From Candidatus Heimdallarchaeota archaeon (GTDB lineage Archaea; Asgardarchaeota; Heimdallarchaeia; JABLTI01): 64,000 bases of DNA. The stretch is taken from contig JABCTZ010000009.1 in NCBI GenBank assembly GCA_018238155.1, positions 1-64,000 of the forward strand, in the 5' to 3' direction. The notes under the pieces were generated by a model. That model was not told the origin of the DNA. It worked only from the letters and a program-made list of their open reading frames with translations, and searched no databases. The position numbers were made by a program, and so were the translations under genes. Shown here in pieces: positions 1 to 64,000 of this stretch (position 1 is the first letter of the stretch; every line of letters begins with the position of its first letter).

Positions 1-61
1 ATCTTTTCTTTACTAATCTTTTCTTTACTAATCTTTTCTTCGCAAAAGGAATGATAAGAAA
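1..61 (+). repeat. Conserved cassette leader copy A (5' part outside window): tandem ACTAATCTTTTCTT[T/C] units followed by GCAAAAGGAATGATAAGAAA-ATG
   Basis: A partial unit at 1-11 and full 15-mers at 12-26 and 27-41. The 3' block CAAAAGGAATGATAAGAAAATG is identical to the one before ORF 3093. Confidence 0.85.
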
Positions 62-1303
62 ATGATAAAAAAAATACTGAAAAACTACTTATTTGCTATA
101 CTACTGATAACCTTATCAGCTAGTTGTCTTGCATCAGGCTTTGTTTTAGACCCTGGTGACAGTGGTAATGGAGATGGAGATGCTGATATTACTCCACCTT
201 ATGTTGCTATAAGAGATTCAACGGGTGGAATTATAACCCAAAGCTACCAATTCGCAACAGTGAAAGTTGTTGCATCTGATCTAGAAGAATTAGACTATGT
301 AAAAATTTATGTAGATAACGTCTATAAAGAAACATTCTCCTCTGGTTCTTATGATTATAATTGGGATGTTAGCGGCTATAACAGTAAATCAATACATACA
401 GTGAAAGCAATCGCTTATGATAAAGCAGGGAATTCGAGAGCAGTCAGCAAGTCTTACATTATTGGCTACTCAGAGGATACTCAACATTATTTAAACCCTA
501 TTGGTCGTACAGGACCTGGGCTTATTAATCTTGGAACTATTGCTTACACGATAATTGAAAGCGATCTTTTTTGTATAATAATGCAAATACATGGTTGGCA
601 AATGACGATGCCACTTGATCAAACCCGTACCAATGTTTTAGATGTTACAATGATGTATTATTGTAAAGATACTCATCGTCTTGATTATAATTTGGATTCA
701 ACTGAGAGACCTCTCACAGCTCCTGATGGAACGCTTATGGCACTTAATTTCGAAATGGAAGAAACTAATATTAATTTAGCAGATCATTCTTTTGGAAGAG
801 TTATGCAAGAAGAAGATAATGATCGGTTATTTTGGCCGAATTTTAATACTCCGGATAAAGTAGCAGCAACTGATTTAGCAATAACTGTTCTTTCATGGAC
901 AATTGGAGCTGTAGTAACTCAACTGGATCTTAGTAAACTTGCTGGCTTTGCTGTTGGAAAAGCAAAGGATTATTTCATAGATGAATTAAGAGCTGGCAAT
1001 GTAAAATCTTTTAGAACTGGAGAGGATAGTGAAGACGATTTTCTTGGTGCAATTCCAGTAGATATTGTTTATCGGAATCAAGAACCAGGTCAAAATGTTA
1101 AATATCCTGACAATAAATATAATTATGCATATGATGCAATAAGTCGTCATCGAATATATTATCGCTATCATAATTGGACTGAACTTGCAGGACAAACTCT
1201 TGGAATAAAATTCAGGTGCAATGCAGAATATGTTGATAGTAGAGATACTACTATATGTACCATTTTCAGTGAATGGGTGAAGGTTGAATTTAAACTCGAT
1301 TGA
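62..1303 (+). CDS. Secreted protein: signal peptide, acidic linker, Ig-like (Big-type) domain, unknown C-terminal domain
   Basis: Basic/hydrophobic N-terminus; DITPPYV...AIAYDKAGN Ig-like motif; hydrophobic stretch LAITVLSWTIGAVV in the C-terminal half. Confidence 0.7.
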   Translation: MIKKILKNYLFAILLITLSASCLASGFVLDPGDSGNGDGDADITPPYVAIRDSTGGIITQSYQFATVKVVASDLEELDYVKIYVDNVYKETFSSGSYDYNWDVSGYNSKSIHTVKAIAYDKAGNSRAVSKSYIIGYSEDTQHYLNPIGRTGPGLINLGTIAYTIIESDLFCIIMQIHGWQMTMPLDQTRTNVLDVTMMYYCKDTHRLDYNLDSTERPLTAPDGTLMALNFEMEETNINLADHSFGRVMQEEDNDRLFWPNFNTPDKVAATDLAITVLSWTIGAVVTQLDLSKLAGFAVGKAKDYFIDELRAGNVKSFRTGEDSEDDFLGAIPVDIVYRNQEPGQNVKYPDNKYNYAYDAISRHRIYYRYHNWTELAGQTLGIKFRCNAEYVDSRDTTICTIFSEWVKVEFKLD

Positions 1304-1335
1304 TCTAACCATAGATTATTGAATTAATTACAAAA

Positions 1336-2673
1336 ATGTTAATAGGATGGAAAATAATGACTAGACAAAAGAAACCACAATTAAGAAAAGAATATTTATT
1401 TCAAAAAACAACTAATTCACTACGACGAATATTATTAAGAAACAACAATAATTTCTATCCTATTGTTGTCATTTTAATAGTTGGATTCTCGAGCTTGCAT
1501 ATATCAACAGATTTCTCTTTGATAGATTCTACTATAGCTACTATTCCACCAGTTGATCAAAATTATCAAATTAATGCCTATGTGGAACCAACACTAATAG
1601 CACAATATCCTTCTGATAGATATACTTCGGGGCTGGGGTTTGCTATGCGAGATAACTACATCTACAGTAGTATTGGTAACAATCCCACTATTATTGATGT
1701 GAGTAACAACAGTAATCCGACATTTATAGCAGAGTATACTAATGAGCAGAGTAGTATATATGCTCTTGTCTTACAAGATAACTACATGTATCTTGGAGGT
1801 TATTCTGGTTTAGAGATTCTGAATATCAGTGACTTTGATAGCATTACTAAGGTTGGGTCTTATAATAACACTGGAGATGTTAGAGCTCTTGCTTTGCAAG
1901 AAGACTATGCCTACTTGGCTGCTGGTAGCAATGGTTTGGTTATCGTCAATATTAGCGATCCAACCCAACCGGTAGAGGTGGGCTGCTTTAATGATGGTGG
2001 GGATACTTGGGATGTTGCGCTCAAAGGATCACTTGCCTTTGTGACTGATTCCAAAACTACTTTAGATATCATTAACATAAGCGATCCTCAGAATCCGGTT
2101 AAAATAAGTCATTTTGAGGATGAAGTATATGACAATATGCGTGGGCTTAGTATCACATTAAATGATTCGTATGCATATCTCGGTACTTCCCATTATGGTC
2201 TTTTCATTCTTGATATTACAGACATTACTCATCCGGTAAGAATTGGTCATTATTATGGAAAATTTGCCGGCGAAATTGGCAATGAAGGAAATGAAGAGTT
2301 TATTACAAGTACATATGTAAATGAGAAATACGTTTTCGAAACTGCTGCTATGAATGGTTTATATATTCTTGATGCTAGTGACCCCTCTAACCCCATCCTA
2401 ATAGGGCAATATACCTCACATAATATTCTTTATGGCGTCTTTTTGCATGAGTCGTATCTTTATCTACAAACTTCAATTGACGGTATCCGGATTCTGAACT
2501 TGACTTTTCATAGTGGTAATCCTCCAAGAGATTATTCGGGACTTATCTTAACTTTAATTATCGTTCCCATTGTGGGTGTGGTGATTATTCTACCGCTCTT
2601 CTTGAAGTACAAGCGAAAGAAGAAAATGGAAAAGATGGTTAACCTCTTTCGCTCAGAGAACACTAAAAAATAA
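1336..2673 (+). CDS. LVIVD-repeat beta-propeller surface protein with C-terminal membrane anchor
   Basis: Repeats such as YAYLAAGSNGLVIVNISDPTQP and GLFILDITDITHP; C-terminal TM helix followed by KYKRKKK. True start may be downstream. Confidence 0.85.
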   Translation: MLIGWKIMTRQKKPQLRKEYLFQKTTNSLRRILLRNNNNFYPIVVILIVGFSSLHISTDFSLIDSTIATIPPVDQNYQINAYVEPTLIAQYPSDRYTSGLGFAMRDNYIYSSIGNNPTIIDVSNNSNPTFIAEYTNEQSSIYALVLQDNYMYLGGYSGLEILNISDFDSITKVGSYNNTGDVRALALQEDYAYLAAGSNGLVIVNISDPTQPVEVGCFNDGGDTWDVALKGSLAFVTDSKTTLDIINISDPQNPVKISHFEDEVYDNMRGLSITLNDSYAYLGTSHYGLFILDITDITHPVRIGHYYGKFAGEIGNEGNEEFITSTYVNEKYVFETAAMNGLYILDASDPSNPILIGQYTSHNILYGVFLHESYLYLQTSIDGIRILNLTFHSGNPPRDYSGLILTLIIVPIVGVVIILPLFLKYKRKKKMEKMVNLFRSENTKK

Positions 2674-2980
2674 TCGCTTAGCTAAACTAATCTTAGATTA
2701 GTTTTTTTCTTTTTTTCATCACTGTTTTTTTGCTTGGATTCTTTTCCCGCATAAAAAAGGAGAAATGAAGTGAAATTAATTATTTTCGCTTGAGAGGTGA
2801 CTAGGATTATCAAATGATTATCCAAACTAGATTCATAGTCATGAAATAGATGTGTTATTCGTAAAAATACTAGTTGAAAAAAGCACCTTAAATGCTAAAA
2901 ATCAATTACTTGATGTGTCGCTATGTTCACAATCTTTATATAAAACCACGTAAATACTATCAACTAATACTTATGTGAGA

Positions 2981-3092
2981 GGAAGTATTGAAGAGTGAGA
3001 GAGTATGGTAAGAAAGAAAATGAATTAACAATAGTTCTTTCTTCACAATCTTTTCTTCACAATCTTTTCTTCACAAAAGGAATGATAAGAAA
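2981..3092 (+). repeat. Conserved cassette leader copy B (complete)
   Basis: GGAAGTATT...GAGTATGGTAAGAAAG, then ACAATCTTTTCTTC twice (3045-3072), then ACAAAAGGAATGATAAGAAA-ATG. TATA-like TTTATATA at about 2934-2941. Confidence 0.85.
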
Positions 3093-4340
3093 ATGAAAAA
3101 AATAGAAAATAATTATTTGAAAATTATACTTATAATTTGTATGATTATAGGTTCTAATCTGGCTAGTTTGGATAAATCATCTATTGGAAATTCAAGTAAT
3201 AGAATAAATAATATTCCATCTGAAATTACAAGTGATGATTTCTCCATAGAAAGTATTCCATCTGATTCTCTAAGTCTTTTGGATGCATCGAATTATATTA
3301 TCCAACATGCTATTATCAATAATTTTGCTATTACTTCTGTAAGTTATTCATCAACAATGTTGATTGAAACCAAAGATAGTCTTATTGTAATAGGTCATGG
3401 ATTTTTTAATTCACAAAATCAATTCTATATTGGGAAATACTCTGAAATTCAAATACAATCTTTTGCTTCAAATAAAGATTTCGTTGCATTACTATCTTGT
3501 TATTCTTCAAATATAAAACTAAATAATGAAATCCATTTAACATTCCCCAATGAAATTGATATTATATCTGCAATAAACGAACTTTTTACTCTTTTAGAAT
3601 GGGAAAAAATTGCAGAGTTTACTCCAATAGAAAATCGTAAGTTGTTTGACTTACATCCTGGTGTAGGGGGTGGATCAGAAGATTATGTCTCAACAACATT
3701 TTTCACAGATGATTTCTATGCGTATACATATCATCCATTAACTGGACAATATACATATTGGAGTTTACGAAGTAAAACAGCAATATATAGCATCAATGCT
3801 TTTTTGAGAACATATCAAAATCATAGGGTTTATGTAATTGGATCTGGTGAGTTTACTTTTCATACAGAAAAATCATACTTTTATGGCCTTCTTAAAACAA
3901 CTTCAATAAGATATGAGTATCATAAATTTTATTGTCGAGTTTGGACTAAATATGAAGGTGGTAAGCTATATACATGTATAAATAATTTCATTATGGATGA
4001 TAGCTATATGGAAAATAATCCTTCTTTGTGGAAAATGAGTAATGAGGAAGCTGCAAATCTATTTAATATAAATTCAATAGATGCATATTATACCTCACTA
4101 ATAAAAACTGCTCTAGTTATTGCAGGATTTGGTGTGTCACTCTTTTTAACCGGATTAGGATTTGCAGTATCAAGAAAGTCTTTAGCAGCTGTTTTATTTA
4201 AAATTGCTGGAATAGCTATTACTCCTGGTTTGATTGCAGCTGCAGGTTTATTAATTGTTATAATATGTCTTTATTGCTTAATAATTATGTATGACGATTG
4301 GAATAAACGCCAAGGTTACTTAGTAGCAATAAGAGTGTGA
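3093..4340 (+). CDS. Secreted protein with C-terminal Gly/Ala-rich hydrophobic helices (possible membrane-active toxin precursor)
   Basis: Signal peptide; central HPGVGGGS linker; C-terminus ALVIAGFGVSLFLTGLGFAV...IAGIAITPGLIAAAGLLIVII. The toxin role is inference. Confidence 0.6.
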   Translation: MKKIENNYLKIILIICMIIGSNLASLDKSSIGNSSNRINNIPSEITSDDFSIESIPSDSLSLLDASNYIIQHAIINNFAITSVSYSSTMLIETKDSLIVIGHGFFNSQNQFYIGKYSEIQIQSFASNKDFVALLSCYSSNIKLNNEIHLTFPNEIDIISAINELFTLLEWEKIAEFTPIENRKLFDLHPGVGGGSEDYVSTTFFTDDFYAYTYHPLTGQYTYWSLRSKTAIYSINAFLRTYQNHRVYVIGSGEFTFHTEKSYFYGLLKTTSIRYEYHKFYCRVWTKYEGGKLYTCINNFIMDDSYMENNPSLWKMSNEEAANLFNINSIDAYYTSLIKTALVIAGFGVSLFLTGLGFAVSRKSLAAVLFKIAGIAITPGLIAAAGLLIVIICLYCLIIMYDDWNKRQGYLVAIRV

Positions 4341-4789
4341 TAAAAATGACTCTAAATGATGATAAAAATGAACAAATCCTTAAATCTAAAAATATGGAAT
4401 TTAGGTTTTTTGCTATTTGGTTTTTGTTAGCAGCGGCAGTTACATTTGGGATAATTTATATTCAATTTCTGATTCCCAGGGAATTACTAATTGAAGCTAA
4501 TGTTATTAGCCCTTATTTAACAAGAATTTATATTATATTGGGTGGAGTATCAGTACTATTGTTTGCTTCATTTTTTATAATACGATTTATGTTATACCCA
4601 TCATTATTCTTGTATTTCCACAATAAAAAAACAAAGGAAAGCGGTTTTGCATTAATGATGTATAATGTATCTTTTCCAACTTCTATAAAAATGAAAGTTT
4701 TCAAAGCTTTCTATATTGTTTTAGTAGTTAGTTCAATTATTCTACTTGTAGCATCTCAAATAATACTTTATAGTATTATATTTTTCTAG
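4337..4789 (+). CDS. Small three-TM membrane protein translationally coupled to the upstream gene (possible immunity protein)
   Basis: GTGA start/stop overlap with ORF 3093-4340; three hydrophobic segments. Confidence 0.6.
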   Translation: MIKMTLNDDKNEQILKSKNMEFRFFAIWFLLAAAVTFGIIYIQFLIPRELLIEANVISPYLTRIYIILGGVSVLLFASFFIIRFMLYPSLFLYFHNKKTKESGFALMMYNVSFPTSIKMKVFKAFYIVLVVSSIILLVASQIILYSIIFF

Positions 4790-4939
4790 AATTATTCTAG
4801 AAAATTATCCTTTTTTTTCTAAATTAACAACATCTTTTCGTCCTATTCTTTCATTTTATATGCATCCATTTTTTTTCATTAAAAATTTAGCTTGCTTATA
4901 TGTGCCTAATAATGTTAATTCATTAATCCTTTAATGAAA

Positions 4940-5014
4940 GGAAGTATTAGAGAAAATGAGCGCGAGTATTGTAAGAAAGGTTGTTAGTCTTTACTAATCT
5001 TTTCTTTAGCAAAA
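4940..5014 (+). repeat. Conserved cassette leader copy C (truncated, no downstream cassette)
   Basis: GGAAGTATT...GAGTATTGTAAGAAAG, one ACTAATCTTTTCTTT unit, then AGCAAAA. It ends at the stop codon of the convergent gene. Confidence 0.75.
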
Positions 5015-5437
5015 CTATATTTGTCTTCGTGAAGCAGTTTCACCTTGGTAGTAGAGTTTTTGTGAATGCTTAATTGGTACCTTTCGCATTATTTCTGAGT
5101 AATTTGGGTCAGGAAGCTCTTTCAAGTATGAGATTATTTTGCTAGTAGTAGAAAGATCTCGGTCTGTTTTCAACAGCAATTTTGTGTATTCGATTTCAGA
5201 TTGACTAAAATCACCTTCCATCTTGTCATTTTCAATAAATAAACAAATTAGATGAACCTTATCTTTAATTGTCTTATTAAAGAGAAGAGAGGTAACTTTA
5301 GCTGAGAGTCTATTATCATCTTTCCTGACAAATTCAGGATTCAAAATTAATAAATGGGTTAAAATATTATAGTATTGCTCAGCACTTTCTCCGAGAACTT
5401 TGACACAAGCAGTTTCAAGTGGTGTTTTTTCCTTCAA
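5015..5437 (-). CDS. Hypothetical protein (140 aa)
   Basis: Open frame with TTG start and protein-like helical composition; no motif recognised. Confidence 0.6.
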   Translation of the reverse strand: MKEKTPLETACVKVLGESAEQYYNILTHLLILNPEFVRKDDNRLSAKVTSLLFNKTIKDKVHLICLFIENDKMEGDFSQSEIEYTKLLLKTDRDLSTTSKIISYLKELPDPNYSEIMRKVPIKHSQKLYYQGETASRRQI

Positions 5438-5650
5438 AATTATTACCCAAAAGTAGAACGTGCAATCAAGTATATAATGGTATCAGAAACAGTAATCAAA
5501 TAAATAGAATAACTCAAAGCAAAAAGTATCAATACTAATTTGTTTTTTATACAATACATACTCTTTTAAAAGGGAAAGGGCAATTTTCTCATAGGAATTT
5601 TTTTCCCACTTTTAAACTCACAAATTGTCAAAAGGAGTTTTACAACCAGA

Positions 5651-5920
5651 ATGTCAGAAAAATCAAAAATCTGGAAGACTATGCCTCTCTCAACCGCAGT
5701 ACTAATGGTCATCGAAAAAAGACAAGGAGTCGTTTTGGATGATGAATTAGGAAATATCCTTTCAATGGAGTTTGGTGACGTTTCCAAATCAGAAATAAAT
5801 CAAACATTAATGAATCTTGAAATAAGGGGATTAGTTCATGTCAGTTATATAACAAAGAACAAAAGACGTATTGAAAGAATAAAAGATGACATGCTCTATA
5901 TGGCTGTAGGCGAGGATTAA
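5651..5920 (+). CDS. Small stand-alone winged-helix protein
   Basis: Pattern SEINQTLMNLEIRGLVHVSYITKNKRRIE (recognition helix plus wing); AGGAG upstream. Confidence 0.75.
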   Translation: MSEKSKIWKTMPLSTAVLMVIEKRQGVVLDDELGNILSMEFGDVSKSEINQTLMNLEIRGLVHVSYITKNKRRIERIKDDMLYMAVGED

Positions 5921-5961
5921 AAAAATATAAAGTCTCCGAAAAATAGAAATAATGATTAAAC

Positions 5962-6011
5962 TTTTTTTTACAAAAAAAAGAGTTATTTGTAGCGTTGAAT
6001 CACACGCTACA
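5962..6011. terminator. Bidirectional terminator between the convergent wHTH and ESCRT-III genes
   Basis: T-run at 5962-5969, A-run at 5972-5979, and hairpin TGTAGCGT/ACGCTACA at 5988-6011. Confidence 0.6.
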
Positions 6012-6029
6012 GAGTAGCTTTATTGTTAA

Positions 6030-6695
6030 TTAAGCGCCGCTTCTTTCACGTTCAATTTTCTTTCGGAGCTCAGCAATTTCATCGCCAATCTCATCATCTT
6101 CTTTTTCAGTTACTTTTGTTTTTCCAGTTGAGACACTGGTACCAACATCAGGTAACTCATCGACTTGCCCAAGAGAGAGCTCCATTTCTAACTCAGCCAT
6201 TTCTTGGTCGATCATATCTTCCATATCAATATCGAGTTCAGTTTCTGAAAAGGAAGTATCCGCTAAAGCTTCAGAAGCAAAGGCTACTTTTTCCATAGAG
6301 GATTGCATTTCAAACATAGCACGTTCGGTGTCAGCAGGACTGACGTTTTTAAGCGTATCCTCAATAACTACAACACCATCTTTAATAGCATGAGTAGTCT
6401 CAGCGACATCCTTGGCCTCAGAGATGGATTCAATCATTCCTTGTAAGTTCAAAATCTTATTCTGAGTCTCATTCAATTTCTTCAAATATAACTGGCGACG
6501 CATAAGAGCTTGCTTTGCACCGGCTTTATTGCCACCCTTCATCATATCTTTGGCAATACCTTTCTGTTCATCAGCTTGTTGCGTTAATCGTCTAGACTGG
6601 AGAGTATATTTGTTAATAACTCGACGAATTTTACTAATACTTTCAGTGTCTTTGGGCTTATCTTTGCCAAAGAGCCAATTTTTAACTTTGGGCAC
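6030..6695 (-). CDS. ESCRT-III Snf7-family protein (Vps20/Vps32/Vps60-like)
   Basis: N-terminal NWLFGK amphipathic motif; GNKAGAKQALMRRQLYLKKL core typical of Snf7; basic N-half and acidic C-half; terminal DEIAELRKKIE MIM-like helix; GTG start after GGTGGT. Confidence 0.92.
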   Translation of the reverse strand: MPKVKNWLFGKDKPKDTESISKIRRVINKYTLQSRRLTQQADEQKGIAKDMMKGGNKAGAKQALMRRQLYLKKLNETQNKILNLQGMIESISEAKDVAETTHAIKDGVVVIEDTLKNVSPADTERAMFEMQSSMEKVAFASEALADTSFSETELDIDMEDMIDQEMAELEMELSLGQVDELPDVGTSVSTGKTKVTEKEDDEIGDEIAELRKKIERERSGA

Positions 6696-6750
6696 GGTTT
6701 TCTTACCACCTAACTTTTTTACAATTTACTTGTTTTGAAATTTGGTTTTT

Positions 6751-6847
6751 CCCTTTCTATGTTCCGAGCCTTCCTGTTCATTGAACCGGTCGCGTTCTCC
6801 AGGTTAGCATTGCTCATGAGAGGGATTAGTAGATGCACTCAGCATCT
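6751..6847 (-). ncRNA. Candidate structured RNA or 5' leader with a K-turn-like motif upstream of ESCRT-III
   Basis: GC-rich island in an AT-rich spacer. Nested stems on the minus strand: GAGC/GCUC, CCUG/CAGG and GAAC/GUUC, with GA opposite AAUGA. Second hairpin AGAUGC/GCAUCU at 6831-6847. Confidence 0.45.
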
Positions 6848-6876
6848 TTGATATGATCAAGATTTCTCTTTTTTCT

Positions 6877-7155
6877 TTACCGATTCTGAGTTTCCTTTAT
6901 GATTATTCTGTCATTCATAATATTTAATGTTCCCATATGATACCCATTGATTGCAAGGTTCACCATTAATAATAAATGGTTTCTTAATGAACTTTTTTTA
7001 AAGTCCATTGCTTCTACTGTGCGTTTTAACTCAGTAGAGTGATATATAAAGTTATACAATTTGTAAGCTGAATGGCTTCTTTTTTCTATTTCTTTTGCTA
7101 GTTGTTTGAAATCTATTTCTCCATTTTCAAAGTCGTATCTTGTTTGTGTTTTCAA
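6877..7155 (-). CDS. Hypothetical protein (92 aa)
   Basis: Open frame with TTG start; no motif recognised. Confidence 0.4.
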   Translation of the reverse strand: MKTQTRYDFENGEIDFKQLAKEIEKRSHSAYKLYNFIYHSTELKRTVEAMDFKKSSLRNHLLLMVNLAINGYHMGTLNIMNDRIIIKETQNR

Positions 7156-7498
7156 CGATTTCTATCTTGTATTCGTAGTAACAATAGTGATATGACAAAG
7201 ACCGAAAAAAATTGATTAAAAGAAGCAATTGTTCTAAAATCCAGAGAATACTTTTATTTTGATTTCCATATAGTTTACTTGAATTGAAAATTATTTCCTA
7301 AGAAATAAGGAAGGAGATTTATAAGTTGCAGATAACTCGAAAATTAAGGAGAGGAGGATTTATGATAATATTTATTCTTTTATCCTTCTTCTTACTAAAA
7401 CGTGAACATAGTACTGGCACAACTGTTTGAGTGCATCCTTTAGTAAAAATGGAAAATTCTTTTAAATCTTGGTGCAAGTAGCATTTTAGTGAAATAAA

Positions 7499-8421
7499 AT
7501 GAAAAAATGGCTTAAAATCACAATTGTTTCTTCGATTAGTTTCTTACTTATTTCAGGACTGTTAGTCGTATTCGTTATCATTCCTGTTGTTGGAAAAAAT
7601 ACAATGCTTTTTCCTAAGCACCGGAAACATTTAATTCACCTGATGAATTTAGCATGACCTATGAAAATGTTACCTTTTCAACAAGCGATGGCTTGGTCCT
7701 TAAAGGATGGTATATTGAACCTCAAAACTCTTCAAAACCTGAATCAAATATAACGGTAATAGTCATCCATGGACAAGGTAGTTCAAAGTCATTTATGCTT
7801 GATCACTATGGTCAAGAATTATTTGATGTAGGTTATCGATTACTCTTCTTTGATTCTAGATATCATGGAGAATCTCCTGATGCTGAATTTGGTCTTTCGT
7901 ATGGTATTAATGAAGTTAAAGATATCAGAGCTGCTGTTGATTATGCTAAAGCTCAACCTGAAGTAAATGGTTCTCATGTTATTCTTCTTGCTGAAAGTAT
8001 GGGTGCTGCTACCACTCTTTTCTATACTGCGCGATATAATGATGTTGCTGGTATTATTGTTGATTCTTCTTGGGCAATGGGTGATGCAATGATAGAGCAA
8101 TTATGGCCTGTAGTATCTGGTCTTCCCTGGTTTATTTTCGGACAAATTACTGTTGCAATGTTGGAAAGTCATTATGGTTTTACATTTGCTGATATTTCAC
8201 CTGCTATTAATGCAACTACTATTACTACTCCAACTTTCATTGTACACGGATTGGCTGACATATCGATTAGTTATGATGATGCTGATTTAATCTATGATGC
8301 TTTACCTAGTTCATTACTAAAGGAAATTTGGACTTATCCTGGTAGGGGTCATGTAGAAAGTTATCTTGAGCCAAATTATTTCATAAATATAGCTAATTTT
8401 ATCACAACTATTTTTGCTTAA
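7499..8421 (+). pseudogene. Membrane-anchored alpha/beta hydrolase with a frameshift near 7615-7625
   Basis: ATG 7499 encodes a signal anchor (MKKWLKITIVSSISFLLISGLLVVFV). The catalytic frame (PETFNSPDEFSMTYENVTF...IHGQG...AESMGA...HG.AD...GH) lies in the -1 frame. Confidence 0.7.
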
Positions 8422-8458
8422 AAAAAGGAATTCAATCAAAATTCCTAGCAACTTTTTT

Positions 8459-9535
8459 TTAAATACACATTCGTTTTGTTCCTTCTCTTTCTTCATCAGT
8501 AATCATTAGTAACAGGCTTAGGGATGGATCATCAATCCTAGCTAATTCTAAGAAGCGAACAGAACCAGCAATGGATTCACGAATAGGCATGATAAGCTCT
8601 TCGTCATCTCCACCAAATTCCTTCATCTCTTTATCAAGTCTTTTTCCAAAATCTGCAGCCGATAATGATTGATTTAGAAAGAGCTCAAAATTCTCTTTGC
8701 ATTTTTCGATGAAGTTAGTATAGAGTTTTTCTCCAGCAATTTTCAAACCGATACATGCTGGTTCTAGAACATTCTTTGTCCATTCACTGATTATTTTAGG
8801 TCGATTTTCAATTGGGTCTTCAATTGTTATATGGGTTATTTTTCTACGAATAAATGGTATCTCTCTTTTTGTTGCTTCCAAAGTTCTTTCAGCAATTTTT
8901 GCTAATTCATTTAAACCGTTCTTATATCTAAAATTCCCAATTGTTTTTATAAAAGATCGAATGAAAAGAATTGCTTCTTCAGAGAGGTTGTAATTATTCT
9001 TAAGAATAGTTGCTGATTGATTTGCTGCTTCTTCCGGGGCAATTTTTTCTTGAACAATAGCTAGAAGTACTTGAGCAAGTATTTGTTGAGCTTCTGTTAT
9101 CTGGCTTTGTGACTTTAAACAAAAAATTAGTAATGGAGTTATTGTTTGTTCTATTACTAATTCAATCCAAGAAAGGATTATCTGTTGATTAATGAGCTCA
9201 GTTACGGAATCAATTACTTTTTTAGGATTCTTTTCTTCAATCATTTCTTCATAAAAGCTCTCAGCAAAATCATCAACTAATGAAGAAATAAAATCTAGTA
9301 TTCGCACTTCTTCTGGAGGTATTAGATTCTGTAAATTCGATTTGTGATTTTTCTTTTGAAGCTTGGAATAGAATAGCTTCCAAACTTCTTGTTTAATCGT
9401 TCCTTGTGTTTCATCAGTTATACCAAATAGCAGTGGTTGAATGATGGGCCAAAGTAATATTTCGTAGAGTTTTGTAAAGATGGGTTCATTCTTAGTAACG
9501 AATGCTGAAGTATCAATTTTGCTTTTCTTAGGAAT
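8459..9535 (-). CDS. All-helical protein with internal repeats, co-transcribed with the HerA-like ATPase; probable ATT start at 9535 (the ORF track starts it at 9307)
   Basis: The frame is open from 9556 to 8459. GGATGTGA RBS-like sequence precedes ATT-CCT-AAG-AAA (MPKKSK). Repeated motif LLWPIIQPLLF / VIEQTITPLLIF / TKNVLEPACI. Confidence 0.7.
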   Translation of the reverse strand: MPKKSKIDTSAFVTKNEPIFTKLYEILLWPIIQPLLFGITDETQGTIKQEVWKLFYSKLQKKNHKSNLQNLIPPEEVRILDFISSLVDDFAESFYEEMIEEKNPKKVIDSVTELINQQIILSWIELVIEQTITPLLIFCLKSQSQITEAQQILAQVLLAIVQEKIAPEEAANQSATILKNNYNLSEEAILFIRSFIKTIGNFRYKNGLNELAKIAERTLEATKREIPFIRRKITHITIEDPIENRPKIISEWTKNVLEPACIGLKIAGEKLYTNFIEKCKENFELFLNQSLSAADFGKRLDKEMKEFGGDDEELIMPIRESIAGSVRFLELARIDDPSLSLLLMITDEEREGTKRMCI

Positions 9536-9556
9536 GAATGCTTCACATCCGTCTTT

Positions 9557-12199
9557 CTATTTTAGGTTGAATATTTTGTTGTAGATGTTTTTCTTGAAAC
9601 GTTCTTTTGCAACAACGATAAATGAAATAGCTGTCTTGCCATCTTGCACTGCATATGAAATTCCGAGTGTTGCACTTTCAAGTCTCATTAGAATTACTAC
9701 TGAAGATTTTTCAGCAATAGTATTTTCAATTTCCCAACCAATATCTTCAAGTTGTTCTATTATTGATGGAATAACTTCATTTACAGCTGCTTCTTTTACA
9801 CCTGATCTTTGATGTTTATCGAATCTGGTTGACTTTGACCCATCAAAGAGAAACGTATTTTGCCCATACTCTAATTTTCTTTCAAGAATACTTAGAAGCA
9901 TCTTTGGTGGAAACTTTGTTGTTTCAGGAACTGGGAAGTCACCTGCTGCAGCTGATTTCTTAGGCGCATTTCTTTCAGGACGTGCTTTTGGTTTTTTTTC
10001 TTTTCGGGGGGCTTTTCTCTCTGGTATTGGTTCTGGGATTAGTTTTTCAACGTCATCTGGAATTTTAGCTTCAATTACTACATCTCGTTTATCAAGAATA
10101 TGAGTTGCTGCTTGCTTTTGATTTCGCATTTTATCTCGTAGAGCTTTTGGTACTGCTTCTCTTCCTGCATGTAGTGAAATTCTTGGTCTAATCTTGACGA
10201 CCAAACTTCTGTTCTGTGTCTTTTGATCAGAGATTAATCCAACACCTGTTGGCATGCTACGTATGAAATCGGATTCTTCAAATCTGTCTGGTACTGAAGA
10301 AGGTACACGTTTAAGAAATGCTTTAATGTCGTCTTCAAATGTTAGAAGATGAGTAATCATGATATCAATCTGACTCATGATATTTTTGTGCATTGCTGAT
10401 GGTTGTTGAGTTACTAGGACAAGAGCACAACCTGGTTTTCGCCCTTGCTTTGCGTATTCAATAAGCGGGTCCGATGCCGCAGTTTTTCTATTATTTGGCA
10501 CTAGAACGTGAGCTTCATCTATTAGTAACCAAGTAACCGGTATCAATCCATCATCTTCACCTGAAGTTTCAAATAGCTCACCTCGAGAGCTTTTGATTCT
10601 TTGTTCAAGGATTTTTCTAGCAATAATCCCCACAAGAAGTGCACGTAAACTATCACCAATCCTTGGGTTGCTAATATCCAGTACAGAAACCTTGTTTGGT
10701 GAGCTCAATGCTGATAGAGGTGTTCCCTTTCCTGAAAAGATCCCCCAGCCTTTTGCAGCATTCATACGAGAACGGATAGCTTGAATAGAATCTGAACGAT
10801 AACTATTCACAATTCCAGGATCATCTAAAGCATCCAATATGTCATCAATTGAGTAATCTGGTTGCTCTCGAGATACTATCTGCATTGCTTTTTCCAGAAC
10901 CGTTCCACGAATTTCATATCGATCAATATCGAATGTTCTACACCAATCTTCAATATGAAGGTCTGAAGGTTTCAAAGCAAAAGGTGTATCAACTGTTTCA
11001 TCTCGGTAATCATTGTAGATACCAATTGGAGTGAAAATTTCAATATTTTTCAAGAAATTAGGATTAAGACCCCATTTTTCTAGTAGAACACTTTCATTTA
11101 CATCCGAGTTTTCTTTTTTCAAGGCCCAAAAGATTCCAATTGGGTCAATAAGAATTACACCAACCCCAAGGTCTGCTTTAGAAAGCTCTTCTGCGATTAC
11201 ACCGAGAGTATAACTTTTACCAGAACCCCTGTGTCCTGAAATGAAAATAACGTGAGGAAAGACTGCATCTACAAGGACTTTTTTACCATACAAATCATGC
11301 TTGCCTTTTTCTGATACTCTACCTAGATACATTGTCCCCTGACAACCTATTTTTTTAATAGTGGAACTGCCTCGGCCAAGAATAATTGAATCATTTGTTG
11401 GTGCGCACCTAGCTTCTATAGGCAAATCAACTTTTGGAGCGAAACTTAGACTTTCACTCACTTCTTCAATATTTCTTTGAATATTCTCAAGAACATTTTC
11501 GTTTCTCATATAACCCAGAACAGCCAGTAAGTCAATTGGAACGTCACATTGCTCTATTTCCTTTGACAAGGCTTTCCTAGCATCGAAACTCCTGGGACCA
11601 AAATCTGGGTCGTACATTGATTTAATCCAGATAACCTTATCCAGATAAGCAGCAGCTTCTTCTTTACCAGTAACTTCTTTGGCTAAATCAAGAATGTTGT
11701 TTGGAAATTCAAATTCTCTGTTGGACATTATATAGGCAGAACAATATGGCCATAGTTTTTCTTCACGAGGAAGTGATTCAAGTAAATCGTAAATCTTCTC
11801 TTTAAGCTCTTTTTTATCTATTGAAAGTGAATAAGCAAATAATAATGCTCCAATGCGATCATCTGGATCAGACCATTCCTCTTGGAGTTCAATTAAACGC
11901 TCTATTTGTTTTTCATTAAAATCGATTGAACCATCTCGTTGTAGATAATAAAGCACTTTAATCTCAGATTCTTTTGGGAAATAACTTTCCCTAGTAAGAA
12001 TGTCCCTCATAATTTCTTTGCCGAGTTTTCTTGCATTTGAAGAAAATGTTTTATTATCCGTTAGTTCATAAGCAAGCATATTTGCTCGTGCAAGCAAAGC
12101 TCGTTCATGCGGATCAATTATCGAGCTATTCAAATCTGCTAAGCGATCTAACACTGTTGGTAAATAATGACAAGGTGATCTTCCAAACTCATATTCCAT
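9557..12199 (-). CDS. HerA/FtsK-superfamily (DUF87-type) ATPase with N-terminal helical extension and C-terminal extra domain
   Basis: Walker A GHRGSGKS, LIDPIG, Walker B LLIDEAH, GRKPG and VTQQP motifs. ATG 12199 follows a GGTGA RBS (the track start is 12223). Confidence 0.88.
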   Translation of the reverse strand: MEYEFGRSPCHYLPTVLDRLADLNSSIIDPHERALLARANMLAYELTDNKTFSSNARKLGKEIMRDILTRESYFPKESEIKVLYYLQRDGSIDFNEKQIERLIELQEEWSDPDDRIGALLFAYSLSIDKKELKEKIYDLLESLPREEKLWPYCSAYIMSNREFEFPNNILDLAKEVTGKEEAAAYLDKVIWIKSMYDPDFGPRSFDARKALSKEIEQCDVPIDLLAVLGYMRNENVLENIQRNIEEVSESLSFAPKVDLPIEARCAPTNDSIILGRGSSTIKKIGCQGTMYLGRVSEKGKHDLYGKKVLVDAVFPHVIFISGHRGSGKSYTLGVIAEELSKADLGVGVILIDPIGIFWALKKENSDVNESVLLEKWGLNPNFLKNIEIFTPIGIYNDYRDETVDTPFALKPSDLHIEDWCRTFDIDRYEIRGTVLEKAMQIVSREQPDYSIDDILDALDDPGIVNSYRSDSIQAIRSRMNAAKGWGIFSGKGTPLSALSSPNKVSVLDISNPRIGDSLRALLVGIIARKILEQRIKSSRGELFETSGEDDGLIPVTWLLIDEAHVLVPNNRKTAASDPLIEYAKQGRKPGCALVLVTQQPSAMHKNIMSQIDIMITHLLTFEDDIKAFLKRVPSSVPDRFEESDFIRSMPTGVGLISDQKTQNRSLVVKIRPRISLHAGREAVPKALRDKMRNQKQAATHILDKRDVVIEAKIPDDVEKLIPEPIPERKAPRKEKKPKARPERNAPKKSAAAGDFPVPETTKFPPKMLLSILERKLEYGQNTFLFDGSKSTRFDKHQRSGVKEAAVNEVIPSIIEQLEDIGWEIENTIAEKSSVVILMRLESATLGISYAVQDGKTAISFIVVAKERFKKNIYNKIFNLK

Positions 12200-12348
12200 A
12201 TTTTTCACCAATAATAAATTCAAATTAATTTCTCTTATACTATTCTCCTACACAATCAAACATAATAAGATTTGTTAATGGATTTTTTTATTTCAAAAGA
12301 ACAAATGTCACTAACATAAATATTAAAACGAGTCCATACAAGTTTAAA

Positions 12349-15300
12349 GTGAAAAAACATTCATTCCAAAGTCACAGGTATTCCAAAGGCATATTTGATA
12401 AGATACAGGGTAAAAATAGGCAGATGATACAATTGGTTGCACAAATCATTATTTCGCATGAAAATACGACGAGTTTTTTCTCAATTGGTTCTGTTCAAGA
12501 TGATGCTGCTTTAGTTTCAGCTCTTGGTGGAGCACTAGCAAGTTTTGCTATTGAGATGGGTTTGTCAGATATAGGTGCAACAAATGCTAATTATTCTAAA
12601 TTCCAGAATGGTGTTTTGATATCTAAATGGTTAGAGATAGATAATTATAAGCCATCTATTATGATCGCAATAAGGGATTTCGGTGATTTAGAACAATATC
12701 ATCACATGTTTCTAATTGATTATGGTACACTTCTAGCTAACAAAATCATAAGTGCTTTTGAAAAATTATATACCGGTGGAGGACAAGTACCTCGAATGGA
12801 AAACGCATTAAAGATAATTCCTAAAGTTGTGAATGAGCTTTTCAAAGACTCACCAAATACACTAAAAGAATTCACAAAAAAGATGGATGAAAATGTATCA
12901 CAACTATTAACTGATATTTGGGAAAATCAAAGCGATAAAGGAGTCCATCCACTTACATTTCGATCCGATATCTATGAACCAGTAAAAATTCAACAGATGA
13001 AGGATGATTTCGCAAAATATTTCTACAAAGAAGGAGTAACTATTGATGCAATATTTCCTTTGTATTTTGCCGGAGCAGATGATTTTCGTTTAGTCAATAA
13101 AACAATCAATGAATTTTTGAAGAATAATTCAAAAAGAGCTAGAGCTGATATTGTAAGTGAAATTAGCAAAATTGTTTCTCAATTAAGCAAGATGTCAAGT
13201 TCTCGTTCAAGAAGACAAAAACAAGAAATTGAAAGTGTTGATTTAATTAATGCAGATTTAATTTTTGAAAAAATACAAGTAGCAAAATTGAATTCTTTAG
13301 AGAAAACACGTTCACAAATCCTTGATGAAATATTTACAACACTCCTACAAAAATTATTTCATAATTTTCCGCTGAAATTTTTATCTTGTAGTGAAACAAA
13401 AGAAATTGATATTACCTTTATCAAAGAAGCTTTTGAAAAAACTGCCAAATCAATTGTAGACAAGTCATATTCCAATACCGAACAAATATCTAAACAAATT
13501 TCATCTATTTTAAGTGACATTGCTTCGAATTATACTCCTGAAGAAGTAATAAATCAAAGTGATGAAATTCTTAACAGAGTACAAAGTCAATTTATCAAAC
13601 TTATTAAGAAAGAAGATCCATTTCTGATTTTAGCTGATGAAAAACTGAAACGTTTATTGAACATCTCAAAAAAGCTGGCAAAAGATGCATTCGAGCAGTT
13701 TCGATCTGCTCATGATGAAGCTATGGCATTATGGTATATTATCCGTCAAATAAATAGATCCATCTCACATTTGAAGACAACAACAATACCAAATTTGATT
13801 GAGATATATTTTCTACAAAATCTTGTAAGACAATATCAATTTAGATCAATGCCTAAAATTGTCTTTCGATTGGTGAATGGAGTACTGAGAGATGTAAGCA
13901 GTTCTTCTCCATCCAAGGATCCTGTTTTATCCCTAATGCAAAGGAACATTCGAAGTTTTGAAAGAGATGCACAATTTTCAATTCCAATTGGAATAAAAAA
14001 CTCTATTTTGAAACAATTCAAATCTTCAAAAATCGCTCGAGAGAGCTTTGAAAACATAGAAGCTTTATCCTTCTTCTCAAAAGCATTTTCAAATTCTATG
14101 GAATTAACTGTAGCTAAACTCCTTGAAATGTTCTTTGGAACAAAAGATCATCCTCAACCTCCACAATTGCTTTCTAAAGCAATAGAAAAAATAGTCTATA
14201 CTTCACAAGGAATCTTTTCATTTAGAAGCATTATACAAGCAATAACCAATCAACCTGGTGCTCAAGCACTTTTTAGTAAAGATGCAGAATCATTGCTAAT
14301 TGCCACATTGAAATTCCAAAGCATTTTACCCTCTCCTTTGGAATTAGTACGAATTGCATATGAAACTGGTTGGATAAAAGATACAAAATCAGCAATATCT
14401 TCTGATGGAATTCCAAGTGCAAAAATCATGCCTAAAAATATTAATATTGGCTCTATCAAAAGGGCTTCATCAAAAATTTCTGATAGTAAATTTCTCGTAA
14501 AAAGAGTAACTATAGAAAAACATGATTTGACAGATAAGATTTCACAATTGATAAAAGATCCAATAATACTTACAGACCTTTGGGTTCTATTTGCTGAGGG
14601 TGCTTTCCGAAATCGATATCAGTCCTTAAGTGATTATTTACGTAAATTAGAGACAAAACAAAAAACCTCTTCTGGGTCCACAACAACAAAGAAGAGATAT
14701 GCTTCAATAATTAAAAAAACAAAGAACCTTATGAAAGCTTTAAACCAATTATCTTCTGGAGGAAACTTTTTCCAAAAGATTTTCGCAAAGAAAAAAGACC
14801 TTCGAAATCTACTATATGAAGCTTCTCGAGAGCAATTTTCCGGTTTGAATTATTATCCAGAAAACTTGTCTATCAATTCTGAACAAGGAACAATCAATGG
14901 CAAGAAAATAATTTCTGACACTTCTGTAGTACTTGGAAGTTTTAGTCTTCTATCAAAATTGTATGCTTCAACTTGGGTACGAGACTCTGAATATGTACGC
15001 AAACTGAAAGAGGATATTCTTTGGAGTGTTTTAGAAAAGAAATCTAAAAGGAATCTTCCTCTGGAAAAGAAGATTTTGGAAAATTTACAACAAGAAGCTG
15101 TTAGTCGAGGAAAGTTGGATCAAGAAACAGTAGTAAGAAACACTATAGAGCAGGAAGTATCCTTACTATTCAAGAGCGTAGTTAGAGAAGCAATAACTGC
15201 AGCATTTGATTCGATCAAAAATGAATTATTGGTGAGACTTGATAATCGAACAAAGGATTTCTATATTGAAATGGGCACAATAAATATCGAGAAAAAATAT

Positions 15301-15606
15301 TTGCAACCAGATTATGAGAAAATGAACTATACCAAATTTTTGAAAGCTTCAGATGGAACAACCAGAGTTCTTTTGATGGTTGATACTTTGTTACCTACGT
15401 TTAGTTCAAGGAAGAAAAAAGCTCATTCTATGCGAGTATACCTTCGTGATGGATTAAAAGATACTTTGAGAACGAGACACTTTAAAGCGTTCAATCAATT
15501 AGGGGAACTTGTGGATGAATATATTGGTGAACAAGCAGCTGATCTCTTCTTTACTAGAAGCAGAGTATTAGAACAGCTAATATTAGAATCAATCGACCAA
15601 AGCTAA
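12349..15606 (+). CDS. Large protein with N-terminal longin-like domain and ~900-aa mostly helical body (paralogue 1); probable start 12424 or 12433
   Basis: QIIISHE..SFFSIG..DDAALVSALGGALASFAIEMG fits the longin beta-beta-alpha1 signature; collinear with 18372-21485. Confidence 0.75.
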   Translation: MKKHSFQSHRYSKGIFDKIQGKNRQMIQLVAQIIISHENTTSFFSIGSVQDDAALVSALGGALASFAIEMGLSDIGATNANYSKFQNGVLISKWLEIDNYKPSIMIAIRDFGDLEQYHHMFLIDYGTLLANKIISAFEKLYTGGGQVPRMENALKIIPKVVNELFKDSPNTLKEFTKKMDENVSQLLTDIWENQSDKGVHPLTFRSDIYEPVKIQQMKDDFAKYFYKEGVTIDAIFPLYFAGADDFRLVNKTINEFLKNNSKRARADIVSEISKIVSQLSKMSSSRSRRQKQEIESVDLINADLIFEKIQVAKLNSLEKTRSQILDEIFTTLLQKLFHNFPLKFLSCSETKEIDITFIKEAFEKTAKSIVDKSYSNTEQISKQISSILSDIASNYTPEEVINQSDEILNRVQSQFIKLIKKEDPFLILADEKLKRLLNISKKLAKDAFEQFRSAHDEAMALWYIIRQINRSISHLKTTTIPNLIEIYFLQNLVRQYQFRSMPKIVFRLVNGVLRDVSSSSPSKDPVLSLMQRNIRSFERDAQFSIPIGIKNSILKQFKSSKIARESFENIEALSFFSKAFSNSMELTVAKLLEMFFGTKDHPQPPQLLSKAIEKIVYTSQGIFSFRSIIQAITNQPGAQALFSKDAESLLIATLKFQSILPSPLELVRIAYETGWIKDTKSAISSDGIPSAKIMPKNINIGSIKRASSKISDSKFLVKRVTIEKHDLTDKISQLIKDPIILTDLWVLFAEGAFRNRYQSLSDYLRKLETKQKTSSGSTTTKKRYASIIKKTKNLMKALNQLSSGGNFFQKIFAKKKDLRNLLYEASREQFSGLNYYPENLSINSEQGTINGKKIISDTSVVLGSFSLLSKLYASTWVRDSEYVRKLKEDILWSVLEKKSKRNLPLEKKILENLQQEAVSRGKLDQETVVRNTIEQEVSLLFKSVVREAITAAFDSIKNELLVRLDNRTKDFYIEMGTINIEKKYLQPDYEKMNYTKFLKASDGTTRVLLMVDTLLPTFSSRKKKAHSMRVYLRDGLKDTLRTRHFKAFNQLGELVDEYIGEQAADLFFTRSRVLEQLILESIDQS

Positions 15607-15726
15607 TTAAATTAAACAACAAGTTTTTACTTATCAATTATTATTTATTCGAAGGATGAATAGCTAGATACAGAGCTAAAAATTATTATTGTAATTTACT
15701 CTTCCAAAAAAGGAATGTGAAAAGAA

Positions 15727-17025
15727 ATGAAAATGTTAGTAATAGATGGTCAAATTGCAGGTGCAGCGGGAGATATGTTTCTTGGTGCTTTATTGGATCT
15801 TTACATTGTTGAACCAATGGATGTAACAAAAGCAGATAAAATGCGAGAAAATCTTGTTAATGAGTTAGCAAATAAAATAATTAAAGCAGCAAAACTTGAA
15901 GGAAAAGCAGAATTAGCTGTTAAAATTGAACGAAAAAATGAAAGGGCAGTAGAGGGTATTCATCTTAATATAAAAATAATTGAACCTCAAAGACACTTGC
16001 ATGCTCCTCAAGCGTTTGAACTAATTGAGAACGCAATCAAGCTTTTAGCTTTATCTAAAAAAGCCACTCAATTTAGCAAAAAAGCATTTGAAGTGCTTTT
16101 TGAAGCAGAGTCAAAAGCTCATGGTGAATCATTAGAAAAAGTTCATCTTCATGAAGCAGGATCATTGGATACTTTTCTAGATGTTTTAGGAACGGCTTAC
16201 TTGTTAGATAAAATGAAGCTATTTGAAGCGAAATTAACTGTTTTACCTATAGCACTAGGATCTGGTACTGTAACATTTTCCCATGGAACATTACCTGTTC
16301 CTGTACCTGCGGTAGCTGAAATAGTGAAAAAATATCAGATACCAGCCAAAGTTGGTACTTTAGGTGGAGAATTGTTTACTCCAACTGGGGCAATAATCAT
16401 TGCTGCCCTTATGAGTACAAATGAATATTCAATTCAAAAAGAGTCACCTGCATTTATTATAGAAAAATCTGGTGTAGGATTTGGAACAAAACAATTTGAA
16501 AAATCACCAAATGCTTTGAGATTACTTGTAGGGTCATTGGTACAAACGGATTATCAACGAGAAGACATTTTAGTTATCGAAACAAATCTTGACGATTGTT
16601 CTGGTGAAACAATTGGTTTTTTGAGTGCTAGATTGCTAGAATTAGGTGCAAAAGATGTTTTCCTAACGCCTATTTATATGAAAAAAGGAAGACCTGGAAC
16701 AAAAATAACTGTCCTTTGTTTACCAAAAGATGAGCTGAAATTCGCTTCAGAGATTATGAGTCAGACAAGCACAATTGGTGTACGAATTTCGCGAAATAGG
16801 AAAATAATGCTTTCACGAAGAATCAAAGAATTCACCATTAAAATTAAAGGAAAAAATTGGAAAGTTAGAGGAAAAATAGCTTATGGAGGTAATGGTGAAA
16901 TAGTTCATTTTAAACCTGAATTTGAAGATGTAAAAACTATTACTGAGAAAACAGGGTTAACCATAACTGAAGTTTCATCTCTTGCTATTGAAAAAATCTC
17001 TAAAGAAGTAAGAAAGGAGAGTTAG
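15727..17025 (+). CDS. larC: Nickel pincer cofactor biosynthesis protein LarC
   Basis: GAAGDMFLGALLDL, AESKAHG..VHLHEAG, HGTLPVPVPAV, ELFTPTGA, ETNLDD, MKKGRPG and KPEFED motifs. Confidence 0.95.
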   Translation: MKMLVIDGQIAGAAGDMFLGALLDLYIVEPMDVTKADKMRENLVNELANKIIKAAKLEGKAELAVKIERKNERAVEGIHLNIKIIEPQRHLHAPQAFELIENAIKLLALSKKATQFSKKAFEVLFEAESKAHGESLEKVHLHEAGSLDTFLDVLGTAYLLDKMKLFEAKLTVLPIALGSGTVTFSHGTLPVPVPAVAEIVKKYQIPAKVGTLGGELFTPTGAIIIAALMSTNEYSIQKESPAFIIEKSGVGFGTKQFEKSPNALRLLVGSLVQTDYQREDILVIETNLDDCSGETIGFLSARLLELGAKDVFLTPIYMKKGRPGTKITVLCLPKDELKFASEIMSQTSTIGVRISRNRKIMLSRRIKEFTIKIKGKNWKVRGKIAYGGNGEIVHFKPEFEDVKTITEKTGLTITEVSSLAIEKISKEVRKES

Positions 17026-17038
17026 ATGAATACTCCTT

Positions 17039-18097
17039 TCAACTTGTATTCTTTTCAGGAGTTAATTCTACCATACAATATCTATCTCTTTTTCCTGCAT
17101 GAAACAATTCTTTAATTTTGATTTGAATACCAAAGATTTCACTTAAGATTCCAACCCACATACCACGAATAAATGCACATCGGTTAGGTAATTGTTTTTC
17201 CGCGCAGAATTTTCGGCATTCATAGTAGATTAAATAACTATCAGCGTGACAATCCTGAAGAGTCGATTGAAGTAAGCCAATAAGGGGTTCATTTGTTTTT
17301 GTTATGAGAATTTTAACAATGAACTCACCAATGAGTTCTGATAAATTCAATATTTCTTCTTCAGTCTCATCTTCAATTATCTTTGTGATAAAACGCGAAA
17401 GATTTACCATTGATTCATTTTTTAGTGCTTCTTTTAAGGATTCATCTCCATCTATAGAGAAATTTGCTACATACGATTCTGTAATAACTTTCCAGGCCGT
17501 CTCTAAAAGAAAGACATCTGGCAAACTTTTTTGGAAAATTGGTTCGAACATGTTTCCAATAGTCAAACTTTCATGATTAGAAGTATCTCCAGCCTTCTTT
17601 GAAGTAGCAATTGAACCAAGCATTTTATCTGAACTTGCTTCTCGTAATCTCTGAAGAGTAATTTCATATTGGCTTCCTGTGCTAAATGAAAGCTTCACAG
17701 ATGCTGCAGTGGGAGCATTGAATAAGTGGTAACCGATTCCTTGAAAAATTGCTTGTAGAAATAGCAAAGTCCCTTTTTTGTCAGTTACTTCTTTAATCAT
17801 ATATCTGTTTTTCCCGATGATAATTTTTCCTGTGCCTAGCTTATCATCATAATTTATATTGATACTTTTCCATCCGAACGCAGTCAATAACTCAAAAGCA
17901 ACCTCTTTCATTTCTTTTGTTCCATCATCGATTATCGATCTCTCTCGAACGAATTTCTCCACATTGGAAACAAATACATCACTTAGTTGCTTATTATCTA
18001 CAATAAGCTCTGCAGATTGAAGTAGTGAGTAAAAGATTGTTCTAATCATTCTTTGTTCTTTTATAATGCCTAAAGCCATGTGACGTTTCACAACCAT
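17039..18097 (-). CDS. Protein with two V4R/Bet3(TRAPP)-like domains
   Basis: Domain 1: LLTAFGWKSINI...FLQAIFQGIGYHLF. Domain 2: CRKFC...CAFIRGMWVGILSEIFG...KELFHAGKRDRYCMVEL (V4R signature). Confidence 0.75.
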   Translation of the reverse strand: MVVKRHMALGIIKEQRMIRTIFYSLLQSAELIVDNKQLSDVFVSNVEKFVRERSIIDDGTKEMKEVAFELLTAFGWKSININYDDKLGTGKIIIGKNRYMIKEVTDKKGTLLFLQAIFQGIGYHLFNAPTAASVKLSFSTGSQYEITLQRLREASSDKMLGSIATSKKAGDTSNHESLTIGNMFEPIFQKSLPDVFLLETAWKVITESYVANFSIDGDESLKEALKNESMVNLSRFITKIIEDETEEEILNLSELIGEFIVKILITKTNEPLIGLLQSTLQDCHADSYLIYYECRKFCAEKQLPNRCAFIRGMWVGILSEIFGIQIKIKELFHAGKRDRYCMVELTPEKNTS

Positions 18098-18371
18098 ATT
18101 GTTGAGAATAACTGAGATTTAATCTTTTTTAATACATTGTTTAGCTATTTGGATTTCTTTCTTTAATTTCATATCTAATGTAATTTAAAATACTTAGGAT
18201 ACCAGATAACTGATAAAAAACAAAAATAATTCTTATTTTTACCTATTAGAAATCTTCAAAACTATTTAAAAGATATTATTTTTATTCAAATGCTGTTAAT
18301 ATACGTTCCAAAATACATATATCTACATATTTTCTTGAATACTTTAAAGTAATAATCAGTTTGGATTAATA

Positions 18372-21300
18372 TTGGACTCTCAAATAATTATTTCACGCGA
18401 AGATAACACCGATTTTCTTTCCTTAGGCTATATACAAACCGATACCTCATTAGTATCTGCTCTTGGTGGAGCTTTAGCTAGTTTTGCAGAAGAAATAGGT
18501 CTCAGCGGGGATAAATCTTCACCTGAGTATAAAAGAAACACTAGTATTAATTTATCCCGGTTTCCAAATGGTATAATTGCTTCAAAGATAGTTGTTGTTG
18601 GTGAGCAAAGCCCTGTTATTTTGGTTGCTATTCGAGGTTATTCGGGTCCAGATAAAGATTTGGATTTCATAGTTAGTTTTGCTGAAGTTTTAGCTAAAGA
18701 AATCGTTACTAAATTTGAGCCAGAATATACAAGTATTGGACTTGTTCCAAGAGTAGAGGAAGGAATAGACCAGATAATTTCTGCAGCACATTTCATGTAT
18801 AAGAAATCGAGTGATAAAGTACGCTATTTCACAAAAGCATTCAAACCAAAAATTGTTGCTTTATTTGAAGATATTTGGAAAAATCAAACTGATTTCGAAA
18901 TATGGTTTCACTCCAATGATTCAAAAAAATTATCTTCTATGTCCCAAAGTGAAATGCTACAAGAGCTTGCAAAATATATTTACATTCGAGGTGTAAAGGA
19001 TGATGCTCTTTTTCCACTCTATTTTGCATCACACTCAAACCCTATGAATGAAGTTAAAAAACTAATTGGAGCTTTCTTGAACAAAAAAGCATCTGTTTCT
19101 AGGAATGAAATAACAGGAGAAATTGGTAAAGTTTTCACTCAGCTAATGGAAGCTTCTCGAGCTTTGTCAGCAAGAGGCTCTATTGAAATATCTGATGTTG
19201 ATTTAATTGATGAAGGAACAATCTTTGAGAAAATTTTGGTCGCTAAAATTGATAAATTGCCCAAGGTTGTCTCAGAAATTATTCAAGTAACAAACAAAGA
19301 ACTTTATCGGAAACTGTTCAGTAAATATCCGCTAAAATTCGTTTCTATGTCAAAAGCGAATGTTTTTGCTAAGAGTGAATTGGATCGAATTGTTGAGACA
19401 ACATTAGCAAAAATATTGAAAGATGTTCTAGTGGATAAAAATTGGATTCTAGAAAAAATTCTCTTGATAATTAGACAAGTAACTTCTAAATATTCTCCAA
19501 ATGATGTTATGGAAAATGAATCATTGATCTTTGAGAAAGTCTATGAGGATTTTATTAATTCAGTCATGAAAGAACATCCTTTCATACTTCTAGCCGACCC
19601 AACTTTTGCATCTTTGGGTCCCATTGTAAGGAAACTATCCAAAGAAGCTCTTGAAAAATTCAGAACTTCCTTGGATGAAGCGGTTATTTTATACAATGTA
19701 ATCGGTCAAACTTATTCAACATTGACAAACGAAAATAATCCTTCAACGCAAGATTTAATGATTCTTTATTTTTTGCAGAATGTCATACAACCCTATCAAC
19801 TACGTGATGTTCCAGACATGGTTTATACTCTCATTGCTGATTGTTTGGAAAAAACTGTTCAAGGTAAGAGACGCAAACCAGAAGTTATTTTGGAAAATAG
19901 TATGCGTGAATTTGAAAAAAAGTTACAATTCAATATTGTACCAGATACTAAGAAAACAGTGCTGGGAAGAATTTCTCGTGCTAAACCGACCTTACAACGA
20001 TTTGAAACGTTTGAAAATCTTGGTTTCTTCTCTCAATCATTTCGCTCATCTCTTGAAACTACTATCTCAAGAATATTACAGACAATATTTGGTCCAGAAA
20101 AATTACCTTATCCACCGAACGAATTACTTAGAATGATAGAAAAGCTTTCTTCAGAACTTCAAAGCTTTTTCATTTTAAAAGAGTTTATAGATAGAATTAC
20201 TAGAAGACCTGGTGGTCGTGAATTATTCTCTAGTGACGGAATAAAAATCCTTGATAAAAACACTAAAATAAAGTCAATTCTTCCAACTGCAATTGAATTA
20301 GCTCAAGAAGCTTATAATTCTGGTTGGTTGAAACCCATTGATCAAAAGAAATTGACTAATATAAGTGAAGTTCAATTAAAATCGCTCAAAGTTAAAATCC
20401 CTTCCTTGGAACTTGAAGGCAGAGTTGACACAATTTTGGAGTATCCAAAGGTTGTGGAACATCTTTGGGTTAAATTTGCGGTAAAAATTATTGAAAGACG
20501 GCAAAAGGATTTGAAAAACGCTATCTCTATATTTGATAAACAATCAAAAATTTCTGCTGGAGATACAAGTGGAAAGAAAAAATTCGGCATTACATTGAAG
20601 AAATTGAAAACGTTACATAAATCTCTTACAAGCTTGGTTGCGGGTGGAGGCATTATGAGAAAGTTTTTCACAGGGAGCAAAGAACTAAATCTGCTCTCTC
20701 ATGAAGTTGTTAATGAACTATCTCCTACCTTGAAATTCCACCCAATCGAATTCGAAAAAGAATTAATTCATTTACTTGCAACAAAAATTAAAGACAGTTT
20801 TAGGTCAGTGGTAGGCGACTTTCAAGACCTAATGAAAATTTACACTTCAATTTGGTTTGTCGATTCTCAATATATTGAGGATCTTGAATCGAAATTTTTC
20901 TGGGAAGGTGTAGGAAAGAAGGATATTTCTTCAAATGATAATAATTCTTTAGAAGGGAAAATAAATGAGAATTTGAAAGCTGCATACAAGAAGAAACGTA
21001 TAAATGGTGCACAAAAATCAATTATCAGAAGAACAATCGTTGAAGAAGCAATACCAATTTTCTATCAAAGTGTTCGAACAGCTTTAAGTATACCCTTTAG
21101 TGTTTTTACGACAGGAAATATTGTCAATTTCGATAGCCAAAGAAAACAATGGTACATTTCTCTTGGTAAGATTAAACTTCCTGCGATGCATCTGAAGTTA
21201 CTTCTTGGGACAATTGATTCATTATATTATGTAAAAGAGGTAGATGATACAACAGATGTTCGTGTATCTCTACAATATTTCGATACACCCAAAAGATCAA

Positions 21301-21485
21301 AAGACTCACAATCAATTGAACTCTTCCTTAGAAGAGCATTAGTTAACAATTTAAACAAAAAAGAGTTCAAAGCACTCGAATTCTTTGGCGATTTGAATGA
21401 AAGATATATTGGAAAATCTGCAACGAATACTTTTTACTCAAGCTTTAGATCCCTTGCTCAAATAATTATCACACCAATAGAATAA
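18372..21485 (+). CDS. Large protein with N-terminal longin-like domain and helical body (paralogue 2)
   Basis: QIIISRE..DFLSLG..TDTSLVSALGGALASFAEEIG; many blocks shared with paralogue 1 (FPLYFA, IFEKI.VAK, PLKF, YFLQN, SILP...AY..GW.K). Confidence 0.75.
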   Translation: MDSQIIISREDNTDFLSLGYIQTDTSLVSALGGALASFAEEIGLSGDKSSPEYKRNTSINLSRFPNGIIASKIVVVGEQSPVILVAIRGYSGPDKDLDFIVSFAEVLAKEIVTKFEPEYTSIGLVPRVEEGIDQIISAAHFMYKKSSDKVRYFTKAFKPKIVALFEDIWKNQTDFEIWFHSNDSKKLSSMSQSEMLQELAKYIYIRGVKDDALFPLYFASHSNPMNEVKKLIGAFLNKKASVSRNEITGEIGKVFTQLMEASRALSARGSIEISDVDLIDEGTIFEKILVAKIDKLPKVVSEIIQVTNKELYRKLFSKYPLKFVSMSKANVFAKSELDRIVETTLAKILKDVLVDKNWILEKILLIIRQVTSKYSPNDVMENESLIFEKVYEDFINSVMKEHPFILLADPTFASLGPIVRKLSKEALEKFRTSLDEAVILYNVIGQTYSTLTNENNPSTQDLMILYFLQNVIQPYQLRDVPDMVYTLIADCLEKTVQGKRRKPEVILENSMREFEKKLQFNIVPDTKKTVLGRISRAKPTLQRFETFENLGFFSQSFRSSLETTISRILQTIFGPEKLPYPPNELLRMIEKLSSELQSFFILKEFIDRITRRPGGRELFSSDGIKILDKNTKIKSILPTAIELAQEAYNSGWLKPIDQKKLTNISEVQLKSLKVKIPSLELEGRVDTILEYPKVVEHLWVKFAVKIIERRQKDLKNAISIFDKQSKISAGDTSGKKKFGITLKKLKTLHKSLTSLVAGGGIMRKFFTGSKELNLLSHEVVNELSPTLKFHPIEFEKELIHLLATKIKDSFRSVVGDFQDLMKIYTSIWFVDSQYIEDLESKFFWEGVGKKDISSNDNNSLEGKINENLKAAYKKKRINGAQKSIIRRTIVEEAIPIFYQSVRTALSIPFSVFTTGNIVNFDSQRKQWYISLGKIKLPAMHLKLLLGTIDSLYYVKEVDDTTDVRVSLQYFDTPKRSKDSQSIELFLRRALVNNLNKKEFKALEFFGDLNERYIGKSATNTFYSSFRSLAQIIITPIE

Positions 21486-21520
21486 GCTGCCAAAAAATGG
21501 CTAAGAAAGTTAAATAATAC

Positions 21521-22888
21521 TTAACTTTCTCGGATTTCTTTCCACATGTTTATTGCGTGTGCACCCCAAGCAGCTCGTTTGGGTGTTGGAAAAGTAGGGA
21601 TATCATTATCTCGAAGGATTTTAACAGCTTTCTCTACTTTCTTTCCAGCTAATAGGCAACCAATAATTGCTGTATTATGATTTTCATTAGCAATTGAAAC
21701 CATAACATTAGCAACGCCATTAATATCAGCATCGCCTGGGGGGACCATAACTGTTATTATGGTATCAAATTCTCCAGAAGAGGCTAATGCTCTTAAAGCT
21801 AATTCATACCGTTCTGGTGTTGCATCACCAAGCAAATCAAAAGGGTTCTCTCTTGGACATGCTGCTGGAAGGTCTTTAAGTTGTTCTCGTAACACATCTG
21901 AAGGTTGATTCAGTTCTAATCCAAGCATATCTAGATTATCTGAGATTAAAACGCCAGGACCACCTGAATTAGTGACAATAGCAGTTCTCTTACCTCCTCG
22001 ATCTAAATAGGGAGCTAAAGCAGAATAAGTATCAAATGCTTCATCTAAAGATTCAACCCAAATAGCTTTTGTCTGTTTTGCTATAGATTTGTATATCTTA
22101 GGGTCTCCACCTAATGAGGCTGTGTGGGTCATTGCAGCTTTGTTGCCAATTGCTGTTCTTCCTCCCTTTAGGAAAATAACCGGCTTAAGATTAGTAGCTT
22201 TACTCATTTCAGAAATTAATTTTCGTCCATGGGTAGCGCCTTCAAGATAGAGAAAAATTACTTTTGTTGGAGAATCTTTTTCTTCAGCAAGATATTTCAG
22301 TAACTCAGATTCTTCTACATCAGAAGCATTTCCAAAAGAAATCCATTTATCTATTCCTAATCCTTCGTAAGTAGCACGTAACATCATAGAACCGGCAAGT
22401 GCACCACTTTGAGAAATAATTGACAACCCACCTGGAATATAGGTATTTTCCATCGCAGCAACCATTTTTGTGTGAGTGGAAACAATACCTGCACAATTTG
22501 GTCCAATTATTCTGATATCATGCTCTTTTGCAACTCGAATGAGTTCATTTTCCAAATCAACATTACCAACTTCTGAAAAACCACCACTAAGTACAATAAC
22601 GTGATGGATATTTCTTTTTGCACACTTTTCTAATTCAGCAGGAACGAATTTTGCCGGAATAGCTATTATAGCTAATTCTGGATCACCAGGTAATGCTTCA
22701 AGATTAGGGTAACATTTTTGATCGAAAATTGATTCTCTCTTTAGATTGGTGAAATAAAGGTCACCTTCAAATTTCCCCTCAAGTAGGTGTTTCGATAACA
22801 TTCCCCCAATAGAACCGGGGCGTTCTGAAGCACCAACTAAAACAAGACTTTTAGGATTAAAGAAAGGTCTTAAATCGGTTGTTGGCAT
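21521..22888 (-). CDS. acdA: Acetate/acyl-CoA ligase (ADP-forming) alpha subunit
   Basis: FFNPKSLVLVGAS, IIGPNC, SQSGAL, SFGN, THTASLGG (phospho-His), TNSGGPG, NPFDLLGDA. Confidence 0.9.
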   Translation of the reverse strand: MPTTDLRPFFNPKSLVLVGASERPGSIGGMLSKHLLEGKFEGDLYFTNLKRESIFDQKCYPNLEALPGDPELAIIAIPAKFVPAELEKCAKRNIHHVIVLSGGFSEVGNVDLENELIRVAKEHDIRIIGPNCAGIVSTHTKMVAAMENTYIPGGLSIISQSGALAGSMMLRATYEGLGIDKWISFGNASDVEESELLKYLAEEKDSPTKVIFLYLEGATHGRKLISEMSKATNLKPVIFLKGGRTAIGNKAAMTHTASLGGDPKIYKSIAKQTKAIWVESLDEAFDTYSALAPYLDRGGKRTAIVTNSGGPGVLISDNLDMLGLELNQPSDVLREQLKDLPAACPRENPFDLLGDATPERYELALRALASSGEFDTIITVMVPPGDADINGVANVMVSIANENHNTAIIGCLLAGKKVEKAVKILRDNDIPTFPTPKRAAWGAHAINMWKEIRES

Positions 22889-22986
22889 GATTTACAATCT
22901 CCAAATGTCATTGGACTAAATTCACTTCAAAGAAGCTCTTTATAATATTTTTTATAGAAAAAAATTGAATGATAAGAATTGCTTGC

Positions 22987-24069
22987 TTAAAGCAACTCTT
23001 GAAAATGTTTTGAAAAAGCTTCAATCAAATCACAGGTTCGGGTAATATCTTTCAATGAAAGTATGCTGATTGGGCTGTGAATGTATCGACAAGGAACTGA
23101 AACAACACCTGCGGGTATACCTGCACGAACAATGTGTATTCTGCCGGCATCTGTGCCACCATAGATTGGTTTTTTGTATTGCCAAGGAATGTTGTTTTTA
23201 TTTGCTAGCTCTTTTAATTTGTCAAGTATTTTGCTATTGACAATTATTGATCTATCTGCAACAGTAATTGCTGGACCACAATTAAGTTTGCAAGGGCAGT
23301 CTTGTTCTGCAACATCTGGAGTATCTGCTGCAGTGGTATTTTCAAGAGCAATTGCTATATCAGGTTCAATAGAATATGCTGCTGTGGTTGCTCCTCGACC
23401 ACCAACTTCTTCTGCAGATGAAAAGCTAAAAATAACTGTCCCTTCTGGTCTGTTTTTGCTCAATCTTCGGAGAGTTTCAATTAAGACAACGCAACCTGTT
23501 CGATCGTCAAAAGCTTTTCCTAATACGCGATCACCTACTAACTCTTTGAATTCTCCTACAAGTGTTCCTGTGGTTCCAACATCAATACCTAATTTTCGAA
23601 CTTCTTCTTCAGAAAAAGCACCAACATCTACAGCTAAATTATCTGCACTAAGAACTTCTTTTCTAGCTTCAAGAGACATCAAGTGTGGAGGTTTGATGCC
23701 TATTACACCGTACACTGGTGGGAGTGCTTTATCCTCTGGAATAAAGATAACCGTTTGGCTAGGAAAGATAAGGTCAACAAATCCACCAATTTTGGCAAAA
23801 TAAATAAATCCTTCTGGAGAGATATGTCTAACCATTAGACCAATTTCATCTGTATGTGCATCTAACATTAATACTGGACCATTTTTTTTGGTGCCGTTCA
23901 ATGTAACAATTAAATTTCCTAAATTATCTATTCGTGTTTCATCTGCTAAAGATTCAACTTTTTGTTTGATAGCTTCAACAACTCGCTCCTCTCGAGAGGA
24001 AACACCAACTATTTGTGATAATTCTTTCAAGTCTTCTAATATTTGCTTGCTCAAAGAAATAAACCTCAA
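22987..24069 (-). CDS. M42-family (TET-type) aminopeptidase
   Basis: AHTDEIG, KAFDDRTG, EEVGGRGA, GGTDAG and RYIHSP motifs. Confidence 0.93.
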   Translation of the reverse strand: MRFISLSKQILEDLKELSQIVGVSSREERVVEAIKQKVESLADETRIDNLGNLIVTLNGTKKNGPVLMLDAHTDEIGLMVRHISPEGFIYFAKIGGFVDLIFPSQTVIFIPEDKALPPVYGVIGIKPPHLMSLEARKEVLSADNLAVDVGAFSEEEVRKLGIDVGTTGTLVGEFKELVGDRVLGKAFDDRTGCVVLIETLRRLSKNRPEGTVIFSFSSAEEVGGRGATTAAYSIEPDIAIALENTTAADTPDVAEQDCPCKLNCGPAITVADRSIIVNSKILDKLKELANKNNIPWQYKKPIYGGTDAGRIHIVRAGIPAGVVSVPCRYIHSPISILSLKDITRTCDLIEAFSKHFQELL

Positions 24070-24199
24070 TAATTAAATTATATACTAAATTCCTTAGACT
24101 ATAATAACTTTTCAGAAACTTAAATCATTAATAATAAATAAATAAATAAATTTGCTCCTGAATTTTTTAGTAAAAATTTCTTTAATAAAAAAGAGTGAA

Positions 24200-24219
24200 T
24201 GAAGGACAAATATCCTTCA
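24200..24219 (-). terminator. Hairpin downstream of the 24228-25196 gene
   Basis: TGAAGGA-caaata-TCCTTCA with a U-tract following on the minus strand. Confidence 0.45.
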
Positions 24220-24227
24220 AATTTTTT

Positions 24228-25196
24228 TTATGCTTTTCTTCTTTTAATGACTAGTGCTAGGACACTTACTGTAAATAATCCGGCAAATATTGGTAGGAGA
24301 TAAAGTGGTGCGGTGAATGCTTCTTCATTGATTCCAACTGTAGGATCATGAATCATTTTCAAGTCATTGCCGTAATTTGGATAAGTTAACCAGAGATGTC
24401 CTAATCCTTCGGCAAATCCTGGAACATCAGTTGGGGTAGCAACTAAATCATCAAAATAAGCTGTTCCAACATCAATAGTATCAATCAAATGTTCAGTTGA
24501 ATTATAGATATCTGCAGTAGTTACCCATTCATAATAAGCTGTTGGAATATCGGAATCTTCGTTAACAAATTGCATAGTTCTAGTAGTGTTTCCATTTTCA
24601 GTTACTGTGCCATTTCTAACTCGGACTCTATTTCTGTGTTGTACTTCAGTTATGTATGAATGAATTGCAAATCCTTTTGCCATTGGAGAGAATGCCCAAT
24701 CTTCAACTATGATATCGAATTTTAATTCGGTTAATCCATTTATTACTTGATCACTGCCTTCAATTGGTTCATCTTCTTCGTAAACATGCATTATAAGATA
24801 GATACTTGCACCATTTCCCAACCCAAGTAAACTTAGAGTAATGGTTATTTCTCCATCACCTTCAACTATATCATAGCTCCAATCTTCAGTAATGAGATTG
24901 TATGACAATCCTCCAAGTTCTGTTCTTGAATCAAGGATATCATTGTCGCCCATATATTCTCGAATTCTTAATAGTTGTAGCTTATACATTTCACTGGCAT
25001 CAGATTTATTTCCATAATACCACATAACTTGAGCACTATCAGGAATCAATTTGATAGTCATTTTTCCAGTCGTTATCGTTACTATTCCATTAGTATTTTG
25101 GTGACCTATTGAAGTATCTGCAGCAACCATTTGACTTCCAATTGGTAGCAAGAATATTCCAATGAGGGCAATTCCAATAAAGATTTTTTTGTTCAT
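24228..25196 (-). CDS. Secreted beta-rich surface protein with C-terminal TM anchor
   Basis: Signal peptide; LKFDIIVEDWAF and MIHDPTVG motifs; TM helix plus KRRKA tail; GGAGG RBS. Confidence 0.75.
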   Translation of the reverse strand: MNKKIFIGIALIGIFLLPIGSQMVAADTSIGHQNTNGIVTITTGKMTIKLIPDSAQVMWYYGNKSDASEMYKLQLLRIREYMGDNDILDSRTELGGLSYNLITEDWSYDIVEGDGEITITLSLLGLGNGASIYLIMHVYEEDEPIEGSDQVINGLTELKFDIIVEDWAFSPMAKGFAIHSYITEVQHRNRVRVRNGTVTENGNTTRTMQFVNEDSDIPTAYYEWVTTADIYNSTEHLIDTIDVGTAYFDDLVATPTDVPGFAEGLGHLWLTYPNYGNDLKMIHDPTVGINEEAFTAPLYLLPIFAGLFTVSVLALVIKRRKA

Positions 25197-25245
25197 TTTT
25201 TTTCCTCCGTAATTAACGAAAATCTGAGTCTATTCCTTCTTGATA

Positions 25246-25272
25246 GATGGTTGGTTTAATTATTCAACCATC
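25246..25272. promoter_or_regulatory. Inverted repeat, possible operator in the divergent intergenic region
   Basis: GATGGTTG-N11-CAACCATC with perfect 8-bp arms. Confidence 0.4.
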
Positions 25273-25483
25273 ATACACTGTTGGAACCACTCACTGTTTT
25301 CTAAGAATAGTATAGAATCAAGTTGCCTTTTAACAATCTCAGAGAATGGTTGAGTGAATGTTAAACGAAGGTTTTGAAACCAAAATGAAACCATTAGAAG
25401 TGCAGTTTTCATTTGTAAGAGTTATACATGTATTTATTTTAGCAATATTTGTATACTAATTTAGTAGTTATTCGTTGTTTTAG

Positions 25484-26503
25484 GTGATTCATATGCGATT
25501 AAACAGCTATAAATCCAAAACAGTTATGATTTTACTCTTGTTTTTAACCTCAATATTATTTGTTTTTGAAAACACAACAAATAGCCAATGTGCAGCTACA
25601 AAAGATGTGAGAACTTACGCGCTTTTGGTTGATCAATTTGCACCAAATTCAAATAACCCAGGAGAATATTTCTGCAATGCAATTGAATTACGAGATAGTT
25701 TAATGGCTATTGGTTGGCAAGAATCAAGTTTTGAATATTTGTTTGGCAATAATGAAATTACTACTGCAAATGTGAAATCCAAAATGGCTTTTTTAGAACA
25801 AAATGCAGATGAGAATGATGTTGTGCTGATTTTTTTTGCAACACATGGGCATGGTTGTTTAAGGGATATGCTACATTTCAATAACTGGTTTCATAGTGAA
25901 TTCATAGAAATCCCTACAGATTACAAATATCTATTAATAGATGCTTGCCATGCAGGAGAATTCATAGAACCATTGATTGCTTACGAAAATAGTGATAGTT
26001 TTTATGCAATGGGAAGCGTTGCTTCAATTGAATATGGGATAGCTTTCGTGCCTGATGATGGTGGGGATGAATGGGTATATTCAGAAGAAGAATTTTTTGG
26101 TATCATTTCAGCTCATTTTTGGTCGAATGCATTAACAAACTCCTCAGCAGATACTAATCTTGATACCTTTGTTGATATGGGGGAAATGTATGATTTCTCT
26201 TTACCAATAATTAAGAAAATCTATAGTGAAGTATTCGTTGAAGAGCCTGAGCTAGCAGAATGGATTGAGAATAACATCGGTTATATTGATGACTATCCTC
26301 GTCCAGTTGTAATTAATAGTTTGTCAGAAGATATTTCCATATATACTGATTATCTTAATACTAACATTGATACCTTACCTTTACTAACAGTACCACAAAA
26401 ATATGGCTTAATTTTTGGTTCTATAGGTGCTGCAGTTATCATAAGCGTAATCGTAATCTTTCTAGTTTTGAGACAAAGAAGAAAGATTCCAGTTCATGTT
26501 TGA
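25484..26503 (+). CDS. Secreted, membrane-anchored caspase-fold (clan CD, C14/C13-like) cysteine peptidase
   Basis: Signal peptide; LIFFATHG (His) and LIDACHAG (Cys) dyad; ADTNLDTFVD Ca-loop-like motif; C-terminal TM helix plus RQRRK. Confidence 0.85.
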   Translation: MIHMRLNSYKSKTVMILLLFLTSILFVFENTTNSQCAATKDVRTYALLVDQFAPNSNNPGEYFCNAIELRDSLMAIGWQESSFEYLFGNNEITTANVKSKMAFLEQNADENDVVLIFFATHGHGCLRDMLHFNNWFHSEFIEIPTDYKYLLIDACHAGEFIEPLIAYENSDSFYAMGSVASIEYGIAFVPDDGGDEWVYSEEEFFGIISAHFWSNALTNSSADTNLDTFVDMGEMYDFSLPIIKKIYSEVFVEEPELAEWIENNIGYIDDYPRPVVINSLSEDISIYTDYLNTNIDTLPLLTVPQKYGLIFGSIGAAVIISVIVIFLVLRQRRKIPVHV

Positions 26504-26530
26504 AAAATTAGAAAAACAAATTGAAGAAAA

Positions 26531-27499
26531 CTACTCCGTGAAAGGAGTGGTTATTTCTTCTTCTACTATTTTTTCTTCTTCTTGAACAGCTGCTTTCGTA
26601 GGTCTTTTATGAAAGTATGAAAGTATCATTACGCCAGAAAGAACGAGTATTATTGCTACAATCTTTAGAGATAAATTCCATGGAGCAAGATCGTTCCACT
26701 CAGAGAAAATAATTATCCCGCCAAAGACAGGGACGATCAGAGCCATAACAGCAAAAATAGGGGCAACTAAAACAACCTTACCTTTTTGATAAGCAATTTG
26801 AGGGAAGACTTCCGAAAGAAGATTATAGACAACCATAATAAGGAAAAAGAGCCACCAAATCCCCTGTTTGAAAGCAAAAATAATCGTAGATGAGAAATTG
26901 GAAAAATCAATAGCACTCATGTAAGCCTTTGTGAATATTGCTCCAAGACCAGAAAGAATTCCTGCACCTAAACCAAATATCACGCTAGCAAATTGGAACT
27001 TTCGTGCAACCGAGAAAATAACTAGAGCAAAAACTAAGGCAGTGAAAACACAAAGAAAAACAATTGACTTTGGTTGAAGAAAGAACAGATTGATTTCAGA
27101 GATCGAATAAATAGTCTCACTGGTAGAATTAGTAACTCCTAGTATAACAATGCCTATAACAATGGTGATGATTCCAATTATTTCACAAATAGCTATTTTT
27201 TCTTTCAGATAAAGAAAGGAAAAGACTAAGAGAACAATCAATCCAACACCTTGCATTGGTGAGACAATTGATAGTGGTCCTTGATTCATCGCAATCGCTA
27301 GAAAAACAAAGGAAACATTGGTGCAAATTATACCTATTAGCCAGAATTTATTGGTAAAGAAATTTTTCAGGTTGTGCCAAAAAGAAGTTTTTTCAATGTT
27401 TGGAAGTAAAGATGCTCCTTTCTTCTGTAACACTAATCCAATATTCACTAAGGAGTAACTTATTATTCCAAATGATATCGCTAAAACAGTACTTGCCAT
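26531..27499 (-). CDS. DMT-superfamily transporter, NIPA (Mg2+)-like
   Basis: About 9 TM helices; NIGLVLQKKG, PLSIVSP, LYLKEKI and GGIIIFSEW motifs. Confidence 0.8.
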   Translation of the reverse strand: MASTVLAISFGIISYSLVNIGLVLQKKGASLLPNIEKTSFWHNLKNFFTNKFWLIGIICTNVSFVFLAIAMNQGPLSIVSPMQGVGLIVLLVFSFLYLKEKIAICEIIGIITIVIGIVILGVTNSTSETIYSISEINLFFLQPKSIVFLCVFTALVFALVIFSVARKFQFASVIFGLGAGILSGLGAIFTKAYMSAIDFSNFSSTIIFAFKQGIWWLFFLIMVVYNLLSEVFPQIAYQKGKVVLVAPIFAVMALIVPVFGGIIIFSEWNDLAPWNLSLKIVAIILVLSGVMILSYFHKRPTKAAVQEEEKIVEEEITTPFTE

Positions 27500-27623
27500 A
27501 CTTAATCACTCAATGAGTAAACAATATTCTCTGAAGTAAGCAGTATATTATAATGTTACTATTTAATAAAAGTAAAAAAAAAAATAGAAAAAGAGAAATT
27601 GAATTCATTAAAAAAATAATGAA

Positions 27624-30287
27624 TCATTTCTGTTTTCGTTTTGTGAGTGTCATTGCGGGAATTACAATTATGGCTAGTAAGCCAAATAGACTTATCAATG
27701 GCAATCCAATCGAGTCCGTGCTTTCCAAGATTGTAAAAGCATTTTCTGAGACATCAACAATAGTAGCTAGATCTGCTCCGAAGTAACTAGCAGTTAGGGT
27801 AATTCGAATGCGATAATTCGTTCCGACAGGCAGTGCAGATATATCCCAATGATAAGAAGTTCCAGTAACTCCTGTAACTATTGTGGTCCAATTATGACTA
27901 TCTATTGAATATTCTAATTTCACTTGATAATCGATGAGTTCATCACTCAAATCAACTGTCCATGATATAGTGCAATTAGATGCGAGAATTTCTCCTCCAT
28001 TAGGATTGATCAAGTTCATTTGAATAGTTGGTATATCAACATTGTCAATTTCAAAGACAAAATCACTTTCGTCTGATACTATGGCACAAAAGCCATCATC
28101 GGCATAAACAATTAAAGCAACGGCCAATGAATCTGCAATTGCACCAATATCCCAAACGAAAGAATTATTAGTCAAACCGCTGGCAAGAAGATTCCAACCA
28201 CCACCATCAATTTGATAGCCAATTGTATAAGTTAAACTATCATCATCGGGGTCAGAACCAGTCCATTCAATGAGAATCGAATTGTTGAATGTACCTCCAC
28301 GGTTCGGAGAAAGAAGTTCTACTGTTGGTGGACGTGAAATAACTGTATATTCAAAATTATCACCATCCGAATTTTTGATAATTTTTGAATTTAGACTTTC
28401 ATCTAATGTATAAATATACCAAGAAATTGTTGTTCCATGTTCATGTCCTGGAATATAACCATACCAATGATCATCGTCATTTTCACGTTCCTCTAAAGAT
28501 GCATAATTCCAAGTAGAACCACCATCATCAGAATAGGTTATAGTTGCTGCATTAATATCGCCTTCATCGGTAATAATTAATTCTATCAGTGGCGTATCCT
28601 CTTCTGTAGGACTTAAGGTATCTCCGTCAGTATCATAAGTGATTGTTAAATCAGATGATTCCGGACTAAGATAATCAATAGTATTATGTTCCCATGGTGT
28701 ACAGCTTTTTGATTGAAACATTGGTTCAGGATTTGGAGTATTTCTAAAAATAGGCACACCAAAACGCAAGTCAGTTCCAACATCGTAGTGGAAATAATCG
28801 GCACTATCATCATCATGGATGTAATAGGAAGTTTTTATTGAGGTTGATTCTTCTATATTATGTTGATATTGTGCTTTTAAACTAAGTTCAACTTCTGCTT
28901 CAGCTATACCTTCCACACCTACACTTACAGCTTTAGTCAATTCAATAGTGATTGTAGCTGTAGTACTTGTTGAAGAAATACTCTCATGAGTTTCTTCATA
29001 ATAACCTGTTCCACCTTGAATTTCTTGATTAATTTTTTCCCAAGAAACAATTGATGGATTAGTATAAAGATCAGTATTTACATTTGGATTTTGTGCGGTC
29101 CATTCAGAGATCGCATGTTGATGTGAGACTAAAACATTATCTGAATAATCAGTTCCAACATGAAGAACAGGACCAGAGTAATACGTGGATCCATCAACAT
29201 AGGTTATGTTAAGAACCCAAAGTTCCCATTGAAAAACTTCCCAAGCACCCCAATACATGTCACCATATCCTGGTCCAACAAGATCTCTTTCATCAGTATT
29301 TATTGAAGAGGAAAGTTCTGCAGTATTAATATCCGTTTGTGCCCATTCATGTTCGAGCCCAAATGAGGCATCAAGACTAAATGAAGCTCCAACAGGCACG
29401 CCAAGAAGATCTCCTTTTGCTGAGACTGATATTCCATAACCAACTTCTACTTCTACAGAGTTTGTTCTAATCACTTTTGTTTCTTCTGTATGAGTGCTAT
29501 AACTCTGATCACCACAAGGATCATAAAGAATAAGGTAAAGTGTATTACCCAATACTTTACTACCTGACTCTAATTTGATGTTGTCATTAAATACTTGCAC
29601 AGAGAAATCGAAATATCTGGTTACCCTTAAATCTGAAGAGCCAGCAGTACGCCCAACTAAATCTACACGTACTCTGCCATGTAAATCAGAAATGTCTGAG
29701 CCAAGGTCAACGGTTTTTGAAACAGAAGAACCTTCAGTGGTAAATGTGCCATAATTTGTTGTTGGTTGTCCAGTGCCTAAATTAATGTACAAGTCAACAG
29801 TATCTAAATTTTCTGCTGAATAAGTAAAGGTAAATTCATCTTCACCTGGTAAGAATGTTACCAACTCTTCATTATCTGGTGATACCCAAGATAAAGTCGG
29901 ACCTGTACTTTCCAATATGAAATTCCGTGTATATGATCCTGCAGATTTAGTAAATTCTACCACTTTAGTTATATATCCTGTTTTTGATACAGTAAACTTT
30001 ACAAGAACTTGGTTTTCTTCCGATGACCATCCTCTAGAGATAGAATATCTACCTGTTCCTGAGGTTGAAGTAAATCCATGATACCAACGTTGACCATCAT
30101 TAATAGATAATTTAACATTTGCACCAACAATATTTCTGTTATATTCATCTTTAACCACTCCCGTGAAGGAAACTGTCCCAGATGATTTAACATCTATAGT
30201 CATCAAACTAAAATTACCGATAAAACAAGCAATTATAATTATCGTTAATATTTTTTTAACTTTATTTGACAATAATACCAATTCCAT
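27624..30287 (-). CDS. Large secreted multi-domain surface protein (carboxypeptidase-regulatory-like domain, central Ser/Thr-rich beta domain, Ig/Fn3-like repeats, TM anchor)
   Basis: Signal peptide; GVVKDEYNRNIVGANV; ILYDPCGDQSY...GVPIFR...SCTPWE; two PN[R/G]G modules; C-terminal TM helix plus KRKQK. Confidence 0.8.
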   Translation of the reverse strand: MELVLLSNKVKKILTIIIIACFIGNFSLMTIDVKSSGTVSFTGVVKDEYNRNIVGANVKLSINDGQRWYHGFTSTSGTGRYSISRGWSSEENQVLVKFTVSKTGYITKVVEFTKSAGSYTRNFILESTGPTLSWVSPDNEELVTFLPGEDEFTFTYSAENLDTVDLYINLGTGQPTTNYGTFTTEGSSVSKTVDLGSDISDLHGRVRVDLVGRTAGSSDLRVTRYFDFSVQVFNDNIKLESGSKVLGNTLYLILYDPCGDQSYSTHTEETKVIRTNSVEVEVGYGISVSAKGDLLGVPVGASFSLDASFGLEHEWAQTDINTAELSSSINTDERDLVGPGYGDMYWGAWEVFQWELWVLNITYVDGSTYYSGPVLHVGTDYSDNVLVSHQHAISEWTAQNPNVNTDLYTNPSIVSWEKINQEIQGGTGYYEETHESISSTSTTATITIELTKAVSVGVEGIAEAEVELSLKAQYQHNIEESTSIKTSYYIHDDDSADYFHYDVGTDLRFGVPIFRNTPNPEPMFQSKSCTPWEHNTIDYLSPESSDLTITYDTDGDTLSPTEEDTPLIELIITDEGDINAATITYSDDGGSTWNYASLEERENDDDHWYGYIPGHEHGTTISWYIYTLDESLNSKIIKNSDGDNFEYTVISRPPTVELLSPNRGGTFNNSILIEWTGSDPDDDSLTYTIGYQIDGGGWNLLASGLTNNSFVWDIGAIADSLAVALIVYADDGFCAIVSDESDFVFEIDNVDIPTIQMNLINPNGGEILASNCTISWTVDLSDELIDYQVKLEYSIDSHNWTTIVTGVTGTSYHWDISALPVGTNYRIRITLTASYFGADLATIVDVSENAFTILESTDSIGLPLISLFGLLAIIVIPAMTLTKRKQK

Positions 30288-30902
30288 TAATAATTTGTTA
30301 GTTTTTATTTATGAAAATTTTAATTCTAAATATATCATGTAAGGATGGAATATATAAATACTAATAATTGAAACCGTAAAAAAGTTGGATTCTAATTAGA
30401 TAAATAGAAATGGTTTGAATCATTAACATTGTAGTGAAGAAATGGATTCACTTGTCCTTTCATAATTTTACGTTTTACATATATGAGACAATGGATGTGG
30501 ATGAATATTTCATTGCTTTCATAAGAAAAACAACGGAACCATTTATGCAAAGGATGCTATATTAGCAATAATTTATTGGTAAAGAATTTCTTCAAAGTTG
30601 CGCTAAAAAGAAGTTTTTTCATGTTTGGATGTGAAGTTGCTCCATTCTTCTATAAGAGTAACTCAATGATCATTATTGAGTAACTGATCATTCCGAATGC
30701 TATCGTTTTTTACAGTACTTATTATGTTTTCACTACTCATTTGTGAACAACTATCTCAAAAAAATTAGTATATTATACTATTACTATTTAAAAAGAATAA
30801 AACGTAAAGAACACTCGTTATTAAATTCTTATTGAACGTTTAAGATTCTTAGAAAGCTTTTTCATTAACTTAAAAGTATTCAATAATAGGTGAAAATGCA
30901 CT

Positions 30903-32378
30903 ATGCGAGATCTCACAGAAAAAGCATTAGAGGTTTGCAGCAAAGAAGGTGCCACATACGCAGATATCCGCATTGTAACAATAAAAGATGAGGATATATC
31001 CATTAAAAATGGAACAATCCAAACACTGAATATAGCCAATATTAAGGGGTTCGGCATTAGAACGATTTCTAATGGTGGTTTGGGTTTCGCAGGGTCATAT
31101 GATGTTTCTGCGAAGGAAATTGGGCGTATGGCAAAGCTTGCTGTAAGAATTGCTAAGGCTTCAGGTGCAACACGCAAGAAGCCGATTGTTTTTGTTGATG
31201 AAAAACCTGTTGAAGATAGCTACAAGACACCAATTAAGAAGGATCCATTCTCAATTCCATCTGAAGAGAAAATAGAACTATTGATGGAAGCAGATAAACA
31301 ATTGAGAGCATACAATCCTGATGAAATTAAAATGTCTCGAGCAGATTTTAGAGGGCACCAGGAAGACAAAGTCTTCGCGAGCTCAGAAGGGGCTTATATC
31401 ACTCAACAAATAACATTTTGTGGTGGAGGAATAGCTTGTACAGCAATATCTCCAGGAGAACCTCCACAAACAAGGTCATATCCGGGCTCATTTAGAGGAA
31501 ACTTTTCAGCAAAAGGATATGATTATTTCGAGAGTCTAAAGCTCTTGGAAAATACCGAAAAAACTGCTGATGAAGCTATTGCTCTAACAGGAGCAAAACA
31601 TTGTCCAACAGAAAAAACTGTTCTGTTATTGGATGGACATCAATTGATGTTACAAATTCATGAATCATGTGGGCATCCAACAGAGCTGGATAGAGTACTG
31701 GGTACAGAAGCAGCTTTTGCAGGAACAAGCTTCATGACTCCGGAGAAACTTGGAAAACTGATGTTCGGAAGTGAATATGTCAATATGACTTCTGATTGCA
31801 CTTTACCGGGTGGACTTGGAACCTACGGCTATGATGATGAAGGTGTAAAAGCAAAAAGAGTAGACTTGGTGAAGAACGGTTTATTCGTAGGATATCAAAG
31901 CTCTCGAGAAACTGCTGCAATAATCGGTCTGAAAGAAAGCTCAGCGGGTATGCGAGCAGATAACCCACAAAAATTACCATTAGTAAGAATGACAAATATT
32001 AATCTGGAACCAGGTGACTGGAAGAGAGATGAAATAATCGCTGATACAAAGAAAGGAATACTAATGTCCACAAATAAAAGCTGGAGTATTGACGATAAGC
32101 GACTGAACTTCCAATTTGGAACAGAGATCGCCTGGGAAATAGTAAATGGTGAAATAGGTCAAATACTAAAGAATCCAACCTACACAGGTATTACACCTGA
32201 ATTCTGGGGTGGAATGGATGCACATTCTAAGGATGACTGGAAATTGTTAGGTACACCTAACTGTGGAAAAGGACAGCCTGGTCAAGTGATGTATGTAGGT
32301 CATGGATGTGGAACTGCTAGATTCAATAATATTAGAGTTGGAGTTATGCAAGATGATATGAAAACTGGAGTTCAATAA
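30903..32378 (+). CDS. tldD: TldD-family metalloprotease
   Basis: YADIR, HESCGHPTELDR, YDDEG, RMTNINL and CGKGQP motifs; AGGTGA RBS. Confidence 0.93.
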   Translation: MRDLTEKALEVCSKEGATYADIRIVTIKDEDISIKNGTIQTLNIANIKGFGIRTISNGGLGFAGSYDVSAKEIGRMAKLAVRIAKASGATRKKPIVFVDEKPVEDSYKTPIKKDPFSIPSEEKIELLMEADKQLRAYNPDEIKMSRADFRGHQEDKVFASSEGAYITQQITFCGGGIACTAISPGEPPQTRSYPGSFRGNFSAKGYDYFESLKLLENTEKTADEAIALTGAKHCPTEKTVLLLDGHQLMLQIHESCGHPTELDRVLGTEAAFAGTSFMTPEKLGKLMFGSEYVNMTSDCTLPGGLGTYGYDDEGVKAKRVDLVKNGLFVGYQSSRETAAIIGLKESSAGMRADNPQKLPLVRMTNINLEPGDWKRDEIIADTKKGILMSTNKSWSIDDKRLNFQFGTEIAWEIVNGEIGQILKNPTYTGITPEFWGGMDAHSKDDWKLLGTPNCGKGQPGQVMYVGHGCGTARFNNIRVGVMQDDMKTGVQ

Positions 32379-32644
32379 TTTTCATATCTATTTTTTCTTT
32401 CGACAGAAATGCTTTCAGTTAGGTGTAGGGAGAAAAGATACTAAGCGAGCAGAAACTTTTGAAGGAGTCTCAGAGGTGATAAAAAGAGGATAGAAAAGTT
32501 AGAGAGAAAATAAAATATTATTCTGTTGATATTATTGGAGAACACAAAGGTCAATTTCTATAAAAAACTAAAAGATATGAAAACAGAATAATTAAATAAA
32601 AAAATAAGTATTAACTTCTCTTTACAAAGTTAATACAACACTCT

Positions 32645-32884
32645 TTATTCTCTAAATATCGTGTGAAACCTTATTCTCAATAACGGTCTCTCTTGAGTAG
32701 TTGATAGATTTCGTAAACCTGGAAAGATGTGCGTCAATGACTAAAGAATCTCGTACTAACGGAGATTCTTGTTGAGCTAATGTCAATAGTCGTTCTGTAA
32801 TAGTCTTGAAAGTAACAAGACCGAATCCAACACTTTTACATATGAGTAAGCGAACGTCATCATTATCCTCTTGACTTATATATT
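32645..32884 (-). pseudogene. 5'-truncated fragment resembling HEAT-like repeats
   Basis: Start-less open frame reading ...EDNDDVRLLICKSVG...LLTLAQQESPLVRDS... Confidence 0.3.
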
Positions 32885-32887
32885 ATA

Positions 32888-33259
32888 CATAGAAAGGATT
32901 CATTTCCACTCGAGATTTCTGCTGGTGAATTACAGAGAGCCTCTTTGGCTATCGTTACAAGTGACTTTCCTCAAATTGTTATTCTTGATGAACCAACAGC
33001 TAATTTAGATTCAGAACTTGCAGAAGAAGTAATGCAAGAAATTTATAATCTGCATTCTTCTAAAGACATTACTTTTCTAATTGCTACTCATGATATTAAT
33101 TTGATTAAAGATGGTTATAGAGTAATTGTTCTTGAAGATGGAAAAATTGAAACAGATCAAGAAATCTATGGTAAGTTTAATCCATCAGAACGAAGGGCTG
33201 TTCGGGGCGGTATTAGTCAATCTAGTCTAGCTTTGAAGAGAAAGGAAAGAAGAAAGTAA
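32888..33259 (+). pseudogene. C-terminal fragment of an ABC ATPase (LolD/FtsE-like)
   Basis: HRKDSFPLEISAGELQR signature, VILDEPTANLD Walker B and ATHD switch are present; Walker A is absent. Confidence 0.8.
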
Positions 33260-34050
33260 GGAAAACAATCAAATAAAAAAATAATGGAATATATTTTCTA
33301 TTCTACATATCATCATTTAGAGTAGTCAATCGAAGGATTTCTCCACATCTTAGATTAGCAGAATGAAGAATGATAATATCACGATTTACATAGATGAACT
33401 TATTGAATTGTCCGCGTTTGTACAGATACATATGATTTTCTGTAATTCTCGAATTTCATAACGTAAGAATAGCGCTTTCTTTTTTCGGTCTTCCTCTGTT
33501 TCTCTCCAAGGAGGTTGATAGGAACCATAGGACATAAGTGGATCACACTTGAGATATAGATCCATTTCATTAAATTGGCTAGCTGAAAGAGATACAAGAA
33601 AGTATTCATTTAGAGTTTTAAATAGCTAAATACCTATTATTCTATTGAAGAATTGTATATTCTTTAAATCCCATAAACCTCTCTCCCCATAAAATAAGCT
33701 CCTTTTTTCTGAGACGGAGGCTCTGCTCTCATCCAGTTTAAAATGCTCAAATCAATGTGTAATTTGCCTATTTGAGAACTAAATAACATACTTTTACTTC
33801 GTTAGTTAAATCTCAAAGATTAATTAAAAAAGAAAAAAAATAATTTTGTAGAATCACGACCCTCGCTTCTTCTTGAAGGACAAGAAGTCCAGTTAGGTAA
33901 AGACATATGGTGAAGTGCAAAAAGAAACAAAATTGGATAATTTCATAACTTGAAAAAATATTTAATATGGGTTGTTTATGAATAGATTTAGTGTATTAGC
34001 TATTTTATCTAGTTAGAAGTAGCTAATTATCAGGATAAATACTTTAAAAC

Positions 34051-35019
34051 TTGGGGATTATGATAATGAACAAGAAAGTAGTATACACAATTCTATTTAT
34101 TATCCTAATATCTGGTCTACTTTTTGGTTACCCAACATATTTTCTAATCTATAATTCTTCGATAGATATCAAACATGAAACCAGTCAATGGGCTATCGTT
34201 GAGGATGATGATGGAAATCAGTTAGCAGTCGATGTAAATAACAGCAGTGTTTGGTATAATTTGAGAGAATCTTATAATAAGAGAAGTGATGATTCTAATA
34301 TATTTATTATTGGATTAGTAATATCCTATACCAACTCTTGGCATTTTAGATTTGATCCTTCGACTATTTCTTATGGTATAGGTAATATTTCTCCAGAAAA
34401 GTACTATTCAATCAATGAAACTTCTAAAAATTTAGACGCCTTTTTATCTGAATGGATAGCAATTAAAGTAAAATCAATGAACTTTTTTAACTATAAATAT
34501 GTAGGCATTATTGAATTGATAATAAATCTAACTTTGTTAATTGCCACTCTTTTATTATCAAGTTTTTACTTATTATCAAAAAGAGAGAGAGGAATAATTG
34601 ATAATATAAAAGAAGCATTAGTACTTGTAAAGGATAGTCCTGAAGGAATTTCTTTTACACTTCTTTCACAGAAAGTAGCTGTAAATCAAAAACGACTAGT
34701 ACGCCTGATAAATTCGAGAAATCTGCAAGATGAACTAGGGTTACTAATTACCAATGATCGCATCCAATTCAAAGATTCGTTTTATTCAATAAGAGTCTGT
34801 CAGATCGAAGAACAACTGAATACTATCCTTCAGTTATCGCATAATCAAATAACGCAAGAACACTATAGTAAACTCTTTCAGTTTGAAACAGAACTAAAGA
34901 AAGCGTTGTTGTTCTTTTCGAAAAAATCTTCCAATAGTGAGAAAAAAATGGAAATTGAAGCGAAAATTGTAATGACAACCAACTTGTTAGATAGTATAAC
35001 ACTAGATGATTTTAAATAA
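34051..35019 (+). CDS. Two-TM membrane protein with an extracellular loop and cytoplasmic helical tail
   Basis: Hydrophobic segments at about aa 10-33 and 150-175. Confidence 0.65.
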   Translation: MGIMIMNKKVVYTILFIILISGLLFGYPTYFLIYNSSIDIKHETSQWAIVEDDDGNQLAVDVNNSSVWYNLRESYNKRSDDSNIFIIGLVISYTNSWHFRFDPSTISYGIGNISPEKYYSINETSKNLDAFLSEWIAIKVKSMNFFNYKYVGIIELIINLTLLIATLLLSSFYLLSKRERGIIDNIKEALVLVKDSPEGISFTLLSQKVAVNQKRLVRLINSRNLQDELGLLITNDRIQFKDSFYSIRVCQIEEQLNTILQLSHNQITQEHYSKLFQFETELKKALLFFSKKSSNSEKKMEIEAKIVMTTNLLDSITLDDFK

Positions 35020-35138
35020 AAAAACTGAAAAGCTCAATAGAACTATGGGAAAAATTTAAAAAACCAGCAAGATAGACATTAGTTTCATTTCCTTTATTTA
35101 GAGAGAGGAATGAAATGAAAAAATAGGTGAAAAGATAG

Positions 35139-36245
35139 ATGAAAAAAGGACTTTTATTAAAATTTCTATTGTTATTTATTGGTCTAAGTCTATTATTGAT
35201 GCCAATATCAAACGCTCTGGGTTTTGACTTTATTCCAGATCCCGATCCTCCTCCAGCGGATACACAACCTCCAACTGTAGATATTACCAGTCATTCTAAT
35301 GGTGCAATAATATCAGGTGAATTTACTGTTAAAGCAAATGCAAATGATAATGTTGCCGTAACAAGAGTGTCTTTTGCTTTAGGCACTATTAATCTCGGCT
35401 ATGATACTGATGTTCAATATGAAAAATCATATGATATTATGAATGCTGACTTTTCGCTCCAAGATGGAAACTACCTTCTAATAGCTATTGCGTTTGATGC
35501 TGCTGGTAATTATGCAGTTGATGAAGTTACTGTTCAAGTGCAAAATGGTCAAGAATTTCTGGCATTAGTTGTTGGTGGAGAAACAGAAGAGAGATTTACA
35601 AGAAATGCATTTGGTTTCTATAACACATTAATTGATCATTATAGTTTCGAAGCAGAAAATATTTACCTACTTACTACCAGAACCACTATAGATGGAAATA
35701 CCGTTCCCAGAGATAGAGCAACAAGTAGTGCAAATGTCCAATGGGCTACCAACCAACTAGAAACGGCAGACCTAAATGACCAAGTAATTATATATTGGAC
35801 GGGTCATGGAGGTACTGACATTATTTCTGCAGATGGTGATTTAATCTCAGCATCTAGTTTCAGCTCTTATCTAGATGATATTGATTGTGGGAAGATGTTC
35901 ATCTTTTTAGGTCCTTGTCATTCTGGTTCGTTTATCGATGATCTTAATGATAAACAAAATAGAGCAATATATACTTCTTGTAGTACAAATCAAAGTGGTT
36001 GGGGGAATGGCACACATTCATTCTATCCATGGCTAATATACAAAGGACTAGATTCAGATATGGATGCTGATGATGCAGATACTAACAATAACAACAAAGT
36101 TTCACTATTTGAATTATTCAACTATTGTGTGGACTATATTAATACATTGGAAAGTCAATATAACTTCACGCAAGATCCTCAGAGATGGGTAGGTACTGAA
36201 ATCGGTAATGATGCAAATGCCTATATTGGAGATGAAATTTTTTAG
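35139..36245 (+). CDS. Secreted Ig-like domain plus caspase-fold (C13/C14-like) peptidase
   Basis: Signal peptide; DTQPPTV...AIAFDAAGN Ig-like domain; IYWTGHG and GPCHSG dyad; ADTNNNNKVS motif; QDPQ; AGGTGA RBS. Confidence 0.85.
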   Translation: MKKGLLLKFLLLFIGLSLLLMPISNALGFDFIPDPDPPPADTQPPTVDITSHSNGAIISGEFTVKANANDNVAVTRVSFALGTINLGYDTDVQYEKSYDIMNADFSLQDGNYLLIAIAFDAAGNYAVDEVTVQVQNGQEFLALVVGGETEERFTRNAFGFYNTLIDHYSFEAENIYLLTTRTTIDGNTVPRDRATSSANVQWATNQLETADLNDQVIIYWTGHGGTDIISADGDLISASSFSSYLDDIDCGKMFIFLGPCHSGSFIDDLNDKQNRAIYTSCSTNQSGWGNGTHSFYPWLIYKGLDSDMDADDADTNNNNKVSLFELFNYCVDYINTLESQYNFTQDPQRWVGTEIGNDANAYIGDEIF

Positions 36246-36310
36246 ATTAAACTGAAGAAGGAACTATTAAATCCTTTTTCTGAATTTTTTTTCACTAAAA
36301 ACTCATTAAA

Positions 36311-36680
36311 TTGGGGCATAAACAGGGAAAAAAGAAACAAAGAAGTATGAAATATTCTAGTGATGAATTCAATAAAGAATATCATAAAATCCTTGGTGTA
36401 AAAGAAGAAGAATACTTCAATATAGGGTTACATTATACAATGTTGAGTAATTGTTTTTACTATGGAGTTATAGTATATTCTCTAAGTTTAGGATTATTTG
36501 TAACATTGGAGACCTTATTTTTTATCAATTTCTTTTTCGAAGAATATTTTACATTAATAATTGCCATTATTGTAGGAATGGGATTATTGGTGTGTGAAAT
36601 AATCAGTACAATAACTAAGAAAAGACATCAAGTAAAAACAAGTAATTCTTTCGAATACTGTGTAAGAAATAACTCAAGTG
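36311..36680 (+). pseudogene. Membrane-protein fragment fused in frame to the truncated tnpB
   Basis: Two hydrophobic segments in the first ~105 aa of ORF 36311-36955, unrelated to TnpB; the junction position is approximate. Confidence 0.4.
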
Positions 36681-37623
36681 CTTATCACCTAAATCTTATA
36701 CGCAATGGCATAGTAGTAAGTGGGAAATTATACAAAGATACAAAAAACAAGCGATGGGTGTTCCTTCTAACTATTCGACGAGACCCACCTGCACTTTCCC
36801 AAGGGAAGAAGGTAGCAATTTTAGGTGTTGATTTAGGAATCAAAACGGAAGCATCTCTTGTAGCATTACTCGAAGATGAAGGACTAAAGAAAGAACAATT
36901 CCACTTCTTGAAAGAACCGATATTCAAGCGAGAAAAATACCGATTACGACAGTGAAGAAAAGCTTACAACGAAAACTTACTCAGAGTACTGGTAATCAAA
37001 GAGTTTTGATTTCCAGACAATTAAAGGATGTTCACTTAAAATACTCAAACCTTCTCAAAGAACATTATCACAAGATAAGTCGAAAGGTTGCAGATATTGC
37101 TCAAATTTATCTTAATGAGAACTACCGTGTTCATATCGCTATTGGCAAACTCAAAGGACTGAACCAAAGTGTTAGAAAAGGAGATGGGAAAGGAAAATTA
37201 TTCAGAGGTAAAATAAGTCAATTCCCCTACTATAAATTAACCGAATTGATAACCTATAAATGTTGAGAAATCGGTGTATCGAACATCTCGTTGGTTAAGG
37301 AGAATTGGACATCAAAAGTTTGTCACAAGTGTGATAGTAAGAATACTACAAGACCTTCACAAGCACAGTTCAAATGCTTGAATTGTAGGTTGGAATATAA
37401 TGCTGATGCAAATGGAGCTATCAATATAGCATTAAGATATTGGCAACAACACACAAAGGATGACAAACAAACTGTTAAGCTTATGTTCTTACATAAGAAA
37501 GGAAGTCAACAGTCAACGGCTGTTGACACTGGGAAAAAGATTATTCCCCACACGATGAATTTACTGGAGGCGGAAAGAATTATATCTTCTGCTTCAAATA
37601 AAGGTATAGGAAGTGTAAAATAA
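36680..37623 (+). pseudogene. tnpB: TnpB (IS200/IS605- or IS607-associated RNA-guided nuclease) pseudogene, 5'-truncated
   Basis: RuvC-I ILGVDLG; frameshift near 36950; IAIGKLKG; in-frame TGA at 37264-37266; ENWTSKVCHKC...CLNC zinc finger; RuvC-III NADANGAINIA. Confidence 0.9.
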
Positions 37624-37636
37624 TCTTGGCGTTCAA
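37505..37636 (+). ncRNA. Predicted TnpB omegaRNA scaffold / element right end
   Basis: Hairpins GTCAACAG/CTGTTGAC, TGGGAA/TTCCCCA and GAGGCGGA/TCTGCTTC; long-range pairing AAGATTATT (37537-37545) with AATAATCTT (37619-37627); ends in GTTCAA. Confidence 0.6.
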
Positions 37637-39002
37637 TAAGATTCTGTTAATTGAGAAAGCACAATTTGTGCTAAAGCAAGCAGAGAAATTTGGTGCTACT
37701 CAAACAGAAGTAACAATTACTTCTACAACTGGCGCATTAACTCGTTTAGCTAATAGTATCATTGACCAAAACGTTGCTGAACGTCATTTTCGAGTTAGCA
37801 CTATTGCTTATGTTGGAACCCAAAAAGGTTCTACAACAGTAGAAGTTTTTGATAATAAGTCAATTGCAAGTGCAGTTGAAACCGCAGTCAAGATAGCCAA
37901 AATTTCTCCAGAAAATAAACATTTCAAATCTTTACCTGAGAAACAAATCTATACAGATAAGGTTTCACTTGCTGATCTCGTTTCCAAAAATACTATTGAA
38001 GCTACACCTGAGCAACGAGCTGATTTTGCTAAGTTAGCTATTGATAGTGCTCATGCAATAGACAAACGCATTAGAGCTGTTGCTGGAGCAGTTTCACATA
38101 CAACTGCAGAACGTATTATCCTCAATAACCTTGGTTTGGAAGCTTATGATCGTGGCACATATGGTAACGTTAACATAACGGTCCTCGCAGAAGATGGTTC
38201 TGAAGAAACTGCTGGGTGGTCTTCTGATAATCGCAAAGATTTCTCCAAGCTCGATATTCAAACAGTAGCTGAAAAGGCTGCTCGAAAAGCTGTTGATGGT
38301 TTCGGGATGAAATATATTGATCCTGGTGAATATGAAATTGTTTTAGAACCTGCAGCAGCAGCTGGATTTCTCTTCTTTATCAATTACTTTGGTTTCAGTG
38401 CCCAGTCGTACCAAGATTACATCAGCTTTTTACGAGATAAAATCGGTACCAAAGTTTTCTCAGAGAAGTTGACCCTTTGGGATGATGCTTATGACCCTCG
38501 TTTGGAAAACCGTGAAATGTTTGATAGCGAAGGTGTTCCAAAGGCAAAATTGGAAATGATTAAAGATGGAGTGGTCAAGAACCTTACTTACGACACTTTA
38601 ACTGCTAGCAAAGATGGCGTTCAAAGCACAGGTCACAATGCTAAATTCTATGGTCGCTCATTACCTATTGCCCAACATTTGCTTGTAGGTGAAGGTGATT
38701 CCAATCTCGACGAGATGATCGCTGAAACAAAAAATGGTATTTTAGTTACTCACTTTCATTATCAAAATGCCGTCAATCCAACAAAAGGTGTTTTCACAGG
38801 TCTTACTCGAGATGGTGCTTGGTATATAAAAAATGGGGAAATTCAATTCCCACTTAAAACATTAAGATATACTGATGCTGCACCTCGTTTCTTAGCTGAG
38901 ATCGATTTAGTTGGTAAATATATGGATTTGAATGATGCAAGAGCCTTAGTTCCTCCCATGAAATTACCTTCATTCAAAATCTCCGGGTCAAGTAAAGAGT
39001 AA
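37626..39002 (+). CDS. pmbA: PmbA/TldE-family protein
   Basis: TRLANSIIDQNV, PGEYEIVLEP, FDSEG, STGHNA and TGLTRDG motifs; no HExxxH. Exact start uncertain. Confidence 0.9.
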   Translation: MAFNKILLIEKAQFVLKQAEKFGATQTEVTITSTTGALTRLANSIIDQNVAERHFRVSTIAYVGTQKGSTTVEVFDNKSIASAVETAVKIAKISPENKHFKSLPEKQIYTDKVSLADLVSKNTIEATPEQRADFAKLAIDSAHAIDKRIRAVAGAVSHTTAERIILNNLGLEAYDRGTYGNVNITVLAEDGSEETAGWSSDNRKDFSKLDIQTVAEKAARKAVDGFGMKYIDPGEYEIVLEPAAAAGFLFFINYFGFSAQSYQDYISFLRDKIGTKVFSEKLTLWDDAYDPRLENREMFDSEGVPKAKLEMIKDGVVKNLTYDTLTASKDGVQSTGHNAKFYGRSLPIAQHLLVGEGDSNLDEMIAETKNGILVTHFHYQNAVNPTKGVFTGLTRDGAWYIKNGEIQFPLKTLRYTDAAPRFLAEIDLVGKYMDLNDARALVPPMKLPSFKISGSSKE

Positions 39003-39022
39003 TTATAGCACTAATTATTCTT

Positions 39023-40003
39023 TCAATCTTTTTTTCTTTCTAAATCAACTTCAAAAACTGCTAATGATTTTGGAATGTTTTCATCACATGTTATTTTTGA
39101 TAGTTCTAATGAAGAAATACCAACAACTAGTTCTCGAAATTCAGGTGCTGATTTCATATAGATATATCGTCCCTTGGGCAAATTTCTTGCATATTGTACG
39201 AATTCTTCATCTGAATGAAATTTGTCCTTAGGTCCATGAAAAAGTAATATTTCCTTGTTAATAGTGCTCAATTCCGCAGTAATATCGAACTTTAAATTAT
39301 GAATACCTGTTTTTCTCCATTTCCACACAGTGGCATTTCTAACGAAATCCAAGTAGCGTTCTTTTGCAAATTTGTTTTTCATTCTTGCTAAAACAATTTT
39401 TGCCAATAGTGGCTTTAATATCTTAACTACAAATGGTGGAAATAACCTAAAGATATAGGTTAATTTTTTCTGTGCTCGCCAATCCTTTATTGGATCATGA
39501 ATTGCGATAGTTGGTGCATCAAAATACTCTTTTAATAATCCTGTTAGAATGACTCCTCCGGAGAAGCTCGAACCATAGAGAACAAAATCTTTCTCTTTTA
39601 GTCCTAAATATTGAATTGCTTCTGCTAGATCTTTTGCCAGTTGATCGATGGACATGTTTGCCTTTCTTCTTTTGTGTGTTTTACAGGATGTTTTCTCTCG
39701 AGACTCAAGAATATAGTATTCACCCTTTTCATGCATTGGCACACTAAAATATCTCCACGACCAAGGTGAAGTGCCAAATCCTGGCAAAAATAATACTGGT
39801 CGTATACTCACTGGCTCTTTTGGTTTGTGATGAAAAACCCTTATCTCACCATTTTCAATTGGGATAAATATTATTTCACAAATTCCCTTCTCATAAAAAA
39901 AAGGTCCTTTTTGGTTATGTTCTATAATCAATTTCTCTATTTTTTCTTCTTGTTCTTTGCTCAGAGAAATATGCTCTGTAATTATTGAATCCATGCTTCC
40001 CAC
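39023..40003 (-). CDS. Alpha/beta hydrolase-fold protein
   Basis: LFLPGFG and YGSSFSG nucleophile-elbow motifs; probable ATG start at 39994. Confidence 0.8.
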   Translation of the reverse strand: MGSMDSIITEHISLSKEQEEKIEKLIIEHNQKGPFFYEKGICEIIFIPIENGEIRVFHHKPKEPVSIRPVLFLPGFGTSPWSWRYFSVPMHEKGEYYILESREKTSCKTHKRRKANMSIDQLAKDLAEAIQYLGLKEKDFVLYGSSFSGGVILTGLLKEYFDAPTIAIHDPIKDWRAQKKLTYIFRLFPPFVVKILKPLLAKIVLARMKNKFAKERYLDFVRNATVWKWRKTGIHNLKFDITAELSTINKEILLFHGPKDKFHSDEEFVQYARNLPKGRYIYMKSAPEFRELVVGISSLELSKITCDENIPKSLAVFEVDLERKKD

Positions 40004-40095
40004 CCGGCTTTTGTTTGAATGATTGCTCTACTGTTTTTTCTCAACTATTTATTAAAGTTTATTGGATTTTACTTTCGATTAAGGTAATAGACTTC

Positions 40096-41277
40096 TTAGC
40101 TTTTCTTCGCCAATTCATCAGTTTTGGATTTTGGTTTCCAAAAATTCTTTTTATGCAGAAATTTACCAAGATATACTAGACCGAGCATAATAGGTACTTC
40201 CCAAAATAATCCCATAGTTGTTCCCAATGCTGCATAGGAACCAACACCATATAAACCAATGGCAGTGGCAATTGCAATTTCAAAATGACTTGAACTACCA
40301 ATTATTGTGGTAATAATAGCTTCACGATATTTTAATCTAAAGAGTTTTGTAACGAGAAGATTGAATCCTACAACTATTATGAATCCGATTAAGATTGGTG
40401 CAGAGACTATTAGTAGTTCTATTGGATTACTTATCATTGTTTGACCATTAATTGAAAATAGTACCACTAAAGTAAATAAAAGCGCTACCATGGAAATTTT
40501 CCCTACCACAGGACGATATTTATTTTCAAACCAATCTTTGCCCTTTATTTTTAGAATCAATTGTTTTGAAACAATGCCAAAAATTAGTGGGATACCAATG
40601 AATATTGATACTGTAATTAGTAACCAAACCCATGGAATCTCAATATTTTGAATACCCGTTAGTAATTTAACCATTGGAACATAAAGAAAAATCAACGTAA
40701 TCGTATTGATGCTTGTATTAATTACATTTTGTTCTTGATTTCCTTTTGCGAGAGAACCCCAAACTAAAACCATAGCAGTACAGGGACTAGAGCCAAGCAA
40801 AATAACCGCCACAATCAATTGAGGGTCAAAATTCCGCAAGAATAAATAACTCAAGCCCGTTGCAACTAAAGGTGCTAATATCCAATTTGAAATTAAAGTA
40901 AGCAATATTGGCAATGGATTTTTACCAAGTTTCTTAACCTCACTAAATTGAAGATTCAACAAAGCAGGGTACATCATAAAAAATAAACATATTCCTATTG
41001 GAATGTTAATATCTTGAACTTGCCAACTCTCAAGTGTGTTTCCAATTATTGGTACAAATTGGGATAATAGTATTCCAATACCCATACATACTGCTACCCA
41101 AAGTGCAAGATACTTTTCAAATATACCTAATTTATGTTCTTTATCGATTGAAATGCTACCCTCACTATCTGTTTTTCCATTTCCACGAAGTTGTTGATTA
41201 TCATTAAGATCTATAGATTCTTTTCGAATTGTAACTGGACTTTCAGATGTTTTGGGTTTCACTTTGAATTTCTCCAA
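40096..41277 (-). CDS. acr3: ACR3-family arsenite efflux transporter
   Basis: FEKYLALWV, MMYP, NW..P, PCTAMVLVW, SSHFEIAIA and EVPIM motifs. Confidence 0.95.
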   Translation of the reverse strand: MEKFKVKPKTSESPVTIRKESIDLNDNQQLRGNGKTDSEGSISIDKEHKLGIFEKYLALWVAVCMGIGILLSQFVPIIGNTLESWQVQDINIPIGICLFFMMYPALLNLQFSEVKKLGKNPLPILLTLISNWILAPLVATGLSYLFLRNFDPQLIVAVILLGSSPCTAMVLVWGSLAKGNQEQNVINTSINTITLIFLYVPMVKLLTGIQNIEIPWVWLLITVSIFIGIPLIFGIVSKQLILKIKGKDWFENKYRPVVGKISMVALLFTLVVLFSINGQTMISNPIELLIVSAPILIGFIIVVGFNLLVTKLFRLKYREAIITTIIGSSSHFEIAIATAIGLYGVGSYAALGTTMGLFWEVPIMLGLVYLGKFLHKKNFWKPKSKTDELAKKS

Positions 41278-41358
41278 GATAGGAATAATGCTTCTATATA
41301 AAAATATTTTTATATGAAATTTATTTCATATAGTTTAAGAACTCTGAGGAAATCAAGA

Positions 41359-42108
41359 ATGACAAAAAGCAAGGAAATTATAAAGGAAAGTTACGCGAGC
41401 GCACTAAAAAATGCTAAAACTGAAACAAGTAAAGAATCTTGTTGTTCTAAACCGAAAGATGAAAAATCTTCCGGGGAAAGCACTCCAAAATTATCTCTTA
41501 AACCTGTTCAATTCACTCCAAGCTTTGGATGTATTATTGATTTACCGAAAAAAGCTGGATTAAAAGAGGGGGATATTGTTGTTGATTTAGGATCTGGTCC
41601 TGGTCATGATTTGATACGAGCAGCGGAAATAATTGGTTCTAAAGGAAAAGCAATCGGTATTGATATGACTCCTGAAATGATTCAAAATGCCAATAATGAA
41701 ATCGAACATAAGGGATTAAGCAATGCAGAAGCACGATTAGGTGAGATTGAGAATATTCCCGTAGAGGACAATTTTGCTGACGTAGTTATTTCTAATTGCG
41801 TTATTAATTTAACAGCTAATAAATCAGTTGTTTTCAAGGAAGCTTTCAGGATCCTAAAACCTGGAGGACGATTAGTTGATGCAGATGTAATTGCAGAGCA
41901 TGAATTACCTCAAAGCTTACAAGACGATAACAAATCTTGGTGTAGTTGTATTGGTGGTGCTCTAACTGAGGAAGGATATTCCAAAGCTATGAATGCCGCA
42001 GGTTTTGTAGATATTAAAATTGATATTGATCATTCAAGGCACACAGAATGGGATGGAGAAAAAATCAGAATGTTTAGTGGAATAATTTCTGCGGTAAAAC
42101 CAGTATAA
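41359..42108 (+). CDS. arsM: Arsenite S-adenosylmethionine methyltransferase
   Basis: SCC, SFGC, VDLGSGPG, GIDMTPEM, ISNCVINL and WCSCIGGAL motifs. ATG 41359 follows GAGGA (the track start is 41314). Confidence 0.92.
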   Translation: MTKSKEIIKESYASALKNAKTETSKESCCSKPKDEKSSGESTPKLSLKPVQFTPSFGCIIDLPKKAGLKEGDIVVDLGSGPGHDLIRAAEIIGSKGKAIGIDMTPEMIQNANNEIEHKGLSNAEARLGEIENIPVEDNFADVVISNCVINLTANKSVVFKEAFRILKPGGRLVDADVIAEHELPQSLQDDNKSWCSCIGGALTEEGYSKAMNAAGFVDIKIDIDHSRHTEWDGEKIRMFSGIISAVKPV

Positions 42109-42186
42109 AATAATCTATTTCAGTCATAGTTCTTCCAACAATTTATATTATAGTTGTGAATATTGAGTATAAAATGGGGCTAAGAA

Positions 42187-42633
42187 ATGACTGTAGAAAA
42201 GAAAGAAGATTCCAGTAAGAAAGATGCCGATATCAAGAAGGAAAAACTCGGTGAAAAGATTGTGAAATTAATCGATGGATCTGAGCTTAAATCTTTATGT
42301 TGTTCATTAGAGGACTGGGAGGAGCGAATAGAAACAATACCCGCATTTAAAGAAGCTGATTTTTTCAGTAGAATTCTGCGGGTAGTTTCAAACCCAATAC
42401 GTTTGAAAATACTTACAATATTGCTTGAAAGAAGTTGGGCATGCAATTGCGAATTTGAATATATACTCAAAATTCATCAAACCTTGATTTCACATCATCT
42501 TAAACTATTGAGAGATTCTGGTTTAGTAACCTTTAAACAAGAAGGTCTTTGGAAATTATATAGAATCGAAGAGAAATTCCGTCCTTTTCTTGAAAAGTTC
42601 AGAGAATTACTATTTACGTTACCTAAGAAATGA
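42187..42633 (+). CDS. arsR: ArsR/SmtB-family metalloregulator
   Basis: SNPIRLKIL, ACNCE and QTLISHHLKLLRDSGLV motifs; an extra CC in the N-terminal arm. Confidence 0.88.
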   Translation: MTVEKKEDSSKKDADIKKEKLGEKIVKLIDGSELKSLCCSLEDWEERIETIPAFKEADFFSRILRVVSNPIRLKILTILLERSWACNCEFEYILKIHQTLISHHLKLLRDSGLVTFKQEGLWKLYRIEEKFRPFLEKFRELLFTLPKK

Positions 42634-42642
42634 TATCTTTGA

Positions 42643-42987
42643 GTGATACCTTTGCCAATGCCTAACTGGATAAAAGAGTGGATTCCAAAAGATCGATTGG
42701 TTGCTAATAAATTTAAATTGAGCAAAAGATACCTTCGAAATTCTAAGAAACTACAATTTATGGTCGGAGAAAAATTTCAAGGAACTGATAATTGGGCTTG
42801 GTTTAAGTATATGGTAATAAGTAAGAAATATGGTAAATATTGGGTGCGGTATACAGAAGGATTATATGAATGCAACTGTCCTTTCTTTAAACACCGAGGC
42901 ATCTGTTCTCATATTTTTGCTGTAGCTCAACTCACCGATACATGGCCAAAAATAGAAACAATTTTTCCCGAAAAAAATGTTTTATAA
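42643..42987 (+). CDS. SWIM zinc-finger protein
   Basis: ECNCPFFKHRGICSH (CxC...CxH). Confidence 0.8.
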   Translation: MIPLPMPNWIKEWIPKDRLVANKFKLSKRYLRNSKKLQFMVGEKFQGTDNWAWFKYMVISKKYGKYWVRYTEGLYECNCPFFKHRGICSHIFAVAQLTDTWPKIETIFPEKNVL

Positions 42988-43052
42988 TGGTCTCTCTTAA
43001 TTTTTTTCAGACTACTTTTTTTCTCAATTAGTTATTTAGAAAAGCTCAAGCA

Positions 43053-43895
43053 TTATGTTGAGCTAAGATTATTTTGAGCAATATATTCTTTCAGAGTGGT
43101 TTCATTCAAATCAATTGTAGTTCGAATGTCTTCAATGATACAATCTCGTAAGAATACTAGAAGTGAGGGTAAATCTCTCATATCTCTCAGAAAGAAATCA
43201 GGATTTTGTTGTTGTAAGTGTGGTCTTGAATGTGCCATCTCTTTCTCAGTAACTGCTACTGTTTTTATTCCCGCTCTTTTACTTGCAATAATATCACTTG
43301 CTTGATCGCCAATGGACAAAACTTCACATGCTTTGAGGTTCATTATTTCTAGGGCTTTTAAGAACCCACTGGCATCTGGCTTTATCTTATCTATATCATC
43401 TCGAGTAAGAATGAGATCAAACTCTTTTATTTCAGGTATCTTCTCGGAAGCTTTTTTGATCACTTTTCTACTAGTGTTTGTTAAAAGAATTACTTTGTAA
43501 TCTTGTGCAAGGAGTTCTCGTAATACTTTACGAACGCCAATAGTTGGAACAATATTCATACGACTTTTAAGATACATAATAACTGTTGTAAAAATGAATT
43601 TCAATGCTTGAAAATTAGTCATACCCATTTTCTTCCCCATTTGGAATGAGAATTTAGCCAAGCTAGTATTTTTTGGTTTTTTGTCCAATGTAGTTAGTAG
43701 TGAAAAAACTTCAAGGGATGCCTTATTGATTTGTTTTTCAGTAATCTCTGGTCTTACCATCAACACACTCTGGATAAGAGGCCAACCAAGTCTAACTACA
43801 AATGATGATAACACTCCATCAAAATCAAATATTATTGCTTTAATTTGAGAGGTACGCTTTGGTGTATTGGGCGTATCTACATTGAGAGGATTCAT
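43053..43895 (-). CDS. HAD-superfamily hydrolase
   Basis: IFDFDG, LTN, KPD and IGDQASD motifs. Confidence 0.9.
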   Translation of the reverse strand: MNPLNVDTPNTPKRTSQIKAIIFDFDGVLSSFVVRLGWPLIQSVLMVRPEITEKQINKASLEVFSLLTTLDKKPKNTSLAKFSFQMGKKMGMTNFQALKFIFTTVIMYLKSRMNIVPTIGVRKVLRELLAQDYKVILLTNTSRKVIKKASEKIPEIKEFDLILTRDDIDKIKPDASGFLKALEIMNLKACEVLSIGDQASDIIASKRAGIKTVAVTEKEMAHSRPHLQQQNPDFFLRDMRDLPSLLVFLRDCIIEDIRTTIDLNETTLKEYIAQNNLSST

Positions 43896-44148
43896 TGTTT
43901 TAAATTCCTTTTAACAGATTAATTTATAATTCTAAACTGAAAACTTGGTTCTAATTATACAATTTGAATTTATTTCTTATAATTATGTATAATTCTTACA
44001 ATTATCAAGATGAATTATGAATAAAAGTAATCTTTATTCCCTAATATTCTTTGTTTTGCGGCAAGAACTACTCAAAATTCTATTAAATAACGAATATTAA
44101 TATAGAATAATTCGTTATAGAATTATTATTCAACTAAAAACAACTAAT

Positions 44149-44580
44149 TTGGAGGATTTAAAATTGGCTTTGAATGCTGATGCGGCAATAGCACTCTATA
44201 TTCTGATTTCTTCAGTTTTAAGCTTAGTAATCAATATCATTTTCTTTAGATTTGTTTTTAAAAAGAAAAAGAGATTGAAAGCAAATACTTTCACATGGCT
44301 AACCACTTTGGGTATGATGATTCCAGTAAGTTTTGCTTTAATGGCTATTTTCTTATCAATAGATGTATCCTCTAGTAGTGTTGGTGGTGCTCTTGGGTAC
44401 GGTTTACTAATGACATTAGCTATTCCACCAATTTTCTGGTTTGTTCCCACTACTCTCTATTCACTAATAAGAGCTATCTTTATAGCGATAACAAGAAGAA
44501 AAGAACGAGAAATTTTAGAAGAAGATATTCAGGACGTTGGGCTAAATGTTGAACCAATTTTAGCTCAAAAGCATGAATGA
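44149..44580 (+). CDS. Small three-TM membrane protein
   Basis: Three hydrophobic helices with basic loops; the start may be TTG at 44170 after GGAGGA. Confidence 0.65.
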   Translation: MEDLKLALNADAAIALYILISSVLSLVINIIFFRFVFKKKKRLKANTFTWLTTLGMMIPVSFALMAIFLSIDVSSSSVGGALGYGLLMTLAIPPIFWFVPTTLYSLIRAIFIAITRRKEREILEEDIQDVGLNVEPILAQKHE

Positions 44581-44618
44581 TGAATAATAAAAAACATTGA
44601 ATGTAAGGTGAAAAATCC

Positions 44619-45371
44619 TTACATCTGTTTTCTTATTTCAGAAACTAAGAAATCGCTTAGCTTTTCCAAGTAAACTTTGCCATCTTTCCAATTTGCTTTT
44701 GTTGGGTCACCTAAGATACCGTTAGCTGTTAGTACTTTCATTCCTTTAGTGAAGAGAAGCTCTGTTTCCCTCTCACCGAATTTTCCAAGATAACCTGGCT
44801 TGTATCTCTCTTTTTTAACGAGATTTTCAGCAATGGCGAGTACTATAGATGTTTCATTTTCACCAGAATGAGCTCCTGCTTCTTCTGCAGTTTTCCCTGC
44901 TTCTATTGACATTTGAGTTAGTATTTCAGAGAATTTAGAAAGATCTGAATATCCAATTATATTGTTGTTGGGATATTTTTCTTGTAATTTCTCAATTGCT
45001 ATTGCTGTTATAGCAAAATTCCCACCATGACTTGGGATAAAGATGATATTCTTAAATCCATGTTTTACGAAACTCTGAGTGTAATCGTTAATGATGTTTT
45101 CCAATGTGCTATCCAAAATTGATACCGTTCCTGGAAATTCCATATGGTGCTCTGAACAACCAACATTTATTGTTGGACCTTGCAAGGTTTTTCCAAGTTT
45201 TTTTGCAACGCTATGTGCGATTTCTTCACCTATTAATGAATCCGTTTTTAAAGGTAAATGTGGACCATGTTGTTCAATAGCTCCAATAGCAATTACTATT
45301 GTATCAAAACCCTGCTCCATTGCTTCGCCTATATCCGGCCAATTCATATCAATTATTTTAATGTTTTTCAT
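44619..45371 (-). CDS. Creatininase/MftE-family amidohydrolase
   Basis: GAIEQHGPHLP, SEHH..FPGT, HGGN, HSGENETS and GILGDP motifs. ATG 45371 follows AGAGGA. Confidence 0.9.
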   Translation of the reverse strand: MKNIKIIDMNWPDIGEAMEQGFDTIVIAIGAIEQHGPHLPLKTDSLIGEEIAHSVAKKLGKTLQGPTINVGCSEHHMEFPGTVSILDSTLENIINDYTQSFVKHGFKNIIFIPSHGGNFAITAIAIEKLQEKYPNNNIIGYSDLSKFSEILTQMSIEAGKTAEEAGAHSGENETSIVLAIAENLVKKERYKPGYLGKFGERETELLFTKGMKVLTANGILGDPTKANWKDGKVYLEKLSDFLVSEIRKQM

Positions 45372-45634
45372 GTTTTTTCCTCTACAGTTGCCCATTTTTA
45401 TCGCTTAGAAGATAACGACTTTTGCAATTTCGGATAAATATTGTGTTTGATGTTTTTATATTATTTCTCTGTTTAAAAAGAGCTTTGTTTATGAATTTGT
45501 TCAAGAAATCAATATTTTTGTTATTATAACGAAAATGTTCACAAAAGCAACTATTTTATAACAGTGAGTCTTGCAATATTAGATAGTGAAATGATATTAG
45601 CTCTTCCATTTTTGTGTCAAATGAGTGTTAAACA

Positions 45635-48505
45635 ATGAAAAACCCATTAAGAATTCTGCATCTTGAGGATAATCAAATCGATGCAGAATTAGTGAAAGAA
45701 ATTCTTTTATTAGAGGATTTGAGTTTCACTATTATTAGTGTTGATACTCGAGAGGATTTCGTAAAAACTATCGAAGAAAAAACCTTTGATTTAATACTCG
45801 CTGATTATAGCTTACCATCATTTGATGGACTTTCTGCTCTGAAAGAAACAAGGAAACGAGGATTGAGTGTTCCATTTATTTTAGTCTCCGCAGTTCTTGG
45901 AGAAGAACTTGCAATTGAAGCATTGCATAGTGGTGCAACAGATTACGTATTAAAGTCTCGTTTAGAGCGTTTAGTACCAGCTATTCTGCGAGCTATCCGT
46001 GAGGTTGAAGACCGAGATCAACGTATAAAACTCGAAGGCGAAATTTCCGAGCTAATTGCAATGTATGAGAAAATTGCTGAACGAGTACGTGGTTTCTTGA
46101 AAATGAATTTACCTTCAGGTAAATATTCAATGGTGGATAAATATCTTGAAGAATTAAGTGGATATTCTACTAGGGAATGGAATGCTACTCCGAATTTCAT
46201 TGAAACATTTATTCATCCCGATTATCAAGCGATCTATCAAGATAGTTTCACTAAAATGAAAGAAGGCATAGTTCCTCGAATGATCGAATATAAAATAATT
46301 AAAAAAGACGGAGAAGAACGTTGGTGGCTTCAATTTGCAATTGGGGCCTACGACATTGATCAGAAGTTAATATCGGTATCTATAGTTATAATTGATAATA
46401 CAGACAATAAAGAATCCTTTTTGAAATATCAGAATTTGTTTGAGAACGCTTTAGTTGGTATGTTTAGAAGTGATGTAAAAACCGGCAAAATAATAGAAGC
46501 AAATGAAAACATGGCGATGATTTTTGGAGTTAATTCACTCGAGGAATATAAGCTTCTTAATGCAAAGGATTTCTATTATACAGAGGAAGAGCGAAAAAAA
46601 GCTATTGATTTAATGAATAAGCAAGGATATATCAATAATCATCACCTCAGGTTGAAAAGAAATGATGGATCGTCTATTTGGATAAGTATGTCCGCAAAAA
46701 TCTATGCTAAAGGAGGTTATATTGAGGGTGTTATGGTTGATATCTCCAGTCAGAAAAAGGCAGAAGCAGAATTGAAACGAGATAGACGTGCGTTTCAGAT
46801 AATTGCTGAAGCAGCAGTAGATTCTATTGGCATACCAGAAATGTGCAATCAAATCTTAAGTGGGTTGATAGAAACATTAGATTTTGAATTTGGCACAGTT
46901 CGACTTTTTAGAAAAGAAAAGAGAATTCTTGAGTTAGTAGCACATGTAGGATTTGATGATAATGAGAAACTTCAATCGTCATCTATTTCCATTGATGATT
47001 ACACGTATATCACTGCAGATGTTGCTCGCCATAAACGTCCATTATTTGCTCCGGATATGGCTAAGAGTGAATATGAGAGATTAAGAACAACACCATTTAG
47101 GATAGATAATATTCAAGCTTTTATTTCATGGCCAATTTTGAGTTCAAAGCAAGAGTTGATCGGTACCCTTCAATTGATTGCTCACGAAGCCAAAAATTTT
47201 TCCGTAGAAGATAGGACCTTCTTTGAAAATATTGTGGGCATGTTTGCCTCTTCATTGGAACGTAAGCTTTCTGATGAAGCGCTTTTGGAATCGGAACATG
47301 CTAAACGTATTCTTGCTAACATCGTTGAAAGCAGTAAAGAAGTAGTTATTCAAGGCGATGAGAATGGAACCATAATCTTTGCTAGTTCTCCTGTCAAAGA
47401 AGTATTCGGTTACACACCAAAGGAATTAATTGGTGAACATTTCTCGAAGTTAGCTCCTCAAGGTGGAGAAGAGAAACAAAAAAGAATGTTTGACACAATA
47501 AAGAAATCAGGTAGTTTGACTTTTGAAAGCGTCCGAAAACATAAGGACGGGACATTGATACCTGTTATTATGACTGTGACTCCTGAAAAAGATGAAAAAA
47601 CAGGCAAATTCATTTCTAATGCAGTTATTGTTGATATCTCAGAAGTAAAACGTTTAGAAGCTTCATTGCGAGATAGATCTTATGAGTTAGAAGTTCTCAA
47701 TAAAATTATTTCAGCTGGATACTTGGCAAGAAGTTTAAATGAATTGTTAGACTTTACTTTGAACGCTATCCTAAATTCGTTAGATTTCCATGGTGGTGCT
47801 ATTTATTTCATTGATGAAGCCGGTGATACAGCTACAATCAGAAGATCATTAGGTATGTCAACATCGTACGTAAAAATGGCTGAAAAAATAAAAATCAATA
47901 GCCCTGCAATAAAAAAGCTATTTAAGGGTGGGAAATCAGTTCTTGTGTCTGATTATTTAGAGAAAAGCAAGGACCACATGGGTTTTGGTATTGCAACTTT
48001 AATTGCGGTTCCTTTCTTCTCAAAACAGAAAGTAATTGGCGGGTTATTTTTAAGTACAAAAGAGAAACGAACTATTTCAAAAAATGATTTAGCTACGCTT
48101 GAAGCTATTGGGAGAGAAGTTGGTACTTCTTTTGCTAAAATGATTGTGGAGGAAGAATACAAAAATTCGGAAGAAAACCTCTTATCCGCATTAACTTCTG
48201 TTGGAGATTTAGTTTTAATCATTGATGTTGAGACAGGTACAATCTTACGGGTAAATAAAAAATTACTGCAAAAACTATCTTATACGATTAAGGTTTTGCA
48301 AAAAATGACTATTCAGGAACTAATACCTGATAATAAATTATTAGAATTTAATGATGTCATTGCGAAAACTCTCAAATCCGGCAAAGAGAAATATCAACTA
48401 GTAATGAAAACTAAAACTCAGAAAATTATTGAACTTGAAATGTTTCTATACAAAACAAAATTCACAAGCAAAGAGGCAATTTTATTCTTAGCTTCAAAGA
48501 ACTAG
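45635..48505 (+). CDS. REC-PAS-PAS-GAF-PAS-GAF-PAS signalling protein with no output domain
   Basis: LHLEDN...ILADY...DYVLKS receiver; IHPD...ERWW PAS/PAC; two GAF segments; ends after a PAS domain. Confidence 0.88.
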   Translation: MKNPLRILHLEDNQIDAELVKEILLLEDLSFTIISVDTREDFVKTIEEKTFDLILADYSLPSFDGLSALKETRKRGLSVPFILVSAVLGEELAIEALHSGATDYVLKSRLERLVPAILRAIREVEDRDQRIKLEGEISELIAMYEKIAERVRGFLKMNLPSGKYSMVDKYLEELSGYSTREWNATPNFIETFIHPDYQAIYQDSFTKMKEGIVPRMIEYKIIKKDGEERWWLQFAIGAYDIDQKLISVSIVIIDNTDNKESFLKYQNLFENALVGMFRSDVKTGKIIEANENMAMIFGVNSLEEYKLLNAKDFYYTEEERKKAIDLMNKQGYINNHHLRLKRNDGSSIWISMSAKIYAKGGYIEGVMVDISSQKKAEAELKRDRRAFQIIAEAAVDSIGIPEMCNQILSGLIETLDFEFGTVRLFRKEKRILELVAHVGFDDNEKLQSSSISIDDYTYITADVARHKRPLFAPDMAKSEYERLRTTPFRIDNIQAFISWPILSSKQELIGTLQLIAHEAKNFSVEDRTFFENIVGMFASSLERKLSDEALLESEHAKRILANIVESSKEVVIQGDENGTIIFASSPVKEVFGYTPKELIGEHFSKLAPQGGEEKQKRMFDTIKKSGSLTFESVRKHKDGTLIPVIMTVTPEKDEKTGKFISNAVIVDISEVKRLEASLRDRSYELEVLNKIISAGYLARSLNELLDFTLNAILNSLDFHGGAIYFIDEAGDTATIRRSLGMSTSYVKMAEKIKINSPAIKKLFKGGKSVLVSDYLEKSKDHMGFGIATLIAVPFFSKQKVIGGLFLSTKEKRTISKNDLATLEAIGREVGTSFAKMIVEEEYKNSEENLLSALTSVGDLVLIIDVETGTILRVNKKLLQKLSYTIKVLQKMTIQELIPDNKLLEFNDVIAKTLKSGKEKYQLVMKTKTQKIIELEMFLYKTKFTSKEAILFLASKN

Positions 48506-48613
48506 AGCTAATTCTGGCTTTCATCAAACAAAATAAAGATAAACAATTAATTAGATAGTACTTTTAGGTTTACTTTAATAGGTTAATCTTTAGATAAAGC
48601 TAGCAGATAAAAA

Positions 48614-51600
48614 GTGAAATCACTTATGTCACATCCATTAAAATTTCTTCATTTAGAAGATAATAAAAATGATGCGGAATTAGTAAAAGAAATTATATTA
48701 CTTAATGATATTAATTGTGAGATTATTCATGTTGATAATAAGGTTGATTTTGAAAGTGAACTTGTAAAAGGTGATTATAATATAATTTTAGCTGATTATA
48801 ATTTGCCATCATTTGATGGATTAACCGCTTTGAAATTAGCAAATGAGAAGAACCCAGACGTGCCTTTTATTTTCATTTCTGGCGTGCTCGGGGAAGAATT
48901 AGCCATTGAGACTTTGAAAAGAGGTGCGACAGATTATGTATTAAAGTCTCGTTTAGAGCGACTCGCTCCTGCAATTATGCGTGCTTTGCGTGAAAAAGAA
49001 GAACATGCTCAACGCATCAGACTCGAACGTGAAATCGTTGAACTTGAACAAATGAGAGATGAACTCCAGAGTATTTATCAACAATTAACTCGAAGGGTTC
49101 GAGGATTTATAAAAATTGATTTACCTTCTGGCAAATATTCTCTTGTGGATAAATTTCTTGAAGATTTGAGTGGATATGAAATTAAAGCTTGGAAAGAAAA
49201 ACCACAATTCATCAAAGAAATCGTTCATCCAGAATTTTCAAGCTATTACAATCAGCAAATTGATCAACTGAAGAACGAAATTGTTCCCAAAATGCTTGAG
49301 TATAAAATAATCAAAAAAGGTGGAGAAGAGCGTTGGTGGCTGCAATTTAATATAGGTGCATTTGATGTCGATGGAAAACTGATGTCTGTTTCTGCTGTTA
49401 TCGTTGATAACACAGACGATAAAGAAGCATACATCAAATTTCAGAATATTTTTGAGAATGCATTGATGGGAATGTATAGAACAGATATTAATACCGGAGA
49501 AATTATTGAAGCTAATAATAAATTAGCACTGATTTTTGGTTTTGATTCTGTAGATGAGTTTAAAAAATTCAATGCTTTTGATTTCTTTCAGAATAAAGAA
49601 GAACGACTGAAACTCATGGATCAACTAAGGAAAAAAGGTTTCTATGAGGAACATCAATTAAAACTAAAACGTATTGACGGTTCAATTGCATGGGTGCGTG
49701 AATCTGCTAGAATTTATCCTAATGAAGGATATGTAGAAGGAATGATGCTTGATATTACCGAGCGAAAATTCGCTGAAGATGCAATTGTTAGAGATCGGAA
49801 AGTTTTTCAAATAATTGCTGAAGCGACAATTCATTCACATGATATTTCCATTCTCTGTCAGAAAATACTGGCTGGTTTGGTTGAAACATTTGGATTTAAT
49901 GCTGGAATTATTGAACTTTATAATCCAATTCTAAAACTGTTAGAACCAGTTGCAGTAGCTGGCGAAGAGATGGATGATGTAGAAAACCTTTCTCCAATTT
50001 CTATTGACAACCCAAATTATATTACTGCCCTTGTAGCAAGAGCTGGCAAACCGATTTTCTGTGTTGATATTACCCAAGATAGTGTTTTAAGAAAATACAA
50101 AGCTAGACCTGATGAACAAATTAGAAAAGCGAATATTACTTATCCTATCTTTGATGCAGCGAATTCACTCCTGGGAGTATTACAACTTGTTTCAAAGGAA
50201 TCTCAAGAAATACTTATTGAAGATAAGGTATTATTTGAAACAATAGCGGATATGTTTACAACTGCTTTAGAACACCAACGATCGACAAGTGCTCTTTTGG
50301 AAAGTGAAGAAAAATTCCGTACTTTTGCTGAACAATCATTATTGGGTGTAACAATGGTATCTTTGCAAGGGGAGTTTACTTTCGTTAATGAGGAGTTTGT
50401 AAGAATAACAGGATTCTCACAAAATGAATTGTTAACTATGACAATACGAGACTTAATTGCTAAAATTTTGAGCAAACAAGAAGAAAACGATTTTCAAATT
50501 GCTATTAGTAATATTGTAATAATTAAAGAACCTATAAAAACGGAATTATTTATGAAAGCAAAAGATGGAAAAGAAAAGTGGGTACAAGTCAATATTGCGC
50601 CTATGCTAAATGCTATTGGAGAATACACAAGCACGGGTGCAGTTATTTTAGATATTACAGAACAAAAAAGAGCTCAAATGACCCTAGATAGGGAAAGACA
50701 AGCATTTCATATCTTAGCTGAAGCAACTGTTCATGCAAAAGATATACCACAATTTTGTGAACGAATTTTGAATGGTTTGGTCAAGGTATTAAAATTTGAT
50801 TTTGGTACCTTCAGACTCTATAATAAAAAAGAACGAATGTTAAATCTAATTGCAGTATCTCAGATTGATAATATCAAAGATATCAAACCTTTATCTATTG
50901 ATGATGAAACCTATCTTAATACATTTGTTGCTAAATCGAAGCAAGCTGTTTTTGCTCCAGATATAAGTAAACACAAAATAGCAATGAAATTTCAGAAACG
51001 ATTGGATAAATTTAACGTAAAAGCAAATATTACTTGGCCAATAGTAAGCACAAAGGATGATTTACTAGGTACAGTTCAAATTGCTGCCTTCACTACCAAA
51101 GAATTTCCTGAAGAAGATAGAATTTTCTTTGAAACTATCATTCGATTCTTTGGAACAGCTCTTGAAAGACGATGGAACGAAGAAGCATTGATAGAGAGTC
51201 AGGCACAATATCGACGATTGGTTGATACCTCTCCTTTTGCAATAATAAACACCGATTTAGACGGGAAAATAATCAGAGTGAATCATCAAGCAATAACAAT
51301 ATTCGGTTATAACCTGGAATCAGATTTCGTTGGTTTGAACTTCTTTGATCTATTTATTGGAGGTCATAAAACAAATATAATCAATCACACTAAAGCAATA
51401 ATTAAATCAAGAATAATTAGCAACAATGAATATAAAGTTCAGAGCAAATTGAAACAAGAACTCGTTATGGATTTGAGTGCTTCTTTAATATTAGATGAAA
51501 AAGATGCTCCTGAAGCGCTTGTTTTTATTGGGCAAGACATTTCATCCAAGAAGGCAGCAGAAGATGAACAAAAGCAATTTATGGATGTAGTTGCTTCAAG

Positions 51601-51931
51601 CAATGAAGTAATTATTTCTGCTTCTCCTGATGGAAAAATTATTAGTGTAAATCATGCTATTAAGAATGTTTTTGGTTACAGTGTGAATGAAGTAATTGGT
51701 AGAAATATTTCTTTCTTAGCTCACCCCGACCAAAAAGTAGCTCAAAAGAAATATCTCAAAAAGGCAATTAAGAAAAATAGGGTCATTTTTGAATCCACTA
51801 GAATGCACAAGGAAGGACATTTAATACCCGTTATTATGAATCTCTCAGTTATTAAAAATGAGAAAGGCAAAGTAATGTCTGTTAACACTATAATAATGGA
51901 TATTTCAGACATTCAAAAAATAGAAGATTAA
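48614..51931 (+). CDS. REC-PAS-PAS-GAF-PAS-GAF-PAS-PAS signalling protein with no output domain (tandem paralogue)
   Basis: Same N-terminal architecture with near-identical GATDYVLKSRLERL and IIKK.GEERWWLQF; no HisKA/HATPase, GGDEF or HTH. Confidence 0.88.
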   Translation: MKSLMSHPLKFLHLEDNKNDAELVKEIILLNDINCEIIHVDNKVDFESELVKGDYNIILADYNLPSFDGLTALKLANEKNPDVPFIFISGVLGEELAIETLKRGATDYVLKSRLERLAPAIMRALREKEEHAQRIRLEREIVELEQMRDELQSIYQQLTRRVRGFIKIDLPSGKYSLVDKFLEDLSGYEIKAWKEKPQFIKEIVHPEFSSYYNQQIDQLKNEIVPKMLEYKIIKKGGEERWWLQFNIGAFDVDGKLMSVSAVIVDNTDDKEAYIKFQNIFENALMGMYRTDINTGEIIEANNKLALIFGFDSVDEFKKFNAFDFFQNKEERLKLMDQLRKKGFYEEHQLKLKRIDGSIAWVRESARIYPNEGYVEGMMLDITERKFAEDAIVRDRKVFQIIAEATIHSHDISILCQKILAGLVETFGFNAGIIELYNPILKLLEPVAVAGEEMDDVENLSPISIDNPNYITALVARAGKPIFCVDITQDSVLRKYKARPDEQIRKANITYPIFDAANSLLGVLQLVSKESQEILIEDKVLFETIADMFTTALEHQRSTSALLESEEKFRTFAEQSLLGVTMVSLQGEFTFVNEEFVRITGFSQNELLTMTIRDLIAKILSKQEENDFQIAISNIVIIKEPIKTELFMKAKDGKEKWVQVNIAPMLNAIGEYTSTGAVILDITEQKRAQMTLDRERQAFHILAEATVHAKDIPQFCERILNGLVKVLKFDFGTFRLYNKKERMLNLIAVSQIDNIKDIKPLSIDDETYLNTFVAKSKQAVFAPDISKHKIAMKFQKRLDKFNVKANITWPIVSTKDDLLGTVQIAAFTTKEFPEEDRIFFETIIRFFGTALERRWNEEALIESQAQYRRLVDTSPFAIINTDLDGKIIRVNHQAITIFGYNLESDFVGLNFFDLFIGGHKTNIINHTKAIIKSRIISNNEYKVQSKLKQELVMDLSASLILDEKDAPEALVFIGQDISSKKAAEDEQKQFMDVVASSNEVIISASPDGKIISVNHAIKNVFGYSVNEVIGRNISFLAHPDQKVAQKKYLKKAIKKNRVIFESTRMHKEGHLIPVIMNLSVIKNEKGKVMSVNTIIMDISDIQKIED

Positions 51932-51949
51932 TTCAAGAACAATAACAAA

Positions 51950-52837
51950 TTACGAAATGTTCACTTTTTGACAATTCTTTACTCGAGATAAAACAATTAA
52001 ACGCGGAACTGTTGCTGATAAATTTACCTCTGAACAATTAATTATTTTGAATACATTTTTCAAAAAAAGTTCTTGATCAATGTCTTTAGAAAAGGACAAT
52101 TTTTTCGCTCTGAAAAATATCACTAATCTCTCTCCTAAAATTTCAAGATCCTTTTTTGTAATGTGTAATTCTTTCTCATTGGATACAAATAGTACTTCTT
52201 TATCACCAATACCGTGGAAAACTTCCTGTAATTCTGAAAAAGGAACCAAATGAGCCAATAACCGAGAGAAATATTCTCCCGTAGTTGCTCCTTCTGCTTT
52301 CGCTTTTGAAACAAACTCATCATAAATTTTAATCGATACATTGCGTATAGTGATGTCTTTTAAATCTTCTTTCTTTTCTGGGTGTTGGTATTTTTGCCAT
52401 TTGCGAATTAGGCCCAATTTTACCAATTTTGGAATATCTCCTTTAAAAACGACGTTCGATGATTTACTTATAAGCTTAACATGTTGGACTAAAGTTAGAG
52501 CATCTACATCGGCATCAAAAGATAGATTCTTTATATTACGGAAGAGAAACATTGTTTTTTCTCCTGCTGATGTTAAATCTTTCTTCGTGATATTTAACTC
52601 ATCCAAATCACTTATCTTTTCCGGGCGAATGCCTCTTCTAGGTTTTCTACCAAATCTTCTGAAACCGTGCAACATCCAAGGTTGCCTAAGATGAATGTTT
52701 ACCAGTTCACTAAAAGCATTTCCAGCAGAAACTCCTCCTGCAGTTCGATGTTCTGAAAATCTATCATATAATTCTCGATTTACTCCTCTCAATGTAATAT
52801 CCTTTTTCTCATCTTTACTTTCATTTTCCTTGAACAT
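51950..52837 (-). CDS. Internally duplicated protein with two ribbon-helix-helix-like units; probable regulator
   Basis: DITLRGVNRELYDRF...GVSAGNAFSELV and DITIRNVSIKIYDEF...GATTGEYFSRLL, each followed by an EL.ITKKDL...LSF domain. Confidence 0.65.
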   Translation of the reverse strand: MFKENESKDEKKDITLRGVNRELYDRFSEHRTAGGVSAGNAFSELVNIHLRQPWMLHGFRRFGRKPRRGIRPEKISDLDELNITKKDLTSAGEKTMFLFRNIKNLSFDADVDALTLVQHVKLISKSSNVVFKGDIPKLVKLGLIRKWQKYQHPEKKEDLKDITIRNVSIKIYDEFVSKAKAEGATTGEYFSRLLAHLVPFSELQEVFHGIGDKEVLFVSNEKELHITKKDLEILGERLVIFFRAKKLSFSKDIDQELFLKNVFKIINCSEVNLSATVPRLIVLSRVKNCQKVNIS

Positions 52838-52895
52838 TCATTTGCCCTTCTGTGATTTTGCCAACTTGTTTCCTACTTTCTCTAAGTTATATGAG

Positions 52896-52962
52896 CTGTA
52901 TTCTTTGTGTGATATTTAAGGGTTCTGTATTCTTTAGCAAAAAAGTTAAATATGTGTGATAT
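52896..52962. promoter_or_regulatory. Divergent promoter with direct repeats (candidate operator)
   Basis: TGTGTGATAT at 52906-52915 and 52953-52962; CTGTATTCTTT at 52896 and 52925; TTAAATA TATA-like boxes on both strands. Confidence 0.5.
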
Positions 52963-53009
52963 GTATGATTGGTTAGTATTACTAGATGATAGACTATGGT
53001 GAGAAATAA

Positions 53010-54899
53010 TTGGCAATGAAAACTGCGCAAAAAACTTCAATAAGGAACGAAGAACAAAATAAAAAAATAGTACTTGCTACAGAGAAATATAAGTCCGCTG
53101 CAGGTTGGTTCTGGTCAGGATTAATACGGTATCCAGGATTAATGATAACCTCGTCATTAATTATGATTATTAATTCACTAATTGCTATTTTACCGGGAAT
53201 TTTACTGGGGGTTGGAATTGATATCCTTGGATCAATTGGATTTGGAAAAGAGTTCATTTGGATAATTCTTGCCATTATTGGTGCCGCATTATTGAATTGG
53301 CTTACTACATTTCTTAGTGCTTACTCTTGGGGAATAGCAATCTACAGGTTGGATCGAGATTTACGTCAAGAATTTTTTGATGTTGTTCAGAACCATTCGA
53401 TGGCTTTTCATGATGAACATGATTCTGGAGTTCTATTATCAATGGCCATGAATGAAATAAACCAAATACGATTTGCATTCAACCCATCAATAAGACACCT
53501 GTTCATTTCAACACTAAGCATCATATTGACTACTTCATACTTTTTCGTAAGAATAACATTTGGTAGTCAAACTATTGGTGTAGGAAACTGGCAAATTGGT
53601 CTTGGAATCACATTTGGATTTGTACTTTATTTTATCCTTGCATGGCAATATGCAACAAAGATAGGTCCTGTACGAAGAGAGTTGGCTACAGAACTAGGTA
53701 ATGTTTCTTCTGCAACACAGGAAGCTTTTAGAGGAATAGAAGTTGTTCGTTCGTTTGATAATGAGGCCTTAGAAAACGAGAAATTTGCTACAAAGAGCAA
53801 TCGTTTAGCAGATAAGACCAAAAAAGAGGGCTATCTTGCATCTTTCTATTGGCCTGCGTTAATCATGATAATTGCTACTGCAGTATCCTTTGGTTTAGGT
53901 CTATGGTTGATATCTGGGGGGAAAATGTCCTTTGGACAAATGACTTCCATGTTAATGTTATTGTTAAAATTAATAATATTAAATTTCATGATTCCAACAC
54001 GATTGTTATCTATGCAAGCAGGAATGATAAATGCAAAACGTATCTGGAAAGTAATGACTTTTGATGATCCATTGGTTGAACCAAAAGATTCAATCGAAGC
54101 AGACTGGTCAAAGAATTTGACTTTTGATGATGTATCCTTCAAATATCCCGGAACAGATAGATATGTATTGAAGAACGTTTCTTTCAAAGTTCCACCTGGT
54201 TCTCGTGTAGCATTAATAGGTGGACCTGGTTCTGGAAAGAGTACAATACTCAAACTCTTACTCAGATTATATGATCCTGATTCCGGAGCAATTTCTCTAA
54301 ATGGTTATACTTTACAAGATATGCAGACTTTTGATGTAAGAAAAGATGTTGTATTAGTTGAACAAGATATTTTTCTCTTTGGAGCTTCTATAAAAGAAAA
54401 TATTAAATTTTCTAAACCTGACGCGACAGATGAGGAAATACAAGTAGCTGCTCGCAGAGCACAGATAGCAAGTTATATTGAATCCACTCCTCAAAAATAT
54501 GAAACGATTATTGGAGAACGAGGGGTAACACTTTCTGGGGGGCAAAGGCAAAGAATTGCAATTGCTCGAGCATTACTCGCTGATCCAAAATTACTTTTGC
54601 TTGACGATTCAACCAGTGCAGTTGATATTAAAACAGAAGCAAGGTTGCGTGCTGCAATAGACGAATTAATCAAAGGTAGAACTTCAATCGTTGTGACCCA
54701 AAGATTATCTACATTGGTGGAATCAGATATGATTATTTTCTTAGATAAAGGACAAGTAATAGATATAGGAACTCATACGAAATTATTGCAGAGATGCTCC
54801 GAATATCAGTTTATGATTAGCTTGTTACCGATGGGTGATGAATTAATTAAAGCTGCGAAGAATCAAAGTGATTCTTCTGTTTCCGGAGGTGTAAACTAA
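53010..54899 (+). CDS. ABC exporter TMD-NBD subunit with degenerate catalytic residues
   Basis: Six-TM domain; GGPGSGKS, LSGGQ, LLLLDDS (E to D) and VTQR (H to Q). Confidence 0.92.
   Translation: MAMKTAQKTSIRNEEQNKKIVLATEKYKSAAGWFWSGLIRYPGLMITSSLIMIINSLIAILPGILLGVGIDILGSIGFGKEFIWIILAIIGAALLNWLTTFLSAYSWGIAIYRLDRDLRQEFFDVVQNHSMAFHDEHDSGVLLSMAMNEINQIRFAFNPSIRHLFISTLSIILTTSYFFVRITFGSQTIGVGNWQIGLGITFGFVLYFILAWQYATKIGPVRRELATELGNVSSATQEAFRGIEVVRSFDNEALENEKFATKSNRLADKTKKEGYLASFYWPALIMIIATAVSFGLGLWLISGGKMSFGQMTSMLMLLLKLIILNFMIPTRLLSMQAGMINAKRIWKVMTFDDPLVEPKDSIEADWSKNLTFDDVSFKYPGTDRYVLKNVSFKVPPGSRVALIGGPGSGKSTILKLLLRLYDPDSGAISLNGYTLQDMQTFDVRKDVVLVEQDIFLFGASIKENIKFSKPDATDEEIQVAARRAQIASYIESTPQKYETIIGERGVTLSGGQRQRIAIARALLADPKLLLLDDSTSAVDIKTEARLRAAIDELIKGRTSIVVTQRLSTLVESDMIIFLDKGQVIDIGTHTKLLQRCSEYQFMISLLPMGDELIKAAKNQSDSSVSGGVN

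Positions 54900-64000: not shown

Follow-up and report, generated by a model that had tools for sequence, protein, structure and literature searches.

Two giant longin-headed paralogues and a tandem V4R/Bet3-fold protein share a conserved locus in one family of Heimdallarchaeia

INTRODUCTION

Does a locus in which two giant, longin-headed paralogues lie on either side of a tandem V4R/Bet3-fold protein encode a relative of the eukaryotic TRAPP complex, or an invention of the archaeal lineage that carries it? The TRAPP core is composed of the longins Bet5/TRAPPC1, Trs23/TRAPPC4 and Trs20/TRAPPC2 together with the Bet3-fold proteins Bet3, Trs31 and Trs33. More generally, longin and roadblock domains constitute the GTPase-binding platforms of TRAPP, Mon1–Ccz1, DENN, Ragulator and MglB (PMC10933270, PMC12290439). 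A preliminary description of the window, the whole 64,000-nucleotide stretch of DNA analysed here, had read the arrangement as a candidate proto-TRAPP module.

THE GIANT PARALOGUES AND THEIR GENOMIC SETTING

The two collinear proteins of about 1050 residues named in that description are both encoded as full open reading frames. Giant 1 (12424..15606, + strand) has 1060 residues when read from ATG 12424, within an open reading frame of 1085 codons (12349–15606) that opens with GTG 12349. Because the N-termini of its orthologues (38–88% identity), MVAQIIIS or MIQLVAQIIIS, fall at M26, the ATG is probably the genuine start. Giant 2 (18372..21485, + strand; 1037 residues) opens with TTG. Aligned end to end, the pair shares 33% identity and 52% positives over 1075 columns (E 5e-175), and all ten previously quoted motif blocks are found in this alignment. 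The tree of the giants resolves into two orthologue clades with 100% support, which agree in their order of branching and have an identical earliest-branching lineage. Sequence comparison supports an old, full-length paralogy between them, as had been proposed; that both copies were kept throughout does not hold, since giant 1 is lost or frameshifted in some relatives. No transmembrane segment is predicted in either giant, and lysine plus arginine outnumber aspartate plus glutamate in both, as expected of soluble, net-basic proteins of about 1040–1060 residues. In the AlphaFold2 prediction (pLDDT 84.3, pTM 0.64), giant 2 has three parts: an N-terminal head, a helical body of ~780 residues and a small C-terminal domain.

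The V4R gene does lie between the giants, but so does a second gene that went unmentioned earlier. This is LarC, the nickel-pincer cofactor nickel insertion protein (15727..17025, + strand; 432 residues; Pfam Ni_insertion PF01969, E 1.5e-106), which starts 121 bp downstream of giant 1 and is a neighbour of the V4R gene at every related locus. A LarA homologue is found elsewhere in the genome (C13), and LarC is probably a passenger. On the other side, divergent from giant 1, lies a HerA/DUF87-type ATPase (9557..12223, − strand; 888 residues; Pfam DUF87, E 2.7e-13, plus HerA_C). Downstream of HerA stands a partner gene of no known family (8459..9307, − strand; 282 residues), whose orthologues (53% identity) also follow HerA in relatives, and beyond it an ESCRT-III (Snf7) gene (6030..6695, − strand; Pfam Snf7, E 6.7e-15). 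Snf7 orthologues, 85–97% identical, adjoin the partner–HerA genes in G081, G089, G091 and G082. Besides LarC, the conserved block holds an ADP-forming CoA ligase and an M42 peptidase.

THE LONGIN-TYPE HEAD

The head of giant 2 (residues 1–115; 18372..18716, + strand) is delineated by the model and by its structure matches; that of giant 1 (open reading frame residues 26 to ~140; 12424..12768, + strand) is collinear with it and holds the invariant helix LVSALGGAL..FA.E.GL. Roadblock domains begin with a helix and longins with a strand. In the giant 2 model, strands 2–8 and 15–18 precede a helix (25–41), three further strands (60–64, 67–73 and 82–88) and a closing helix (94–114): a strand–strand–helix–strand–strand–strand–helix order with the strand first, as in longins. 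Foldseek matched the head at probabilities of 0.96–1.0. Among solved structures, the best matches are Sec22b (Z 8.0, 113 residues aligned, rmsd 3.6), synbindin (7.7), sedlin (7.5), VAMP7 (7.3), the TRAPPII small subunits (7.3) and CPLANE longins (6.9), with Ykt6, adaptor small chains and the SRX domain of SR-alpha also near the top. Roadblock domains follow more weakly (Z 6.2–6.8), the whole list spanning the entire head, longins first and roadblocks after. These scores are moderate even at their best (Z 8.0), and the first helix is modelled with low confidence (pLDDT 43–57). Taken together, the strand and helix order and the matches to solved longins support a longin-type fold, in line with the preliminary description of the N-termini.

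The head is strongly diverged in sequence. It matched no curated longin HMM in a Pfam search, and its profile matched none of the sequences of solved structures. In profile–profile comparison by hhalign it aligns to Asgard PF19036-like longins with a probability of 81% (E 1.2e-5, 40 columns), against only 1.1% for the roadblock set of the same genome. Its neighbours in the ESM Atlas are Asgard clusters labelled 'adaptor small chain' (the nearest) and Fuz_longin_1, at scores of 0.87–0.89. Judged by profile, the head thus appears nearer to Mon1/Fuzzy-type Asgard longins than to TRAPP longins, which weighs against a TRAPP affiliation.

Conservation in the giants peaks over strands 1 and 2 and helix 1 of the head, a stretch that hardly differs between the paralogues: of the first 40 positions, 23 are conserved in common, far above any other region. 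Within the loop between strands 1 and 2, (R/H)ED.T.F, E10 and T13 are invariant and R9 is kept in paralogue 2 only. A GAP-type longin assignment (FLCN, SMCR8, NPRL2) was considered for the head and rejected, the GP motif being absent from this loop. In GAP-type longins that motif lies at the beginning of the second strand or immediately ahead of it, near an arginine finger, and the first two strands and first helix are said to form the catalytic pocket (PMC12290439).

THE HELICAL BODY AND C-TERMINAL DOMAIN

Behind the head, the modelled body of giant 2 (residues 128–911; 18753..21104, + strand) is helical throughout except for two short strands at residues 673–684. Comparison with 48,161 chains yielded no recognised fold, none reaching Z 8; coat, adaptor or tether folds were not found by structure searches, and hhalign detected no internal repeats. 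Residues 628–775 match MIT-type three-helix bundles at Z 6.7–7.0, which is noise level. Both giants carry a conserved GG followed by a short amphipathic segment, GGNFFQKIFAKKKDL in giant 1 (14758..14802, + strand; from conservation) and GGGIMRKFFTGSKEL in giant 2 (20643..20687, + strand; from conservation and the model). Here G758 and G759 (giant 2 numbering) never vary, and F766 hardly does. The C-terminal domain of giant 2 (residues 918–1037; 21123..21482, + strand) is predicted to comprise four strands and one short helix, then three helices, and shows no profile similarity to the longin and roadblock sets.

THE TANDEM V4R/BET3-FOLD PROTEIN

Head-to-head with giant 2, as reported, and divergent from it across a 274-bp intergenic spacer common to both genes (18098..18371) lies the gene for a 352-residue protein (17039..18097, − strand; model pLDDT 80.9). 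Foldseek and VIA matched it to TRAPPC6/Bet3, to the V4R domains of PoxR, DmpR and MJ1460, and to H-NOX proteins, and its model contains two V4R/Bet3-fold domains, as the preliminary description had surmised from sequence. Domain 1 (residues 1–150; 17648..18097, − strand), which has no cysteines, most closely resembles TPC6/Trs33 (3kxc_C, 2cfh_D; Z 10.9, rmsd 3.2, 127–133 residues aligned), followed by the V4R sensors PoxR, DmpR and MJ1460 (Z 9.3–9.7) and Bet3/Trs31 (Z 7.8–9.5). Domain 2 (residues 172–347; 17057..17584, − strand) adopts a V4R/H-NOX fold in the model, residues 179–352 matching H-NOX domains at Z about 7. Matches to Thor-TRAPPC3 (7yh3/7yh2) score Z 7.0–7.6, and the nearest ESM Atlas clusters of the protein carry V4R (score 0.94). 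The Pfam V4R model (PF02830) does not match it, and detects two of its 42 orthologues only at E 0.12, below the cut-off. By structural prediction, both halves belong to the V4R/Bet3/H-NOX fold. They differ in a Cys/His cluster of V4R type that is confined to domain 2, where C298, C307, C341 and H333 are invariant among the 42 orthologues and C294 is at least 90% conserved.

A NARROW DISTRIBUTION, WITH GIANT 1 DISPENSABLE IN SOME SPECIES

The giants occur in 12 of 400 Asgard genomes, all from one family of Heimdallarchaeia (f1); the giant query scored 11 of 11 genomes of this family positive and none of the 388 other Asgard genomes. When 1.84 billion proteins were searched with a profile, 18 matches came back, all family members or fragments, with no outside relatives. 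Because they are limited to a single family and have no remote relatives, the giants are better seen as a late, local invention than as an ancestor of TRAPP, and the 'proto-TRAPP' ancestry originally suggested is not compatible with this distribution.

Within the family, the locus varies at one member. Co-occurrence of the three genes, expected from the preliminary description, is seen in that they stand together in every assembled related locus, but giant 1 is missing from some. The loci of G081 and G089 have no giant 1, metagenomic contig L082 lacks it beside LarC, and in G084 it is frameshifted. Giant 2 and the V4R gene persist in the species, at least two, whose locus is without giant 1; wherever the locus is assembled, with or without giant 1, these two genes are transcribed divergently. 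An obligate giant 1–giant 2 heterodimer is disfavoured because giant 1 has been lost in some species. Adjacency itself is weak evidence for a complex or a shared function, since the synteny evidence for the giants comes wholly from one family and the block also carries LarC, the CoA ligase and the M42 peptidase. Tandem-V4R homologues are distributed class-wide, in five other families, with no adjoining giants.

The genome is rich in the relevant domains. It has 42 Ras-family matches, none of them in the window (the nearest lies at C10:111682), which agrees with the earlier remark that no small GTPase gene is present there. There are 10 roadblock matches, and the Mon1/Fuzzy-like (PF19036-like) longin domain is heavily expanded, about 40 open reading frames carrying it. 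One 295-residue protein combines a longin-like head with a C-terminal V4R domain, a pairing reported in another Heimdall protein (PMC10933270), and at C7:35200-35663 a V4R gene and a roadblock gene are immediate neighbours. In eight of nine loci from a sister family, all of a single genus, a Ras-family GTPase gene precedes the tandem-V4R homologue.

COMPARISON WITH KNOWN SYSTEMS

In tri-longin-domain RabGEFs, two paralogous subunits heterodimerise via their first longin domains. The giants resemble them in being two paralogous large proteins with a longin domain first, and in that the head is profile-similar to Asgard domains matching Pfam Fuz_longin_1, CPLANE longins being matched at Z 6.9. 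Unlike those subunits, which have three longins each, the giants carry one longin followed by ~780 residues of helices; moreover, giant 1 is dispensable in some species and the giants are limited to one archaeal family. With the TRAPP core the locus shares the pairing of longin-fold with Bet3-fold proteins, a likeness at fold level only, and the locus proteins have no sequence-family match to that core. It differs in that the giants' longins bear 900-residue extensions, which have no known counterpart fused to longin subunits in TRAPP, and in that its Bet3-like component combines two domains in one chain and has a Cys/His cluster of V4R type. The Sybindin family (PF04099) gave no matches in the 12 family genomes, as in all controls.

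Both halves of the 352-residue protein share their fold with Asgard TRAPPC3/V4R proteins and the V4R sensors PoxR, DmpR, MopR and MJ1460, and the Cys cluster of domain 2, here recognised from conservation, resembles their Zn site (PMC10933270); in contrast to their homodimers, the 352-residue protein carries two domains per chain, the first devoid of cysteines. Asgard stand-alone and multidomain longin/roadblock proteins share with the giants a signature that covers strands 1 and 2 and helix 1 (ETLVSGFLGAIVSFAEKLG versus TSLVSALGGALASFAEEIG), yet the giants' head is too diverged for the HMM of that set or for Pfam, and the helical body is found in the giants' family only.

WHAT MIGHT THE GIANTS DO?

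The preferred reading, at a probability of roughly 45%, is that the giants are a longin-platform scaffold peculiar to this lineage, with a probable link to a small GTPase, in which giant 2 and the V4R protein form the constant pair. The head would be a diverged side branch of the Mon1/Fuzzy-like longins, and its first two strands and first helix are taken as the working surface because they are by far the most conserved part and near-identical in both paralogues. The giants, which may dimerise, would bind or regulate one of the roughly 40 Ras-superfamily GTPases of the genome, with the helical body serving as an arm or scaffold. The tandem V4R/Bet3-fold protein would be the most plausible partner of giant 2, or else a co-regulated ligand-binding component, and giant 1 an accessory paralogue that some species lost. 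Counted against this reading are the lack of a GTPase gene in or near the locus, the moderate head matches and the tandem V4R proteins that occur elsewhere with no giants.

The lack of a GTPase gene in the locus and the tandem-V4R homologues without giants lend some credit to a reading in which the giants are structural or adaptor scaffolds apart from GTPase control and the V4R gene is an independent small-molecule-binding neighbour. The longin head would then serve for protein binding in general or for autoregulation, as it does in longin SNAREs, adaptor sigma/mu subunits and SR-alpha. Sec22b, VAMP7, Ykt6, adaptor small chains and SRX do figure among the top head matches, the nearest ESM Atlas cluster is an adaptor small chain, and the large, basic, helical body bears a GG-amphipathic segment that could touch membranes or partners; ligand binding, for its part, is favoured for Asgard V4R/TRAPPC3 proteins by Tran et al. 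(PMC10933270). Yet the giants have neither a SNARE motif nor a transmembrane anchor, their body yielded no coat, adaptor or tether fold, and their strongest conservation falls on the region said to make the catalytic pocket of GAP-type longins (PMC12290439), leaving this reading doubtful. Unlikely is the original proposal, in which giants 1 and 2 pair as a longin heterodimer and take up the tandem V4R protein as a single-chain Bet3-pair mimic, giving a compact TRAPP-like tethering or GEF complex related to the origin of eukaryotic TRAPP. Longin-type heads, the TRAPPC6-like fold of domain 1 (Z 10.9), the TRAPP longins among the best head matches, the conserved neighbourhood and the longin–V4R fusion in the same genome all speak for it. 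However, domain 1 is nearly as close to V4R sensors (Z 9.6–9.7) and domain 2 keeps the V4R-type cluster, the head is closer to Mon1/Fuzzy-type longins, TRAPP longins are not known to carry such a long extension, and the Sybindin search, which came up empty in every control too, gave no match in the family genomes; a family-restricted pair of which one member is missing in at least two species, with giant 2 and V4R retained, also argues against it.

Very improbable is cooperation of the giants with Snf7, the partner and HerA in a HerA-driven membrane-remodelling or translocation system, or in a defence island. HerA is divergent from giant 1 in the window and in L003, L005, L083, G082 and G091, and the genomes G081, G089 and G091 keep Snf7–partner–HerA collinear; in G082 these genes are adjacent. 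The association is loose, however: L006 has a 7.7-kb insert between HerA and giant 1, LarC in L082 is flanked by neither, Snf7 sits on a separate contig in G090, and the HerA-side genes and the giants are transcribed divergently. PADLOC returned no matches for the giants and the V4R protein, and the MIT-type matches of the body do not rise above noise.

IMPLICATIONS

A bolder version, quite unlikely in our estimate, would make giant 2 and the tandem V4R protein a minimal TRAPP-like assembly of independent origin that serves one of the archaeon's Ras/Rab-like GTPases as exchange factor or effector platform, with giant 1 specialising. If true, the GTPase site would be formed jointly by the longin head and the pseudo-dimer of Bet3-like domains in the single V4R chain, and the helical body would tether the assembly to the membrane or to the neighbouring ESCRT-III/HerA machinery. 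It is in their folds that the proteins of this locus recall eukaryotic trafficking regulators; a TRAPP-like assembly or action would go beyond that resemblance.

Organization of the locus

Four genes occupy 12.3–21.5 kb of the window, which comes from a 4.08-Mb Asgard assembly of 46 contigs (G000; the locus is on contig C10). Homologues are variously labeled as Heimdallarchaeota, Gerdarchaeota or "Asgard group". Giant 1 (ORF 12349–15606, + strand) and giant 2 (18372–21485, +), two paralogs of ~1040–1060 aa with a predicted longin-type head, flank LarC (15727–17025, +; Pfam Ni_insertion, E 1.5e-106) and a 352-aa gene of tandem V4R/Bet3 fold (17039–18097, −), here the V4R gene. Because giant 1 orthologs start where Met26 lies (MVAQIIIS or MIQLVAQIIIS), the true start of giant 1 is probably ATG 12424, which would yield a protein of 1060 aa. 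The preliminary description correctly placed the V4R gene between the giants as a flanking pair, and passed over LarC, which lies there too. LarC adjoins the V4R gene in every related locus of the family and is not found beside tandem-V4R homologues in other families; a LarA homologue resides elsewhere in the genome (C13:153886–154494). A functional membership of LarC was rejected as the simplest reading on account of the last two observations. Most simply, LarC is a housekeeping passenger, albeit one constantly adjacent to the V4R gene within the family.

Upstream, an HerA/DUF87 ATPase gene and a partner gene without a family diverge from giant 1. These two adjoin an ESCRT-III gene in the related genomes G081, G089, G091 and G082 (85–97% identical across the family), and in several relatives ESCRT-III (Snf7), a 280–370-aa protein of no known family and the 880-aa HerA/DUF87 ATPase lie in collinear order on a single strand (window 6030–12223; L079 1297–5845; L080 2361–6902; L005 5063–9746). 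In other relatives the ESCRT-III link is broken. The Snf7 ortholog is far more conserved than its neighboring genes, and in the window an alpha/beta hydrolase gene is inserted at 7654–8421 within the stretch. In the earliest-branching lineage (L006 2542–9714), genes for a 935-aa LRR-Roc GTPase, a 1206-aa TSP3-repeat protein and an 86-aa product lie between HerA and giant 1. The PADLOC defense-system models matched neither the giants nor the V4R protein.

An old duplication in a narrow family

Giant 1 and giant 2 align end to end at 33% identity and 52% positives over 1075 columns (E 5e-175), and every motif block cited in the preliminary description as evidence of their collinearity is present in this alignment. 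A word-based search returned 26 relatives of giant 1. Asgard metagenome bins are the source of all of them, and apart from one partial entry of 711 aa they are 1024–1062 aa long. An exhaustive profile search, in which a 39-sequence alignment was compared with 1.84 billion representative proteins, found 18 proteins, each a member of the family or a fragment from the end of a contig. Across 400 species genomes sampled from the phylum, the giants occur in 11 of the 11 other genomes of the window's own family, spread over two genera, and, with the same query, in none of the 388 genomes outside it. The giant family is thus a narrow, local invention. Each sequence is an ortholog of either giant 1 or giant 2, and the tree resolves the two as fully supported clades (100%) lying ~1.2 changes per site apart. 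The earliest-branching lineage is identical in both clades, so the duplication predates the sampled radiation of the family.

The earlier claim of an old duplication with both copies kept holds for its age, but retention of both copies is not universal. Two species (loci L079, on G081:C221, and L080, on G089:C153) cleanly lack giant 1 between HerA and LarC, and it is absent beside LarC in the contig L082. Since the species without giant 1 nest inside the giant 2 tree, these absences are secondary losses. In G084, giant 1 (L081 17023–19901) is interrupted around residue 547 by a frameshift, possibly an artifact of assembly, as the near-identical genome at L003 has an intact copy. What remains constant is the pair of giant 2 and the V4R gene.

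A predicted longin-type head

An AlphaFold2 model of giant 2, built from the giants' alignment (mean pLDDT 84.3, pTM 0.64), places at residues 1–115 a predicted domain of strand, strand, helix, strand, strand, strand, helix, which is the longin order; roadblock domains begin with a helix. Foldseek matched this head at probability 0.96–1.0 to Sec22b, Ykt6, Tca17, a TRAPPII small subunit and Ragulator subunits. A second aligner gave Z 8.0 for Sec22b (113 residues, rmsd 3.6), followed by synbindin (7.7), sedlin (7.5), VAMP7 (7.3) and CPLANE (6.9), with roadblocks and MglB ranking lower at Z 6.2–6.8. These matches are moderate and the first helix is of low confidence, yet the hits are consistent with one another and span the entire domain. 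The longin fold proposed earlier for the N-terminus is thus borne out in the model. Sequence comparisons with characterized families were silent: Pfam yielded sub-threshold noise only on both giants and the V4R protein, and the head profile had no match at E up to 10 among the sequences of solved structures.

Genomes of the family hold many proteins that weakly match Pfam Fuz_longin_1, and the giants have a clear signature in common with these, spanning strands one and two and the first helix. Over the same elements, profile–profile comparison of the head with Fuz_longin_1-like Asgard domains gave a probability of 81% (E 1.2e-5), versus 1.1% for the genome's own roadblock set. Together, the signature and this disparity point to the head being a diverged branch within a large expansion of Mon1/Fuzzy-like longins. 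An HMM of Mon1/Fuzzy-like longin domains recovers ~40 ORFs of 142 to 1848 aa in the window's genome (for example C7:381735–382460, C11:93212–94615, C15:195791–198142, C7:105048–110567 and C1:96995–102538). About ten of these, of about 690–900 aa, carry the domain near the C-terminus, two are about 1840 aa long, and a 457–468-aa type appears to contain three such domains. The giants' head differs from GAP-type longins in missing the GP motif that marks the latter (PMC12290439). Conservation in the giants is highest over its first 40 residues, with 23 of the 40 positions conserved and common to both paralogs. The first-loop arginine R9 is conserved in giant 2 only.

Helical body and C-terminal domain

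Residues 128–911 of giant 2 are modeled almost entirely as helix, followed at 918–1037 by a small predicted domain of four strands plus helices whose profile is unlike longin or roadblock profiles. The body has no detectable internal repeats (best hhalign probability 10.5%). Whole-model Foldseek returned only poor long-solenoid alignments (probability <0.2, rmsd >30 Å), a wide VIA search found no chain at Z 8, and ESM Atlas reached a TM by query of ≤0.22 in the shape search and ≤0.86 in the feature search, the latter to unnamed Asgard clusters. Searched as a whole model rather than as separate models, the body and C-terminal domain are provisionally without a known fold. A resemblance of residues 628–775 to an MIT-like three-helix bundle (Z 6.7–7.0) was rejected as generic. 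Both giants are net basic and neither contains a transmembrane segment. Between two body helices, both retain a GG followed by a short amphipathic segment (14758–14802 and 20643–20687), its glycines invariant, which could serve as a membrane or partner contact.

The tandem V4R/Bet3-fold neighbor

The model of the 352-aa protein (pLDDT 80.9) comprises two domains, residues 1–150 and 172–347. Domain 1 matches TRAPPC6/Trs33 at Z 10.9, the V4R sensors DmpR, PoxR and MJ1460 at 9.3–9.7, and Bet3/Trs31 at about 8–9.5; domain 2 matches H-NOX domains at ~Z 7. All these matches belong to one fold class. Domain 2 alone bears a conserved Cys/His cluster (C294, C298, C307, C341, H333) that resembles the Zn site known in V4R and Thor-TRAPPC3 (PMC10933270). 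The protein does not reach Pfam V4R. Taken together, the structural matches and the cluster indicate that the earlier label, a tandem V4R/Bet3-like protein, is right at the level of the predicted fold, the protein standing no nearer to Bet3 than to prokaryotic V4R.

Five other families of the class (63 of the 400 genomes) encode tandem V4R homologues, 22–30% identical, with neither giants nor LarC beside them. At eight of nine loci from one sister genus, a gene for a Ras-family GTPase of 190 aa (Pfam Ras, E 1.3e-40) precedes the homologue, ~600 bp upstream of it (L035 8210–10418; also L066–L069 and L071–L073). At a sister-family locus, a pair of 745-aa and 483-aa genes at the giant 2 position was considered as a diverged giant and rejected, the first being a PAS histidine kinase. 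The window's genome encodes a second tandem-V4R protein at C21:169893–170663 (508-aa ORF, two Pfam V4R matches).

Do the genes form a module?

The V4R gene lies head-to-head with giant 2 in every assembled relative. Synteny carries little weight here, because a single family accounts for all of these genomes and the block retains genes for an ADP-forming CoA ligase and an M42 peptidase as well. Links between longin or roadblock domains and V4R are also present independently of the giant locus. In the same genome, a 295-aa protein (C16:6253–7137; L077 1483–2367, −) fuses a longin-like head (residues 5–113, custom HMM E 2e-10) to a V4R domain (Pfam, residues 237–289, E 4.6e-8), a combination also reported in another Heimdall protein (PMC10933270), and at C7:35200–35663 a roadblock/LC7 gene (151-aa ORF) comes directly after a V4R gene (186-aa ORF) in the same orientation. 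With the GTPase adjacency in the sister genus, these links keep a candidate partnership of V4R, longin and GTPase plausible.

The preliminary description went further, proposing a "proto-TRAPP/GEF-like module" in which the giants pair as a longin heterodimer alongside a single-chain mimic of a Bet3 pair. The predicted folds of both components suit such an arrangement, as does the conserved proximity of the genes; an obligate giant 1–giant 2 heterodimer is nonetheless unlikely, given species that keep giant 2 without giant 1. Complex prediction for the two heads with the V4R protein, run without controls and scored on the giant 2 head, gave scores of 0.16 and 0.13, the mark being 0.32, and counts neither for nor against. 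A proto-TRAPP complex is unsupported, because the family has too narrow a distribution for an ancestral complex, one paralog is dispensable, and the head is nearer to Mon1/Fuzzy-type longins than to TRAPP longins. Instead, we favor, at slightly below even odds (roughly 0.45), a lineage-specific longin-platform scaffold whose constant pair is giant 2 and the V4R protein, and which is probably linked to one of the 42 Ras-family GTPases that the genome encodes.

The argument that building blocks of membrane trafficking predate eukaryotes draws in part on Asgard proteins of longin and Bet3/V4R fold, and no Asgard longin is known to have a demonstrated partner or activity. Being limited to one family, the giants have little bearing on direct TRAPP ancestry. 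They do offer a concrete and unusually large test case for Asgard longins, with a longin surface that is strongly conserved, a Bet3-fold neighbor that is always present, a natural contrast between species that have giant 1 and those that lack it, and, in the same genome, a protein joining a longin-like head to a V4R domain. Should the pair bind no GTPase, it would warn that similar folds and neighboring genes are not in themselves grounds for inferring eukaryote-like complexes; should it bind one, it would show how archaea elaborated longin platforms independently.
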